Source of the DNA: Gemmatimonadales bacterium
Lineage (GTDB): Bacteria > Gemmatimonadota > Gemmatimonadetes > Gemmatimonadales > GWC2-71-9
Direction of reading: 5' to 3'
NCBI GenBank assembly: GCA_039794085.1
Contig: JBDIWC010000056.1
Span: 1 to 22,469, forward strand
DNA length: 22,469 nucleotides
Shown piece after piece: positions 1-22,469 of the stretch. Numbering within the stretch: position 1 is the stretch's first letter; each line of letters begins with the position of its first letter. The notes under the pieces are model-generated. The model was not told the origin of the DNA, searched no databases, and was given only the letters and a program-made list of their open reading frames with translations. Both the position numbers and the translations under genes were made by a program.

Positions 1-53
1 CAGAGATCCTGTTTCTGTGCCGGGGTCAGCCCCGGCCGGTCGGTTCGTATCAT
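1..53 (-). CDS. IS30-family transposase, N-terminal fragment (runs off the window)
   Basis: ATG at 53 with GAGG 7 nt upstream. Translates MIRTDRPGLTPAQKQDL(W), resembling the 'RPGLS..QK.ELW' N-terminus of IS30 transposases. Not in the ORF track. Confidence 0.6.
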   Translation of the reverse strand, partial: MIRTDRPGLTPAQKQDL

Positions 54-115
54 CGGGCAACCTCTTCCGTGGAGGACTTCGAAGGAAGATGTTGCATCGA
101 CCCATTGAATGCACC
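1..115 (-). mobile_element. IS30-family insertion sequence, left end (truncated by the window edge)
   Basis: Minus strand 115->90 reads GGTGCATTCAATGGGTCGATGCAACA. This matches the E. coli IS30 left IR as I recall it (TGTAGATTCAATTGGTCAACGCAACA) at about 20/26 positions. It is followed inward by GAGG and an ATG that opens an IS30-like transposase N-terminus. Confidence 0.7.
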
Positions 116-717
116 ACTTCAAACTTCAAACTTCCCACCAGCAGGTGCGCAATCGTGGTCTCCCGACCGGTGGTCTCAGCGGCCAGAACCTGCTCGGTCT
201 GCTCGAATGCGGCGAGGTCGAAGAGTTGGGGAGGGAGAGCCGCATAATCCGGGTGGAGATCGATGATGGGGCAGGCGTTGTCCAGGGTGTCGTGAGCGGT
301 GGCCATGGGAACACCCATCACCCGGCATACCAGGGGGCGGTCCTCGTAGATCCGGCACCGCCCCTCCGGGTCGAGGAGGGGGCACGGCTCATCCGCCATC
401 GCGTCACACAGGGCATCGAACCGGTCCTCGCCGAGTGTCGCGATGTCCCAGGGTGATTTCCAGTGTGGCTCGAGATCCGCCATCTCCTCCACCTGGTCCC
501 GGGCGACGGCCATCACCTCCGCCTGCTGCTCCGGAGGGAGAGAGCGGACCGCGGCGAGAACCAGAGCTGAGTCGAGGGCGCTGATGTCGAAGGGACCATG
601 GCAGCAGGCGCTGCAACCGGCTCGGCAGGGGATCACGCCGGGGTGTCGTCGCTGCACGTCGCCCGACCAGCGGTCCAGGTCCTGGAGCAGGGTGCGGTAA
701 GCGACCGGGTCGCTCAT
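1..717 (-). CDS. YkgJ-family Cys-cluster (Zn/Fe-chelating) protein; 3' end reads into the IS, no stop in window
   Basis: Hand translation from ATG 717 (ATGA overlap with the upstream gene's stop): MSDPVAYRTLLQDLDRW...IPCRAGCSACCHGPFDIS...EPCPLLDPEGRCRIYEDRPLVCRVMG...NACP. These are the CxxGCxxCC and CPLL..CxIYxxRPxxCR motifs. Missing from the ORF track because the frame has no stop. Confidence 0.85.
   Translation of the reverse strand, partial: MSDPVAYRTLLQDLDRWSGDVQRRHPGVIPCRAGCSACCHGPFDISALDSALVLAAVRSLPPEQQAEVMAVARDQVEEMADLEPHWKSPWDIATLGEDRFDALCDAMADEPCPLLDPEGRCRIYEDRPLVCRVMGVPMATAHDTLDNACPIIDLHPDYAALPPQLFDLAAFEQTEQVLAAETTGRETTIAHLLVGSLKFEVVHSMGRCNIFLRSPPRKRLPDDTNRPAGADPGTETGSL
116..136. 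repeat. Short heptamer tandem repeat (ACTTCAA)2-ACTTCCC next to the IS end
   Basis: acttcaa acttcaa acttccc read directly from the sequence. Confidence 0.6.
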
Positions 718-1100
718 GCGGGAGGAGGTCGGCGGAAGGCGGCCGCCAGGGCGAGCCACCCCGCCAGGAACATCACTCCGCCAATTGGAGTGACGGCCCC
801 GAGCCAGCGAGCTTCCGTCAGGACCAGCAGGTAGAGACTCCCGGAAAACACCAGCGACCCGATGACGAAGAGCCACCCGGCGAGACGAGCACCCGAGTCC
901 GGGGCATGGCTGGTTCGCCAGGCCGCAAACAACGTTCCGAGGGCGTGGTACATCTGGTATCGCACCCCGGTCTCGAAGACGGCGAGATCCTCCGGGCTCA
1001 GGCTGGCGCGAAGGGCATGCGCACCGAAGGCGCCGATCGCGACCGCCAGGCCGGCGAGCACGGAACCGGCGACGGCCAGGTGCCGGGCCGGAGCGGTCAC
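714..1100 (-). CDS. DUF423 (YgdD/TMEM256-like) small membrane protein
   Basis: GAFGAH, ETGVRYQMYHAL, FSGSLY and GAVTPIGG motifs. GTG start at 1100 overlaps the stop of the upstream gene (GTGA). Confidence 0.9.
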   Translation of the reverse strand: MTAPARHLAVAGSVLAGLAVAIGAFGAHALRASLSPEDLAVFETGVRYQMYHALGTLFAAWRTSHAPDSGARLAGWLFVIGSLVFSGSLYLLVLTEARWLGAVTPIGGVMFLAGWLALAAAFRRPPPA

Positions 1101-1762
1101 TTCTGCTCCCGTCCCGCCCAAGCCCCGAGGAGAGCCAGTGCCGGGAGGCCGAACAGAAGTGCCCTGGCCACGGTATCGGGAGAAGAGGGATCGGGACCGA
1201 ACAGCATTCCGAGGAAGAGGAGGACCAGAACGCCAGCAAAGAGGGCCAGGGGACCGATGCGGACCTGGTGCCGGTGAGTCCGATGGACGGTGATGAAGAC
1301 CCAGAGCCCTGCGGCCAGGAGCCCGAGTTCAACCACCATGGTGCCGGGGAGACTGTGCGCCAGTCCGAGGCCGAACCGGGCGGAGTCGGCGCCGGAGACG
1401 GGAAGGGATCCGGGAGTGGAGACGAGATCGAGGAGGAGATGGGACAGGGCGGCCACACTCACGAGGACGGAGGCGCGAAAGTGGCCCGCAGTGTCCCGGG
1501 TGGGCCGGGAGTAGTACACGGCACCGAGCACGACGGCCCAGAGGACCACGCCGGCCAATCCGTGGCTGATCGGGACGCGGTCCAGGACCACGGAGGATGT
1601 GGCGGTGGCCCCGGGCACGATGGCGACGTGCTCCCAGCCGAGGAGGAGAGTGACGCCGAGGAGGATGTCACTCAGCCAGGCGGCGAAGAGCAGCGTGCCC
1701 AGGGACACCTTGGGGTGAAGGCGTTGGAGGGCGAGTGCGACACCGGCATGACCAAGGAACAT
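1097..1762 (-). CDS. Membrane-bound metal-dependent hydrolase (YbcI/YdjM-like)
   Basis: MFLGH, D in 'WLSDIL', SHGL and SHLLLD motifs in a multi-TM protein. AGGAG RBS upstream. Confidence 0.75.
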   Translation of the reverse strand: MFLGHAGVALALQRLHPKVSLGTLLFAAWLSDILLGVTLLLGWEHVAIVPGATATSSVVLDRVPISHGLAGVVLWAVVLGAVYYSRPTRDTAGHFRASVLVSVAALSHLLLDLVSTPGSLPVSGADSARFGLGLAHSLPGTMVVELGLLAAGLWVFITVHRTHRHQVRIGPLALFAGVLVLLFLGMLFGPDPSSPDTVARALLFGLPALALLGAWAGREQK

Positions 1763-1786
1763 CGATTCGCTCCTGGAGCGGGAGGG

Positions 1787-2704
1787 TCACGTGGGACGGG
1801 TGCTGTCTGCTTCCTCGTGGTCAACCGCCATCCCCATGGCATGGTACCCATTGTCGACGTACAGGATGGTACCCGTGATGGCTGAAGCGAGGGGGCTGGC
1901 CAGAAACGCGGCCGCGGAACCGACGTCCTCGGGGACGAACTCGCGGTTCAGCGGGGAATTGGTCTTGTAGTAGGCCATCATCCGCTCGATCAGTCCGATA
2001 GCGGTCGCCGCCCGGGAGGCCCAGGGACCGGCGGAGATGGTATTGACTCGCACGCCCCATCGCTGCCCCGCCTCCCAGGCGAGAGTGCGGGTGTCGGCTT
2101 CGAGTGCCGCCTTGGCCGCGGACATGCCACCACCATATCCCGGAATCACCCGTTGCCCCGCGAGGTAGGTGAGGGAGAGGAAGTTTCCTCCCGGACGCAT
2201 CATCGGCGCGAAGGTGCGGACAAAGGCGACATTACTGTAGGCACTCACGTTGATGGCGTCGAGGTAACCCCGGCGCGACGTGTCCACCAGGGCTTTCTTC
2301 ACTTCGGGGGCGTTGGCCAGGCTGTGGACCACGATGTCGAGTCCCTGGTGCCCGAAATCCTCCACGAGGCGACCGGCCACGCCGGCCACGGTGAAGTCTC
2401 CCTCCTCCCGGTAGCGCTTGTTGTCCCGGATCTCCTCGGGCACATCCGCCATGGTATCGTAGGCGGCGTCGAGGGGATAGATCCGCTCGAAGGCCAGGGC
2501 CGATCCATCGGAGAGACGCATGCTGTCGCCAAGCTTTCCCCGCTCGAGGAGCTTCCGGAAGATGCCGAGAGCCGGGGGCCAGGTGCCGAGGCAGACGGTC
2601 GCTCCCGCCTCGATGAGGGCCTTGGCGATGGCAAATCCGAAGCCGCCGTCGTCCGCGACGCCGGCCACGAAAGCACGTTTCCCGCGAAGATCGATCCCGA
2701 GCAT
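1787..2704 (-). CDS. fabI: Enoyl-ACP reductase (NADH), plant/chlamydial-type FabI
   Basis: IDLRGKRAFVAGVADDGGFGFAIAKAL, GTWPPAL, VHSLANAPEV, YGGGMSAAKAALE, VNTISAGP and YVDNG. Start placed at ATG 2704. Confidence 0.92.
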   Translation of the reverse strand: MLGIDLRGKRAFVAGVADDGGFGFAIAKALIEAGATVCLGTWPPALGIFRKLLERGKLGDSMRLSDGSALAFERIYPLDAAYDTMADVPEEIRDNKRYREEGDFTVAGVAGRLVEDFGHQGLDIVVHSLANAPEVKKALVDTSRRGYLDAINVSAYSNVAFVRTFAPMMRPGGNFLSLTYLAGQRVIPGYGGGMSAAKAALEADTRTLAWEAGQRWGVRVNTISAGPWASRAATAIGLIERMMAYYKTNSPLNREFVPEDVGSAAAFLASPLASAITGTILYVDNGYHAMGMAVDHEEADSTRPT

Positions 2705-2780
2705 GAGGTTCAGGAACCCTCGTGTTGGAGTGGAAGGAATGCGGGAAAGTACCGCCCCCCGACCCGGAACACCAACCCGG

Positions 2781-5348
2781 CTATTCGCTCCGGAGGACCT
2801 CCAGCGGGGTCCGCTTGAGGATGGTGGCACTGCTCCAGAGCCCGACCCCGAGTGTCAGGGCCACCAGGCCGCTGGTGACGGCCACGAGTTGGGGAAGGGG
2901 CACGCGGAACCGCGTGTCGAAGACAAAGGTGGCCAGAGCCCATCCTGCCGCCGACGCGAGGACCACCGAGATGGAGGTCGCCAGGAGGCCCAGGGCCGCG
3001 TACTCCGTGAGAATGATGCGAAGCACCTGGCGCCGCGTGGCGCCCAGGGTCTTCAGCAGAACCGCCTCGCGAATCCGCTGGAAGCGGTTGGTCGACACCG
3101 CACCGATCAGCACGATGGCTCCGGTCAGCAGGCTGAACCCCGCCATGAACCGGATCGCCAGCGCGACCCGGTCGATGATGTTCTGGATGGCGTTCTGCAG
3201 CAGGGAGAGGTCGAGCGAGGTGACGTTGGGGAATGACTCGGCCAGCCGACGCTGGACCGTCCCCCGGTTGGCGGGATCGTCGATGCGGGCCAGAGTGGCC
3301 ATCATCTGTGGGGCCCGTTCCAGGGCGCCCGGTTCGAACACCACGAAGAAATTGGGTTCGAGCCGGCCCCAGTCGATCTCCCGCAGGCTGGCGATGACGG
3401 TGCGGATCTCGATGCCTTGCACGTCCCAGACGATGTGGTCCCCGAGAGACACCCCCAGCTCGGCGGCCACGCCCTCATCCACGGAGACGCGCGCGGTACC
3501 GCTCGGGGCGGTGGGAGCGTCGGCCCACCACGTTCCCGCCACGATCCGTTCGGTGGCCACGAGGGTGTCGCGATAGGTGGACCGGTACTCCCGGCGAATG
3601 GCCCAGGAATCCCGCAGGGCGAGCGTGCTGTCCGCCTCTTCCACCCGGGCGGCGGTATCCCGTCCCGCGATCGCGCGGATCCGCATGGGGACGATCGGGA
3701 CGATCGGGGTGGAACGGACTCCGGCGTCCCGAAGGAGACCTTCCACGCCCTCCCGCTGGTCCGGCTGGATGTCGTAGAACGCGATGTTGGGCCGGGAGTC
3801 GTCCACCTCGACGCTGATTTCACTCAGGAGGTTGTCCTGGATCAGGAAGAGGGTGCTGAGCAGGAATGCCCCGAACCCGAGCGCGAGGACGATGGTGACG
3901 GTCTGATTGGCGGGCCGGTAGAGGTTGGCCAGACCCTGTCGCAGGAGATAGGGCCACCGGGGCCGGAGAATGCGCCGCACGGCCCAGGTGAGACTCTTGG
4001 CGGCCGCGGCAAGAGTCAGGATCACGACAGCGATCCCCCCGGCGAAGCCGAGCCCTTCGAGCCACTCACCGGCCTGGATGACGGCCAGGGCCACCACGGT
4101 GAGCCCGAGAAGGAGGACCGCCCCGATCGCGAAGGGATCGCGGTGGCTCTTCCGGGTTTCGACATCCCGCCTCAGGGTCACGAGGGGGGAGACGCGCCGC
4201 ACTCCGGCCAGGGGGAGGAGAGCAAAGATGGCGGCCACCCAGAGCCCGAGTCCGATCCCGAGTCCCACGGCCCGCGGGGAGATCGCCACCTCCACATCGA
4301 CCGGGAGGAGGTCGCCGAGCATCCCGGGCAGGGCCTGCTGGATGCCGACCCCGATGGCCGCGCCCAGGATGCTGCCCAGGGCCCCCATGACGAGTGCCTG
4401 GAGGAGATACACGGCGAACACGTCCCCGGCCGAGGCACCGAGACAGCGGAGGATGGCGATGGTGTCGAGCCGCTGGCGGATGAAGACATGCACCGCGCTG
4501 GCCACACCAAGCCCTCCGAGGAGAAGGGCGATCAGCGCCACCAGGCCGAGATAGTTCCCCATGCGCGTCAGGGTGTCGCTCAAGTCCTCGCGGTCATCCT
4601 CCACGGTTCGGATCCGGACCCGCTCGGGCCGCAGGACGGGCCGGTACTCCTCGGCGATGACCTCGGCGTCGGCGGCGCCGGAGGGAAGTTTGAGATAGGT
4701 TTCGTACTCGGCGCGGGCCCCGAACTGCAGGAGGCCCGTGGACGCGAGGTCCCGGCCGGCGATCCAGACCGGGGGCCCGAAGGCCCCCTGGACTCCGAAG
4801 CTGCCGGGGGCGTCGATCACGGTCCCGGCGATGAGGAAACGGGATTCTCCCAGGGAGAGAGTATCTCCCGGCACCGCATCGAGAATGCTGAGCAGACTCG
4901 GGTCCACCAGGATGCGCCCTCCCGACTGGAGGTCGTGCCAGGCCCCCGCCGGTACTGTCTGATAGGTCCCGTACCAGGGATAGCCCGAATCCACCGCCTG
5001 AACCTGCACCAGGCGAACACCCGCGGTCCGCGGCACGTAGGCCATGCCGGAGAACGACACCACCGTGGCACGGGCTCCCGACGGATCGGAACCGGGGGTG
5101 GCGATCAAGGAGTCGGCCAGGAGGGAGGCCCGCTCCGGCAGGGGCTCCCGGCTCCGGAAGGCCATGTCGGCGCCGAGAAGCTCCCGGGCCTGCCGGTTCA
5201 CCGAGACCCGCAGGTTGTCGGTGAAGGCGTTGATGGCCACGAGCGCGGCCACGCCGATCGTGATGGCCCCGGTGAGGAAGGCGAGTCGGCGGCGAGCGCC
5301 CCGGCTCTCCCGGAGGGCCATGCGGAGAACGAAACGAGGCCGGATCAT
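2781..5348 (-). CDS. ybbP: ABC transporter permease, YbbP/FtsX-like (two MacB/FtsX modules)
   Basis: 855 aa; RELLGAD, AILRCLGA, PNFFVVF and LKTLGA motifs. Coupled to the upstream ATPase and next to tesA. Confidence 0.88.
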   Translation of the reverse strand: MIRPRFVLRMALRESRGARRRLAFLTGAITIGVAALVAINAFTDNLRVSVNRQARELLGADMAFRSREPLPERASLLADSLIATPGSDPSGARATVVSFSGMAYVPRTAGVRLVQVQAVDSGYPWYGTYQTVPAGAWHDLQSGGRILVDPSLLSILDAVPGDTLSLGESRFLIAGTVIDAPGSFGVQGAFGPPVWIAGRDLASTGLLQFGARAEYETYLKLPSGAADAEVIAEEYRPVLRPERVRIRTVEDDREDLSDTLTRMGNYLGLVALIALLLGGLGVASAVHVFIRQRLDTIAILRCLGASAGDVFAVYLLQALVMGALGSILGAAIGVGIQQALPGMLGDLLPVDVEVAISPRAVGLGIGLGLWVAAIFALLPLAGVRRVSPLVTLRRDVETRKSHRDPFAIGAVLLLGLTVVALAVIQAGEWLEGLGFAGGIAVVILTLAAAAKSLTWAVRRILRPRWPYLLRQGLANLYRPANQTVTIVLALGFGAFLLSTLFLIQDNLLSEISVEVDDSRPNIAFYDIQPDQREGVEGLLRDAGVRSTPIVPIVPMRIRAIAGRDTAARVEEADSTLALRDSWAIRREYRSTYRDTLVATERIVAGTWWADAPTAPSGTARVSVDEGVAAELGVSLGDHIVWDVQGIEIRTVIASLREIDWGRLEPNFFVVFEPGALERAPQMMATLARIDDPANRGTVQRRLAESFPNVTSLDLSLLQNAIQNIIDRVALAIRFMAGFSLLTGAIVLIGAVSTNRFQRIREAVLLKTLGATRRQVLRIILTEYAALGLLATSISVVLASAAGWALATFVFDTRFRVPLPQLVAVTSGLVALTLGVGLWSSATILKRTPLEVLRSE

Positions 5349-6016
5349 ACTCCGGTGTCCTCGATGACCTGCCCGTCGGCCAGGCGGATGGTGCGGCCCG
5401 CCAGTCCGGCCAGGCCGGGGTCATGGGTCACCAGAACGAGTGTCGTACCCGACTCGCGGTTCAATTCGCGCATGAGCTCGATGATTGTCTGACCCGTCTT
5501 CGCGTCGAGGTTGCCGGTGGGCTCGTCGGCAAAGAGAATGCGGGGCCGGATGGAAAAGGCGCGAGCCAGGGCCACCCGTTGCTGCTCACCCCCGGAGAGC
5601 TGGGCCGGGTAGTGGTCCAGGCGGTCTCCCAGGCCGACGTGGATCAGGAGCGACTCGGCCCGCTCGGTCGAGGGCTCTCCGCGGAGCTCGAGGGGAACCT
5701 GGACGTTTTCCCGGGCGGTCAGGGTGGGGATGAGATGGAAGGACTGGAAGACGAACCCCACCCGTTCGGCACGGAGCTGGGCCCGGGCATCCTCATCGAG
5801 GGTGCCCAGGTCCCGGCCGTCGAGCACGACCCGGCCGGATGCGGGGCGGTCCAGTCCCGCCAGAAGGCCGAGGAGAGTGGTCTTTCCGCTCCCGCTCGGT
5901 CCGATGATCGCGAGGAACGCTCCTTCGGGGAGCGCAAAGGTGATATCGTTCAGCACCGTCAGTGGCCTGCCGCCGGAAAGGTAGGTCTGCGTCAGCGACT
6001 CGCATTGCAGGATCAC
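5345..6016 (-). CDS. ybbA: ABC transporter ATP-binding protein, YbbA/LolD-like
   Basis: Walker [41 protein letters not shown] and VTHD. Confidence 0.92.
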
Positions 6017-6019
6017 GAC

Positions 6020-6784
6020 ATGCTCCCTGGTGTTCCGTTTCGTGTGGCAAGAGCCGGACAGCTCCTTCCGGTCCTCCTGGTGACCTTCTTATACGCTGCA
6101 TGTGGGGGTGAGGATTCCCCCCCCCTGCGGGACGACGATCCCCCTCGGAGACCCTCCCCCTCCTCCTCCCCCTCCTCCGAGCCGGGCGCCGAGGTCCGCG
6201 AATCGGGACCGGCCATCCTCTTCCTCGGAACGAGCTTGACGGCGGGATTCGGGGTGGATCCCGGCCAGGCCTTTCCCGACCTTCTCCAGCCCCGGTTGCA
6301 CGAGGCGGGGCTCCGCTACCGCGTGATCAATGCGGGTGTGAGCGGCGAGACCTCGGCGGGAGCAGTGCGCCGGATCGACTGGGTGCTCGACCAGCCGGGC
6401 ATCGAGTACGTGGTGCTCGAAACGGGGGCCAATGACGGGCTCCGGGGACAGGAGGTCGACAGCCTGCGATCGAACCTGCTGGCCATCATTGCGCGGGTCC
6501 GGCAGGACCTCCCCGCCGACCGCATCCTCCTGGTCGGCATGGAGGCGCTGCCCAATCTCGGCCCGCAATATACCACGCGGTTCCGGCAGGTCTATCCGGA
6601 TGTCGTCCGGCACACGGGGGTGCGGTTCCTTCCGTTCCTTCTGGAGGGTGTGGCCGGCGTGGACAGTCTCAACCAGGCGGATGGCATTCACCCCTCCCCG
6701 AGGGGGCATGCCCGCGTGGCCGACCATCTCTGGCCCGCGCTCGAATCGATGCTGCGGGGGGAGGGGGAGGGGGAGGGAGGTTGA
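6020..6784 (+). CDS. tesA: Arylesterase/acyl-CoA thioesterase I (SGNH hydrolase), predicted lipoprotein
   Basis: GTSLTAGFG, NAGVSGETSAG, ETGANDGLRG and DGIHP catalytic blocks. N-terminal signal with lipobox-like YAAC. Divergent from ybbA. Confidence 0.88.
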   Translation: MLPGVPFRVARAGQLLPVLLVTFLYAACGGEDSPPLRDDDPPRRPSPSSSPSSEPGAEVRESGPAILFLGTSLTAGFGVDPGQAFPDLLQPRLHEAGLRYRVINAGVSGETSAGAVRRIDWVLDQPGIEYVVLETGANDGLRGQEVDSLRSNLLAIIARVRQDLPADRILLVGMEALPNLGPQYTTRFRQVYPDVVRHTGVRFLPFLLEGVAGVDSLNQADGIHPSPRGHARVADHLWPALESMLRGEGEGEGG

Positions 6785-6796
6785 GGCGAACCCGAG

Positions 6797-8113
6797 TCAG
6801 GGTGTCGTGGCGGTGGCGGAGAAGGCGGTAAGGAGCGAGGTGCCGGGAAGGGATGCCAGCACGGCCTGCACTCCCGCCACCGGACCCAGGGTCCAGTCCA
6901 CCCGGGCAAACCCAAGCGGATCGGTGAAGGTGACCGATTCGGACAGGGAGCCCCCGCCGCTCAGGACCTGCCACTCCACCCGCACGTTGGGAATCGCATT
7001 GCCGAACTGGTCCAGGACTCGAGCCGAGAGCGGCCCCGGCAAGGTCTGGCCCATGAGGCCGGTCTGCTGGTCCCCCGAAAATCGATCGAGGGCAAAGGGG
7101 AGACCCGGGAGCGCGCTGATCGTGAGGCGCGCCGGAGGGAGCCCCGGAACTTCCGCCGTGAACACCTGGTTGCCGACCAAAGTGCCGAGACGCCCCCCGG
7201 TTCGGGCAATCCCCCCCGGGCCGGTGATGACGGTTCCCTGGTTGACCACCCCACCGGCGGGTGGGAAGAAGTTGACCCGGACACCGGGGACTCCCAGGTT
7301 GTCGCTCGCGAGGACCTGAACCGTGAAGTCCTCGGGGAGCGCTGTTCCGACCTGGGCGGATCGCCCGCCGTTGCTGAGAACGGTGACGGCAGTCGGGGCC
7401 GGGGCGAAGGAGACGACCGTCGAATCACGAGCTCCGGAGGGCGTGGTGACCCGCAGGAGGACGCTTCCCCGCTGGGAGGGCGCCTGGACCTCGCCAATCA
7501 GGGAGACGGGTGCGAGCACGGGATTGCTGGACTCCCAGCTAAGGTACACTGGCGGATCGACCACGATTCCGCCCGTGGAGGCGAGCACACTGAAGCCAAA
7601 CCCCGATCCGAGGGAGAGCACGGTGTCCCGGGGCAGGATCAACAAGTCGGTGATATCCTGCCCCGGGCCGACGAAGTCCACGGGGATTGCCGCCACCGGG
7701 AAGACGTTGATGCCCTCCGCCACTTCGATTCTCTGCTTTCCGGTGAAGAGAAGAAGATCGTCGTCGAACAGGTCGAGCGTGGCATCGAGTTGCTCGGTGG
7801 CGGCCCGCAGGGGGATGGCCACGCGGAGAGCGATCCGGTTCGAGTCGGCGGGGAAGACGATGACGGTGTCGACCAGGGTTTCCAAGGGGAGCCGGACCAG
7901 CCGGAACCGGACCCGATCCACCACCAGGTTGGTGAAGGCCTTGAAGTTGATGTCGGGCGCAAAGGACGGCTGGATGGCGAGGGAGGCCTGTTTGCCCGCG
8001 GGTCCGGTGCCACCGCCATCTCCGCACCCGGACGCGGTGAGCCACCCGGCCACCAGCGCCACACGCCAGAGCCGTCGCCTGCGGGACGAAGGACTTCCCA
8101 TCCGAGCTTTCAT
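6797..8113 (-). CDS. Putative lipoprotein with Ig-like (Big_2/Big_1) domains
   Basis: Arg-rich n-region, hydrophobic stretch, then TASG|C. Contains WESSNP and two invasin-like repeats (VQVLASDNLGVPGVRVNF...T..GG.A; ARVLDQFGNAIPNVRVEW...TDPLGFA). Start uncertain (8125/8113/8101). Confidence 0.7.
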   Translation of the reverse strand: MKARMGSPSSRRRRLWRVALVAGWLTASGCGDGGGTGPAGKQASLAIQPSFAPDINFKAFTNLVVDRVRFRLVRLPLETLVDTVIVFPADSNRIALRVAIPLRAATEQLDATLDLFDDDLLLFTGKQRIEVAEGINVFPVAAIPVDFVGPGQDITDLLILPRDTVLSLGSGFGFSVLASTGGIVVDPPVYLSWESSNPVLAPVSLIGEVQAPSQRGSVLLRVTTPSGARDSTVVSFAPAPTAVTVLSNGGRSAQVGTALPEDFTVQVLASDNLGVPGVRVNFFPPAGGVVNQGTVITGPGGIARTGGRLGTLVGNQVFTAEVPGLPPARLTISALPGLPFALDRFSGDQQTGLMGQTLPGPLSARVLDQFGNAIPNVRVEWQVLSGGGSLSESVTFTDPLGFARVDWTLGPVAGVQAVLASLPGTSLLTAFSATATTP

Positions 8114-8256
8114 GGGAGGAATCATAGGATGATACCCGGTGTGCGGGGAGTGGCCTGCGTCACAAACCGGACAATTCCCTCGGAAGGATGGGGCGTCTTC
8201 CGCAGGAAAACGGAGGCGCTGGGCAGCGATAAGATCATCTCGTGCAATGGTTTGGC

Positions 8257-9405
8257 CTACTTGGCGGTGGGGTCGTCGCCTTCCGGTGGACTTGGAGCGA
8301 TGTAAGGCAGGTACACCCGTGCCGTGGTTCCTTCGGACTCTGCTGACTGGATCCAGACATACCCACCGCCGGCCTTCACGATGCCCTGTACGACGGTCAG
8401 TCCCAATCCGAAGGAGGAGGTCCGGGTGGTGAAGAACGGCTCGAACAGCCGGGTCCGGACCTCGGGGGGCATTCCCCGGCCGGTGTCGGACACCGAGAGC
8501 ACAACCTGGGCCCCGGCCCCCCGGGGCCCGAGGATCGTCTGGGGCAACTCGGCGGGGTAGCTGTTGGCCGTGGTGATGGTCAAGACCCCCCCTTCCGGCA
8601 TCGCCTGCGATGCATTCAGCACCAGGTTCAGAAGCACCTGCTGGAACAGGACGTAATCTCCCCGGACGAGCCCCAGGCCGGGGTCGAGGTCGAGCACGAG
8701 ATGGGTGTGGTCACCGAGGACGCAGGTGATGAGTCCCTCCAGGTCCCGGACGACGTGGTTCCACTGCACCGAGGTGACACGGTGAGGGGAGGGAACGGCG
8801 AGGGCCTCCACCTGCCGGAGGAACCGGAGCGTGGAGGATCCGGCATCCTGCAGGGCGCGAAGGGCGGGATCGTCCGGGGTTCCGGACTGGCGTGCGTAGG
8901 TGCTCAGTCCGTGGACCGCATGCTCATGGCTGCGCGCAATTCCCCGGGCGAGCTGGGCCACGGCTCCCAATCGCTGGGCGAGCCAGAGCCGCTCCTCCAT
9001 CTGTTTCTGATCCTCCACATTCCGTATCTGGCCCAGGAAGGCGATGGGGTGCTCCGAGCCGGACCCGGTGCGAAGGGGGGTCAGGTGAACCTGCACCGGG
9101 ATGAGACGGCCGGTCCGATGCCGGAGGAAACCCTCCCCGCTCCACGGTTGCCCCTCCTGGGCCGCATTGCGGATCCGATCTGCAAGGGACGTGTCGCCGG
9201 TCAAGCGGGAGAGCCAATGGGCGGGAGCCTTGATGTACTCCTCGGGTTGGTAGCCCGTCAGCCCGGCAAACACCGCGTTGCCCCAGAGCACTTCGCCTCC
9301 TTCGTCGGCTCGGGGGGCGGAGATCAGCACCACGGCATCGCGGGATGCTTCCAGGGCCGCCTCCAGAAGCCCCGGCGCCGGACAATCGGAAAGAGGTGTC
9401 GTCAT
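8257..9405 (-). CDS. PAS-domain histidine-kinase-like protein with degenerate H-box
   Basis: PAS (NAVFAGLTGY..EE; WSGE..RHRTG) and HATPase boxes (QVLLNLVLNA, DTGRGM, FEPFFTT, GLGL). The H-box reads GIARSHEH instead of GIAHDFNN. No TM or receiver domain. Confidence 0.8.
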   Translation of the reverse strand: MTTPLSDCPAPGLLEAALEASRDAVVLISAPRADEGGEVLWGNAVFAGLTGYQPEEYIKAPAHWLSRLTGDTSLADRIRNAAQEGQPWSGEGFLRHRTGRLIPVQVHLTPLRTGSGSEHPIAFLGQIRNVEDQKQMEERLWLAQRLGAVAQLARGIARSHEHAVHGLSTYARQSGTPDDPALRALQDAGSSTLRFLRQVEALAVPSPHRVTSVQWNHVVRDLEGLITCVLGDHTHLVLDLDPGLGLVRGDYVLFQQVLLNLVLNASQAMPEGGVLTITTANSYPAELPQTILGPRGAGAQVVLSVSDTGRGMPPEVRTRLFEPFFTTRTSSFGLGLTVVQGIVKAGGGYVWIQSAESEGTTARVYLPYIAPSPPEGDDPTAK

Positions 9406-9469
9406 TCTGGGTGAAGTGTAACCCGGTTGGCCACTGGCATCCTCCCCGGTCGTCCCCTACACTTGAGCG

Positions 9470-10540
9470 ATGCCCTTTCTCGACTCCAATCACCAGCGCG
9501 CCGCCATTCTCATCACGTTGCTGGGCGTGGTGGTGGCCATCGCGCTCGCGCCGTATGTCAGCGGCCTCCTGGGCGCACCGGTTCTGTACGTCATTCTCCA
9601 CCCGGTGCACGCGGTGCTCGCCCGGCGAATGCCCCCACCCCTGGCCGCCGTCGTCGTCATCGCGTTGACGCTTCTGCTGGTGGTGGTTCCGGGGGTCTGG
9701 CTCGTCGGGGTTCTGGTCGGCCAGGCCCAGGGCATGGCCCGGTCGGTGCTCCAGTCTCCGGTGCTCGATCGCATTGCGGCGATCGAGATAGGGACCTTCG
9801 CGCTTGGCCCCCAGCTTGCCCGCGCGGGAGAACAGGTCATCAGCTGGCTGGGGGGGAATGCGCTCGGGCTTATCGGCACGGCCACCCGGTTCATCCTGAA
9901 CCTGACCTTCTCGCTCTTCGCCCTGTACTACCTGCTCCTTCATCCGGCCCGGATCTGGGAAGGGGTGGAACCCTACATCCCCTTCTCCCGGGAAAACACC
10001 CGGCGGCTGCAGCAGCGCTTCCGGGATGTGACCGCCTCAACCGTCATCGGGACCGGGGTCACGGCCCTCCTGCAGGGAGGGCTGCTCGGCATCGGCTTCG
10101 CGATCTTTGATCTGGCCAATCCGTTGTTCTGGGGCGTGGTGACGGCGGTGTTCGCCATTCTCCCCCTGGTGGGGAGTGCCCTGATCTGGGGGCCCGCAGT
10201 TGTCGCCATGCTGCTCGACGGCCGTACCGGGGCCGCCGTGGGGCTCGGCCTCTGGAGCGCGATCCTGGTCATCAATGTCGACAACGTCATCCGCCCGATC
10301 ATCTACAACAAGTACGCCAGGATTCATCCCCTCGTGACGCTGGTGGGAGCGGTGGCCGGGGTGAGTTACCTCGGATTGCTCGGCCTGCTGATCGGACCGC
10401 TCGCGCTGAGCTATTTCTTCGAGGTCATCGGCATGTACCGGAGGGAGTACTTCGCCCCCGTCGTCGGCGACGCTCCCGAGTCGGGGAACATTCTGGTGGT
10501 CCCGGGGGCCGGATCACCGGAGGAGGTTCCGCCACCCTGA
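9470..10540 (+). CDS. AI-2E family transporter (UPF0118)
   Basis: Multi-TM protein with LPLVGSALIWGP, VDNVIRP, IHPLVTL and GLLGLLIGP motifs. Confidence 0.9.
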   Translation: MPFLDSNHQRAAILITLLGVVVAIALAPYVSGLLGAPVLYVILHPVHAVLARRMPPPLAAVVVIALTLLLVVVPGVWLVGVLVGQAQGMARSVLQSPVLDRIAAIEIGTFALGPQLARAGEQVISWLGGNALGLIGTATRFILNLTFSLFALYYLLLHPARIWEGVEPYIPFSRENTRRLQQRFRDVTASTVIGTGVTALLQGGLLGIGFAIFDLANPLFWGVVTAVFAILPLVGSALIWGPAVVAMLLDGRTGAAVGLGLWSAILVINVDNVIRPIIYNKYARIHPLVTLVGAVAGVSYLGLLGLLIGPLALSYFFEVIGMYRREYFAPVVGDAPESGNILVVPGAGSPEEVPPP

Positions 10541-10609
10541 GGGTCCTAGTCGGGGCGGTGTCCCGGCAGGAAGGCTGCCTTTCCTCTCTCCAAGTTGGTG
10601 TTGGCTCAC

Positions 10610-10645
10610 GAGATTGCCACGTCGGCTTCGCCTCCTCGCAATGAC
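10610..10645. repeat. REP/RPE-like palindromic element GAGATTGC...CTCGCAATGAC
   Basis: gagattgccacgtcggcttcgcctcctcgcaatgac has ATTGC/GCAAT arms and an internal GGC-TTC-GCC hairpin. It resembles a widespread intergenic repeat family; single copy in this window. Confidence 0.55.
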
Positions 10646-10666
10646 GGCATCCGTCAGCATCCGAGC

Positions 10667-10700
10667 GAAAAGGGGCGCCGGAAATCCGGCGCCCCTTCCC
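10667..10700 (-). terminator. Rho-independent terminator of the ompA-family gene, possibly bidirectional
   Basis: Plus strand AAAAAGGGGCGCCGG-AAAT-CCGGCGCCCCTT. On the minus strand this is a perfect GC stem followed by a U-run, about 20 nt after the stop at 10721. Confidence 0.8.
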
Positions 10701-10720
10701 GTTGGCGGTCCGTGGGGCGT

Positions 10721-12214
10721 TCAGAAATTCGGACCCCGATCAGTGCACTGGGCCTGGTTGCCCCGGGCCGGGCCCGCGGTTTCCACCCGATGCATCTCCG
10801 CCCGTCGGTTGGCCTGCTTCCCTTCCTCGGTGTCGTTGGACGCCCGGGGATTGCACTCGCCGTACCACCGGAGTTCGATACGCCCGGCGTCGATGCCCTG
10901 CTCCAGGAGCCAGGTTTTGACCGCTTCGGCCCGACGGCGGGACAAGTCGGCGTTGGACGCTGCGCGTCCCGTCCAATCGGTGTGACCCTCGACGACCACC
11001 CGGACCTCAGGGTTGGCCCGCAGCGCCTCCACCACCGATTCGAGCGAGTCGCGATCGGTGGGACGGAAGATCTGCGCCCGGTTGCTCTGGAACAGGGCCC
11101 CGGGGAGGATGATGGTGTCCCGGACGACAGGGGCCGGGCGATAGATCTCGATCGACGCGTTGGCGCTCCTCCCGTCCCGCGTGGCGGTGACCTGGTAGGT
11201 GCCCGGGGTCTGACCGGCGGTGTAGTTGCCGTCGGCCACGGTGCCACCCTGTCCGGACCAGGTGAATCCAGTTGTCTGGGTGGTTCCGTCGGTGAAATGC
11301 GCGGTGGCGACAAACCGGGCGCTCTCGCCGGGCCGGAGCCGGGCGGAGGCGGGAGCGAGGGCGACCCGCTCCACCACGTTCGGGCGAACCGTCACCGTGC
11401 CGCGGGCCAGGTGCTTCCCATGCGTCGCCGTCACGGGGAAGCTGCCGGCCGCAGTGCCCGCGGTGAAGAACCCGTCACTCGTCATGGTGCCGCCCTGGGC
11501 GTCGAAGCCGACCACCGGGGCACGAAGCTGCCGGCTCTGGCCATCGCACTGGAGCCCGGTGACGGTGAACTGCTGGGTCTGGCCCGGCTGCAGGGTGACT
11601 GTGGCCGGGGTGACCCAGATGCTGTCGATCCGGGTGGTGCACTTGTCCTTGAAGATCAGGCTGAGCCCCGCCTGGGCTCCCAGTGTCGTGTTGTCGCTCG
11701 CATCATTGGCGGGATCCGGCACGTAATCCACCAGGCCATCCACCCGCACCGACAACGGCCCCAGGAGCCCGACGCGGAGACCCACCAGGCCCCCGACCCC
11801 GACATCCGTCCCGTCGAACCCGGCGATCGCCTCGTCCTTGGTGTAGAAGTTGACCCCCGGACCACCGCCAATCAGAAGGTGGACCCGGTCGCTGCCGAGC
11901 GGGGCATGGTAGATGGCGCGCAGGTGAAAGGGGACAAAATCGATGGGGCGGCTCCGAGAACCCAATCCAAAAAAATCATTCTGGTCGGTCGCGTTGTAGG
12001 ACCCGTCGAGTTCCAGGGAGAAGTTCTTGAGGATGAACCACCCAAGCCGACCGCCCGCTCCCCAACTGTTCTCGGTTTTCGATCCCCGGTCGAACGAGTC
12101 GTCGTAGTCGGTGAAGCGAGCGAATCCACCCAGTTCGATGGCGCCCTTCTGCTGAGAATGGACGGCGGGGGTGGCCACCAGCATGGCCAAGCCGACGAGA
12201 AAGAGTTTACGCAT
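10721..12214 (-). CDS. OmpA-family outer membrane protein: beta-barrel + two Ig-like (Big_2) domains + OmpA C-terminal peptidoglycan-binding domain
   Basis: Signal peptide MRKLFLVGLAMLVATPAVHS with AGGAG RBS. Barrel ends at QAGLSLIF. VTPATVTLQPGQTQQFTV and LAPASARLRPGESARFVA repeats. VEGHTD, LSRRRAEAV, YGE.NP.ASN and NRR motifs. Confidence 0.88.
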   Translation of the reverse strand: MRKLFLVGLAMLVATPAVHSQQKGAIELGGFARFTDYDDSFDRGSKTENSWGAGGRLGWFILKNFSLELDGSYNATDQNDFFGLGSRSRPIDFVPFHLRAIYHAPLGSDRVHLLIGGGPGVNFYTKDEAIAGFDGTDVGVGGLVGLRVGLLGPLSVRVDGLVDYVPDPANDASDNTTLGAQAGLSLIFKDKCTTRIDSIWVTPATVTLQPGQTQQFTVTGLQCDGQSRQLRAPVVGFDAQGGTMTSDGFFTAGTAAGSFPVTATHGKHLARGTVTVRPNVVERVALAPASARLRPGESARFVATAHFTDGTTQTTGFTWSGQGGTVADGNYTAGQTPGTYQVTATRDGRSANASIEIYRPAPVVRDTIILPGALFQSNRAQIFRPTDRDSLESVVEALRANPEVRVVVEGHTDWTGRAASNADLSRRRAEAVKTWLLEQGIDAGRIELRWYGECNPRASNDTEEGKQANRRAEMHRVETAGPARGNQAQCTDRGPNF

Positions 12215-12453
12215 CCGACACGCTCCTTTGGAAGTAGTCGCACATTCAGCCACCAAACCTGCATTCAGCGGCACACCCCGGGCTACTCAACTGTCCAAGG
12301 CGTGACACTGACCCATGGTTCCAAGATCTACCCGCAGGCCTGAAACGCAAGTCGGGTAGCAACTTGGGGCATATACGGCCGGTTGCGGGAAGAAGTTCCC
12401 TCCTGCGATGGTCTGAGGTGGTGGCGGGGACGGGGCTTGCGTTCGAACCGCGA

Positions 12454-12471
12454 TGTGCATATTTATTCATG
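12454..12471 (+). promoter_or_regulatory. ARG box (ArgR operator) overlapping the putative -10 region and the argG start
   Basis: tgTGCATATTTATTCAtg matches the consensus nnTGMATAWWWATKCAnn. It is an AT-rich island in GC-rich DNA at the head of an operon that ends in argR. A candidate -35 TTGCGT lies at 12437-12442. Confidence 0.85.
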
Positions 12472-13659
12472 ATGCACAAATCGATCGTTCTCGCCTTCTC
12501 TGGAGGCCTCGATACCTCCTACTGCGTACCCCGCCTCGCGGAGCGGGGGTTCGCCGTTCACACCGCCTTCGTGGACACCGGCGGGTCCACGGCCGCCGAT
12601 CGGGAGGCGATTCGAGTCCAGGCCCGGGCGGCCGGTGCAGTGGAGCATCACGAGGTGGACGCCCGGGCGGCGGTGTTTGACCGGTTTGTCCGCTTCCTGA
12701 TTCAGGGGAACGTTCTCCGGGGAGGGGTCTATCCCCTGTCCGTCGCCGCGGAACGCACCCAGCAGGCGATTTCGGTGGTCGAGGTGGCGCGGCAGGTCGG
12801 GGCCGGGGCCGTGGCCCACGGTTCCACGGGGGCGGGCAACGACCAGATCCGGTTCGACATCGCCTTTCGCGTCCTCGCCGCCGACCTGGAGATCGTCACC
12901 CCGATTCGCGAGGAGGCGATGACCCGGGACCGGGCCATTGCCTACCTGGAGGCGCGGGGAATCCCGGTGCCCCCCAGGTCCGGGGCCTATTCGATCAATC
13001 GGGGCCTCTGGGGCACGACCTGGGGTGGAGGCTGGACCCACGACACCTGGGCCGGTCCTCCCGAGGAACTGCTGACGGTTCCGGCCGGCGAGTCCGACGT
13101 CGAGGAACACGTGGTGCGGTGGGACGAGGGCGTTCCCATGGCGCTGGACGAGGTGGCCCTGCCGGGCGCGGACCTCGTGGCGTCCCTGGCCACCCTCACG
13201 GACCGGTTCGGCATCGGCCGGGCCATCCACATGGGTGAAACCACACTCGGCATCAAGGGCAGGATAGGGTTCGAGGCGGGACCGGCTCTGGTCCTGATTG
13301 CCGCGCACCGGGAACTGGAAAAGCTGGTCCTCACCAAGTGGCAGGCCTTCTGGAAGGACCAGCTCGGGCAGTTCTATGGAGACCGTCTCCATGAAGGGCA
13401 CTATTTCGACCCGGCCCTCCGGGACATCGAGGCGCTCCTCTCCAGCAGCCAGCGCCGGGTCACGGGCGAGACCCGGATCCGGTGCGCTCCGGGACGGTTC
13501 CTGGTCACCGGGGCGCGAAGCCCGCACTCCATGATGGATCCGTCGGTGGCCACCTATGGGGAGGAACACACCCTCTGGACGGGGGAGGAGGCCCGGGGCT
13601 TCGCGCGGGTCGGAGCCATCCCCTCGCTTCTCGCGGCGCGCACGGAGGAACCCCGATGA
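12469..13659 (+). CDS. argG: Argininosuccinate synthase
   Basis: VLAFSGGLDTS, YPLSV, AHGSTGAGNDQIRF, YSINRGLWG and GIKGRIGFEA. Start at ATG 12469 or 12472. Confidence 0.96.
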   Translation: MMHKSIVLAFSGGLDTSYCVPRLAERGFAVHTAFVDTGGSTAADREAIRVQARAAGAVEHHEVDARAAVFDRFVRFLIQGNVLRGGVYPLSVAAERTQQAISVVEVARQVGAGAVAHGSTGAGNDQIRFDIAFRVLAADLEIVTPIREEAMTRDRAIAYLEARGIPVPPRSGAYSINRGLWGTTWGGGWTHDTWAGPPEELLTVPAGESDVEEHVVRWDEGVPMALDEVALPGADLVASLATLTDRFGIGRAIHMGETTLGIKGRIGFEAGPALVLIAAHRELEKLVLTKWQAFWKDQLGQFYGDRLHEGHYFDPALRDIEALLSSSQRRVTGETRIRCAPGRFLVTGARSPHSMMDPSVATYGEEHTLWTGEEARGFARVGAIPSLLAARTEEPR

Positions 13660-14771
13660 TGCTCACCAGTCGCGTTCGTCTCGACCGCATCGCCTCGTCC
13701 ACGCGGAATGCGCATCTCACCCCGGATGTGATCGTCGGAGACGAGATCGTCTCCGCGGAGGGGTACCTCCTTGCGGTCCGGATCGCGTCGGACAAGGCGG
13801 CCTACAACACGGTCGAGGATCCCACGGGTCGCATGGTCACTCTGCGCGCGGGAGACATCCTCGCCGGGACCCTCGGGAGCCGCCGTGCCCTCCGCGGGTA
13901 CGCCGGCGAGGTGCCCTCCACCCTCGCCGTGGGCGACACGATCGACGTGCTCAACCTGGGCGGAATCCTGGGCCGCTGCATCTCGGTGAATCCCGACATC
14001 GGTCCCCCCTTCCAGGCGGAAGTGCTCGGCGCGATCCTGGCTTTCCCCGACCTGGGCGACCGGATCGGTCGCCCCGCCACCATCCGGGATCATGCGGTGC
14101 CGGTCGCCGAGGCGATCGAGATCCCCGTGCCGGTGGTCTATGTGGCGGGAACCTGCATGAACTCCGGAAAGACGGTGGCGGCCACCGAACTGGTCCGGGG
14201 ATTGACCCGTGCCGGGTACCGGGTGGGCGCGGTGAAACTGACCGGCGTGTCGCTCATGCGGGACACCCTCAGCATGATGGACGCGGGAGCCGTGGCCGCG
14301 CTCACCTTCAACGATGCCGGGGCGGCCAGCACCCATGCCGGGATGACGGTGCCGGTGGCGCGCGGCCTCTTCAACCGACTCACCACCAGCAAGGGCGTGG
14401 GGGCGGGTCAGCGTCCCGATGTCATCCTGGCCGAGCTGGGAGATGGCATCCTCGGTGAGTACGGGGTGCAGGACATTCTCCGGGCCCCCGACCTGATGGG
14501 CCTTGCGGCGGCGCACATTGTCGCCGCTCCCGACCCCGTCGGATGCTGGGGTGCGCGGGAACTCTTCCAGCACGTGTACGGACTCTCGATCACCGCGATC
14601 ACCGGGCCCGCCACCGACAACGCCGTCGGTCGCGACTACATCACGGCTCAGCTCGGCGTGCCATCCGCCAACGCGCGCCGCGAGCCGGAGGCCCTGACCC
14701 GCATCGTGCTCGATGCCCTCGAGGCGTGGCGTCCCCCGTCTCCTTCCCCCCATTCCCGGGCCACGGCGTGA
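13656..14771 (+). CDS. Uncharacterised P-loop protein (DUF1611/DgcN-like), candidate N-acylglutamate synthase (orfX)
   Basis: 371 aa, coupled to argG (ATGA) and argC (GTGA). Has the Walker-A-like GTCMNSGKT, KLTG...RD and the Walker-B-like VILAELGDG. Confidence is for the CDS; the family assignment is from motif recall and the function is inferred. Confidence 0.85.
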   Translation: MMLTSRVRLDRIASSTRNAHLTPDVIVGDEIVSAEGYLLAVRIASDKAAYNTVEDPTGRMVTLRAGDILAGTLGSRRALRGYAGEVPSTLAVGDTIDVLNLGGILGRCISVNPDIGPPFQAEVLGAILAFPDLGDRIGRPATIRDHAVPVAEAIEIPVPVVYVAGTCMNSGKTVAATELVRGLTRAGYRVGAVKLTGVSLMRDTLSMMDAGAVAALTFNDAGAASTHAGMTVPVARGLFNRLTTSKGVGAGQRPDVILAELGDGILGEYGVQDILRAPDLMGLAAAHIVAAPDPVGCWGARELFQHVYGLSITAITGPATDNAVGRDYITAQLGVPSANARREPEALTRIVLDALEAWRPPSPSPHSRATA

Positions 14772-15796
14772 AGGTCGCCGTGGTCGGGGCGGCGGGATAC
14801 GCTGGCGGGGAGTTGCTCCGGCTGGTCCTGGGGCATCCCGATGTGTCGGAATGTGTCGCCACGAGCCGGAGCCAGGCCGGCAAGCCGCTGGCCGCGGTGC
14901 ACCCGGGGATCGTCGGCATGAGCGACGCCCGCTTCGCCGGCCTCACTCCCGGTGAGGCGTCCCGTGGCGCCGACGTTGTCTTTCTTGCCCTGGAGCATGG
15001 GGAATCCTCGCGGGTGGCGGGGGAGGTCCTGGACGCCGGGCCGGGGCTCGTCATCGACCTCGCGGCCGACTTCCGGATTCACGACGGCCGGTTGCACGAG
15101 CGATTTTACGGTTCGCACCCCGCTCCCGCCCTCGTCCACCACTTTCGCTACGGGCTCGCCGACGTCCTCGGCACCGCGCTGCACGGGGCCCGGGCCATCG
15201 CCGCCCCGGGGTGCTTCGCCACGGCGGCGCAGCTGGCACTGTACCCATTGCGGGAGATTCCTCTCGCCGCGCCCCCCGCGCTCTTTGCCATCACGGGATC
15301 GAGCGGGGCGGGGGTCTCCCCCCGCGCCACGACCCACCACCCGGCCCGGGCGCACAATCTCTTCGCCTACGGCGTCATGGGTCATCGACATGAGGGAGAG
15401 GTGCTCGAGCAGTGGCGGGCCTGGACCGGAAACCCCGCGGGGCATGCCCGGCTCCTGGCGCACGCCGGTCCCTTCGTCCGGGGCATCGCCCTGACGCTGC
15501 ATGCCACACTGCGTGAGGCCGAGGGTGATGCGGCGGTGGAGGCGGTGCGCCGTGCCTGGGAGGGACGTCCGGGGGTGCGCGTGGGGGAGTCTCCCCCCGA
15601 GCTGGCCCATGTCGTGGGCTCCAACATCGCCCTCGTCTCCGCGGCCACCAGCGAGGACCGCCGGGAAGTCCAGATCATGGTGGCCATCGACAACCTGATC
15701 AAGGGGGCCGGGGGGCAGGCGCTCCAGGACATGAACCTGGCTCTTGGGTTGCCCGAAATGGCCGGACTCCAGTTCACCACGCCTTTCCCCATCTGA
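14768..15796 (+). CDS. argC: N-acetyl(acyl)-gamma-glutamyl-phosphate reductase
   Basis: VKVAVVGAAGYAGGEL, DLAADFR, PGCFATA (catalytic Cys), GSSGAG, HRH and DNLIKGAGGQA. Confidence 0.95.
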   Translation: MKVAVVGAAGYAGGELLRLVLGHPDVSECVATSRSQAGKPLAAVHPGIVGMSDARFAGLTPGEASRGADVVFLALEHGESSRVAGEVLDAGPGLVIDLAADFRIHDGRLHERFYGSHPAPALVHHFRYGLADVLGTALHGARAIAAPGCFATAAQLALYPLREIPLAAPPALFAITGSSGAGVSPRATTHHPARAHNLFAYGVMGHRHEGEVLEQWRAWTGNPAGHARLLAHAGPFVRGIALTLHATLREAEGDAAVEAVRRAWEGRPGVRVGESPPELAHVVGSNIALVSAATSEDRREVQIMVAIDNLIKGAGGQALQDMNLALGLPEMAGLQFTTPFPI

Positions 15797-15810
15797 CCAT
15801 CGGACTCCCC

Positions 15811-16956
15811 ATGCCCGAAACCAGCTCCGCGCTTCTCTCGGTGTACAAGCCGATGCCGCTCCGCGCGGTGGCCGGCGAGGGATCGTGGATCATCGACGAC
15901 CAGGGCCACCGCTGGCTCGACGCCTACGGGGGGCACGCGGTCGCCTCCACCGGTCACTCGCACCCCACAGTGGTGCAGGCCATCTGCGACCAGGCCCGCT
16001 CCCTCCTCTTCTATTCCACCGCGGTGCCCCACCGGGGACGCGAAGCCCTCGCCGAGGCGCTGGCGGACCGGTGCCCGGGCAACCTGTCGCGGGTCTTCTT
16101 CTGCAACTCCGGCGCGGAAGCGAACGAGAATGCGATCGGACTGGCCCGGCGCTTCACCGGCCGTCAGACCATCGTGACGCTGCGCGGCGGATGGCATGGG
16201 CGCACGCTGGCGGCGGTGACCTGCACCGACGGGGCCCGGTACGAGGAAACCGCCGCCCGCGCCGGCGCCCCGGTGTCCCGCAAGGTGGAGTTCAATGACA
16301 TCCCGGCGCTCCACGCCGCGATGGATGACTCGGTGGCCGCGGTTCTTCTCGAACCGGTGCAGGGGCTGCAGGGCGCCCGCGCCTGCCTCACGGAGTTTCT
16401 CCAGTCCGCTCGTGATCTCTGTGACCGCACCGGATCCCTCCTGATCTTCGACGAGATCCAGTGCGGGGTGGGTCGCTGCGATGCCTTCACCGCCGCGGAG
16501 GCGTTCGGAGTGACTCCGGACATTCTGACGTTGGCCAAGGGACTCGCCTCGGGCCTGCCAGTCGGGGCGATGGTGACGACGCCGCGCGTCGCCTCGGTGC
16601 TCCAGTTCGGTGACCTGGGCAGCACCTTCGGGGGTGGTCCGGTCCCGATGGCGGCGGCTCTGGCCACCCTGAGGGTGATCGAGGAGGAGAATCTGATCGC
16701 CAATGCCACCACGGTGGGGCATCACCTGCGCGAGAGCGCCCTGGCCCTCGGTGTCGAAGCGGTGGAGGGGAGGGGGCTTCTCCTCGGGCTGCGACTGGCA
16801 CGGCCGGCGGTGGAGGTTCAGCAGGCGTTGTTCGGCCACCGGGTTCTCACGGGGACCTCCTCGGACCCCCGGGTCCTGCGGCTGATGCCTCCGCTCTCCT
16901 TTTCCCTCGTCGAGGCGGATCTGGTGCTCGAGGCTCTTCGGGAGGTTCTCACATGA
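15811..16956 (+). CDS. argD: Acetyl/succinyl-ornithine aminotransferase (class III PLP)
   Basis: FCNSGAEANE, WHGRT, EPVQG, DEIQCGVGR, TLAKGLASG and STFGGGP. Confidence 0.93.
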   Translation: MPETSSALLSVYKPMPLRAVAGEGSWIIDDQGHRWLDAYGGHAVASTGHSHPTVVQAICDQARSLLFYSTAVPHRGREALAEALADRCPGNLSRVFFCNSGAEANENAIGLARRFTGRQTIVTLRGGWHGRTLAAVTCTDGARYEETAARAGAPVSRKVEFNDIPALHAAMDDSVAAVLLEPVQGLQGARACLTEFLQSARDLCDRTGSLLIFDEIQCGVGRCDAFTAAEAFGVTPDILTLAKGLASGLPVGAMVTTPRVASVLQFGDLGSTFGGGPVPMAAALATLRVIEEENLIANATTVGHHLRESALALGVEAVEGRGLLLGLRLARPAVEVQQALFGHRVLTGTSSDPRVLRLMPPLSFSLVEADLVLEALREVLT

Positions 16957-17966
16957 CCAAACGCGATTTCCTGGCGATGGAGGACTGGAGTCCGGAGGAG
17001 ATCACCGCGCTTCTCGACCTCGCGGACCGCGTGAAGCGGGGCGAGATCACCGGCGGACTGGAGCGGCAGGTTCTCGCCATGGTGTTCCTCGACCCGAGCC
17101 TCCGGACGCGGAGCAGCTTCGAGACTGCGATGTTTCTGCACGGGGGGCACGCGGTGATCCTCGAACCGGGCAAGGGGAGCTGGGCGATGGAAACCGAGGT
17201 GGGCGTGGTGATGGACGGGAGCTCGGTGGAGCACATCATCGAGGCGGCCCGCGTCCTGGGCCGGTACGCCCAGGCCCTGGCGGTCCGGAGCTTCCCCAAG
17301 GGGAGCGACTGGGCGGTGGAACGGCTCGATCCCGTCATCCACAACTTTGCCCGCTACTGCGAGAAACCAGTCATCAATCTTGAATCGTCGAGGCGGCACC
17401 CCTGCCAGGGCCTGGCCGATGCCCAGACCATTCGGGAACGCCTGGGCCAGCCCCGGGGCCGCAAGTTCGTTCTGAGTTGGGCATGGCATCCGAAGGCACT
17501 TCCCACCGCGGTTCCCGCCAGTGCGGCGATCGCCGCCGCCCAGCTCGGCATGGAGATCGTGGTGGCCCGGCCCGAGGGGTACGATCTCGACCCCGACGAC
17601 ATGATGGCCATCCGGACCCTCGCCGAAGGGCAGGGAGGATCGGTCACGGTGACCGACGATCAGGCGGAGGCGGTGGCGGGAGCGGATGTGGTCTACGTGA
17701 AGGCCTGGGGATCCCTCGGGGCGTTCGGCCAGCCGGAACGGGAGCAGGCGCTGCGGAATCCGCATCGGGAGTGGCGGATGACGGACGCCCTGGCCCGGAC
17801 CACCCGGAGCGGACGGGGGATCGTGATGCACTGCCTTCCGGTCCGGCGGAACGTGGAGATTGACGATGCCGTTCTCGACGGGCCGAACTCGGTGGTGGTG
17901 GACCAGGCGGAGAACCGCCTGCATGCGCAGCGTGCCCTGTTGTTGACCCTGTTCGGAAAGAGCTGA
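16953..17966 (+). CDS. argF': N-acylornithine transcarbamylase (ArgF'; AOTCase/SOTCase family, predicted succinyl-specific)
   Basis: SLRTR, W.ME..G.VMDG...EH, HPCQ, WAWHPKALPTAV and HCLPVRRN identify the AOTCase/SOTCase clade rather than OTCase. Confidence 0.92.
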   Translation: MTKRDFLAMEDWSPEEITALLDLADRVKRGEITGGLERQVLAMVFLDPSLRTRSSFETAMFLHGGHAVILEPGKGSWAMETEVGVVMDGSSVEHIIEAARVLGRYAQALAVRSFPKGSDWAVERLDPVIHNFARYCEKPVINLESSRRHPCQGLADAQTIRERLGQPRGRKFVLSWAWHPKALPTAVPASAAIAAAQLGMEIVVARPEGYDLDPDDMMAIRTLAEGQGGSVTVTDDQAEAVAGADVVYVKAWGSLGAFGQPEREQALRNPHREWRMTDALARTTRSGRGIVMHCLPVRRNVEIDDAVLDGPNSVVVDQAENRLHAQRALLLTLFGKS

Positions 17967-17969
17967 TCC

Positions 17970-18908
17970 GTGATGACGATTGATACCTCCAAGGGAATTG
18001 CCGGCCTGAAGGGCGCACTGCGGTACGTGCGGGCCTATCGAGACAATGTGTTCGTGGTGAAACTCGGGGGGGATGTTCTCCGGGACTCCGAAGTGCTCGA
18101 CCAGGTGGCCGGGCAGATCTCCCTGCTGAGCTCGCTCGGGATCCAGATCGTGGTGGTGCATGGGGGTGGTCCCCAGGCGAGCGCGCTGATCACCCGGCTC
18201 GGCGGAGAGCCCCGGATGGTGGCGGGGAGGCGCGTCACGGATGACGCCGCCCTCGAGGTGGTGAAGATGGTCTACGCCGGCACCCTCAACACCGACCTGG
18301 TGGCGGCCCTCCGCTCCCATCAGCTCCAGGCGGTTGGCCTCACGGGTGTGGATGGGGATCTCCTCCACGCTCATCGGCGGCCGCCGGTGTCGGTGGTGGA
18401 CGACACCGGGACCACCCGGGAGGTGGACTATGGTCATGTGGGCGACATCGACACGGTCGATCCCCGCGTGGTCCGCACCCTGCTCGGGGCCCGCTTCGTG
18501 CCGGTGGTGGCGAGTCTCGCGGGGGACGAGGAGGGCAACGTCTACAATGTCAACGCCGATACGGTGGCGGAACATCTCGCCATCGCGCTGCGGGCCCAGA
18601 AACTCATCTACCTGACCGGCGTGCCGGGGGTGCTGCGGGATCGGACCGACCCCAGCAGTCTCATCACCTTCGCCGATCCCGACGACCTGGCCGGCCTGAT
18701 GGCGAGTGGCGCCCTGGCGGGTGGCATGCGCCCCAAGGTGGAGGCCTGCATCCGGGCCGCCACCGGCGGGGTGGAACGGACCCACATCATCGACGGCCGG
18801 GCCCCCGACGCCCTGCTGTTCGAGGTGTTCACCGGGGCCGGGTACGGCACGATGATCGTGGGCCGAAAGGAAAAGGCGACCTATCTTGGCGTTGACCTGG
18901 CCGACTGA
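17970..18908 (+). CDS. argB: N-acetyl(acyl)glutamate kinase
   Basis: VVKLGG, VVHGGGPQ, GRRVTD, NVNADT, GGMRPKV, HIIDGR and EVFT..GYGT. Start at GTG 17970 or ATG 17973. Confidence 0.95.
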   Translation: MMTIDTSKGIAGLKGALRYVRAYRDNVFVVKLGGDVLRDSEVLDQVAGQISLLSSLGIQIVVVHGGGPQASALITRLGGEPRMVAGRRVTDDAALEVVKMVYAGTLNTDLVAALRSHQLQAVGLTGVDGDLLHAHRRPPVSVVDDTGTTREVDYGHVGDIDTVDPRVVRTLLGARFVPVVASLAGDEEGNVYNVNADTVAEHLAIALRAQKLIYLTGVPGVLRDRTDPSSLITFADPDDLAGLMASGALAGGMRPKVEACIRAATGGVERTHIIDGRAPDALLFEVFTGAGYGTMIVGRKEKATYLGVDLAD

Positions 18909-19959
18909 GATCGCGCTTCTGCGGGAGCTGGTGGCCACCCCCTCCGTCAGCGGCGAGGAGGAGGCGGTGGCCCGGCTCGTGGAATCCACGTCCCGGGCCT
19001 GGGGGCTCGATGTACTCCGGGACGACGTGGGCGTCACGGTGGAGGTCAGCGGGCGCACGGACGGCCCGACCCTGGCGCTCATCTCCCATCTCGACGTGGT
19101 GCCCCCGGGCGATGGGTGGACCCGCGATCCCTTCATTCCGGTCGTCGAGGGAAACCTCCTCTACGGGCGCGGCTCCGGCGACGCCAAGGCCTCGGTCGCC
19201 GCGATGCTCACCGCCGCCCGGGACGTGGCCTCCTCCGGAGGCCCGGCGCGCGGCCGGTTGCGCTGCGTCTTCGGCTTCGGCGAGGAGACCCGGAACACCT
19301 CGATGCCGCACCTGCTCAACCGGGTGGGCACGGTGCATGCCGCGGTGGTGGGCGAGCCAACCAACCTGCACTTTGCGGTGGCCCAGCGGGGACTGATGAT
19401 GGTCGACCTGGTGGCCCAGGGGGACCAGCGTCACGCGGGCTACGCCTCCGAGGGCGGATTCGCCAACGCCATCGAACGCCTTGCCACCGATCTCCTCCGG
19501 CTCCCCGGCATGGCGGCCGAGCGCGAGCACCCGATCCTGGGCCACACCACCGTCACCCCCACGATGCTCGACGCCGGAGTGAGCCGCAACGTCACCCCCC
19601 CGCGTGCCCGGGCGGTCCTCGACATCCGAAGCACTCCCTCCTGGACTCACGAGGAACTGGCGGCTCTCCTGACCCACCGACTCGATTCCGAGGTGGTTGT
19701 CACGTCGACCCGGCTGGTGCCCTGCGAAACCCCCGCCGATTCGACCCTGCTCCCCGTGGCACAGCGCATCCGGCCCGAGGGTCGCTGCTTTGGCAGCCCC
19801 ACCTGTTCCGACTGGGTGTTCGTCCGGGATCTCGACACCATCAAGTGCGGCCCCGGCACCAGCCGCCGCTCCCACACCCCCGACGAATGCGTCGACCTCC
19901 CCGAGGTGTCGGCCGCGCGCGGGTTCTACGCCTCCCTCGCACGGGAGTACCTCGCATGA
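18886..19959 (+). CDS. argE: M20-family deacylase (N-acetyl/succinyl-citrulline or -ornithine deacylase)
   Basis: SHLDVV, GRGSGDAK, GEE, GEPT and HTPDE metal-binding motifs. The TTG start overlaps the argB end; exact start uncertain. Confidence 0.88.
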   Translation: MALTWPTEIALLRELVATPSVSGEEEAVARLVESTSRAWGLDVLRDDVGVTVEVSGRTDGPTLALISHLDVVPPGDGWTRDPFIPVVEGNLLYGRGSGDAKASVAAMLTAARDVASSGGPARGRLRCVFGFGEETRNTSMPHLLNRVGTVHAAVVGEPTNLHFAVAQRGLMMVDLVAQGDQRHAGYASEGGFANAIERLATDLLRLPGMAAEREHPILGHTTVTPTMLDAGVSRNVTPPRARAVLDIRSTPSWTHEELAALLTHRLDSEVVVTSTRLVPCETPADSTLLPVAQRIRPEGRCFGSPTCSDWVFVRDLDTIKCGPGTSRRSHTPDECVDLPEVSAARGFYASLAREYLA

Positions 19960-21353
19960 CTCCCCGACCACCCGCGGACGTGCCGCGGACCCTCTGGCTC
20001 AGCGACCCCGCGGCCCTCGACCGCGAGATGCTCGCCTACACCGTGGGCGACGACCCGGTCTGGGACTCCCGGCTGCTGCGATGGGACATCCTCGGAAGTC
20101 TCGGCCACGTGGAGGGACTCCGCGCGGCACGACTTCTCAGCGTCCGGGAGCATGCCCGGCTCCGGCGCGGGCTGCGGGAGGCGCTACGGGCCGCGGAGGA
20201 GGGGTCGCTCGTCATCGAACCGGGGCATGAGGATGTCCACTCCGCCGTCGAGGATTGGCTGACCCGGCGGCTGGGCAACGACGGGGCCCGGGTGCACACC
20301 GGGCGATCCCGCAACGATCAGGTGGCCTGCGATCTCCGGCTCCATCTCAAGGATACCCTGCTCGGTCTCCAGGAATCGGCCCTGCTCTTCGCGGAGGCTC
20401 TGGTCCGGTTTGCCGGGGTTCACGCGCGAACCCTCTGGCCCGGTTACACCCACCTGCGCCGCGCGATGCCCTCCTCGGCCGGACTCTGGGCCGGGGCCTT
20501 CGCGGAGGGGATCCTCGACAGCGTGGAGGCGCTCCCCGCCCTGTGGCACCGGGTGGACCGATCCCCGCTGGGCAGCGCCGCGGGATACGGAGTCCCGTTG
20601 CCGCTCAAACGCGAGAGGGTGGCGCGGGCCCTGGGATTCGGCGGGATCGACCACAATGTGGCCTCGGTGCAGAATGGGCGGGGGAAGTTGGAGGCCGCCG
20701 TACTCTTCTGGTGTGTGGAGCTGGCACACGACCTGTCGCGGTACGCCACCGACGTGATCCTGCTGAGTTCGGAGGAGTTTGGTCTGCTGCAGCTCCCGCC
20801 GGCCCTGGCCACCGGGTCCAGCATCATGCCGCACAAGCGGAACCCCGACCTCTTCGAGTTGACCCGCGCCCGTGCCGCGGCCCTGGAGGGGGACCTGGTG
20901 ACGATCCTGCAACTCAAGGCCAAACTCACCAGCGGATATCACCGGGACTTCCAGCTGTTGAAGGAGCCGCTTTTCCGCGGCCTCGACCGGACCGGACAGA
21001 TGCTCCGGATGATGGCCGCGACTCCGGGCCGGCTCGAGGTGGACCGGGATCGCGCCCGCGCCGCACTGGAGGGCGGGGTGCTCGCCACGGACGAGGTAAT
21101 GCGCCGAGTCGAGGAAGGAACCCCCTTCAGGCATGCATATCAGGATGTGGCCCGTGCTCTCAAGGCGGGCGAGTCGGTGCGCGCTCCGCACCCCGGGGAG
21201 ATCCTGGGCCGGCGAACCTCGACGGGGGGCGTGGGAAATCCCGGGCTGCCCGAGCTGCGGGCCCGGGTGCGTGCGGCTCGCCGGTGGGCCGCCGGAGAGA
21301 GACGACGGTTCGCCCGGGCCCTGGACCGTCTGGCGGGAACCGCCACCCGGTGA
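19956..21353 (+). CDS. argH: Argininosuccinate lyase
   Basis: EDVH, HTGRSRNDQV, PGYTHL, SPLGSAAG, GSSIMPHKRNPD and GYHRD. ATG 19956 overlaps the argE stop. Confidence 0.96.
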   Translation: MTPRPPADVPRTLWLSDPAALDREMLAYTVGDDPVWDSRLLRWDILGSLGHVEGLRAARLLSVREHARLRRGLREALRAAEEGSLVIEPGHEDVHSAVEDWLTRRLGNDGARVHTGRSRNDQVACDLRLHLKDTLLGLQESALLFAEALVRFAGVHARTLWPGYTHLRRAMPSSAGLWAGAFAEGILDSVEALPALWHRVDRSPLGSAAGYGVPLPLKRERVARALGFGGIDHNVASVQNGRGKLEAAVLFWCVELAHDLSRYATDVILLSSEEFGLLQLPPALATGSSIMPHKRNPDLFELTRARAAALEGDLVTILQLKAKLTSGYHRDFQLLKEPLFRGLDRTGQMLRMMAATPGRLEVDRDRARAALEGGVLATDEVMRRVEEGTPFRHAYQDVARALKAGESVRAPHPGEILGRRTSTGGVGNPGLPELRARVRAARRWAAGERRRFARALDRLAGTATR

Positions 21354-21802
21354 AACGAGATCTGCGGCAGCGCCGGCTCCGGATCCTGGAACTCATCACC
21401 ACCCGGGCCATCCACACCCAGGACGAGCTGGTGGAGGTGCTCGGCCAGGAGGGATGGGATGTCACCCAGCCCTCCGTGAGCCGGGACATCGCCGCCCTGC
21501 GTCTGATCAAGGTGGAGGGAGTCTATCAGCGTCCTCCCCTGAGCATCGATGCTCCCGCCGACCAGGACGAACTGCGGATCGCGGAGAGTGTCCTCACGGT
21601 GGACACCGCCGGGGAGGCGCTCCTGGTGCTCCACACGCCACCGGGGGAGGCCAACCGGGCCGGCATCGCCCTCGATCGCCTGGCCTGGCCCGAGATACTC
21701 GGCACCATCGCCGGGGATGACACCATCTTCGTCGCCGTCCCCCATCGCCGGGCTCAACGGGATCTTCTCGATCGGCTCCGGGCTCTGGTACCGGAGGGTT
21801 GA
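21350..21802 (+). CDS. argR: Arginine repressor
   Basis: TQDEL, VTQPSVSRDI (winged helix) and GTIAGDDTIFV. GTG start overlaps the argH stop. Confidence 0.95.
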   Translation: MKRDLRQRRLRILELITTRAIHTQDELVEVLGQEGWDVTQPSVSRDIAALRLIKVEGVYQRPPLSIDAPADQDELRIAESVLTVDTAGEALLVLHTPPGEANRAGIALDRLAWPEILGTIAGDDTIFVAVPHRRAQRDLLDRLRALVPEG

Positions 21803-21825
21803 AGCCCCCGGTTCTCTGGTCTTCC

Positions 21826-21857
21826 CGTACACGTACACGTACACGTACTCGTACACG
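21826..21857. repeat. Hexamer tandem repeat (CGTACA)x5, one copy CGTACT
   Basis: cgtaca cgtaca cgtaca cgtact cgtaca cg read directly from the sequence. Confidence 0.9.
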
Positions 21858-21878
21858 ATGCGCCTCTTCCCCCGATGA

Positions 21879-22469
21879 AAACCACTGATGACGCAGATGA
21901 CGCAGAGGGTTGACGGTTATCCACGACCGCTCCCCGTCTCGGACCCGGGGATCAGCAATGAGGTGACCCCACCACCCACCCCCCCACCCCCCAACAACAA
22001 AACCGCAATCTCGGCGCGCAAGGCGTGGAGCGATGGTAGTGATCCCTACCCCACCCCGGATTGAACCACAGAGGGCGCTGAGGACGCAGAGGGTTGACGG
22101 TATCCACGACCCGCTCCCCGTCCCGGACCCCGGGCATCGGCAGGATGGGGGCCCTTCCCCCCCCAACAATGAGTTCCGGATCTCAGCGCGCGAGGCGTGG
22201 AGCGCCGGGGATCGTGCGGAGACCCTCCGCGACCTCCGCGTTCTCTGCGGTGATCCCTTCCCCCAACCCAAGTTGAACCACGGAGAGCACGGAGGACACA
22301 GAGGGTGGACGGCTCCCACGACAGGTCCCCGATCTCGGATGGCGGGCATCGGCAGGATGGGGGCCCTTCCCCCCCCAACAATGAGTTCCGGATCTCAGCG
22401 CGCGAGGCGTGGAGCGCCGGGGATCGTGCGGAGACCCTCCGCGACCTCCGCGTTCTCTGCGGTGATCCC
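21879..22469. repeat. Tandem array of about 3 composite repeat units (period 212 bp for units 2-3) with imperfect ~30-bp terminal inverted repeats
   Basis: Units start near 21879, 22063 and 22275 with AACCAC...GCAGAGGGT-like sequence. 22131-22257 is identical to 22343-22469 (127 bp). 22065-22094 is the reverse complement of 22222-22251 at 24/30 positions. Confidence 0.9.

What the first reader, a model, noticed from the sequence alone, without database searches (positions are those of the whole stretch)
16953..17966. ArgF' has Val92 and Pro at the Asn185 position, predicting an N-succinylated arginine pathway
Seen: residues 84-94 are GVVMDGSSVEH, with Val92 encoded by GTG at 17226-17228. The downstream motifs are HPKALP and RRNVE. 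Known (recalled): Xanthomonas campestris AOTCase has GTVMDGDTEEH, where Glu92 sets acetyl specificity. E92V/P/S/A substitutions convert it into an N-succinylornithine transcarbamylase, and Bacteroides fragilis SOTCase has Pro there. AOTCase also has Asn185 and Lys302, whereas this protein has Pro and Glu. Inference: the enzyme is a SOTCase, so ArgB, C, D and E here would act on succinylated intermediates. That route is characterised mainly in Bacteroidota, and automated annotation would probably call this gene AOTCase or OTCase.
Basis: partly seen in the sequence, partly recalled or inferred. Interest (0 to 1): 0.8.

Follow-up and report, generated by a model that had tools for sequence, protein, structure and literature searches.

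The report
Succinyl-type arginine operon in Gemmatimonadales
An arginine-synthesis operon of a Gemmatimonadales bacterium encodes a carbamoyltransferase with all three residues that mark the succinyl-using form, so it likely makes arginine through succinylated intermediates, likely started by an untested neighbouring P-loop protein whose family a 2026 preprint already predicted for that job.

Summary
Observation confirmed. Val92, Pro184 and Glu302 align with X. campestris Glu92, Asn185 and Lys302; Val92 also aligns with B. fragilis Pro90. All three fit the published SOTCase signature and are invariant in 79-80 relatives. NCBIfam would name the protein AOTCase. The gene lies in argG-X-argC-argD-argF'-argB-argE-argH-argR; the genome shows no argJ or argA. 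X (13656-14771) is a P-loop protein found upstream of argC in 65 of 65 related loci. It never co-occurs with ArgJ in 151 phylum genomes (47 vs 49, overlap 0). It is the likely N-succinylglutamate-forming enzyme. Neither idea is new: the GapMind 2026 preprint predicts both for a Steroidobacter protein of apparently this family, and this scan met X in 14 other genomes. Added here: the Gemmatimonadales case, the ArgJ exclusion, an ArgE unlike the Xanthomonas deacetylase, and signs that X may be an ATP-dependent ligase (dethiobiotin-synthetase-like residues; N-terminal beta-domain without a clear solved match). Nothing was assayed. Interest 0.4.

The parts
12456..12469 (.). ARG-box-like palindrome abutting the argG start codon; predicted ArgR operator
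   Evidence: Only site in the 4.16-Mb genome for the strict pattern used (2 strand hits, one site printed); similar motif upstream of argG in 28 of 59 related loci by the strict pattern, 43 of 59 by a looser one. The label 'ARG box' is recalled.
12469..13659 (+). argG, argininosuccinate synthase
   Evidence: TIGR00032 272.3 bits, over cut-off 268.2
13656..14771 (+). Gene X: 371-aa protein, N-terminal beta-domain plus C-terminal P-loop domain; candidate N-succinylglutamate-forming enzyme in place of ArgA/ArgJ
   Evidence: Only weak MobB/DUF1611 Pfam hits, below cut-off; upstream of argC in 65 of 65 loci that reach that far, median identity 71.7%; fold matches DUF1611 proteins, dethiobiotin synthetase and DgcN; exclusive with ArgJ
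14768..15796 (+). argC, N-acyl-glutamyl-phosphate reductase
   Evidence: TIGR01850 302.1 bits, over cut-off
15811..16956 (+). argD, N-acylornithine aminotransferase
   Evidence: best hits PRK03244/TIGR00707, below their cut-offs; operon position
16953..17966 (+). argF', knotted-type carbamoyltransferase with the SOTCase signature (the finding)
17226..17228 (+). Val92 codon (X. campestris Glu92, B. fragilis Pro90)
17502..17504 (+). Pro184 codon (X. campestris Asn185, B. fragilis Pro181)
17856..17858 (+). Glu302 codon (X. campestris Lys302)
17970..18908 (+). argB, N-acylglutamate kinase, no GNAT domain fused
   Evidence: TIGR00761 232.4 bits, over cut-off; 312 aa; matches only the kinase part of ArgA models
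18886..19959 (+). argE', M20 deacylase; predicted N-succinylcitrulline desuccinylase
   Evidence: best solved relative 3CT9 at 162.3 bits vs 28.9 for the acetylcitrulline deacetylase 2F7V
19956..21353 (+). argH, argininosuccinate lyase
   Evidence: TIGR00838 291.3 bits, over cut-off
21350..21802 (+). argR, arginine repressor
   Evidence: Pfam Arg_repressor and Arg_repressor_C over cut-off

Best explanation
The gene encodes a knotted-type carbamoyltransferase with the three signature residues of N-succinylornithine transcarbamylase, inside a nine-gene arginine operon that likely runs on succinylated intermediates and is likely started by the adjacent P-loop protein. Proposed route: X attaches succinyl to glutamate (inferred); ArgB, ArgC and ArgD make N-succinylornithine (inferred); ArgF' carbamoylates it, Val92 leaving room for the succinyl carboxylate that Glu92 would repel, with His179, Lys181 and Arg298 placed like the B. 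fragilis anchors (register shown, binding inferred); ArgE' removes the succinyl group from N-succinylcitrulline (inferred); ArgG and ArgH finish; ArgR would repress at the single ARG-box-like site. My odds: ArgF' prefers N-succinylornithine 0.87; X supplies the first step 0.8; if so, ATP-dependent ligase about 0.5, succinyl-CoA transferase about 0.4.
For: Signature: three of three residues match the rule in PMC4581275; E92 to A/P/S/V is reported to switch specificity (preprint passage citing Shi 2007). Invariant in 79-80 Gemmatimonadales loci; 43 of 43 ArgF' beside X homologues of a Steroidobacteraceae-labelled clade have Ala92 and Pro. Genes overlap or abut: five of eight junctions overlap by 4 nt. 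ArgE' scores 162 bits on 3CT9 vs 29 on the acetylcitrulline deacetylase 2F7V. Genome is 94.7% complete, with no ArgJ (controls ring in 10 of 14), no ArgA over cut-off, no LysX over cut-off, CarB present. In 151 phylum genomes: knotted ArgF' at E<1e-100 in 41, close X in 40 of these, close X without ArgF' in 0; ArgJ in 49, overlap with the 47 X carriers 0. In the window's family, 61 of 73 genomes have argC, and these are exactly the 41 with X plus the 20 with ArgJ (lists compared by eye). One X-ArgB fusion, P0223.
Against: No assay. The protein is much closer overall to the acetyl enzyme of Xanthomonas (311 bits) than to B. fragilis SOTCase (177 bits). His179, Lys181 and Arg298 are also present in the Xanthomonas acetyl enzyme, so they do not discriminate, and position 181 is Lys where B. 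fragilis has Arg. The genome also has an unknotted OTC (C21:56389-57282) and ten GNAT proteins, any of which could be an unrecognised ArgA. Seven genomes carry a 44-46% X in argR-X-argC-argD-argB operons with no knotted ArgF' found, so X does not by itself imply succinyl. The genomes are kin, so the exclusion with ArgJ reflects few independent events. 23 of 118 argC genomes have neither X nor ArgJ (by-eye count). That 3CT9 is the B. thetaiotaomicron desuccinylase candidate BT3549 is recalled; one search names it only 'Acetylornithine deacetylase'.
Confidence: 0.8

Rival explanations
1. The enzyme is an acetyl-specific or dual-specific transcarbamylase, and the pathway in the cell uses acetylated intermediates as in Xanthomonas.
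For: Closest solved relative and NCBIfam family are AOTCase. The one characterised fold relative of X with an acyl-transfer activity, DgcN, is an acetyltransferase (title of 7xrj). Val is the bulkiest of the permissive residues (general knowledge).
Against: None of the three AOTCase residues is kept. Glu never appears at position 92 in 79 + 43 relatives. E92V is one of the reported switch mutants. ArgE' is unlike the acetylcitrulline deacetylase.
Confidence: 0.1
2. The protecting group is another dicarboxylic or longer acyl group (for example glutaryl or malonyl) that the widened pocket accepts; X sets which one.
For: The signature only shows loss of the acetyl-selecting Glu. The first enzyme is of an untested family with an unmatched N-terminal domain. 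Arg178 of B. fragilis is Lys in 77 of 80 relatives.
Against: Only acetyl and succinyl are reported for these enzymes in the passages read. No gene for another acyl donor lies in the operon.
Confidence: 0.06
3. The succinyl pathway is right but X is not its first enzyme: a GNAT elsewhere acylates glutamate and X is accessory (regulator, deacylase helper or acyl recycler).
For: Ten GNAT genes in the genome. Bacteroides uses a separate synthase, BT3761. Steroidobacteraceae-clade loci show no ArgE' match in 80 of 80 (37 reach argH), so X could be filling that gap there.
Against: Here ArgE' is present in 72 of 72 loci that reach past argB, so the only empty slot is the first step. X and ArgJ are mutually exclusive. 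An X-ArgB fusion exists. Five of five X-carrying genomes tested that lack ArgE' have other ArgE-like M20 genes at 164-208 bits, below cut-off.
Confidence: 0.15

Closest known systems
N-succinylornithine transcarbamylase (SOTCase, ArgF') of Bacteroides fragilis, PDB 1JS1/2FG6/2FG7
   Same: Non-Glu at 92/90, Pro at 184/181, His179/176, Arg298/278, proline-rich loop and long 80s loop, place in an arginine cluster
   Different: Only 177 bits overall; Val for Pro90; Lys for Arg178; different phylum; first step not by a BT3761-type synthase in the operon
N-acetylornithine transcarbamylase (AOTCase) of Xanthomonas campestris and its E92V mutant, PDB 3KZC/3L06
   Same: Closest solved sequence (311-314 bits), same loops, Trp77, Glu144, Lys250/252, Arg298
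   Different: All three specificity residues are of the succinyl type; the natural protein resembles the engineered E92V chain plus Pro184 and Glu302
Predicted alternative N-succinylglutamate synthase ACG33_RS14135 of Steroidobacter denitrificans and its arg cluster (GapMind 2026 preprint, 10.1101/2024.10.14.618325, section 11 and Appendix 2)
   Same: Hypothetical protein in arg operons lacking ArgA, weak Foldseek likeness to DgcN 7XRJ (here E 1.8e-4, rmsd 5.7), neighbouring ArgF' with A/P/S/V at 92 (90% of 70 in the preprint). X is 42-43% identical to four proteins labelled Steroidobacteraceae, about a third of its self-score, and their operons have the same gene order
   Different: ACG33_RS14135 itself could not be fetched, so identity of family is indirect. 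'Gemmatimonad', 'P-loop' and 'DUF1611' have 0 hits in the main text (Figure S2 not seen). The preprint compared with ArgA, not ArgJ, and proposes no ATP-dependent mechanism in the passages read. The Gemmatimonadales operon has ArgE', which S. denitrificans lacks
DgcN / DUF1611 (D-glutamate N-acetyltransferase, PDB 7XRJ; 2OBN, 2G0T) and dethiobiotin synthetase BioD
   Same: C-terminal domain of X has this fold: Z 16.7 (2g0t, rmsd 2.9, 181 aligned), 16.5 (2obn), 15.5 and 15.3 (BioD), 15.1 (7xrj, rmsd 3.2, 184 aligned)
   Different: About 15% identity. The genome has a separate true DUF1611 gene. The N-terminal 152 residues of X model as a mostly beta domain (pLDDT 91) with best Z 3.6. X keeps GKT, a second Lys (194) and Glu260 that align with BioD

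Membership tests
SOTCase (ArgF', succinyl) | A/S/P/V/Q at X. campestris position 92 | tested here: met
   Val92 (rule)
SOTCase (ArgF', succinyl) | Pro at position 185 | tested here: met
   Pro184 = Asn185 = B. fragilis Pro181
SOTCase (ArgF', succinyl) | V/I/E at position 302 | tested here: met
   Glu302
SOTCase (ArgF', succinyl) | Knotted-group sequence marks: proline-rich loop, extended 80s and 120s loops, Trp in the 80s loop, Glu144 and Lys252 equivalents | tested here: met
   HPKALP, Trp77, Glu144, Lys250; loops are insertions against the genome's unknotted OTC. The knot itself was not modelled
SOTCase (ArgF', succinyl) | Succinyl anchors His176, Arg178, Arg278 | tested here: inconclusive
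   His179 and Arg298 kept, Lys181 for Arg178; the same three occur in the acetyl enzyme
SOTCase (ArgF', succinyl) | Gene in an arginine biosynthetic cluster, not beside carbamate kinase | tested here: met
SOTCase (ArgF', succinyl) | Activity on N-succinylornithine and not on ornithine or N-acetylornithine | not testable with these tools
   needs an assay
AOTCase (acetyl) | Glu92, Asn185, Lys302 | tested here: not met
   Val, Pro, Glu, although PRK04523 is passed at 417.6 bits
Unknotted OTCase | SMG motif in the 240s loop, short 80s loop, no proline-rich loop | tested here: not met
   VKAWGSLG here, WASMG in the genome's other OTC; TIGR00658 208 bits, below cut-off 280.85
Alternative ArgA family of ACG33_RS14135 (gene X) | [quoted passage not shown] | tested here: inconclusive
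   Reference protein not obtainable; 240-251 bits of a 732 self-score against four Steroidobacteraceae-labelled proteins
Alternative ArgA family of ACG33_RS14135 (gene X) | Located in arg operons lacking ArgA, near succinyl-type ArgF', remote fold likeness to 7XRJ | tested here: met
   seven more distant carriers lack knotted ArgF'
DUF1611 / DgcN (gene X) | Pfam PF07755 over cut-off | tested here: not met
   20.3 bits vs cut-off 25, over 62 residues
DUF1611 / DgcN (gene X) | Shared N-terminal domain | tested here: inconclusive
   No DUF1611 chain listed for the N-terminal model; best Z 3.6
LysW/ArgW carrier pathway | LysX/ArgX ligase in the genome | tested here: not met
   best 33.4 bits vs cut-off 275.6; LysW itself not searched

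The most novel reading that the evidence does not exclude
X is not a CoA transferase but an ATP-dependent succinate:glutamate amide ligase of the dethiobiotin-synthetase type, with a substrate-binding beta-domain that has no solved counterpart. That would be a new chemistry for the first step of arginine synthesis, coupled to a natural 'E92V' SOTCase that arose on the Xanthomonas-like scaffold. Run backwards (ADP + Pi), the same enzyme could strip the succinyl group in lineages whose operons lack ArgE, as the P-loop arginine synthetase ArcE conserves ATP. Basis: Gly171-Lys172, Lys194, Glu260 and Asp293 invariant in 68 of 68 homologues at 35% mean column identity, Thr173 in 67; they align with the P-loop Lys-Thr, second Lys and Glu of BioD (E 0.13; catalytic roles recalled); the genome's DUF1611 paralogue has Pro in the Lys194 column of a weak alignment.
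Probability: 0.3. Interest if true: 0.75.

Novelty: new member of a known kind. Interest (0 to 1): 0.4.

Why it matters
It extends the succinylated arginine route, worked out in Bacteroidota, to about a quarter of the Gemmatimonadota genomes sampled (41 of 151), where pipelines will call the enzyme AOTCase. The operon is compact and self-contained, with SOTCase-type ArgF', an ArgE' and the predicted alternative ArgA together, which makes it a better test case than Steroidobacter, where ArgE is missing. Reconstituting it would test the untested first enzyme and whether it uses ATP or succinyl-CoA. The prediction itself is already in a preprint, so the gain is a cleaner test and an added mechanism, not a new pathway.

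Tried and rejected
Register error (Glu93 as the Glu92 site): rejected. LysW-type route: no LysX. PF04768 search was blank but so were all 14 controls, so it shows nothing. Four apparent fusions of X with neighbours (P0248, P0296, P0297 with ArgC; P0298 with ArgG) contain out-of-frame-looking stretches and join adjacent genes; I dropped them as likely frameshift artefacts and kept only P0223. Dropped before counting 47 arg-type X carriers: G043 (36%, locus without arg genes), G018 and a second G029 hit (E about 1e-3). Ten genomes scoring 229-246 bits on the AOTCase model were looked at in six cases and are carbamoyltransferases of purine-catabolism-like clusters, not ArgF'. The idea that X must be an ArgJ-like recycler in genomes lacking ArgE' is not needed, since other ArgE-like genes exist there. 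Sequence searches of X against solved structures gave nothing significant; profile comparison with the DUF1611 paralogue gave probability 1.7%; plasmid search gave 9 records, all below 60% identity; no clear fold match for the N-terminal domain, which does not show a new fold. Promoter/terminator scan: nothing above shuffles. Literature: searches for 'DUF1611' (2 papers, listing only), 'DgcN'+'glutamate', Gemmatimonad + arginine biosynthesis + succinyl (1 paper, listing only), 'N-succinylcitrulline' (GapMind only), '3CT9' and BioD residues found no report of a SOTCase in Gemmatimonadota and no assay of the X family. Shi 2007, Yu 2023 and Morizono 2006 could not be read, and bioRxiv supplements and figures were not seen; Shi 2007 and Figure S2 of the preprint may list such genomes.

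Full report
Observation. The frame 16953-17966 encodes 337 aa. Val92, Pro184 and Glu302 lie at 17226, 17502 and 17856. The best solved relatives are eight X. campestris AOTCase sequences (310-314 bits), then B. fragilis SOTCase (177 bits). The alignment is ungapped across the 80s loop: Val92 sits on Glu92, and the top hit is the chain with Val there. Fragment searches place Val92 on B. fragilis Pro90 and His179/Lys181/Pro184 on His176/Arg178/Pro181; Arg298 corresponds to Arg278. The review PMC4581275 (passages seen) states that Glu92/Asn185/Lys302 mark AOTCase and A/S/P/V/Q, P and V/I/E mark SOTCase. All three are met. NCBIfam still names it AOTCase (417.6 vs 288).

Conservation. A scan of GTDB genomes gave 334 relatives; of the best 80, 78 are labelled Gemmatimonadota (one Bacillota and one Gammaproteobacteria MAG are the exceptions), the nearest at 98%. 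Val92 is in 79 of 79 with a residue, Pro184 in 80 of 80, Glu302 in 79 of 79 (one seed contained Glu302).

Context. The gene is the fifth of nine on one strand: argG, X, argC, argD, argF', argB, argE', argH, argR. Five of eight junctions overlap by 4 nt, one by 23 nt. A palindrome at 12456-12469 abuts the argG start and is the only such site in the genome by the strict pattern. The genome (94.7% complete) shows no ArgJ, no ArgA over cut-off, no LysX; it has CarB, ten GNATs and an unknotted OTC beside hslVU with no arg genes. ArgE' is closest to 3CT9 (162 bits) and far from the acetylcitrulline deacetylase 2F7V (29 bits). I recall 3CT9 as B. thetaiotaomicron BT3549, which GapMind 2020 (PMC7311316, passages seen) names as the desuccinylase candidate; no call confirmed that link.

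Gene X. It has only sub-threshold Pfam hits yet is upstream of argC in 65 of 65 loci that reach that far, at a median 71.7% identity, like the core enzymes. In 151 phylum genomes, 41 have this ArgF'; 40 of them have close X, and the exception (G125) has a 3.3-kb contig that starts in argD. ArgJ occurs in 49 genomes and X in 47, never together. In the window's family the 61 of 73 genomes with argC are exactly the 41 with X and the 20 with ArgJ. These genomes are kin, so this is a pattern, not a statistical test, and 23 of 118 argC genomes have neither. One homologue is fused to ArgB (P0223); four other fusions were dropped as likely artefacts. A model of X (pLDDT 78.9) matches DUF1611 proteins (Z 16.7, 16.5), dethiobiotin synthetase (15.5, 15.3) and DgcN (15.1) over the C-terminal domain. 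The N-terminal 152 residues model confidently as a mostly beta domain with no clear match. Gly171, Lys172, Lys194, Glu260 and Asp293 are invariant in 68 homologues, and Lys172-Thr173, Lys194 and Glu260 align with like residues of BioD (weak).

Results against a simple picture. Seven genomes have a 44-46% X in argR-X-argC-argD-argB operons, with no knotted ArgF', close ArgE' or ArgJ found; five tested have argG and other ArgE-like genes. So X also works with an unknotted OTC, and its acyl group there is unknown. In the Steroidobacteraceae-labelled clade (4 of 120 hits so named), 43 of 43 ArgF' have Ala92 and Pro, but Ala at 302 (41 of 43), outside the review's list, and 0 of 80 loci show ArgE'. 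The succinyl anchors do not discriminate, since the acetyl enzyme has them too.

Mechanism. Shown: gene content, register, conservation, co-occurrence. Inferred: succinyl specificity of ArgF' (0.87), succinylated substrates for ArgB, C, D and E', X as first enzyme (0.8), and its chemistry (ATP ligase about 0.5, succinyl-CoA transferase about 0.4). Route: glutamate, N-succinylglutamate, its phosphate and semialdehyde, N-succinylornithine, N-succinylcitrulline, citrulline, argininosuccinate, arginine. Precedent for a reversible ATP-forming enzyme related to cyclic 2,3-diphosphoglycerate synthase is ArcE (PMC11032458, passages seen); that synthase is among X's fold matches (Z 12.8).

Prior art. 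The GapMind 2026 preprint (section 11 and Appendix 2 seen as passages, outline seen; figures and supplements not seen) predicts that ACG33_RS14135 of Steroidobacter denitrificans, a remote DgcN relative, is an alternative N-succinylglutamate synthase, and reports A/P/S/V at position 92 in 90% of 70 neighbouring ArgF'. X appears to be of that family, though the reference protein could not be fetched. Earlier notes of this scan found X look-alikes in 14 genomes and one whole operon. Searches found no paper on a SOTCase in Gemmatimonadota. DgcN is known to me from PMC12363236 (passages), the preprint and a PDB title; PMC6022934 (passages) added nothing on distribution. Shi 2007, Yu 2023 and Morizono 2006 were not read.

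Verdict. Real, correctly read, and a new member of a known kind. Interest 0.4; the open prize is the chemistry of X.

Noticed in passing
window 12456-12469 and upstream of argG in L001-L080: Conserved ARG-box-like palindrome running straight into the argG start codon with no ribosome-binding site, which suggests a leaderless, ArgR-repressed transcript.
   Followed up: partly
L125, L126, L127, L129, L138-L140 (G057, G123, G039, G137, G075, G120, G139): argR-X-argC-argD-argB(-argG-argH) operons with a 44-46% X and no knotted ArgF', ArgE' or ArgJ found: X paired with an unknotted OTC, acyl group unknown.
   Followed up: partly
L154-L233: Steroidobacteraceae-clade operons argR-argG-X-argC-argD-argF'-argB-argH: same order as the window but no argE; ArgF' has Ala at position 302, outside the published V/I/E list. 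Shared order across phyla hints at horizontal transfer; no tree was built.
   Followed up: partly
L240-L245 (G108, G065, G023, G131, G071, G066): Shorter YgeW-like carbamoyltransferases (324-328 aa where called) beside genes that look like YgeY hydrolase, amidohydrolases and molybdenum enzymes: probable anaerobic purine-catabolism clusters in Gemmatimonadota, ten genomes by score; neighbours judged by eye.
   Followed up: partly
L131 (G118) and L132 (G019): argD is missing from the operon between argC and argF'; G141 and G133 show the same short spacing.
   Followed up: no
L031 4823-5614; L028, L075: Extra space inside the operon (about 790 nt before argF' in L031), possibly inserted genes.
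   Followed up: no
L081 (G000:C3:10500-11099): Canonical DUF1611/DgcN-like gene next to a PspA-like gene, separate from X.
   Followed up: partly
L136 (G000:C21:56389-57282): Unknotted OTC directly after xerC-hslV-hslU and before a gcvT-like gene; similar OTCs occur in most genomes of the phylum sample.
   Followed up: partly
L128 (G043) and plasmid hits H1-H9: More distant X relatives (25-36%, one short 49% piece) outside arg operons, some annotated DUF1611 or dethiobiotin synthase: a wider unnamed family of unknown function.
   Followed up: no
L009, L045: MAGs labelled Bacillota and Gammaproteobacteria carry the operon at Gemmatimonadales-level identity: mis-binning or transfer.
   Followed up: no
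window 21826-21857 and 22039-22469: (CGTACA)x5.3 just after argR and a two-copy 212-bp tandem repeat at the contig end.
   Followed up: no
window 10721-12274 (-) and 6797-8125 (-): Outer-membrane beta-barrel + Ig-like + OmpA domain protein, and a Big_1 Ig-domain protein; ordinary surface proteins.
   Followed up: no
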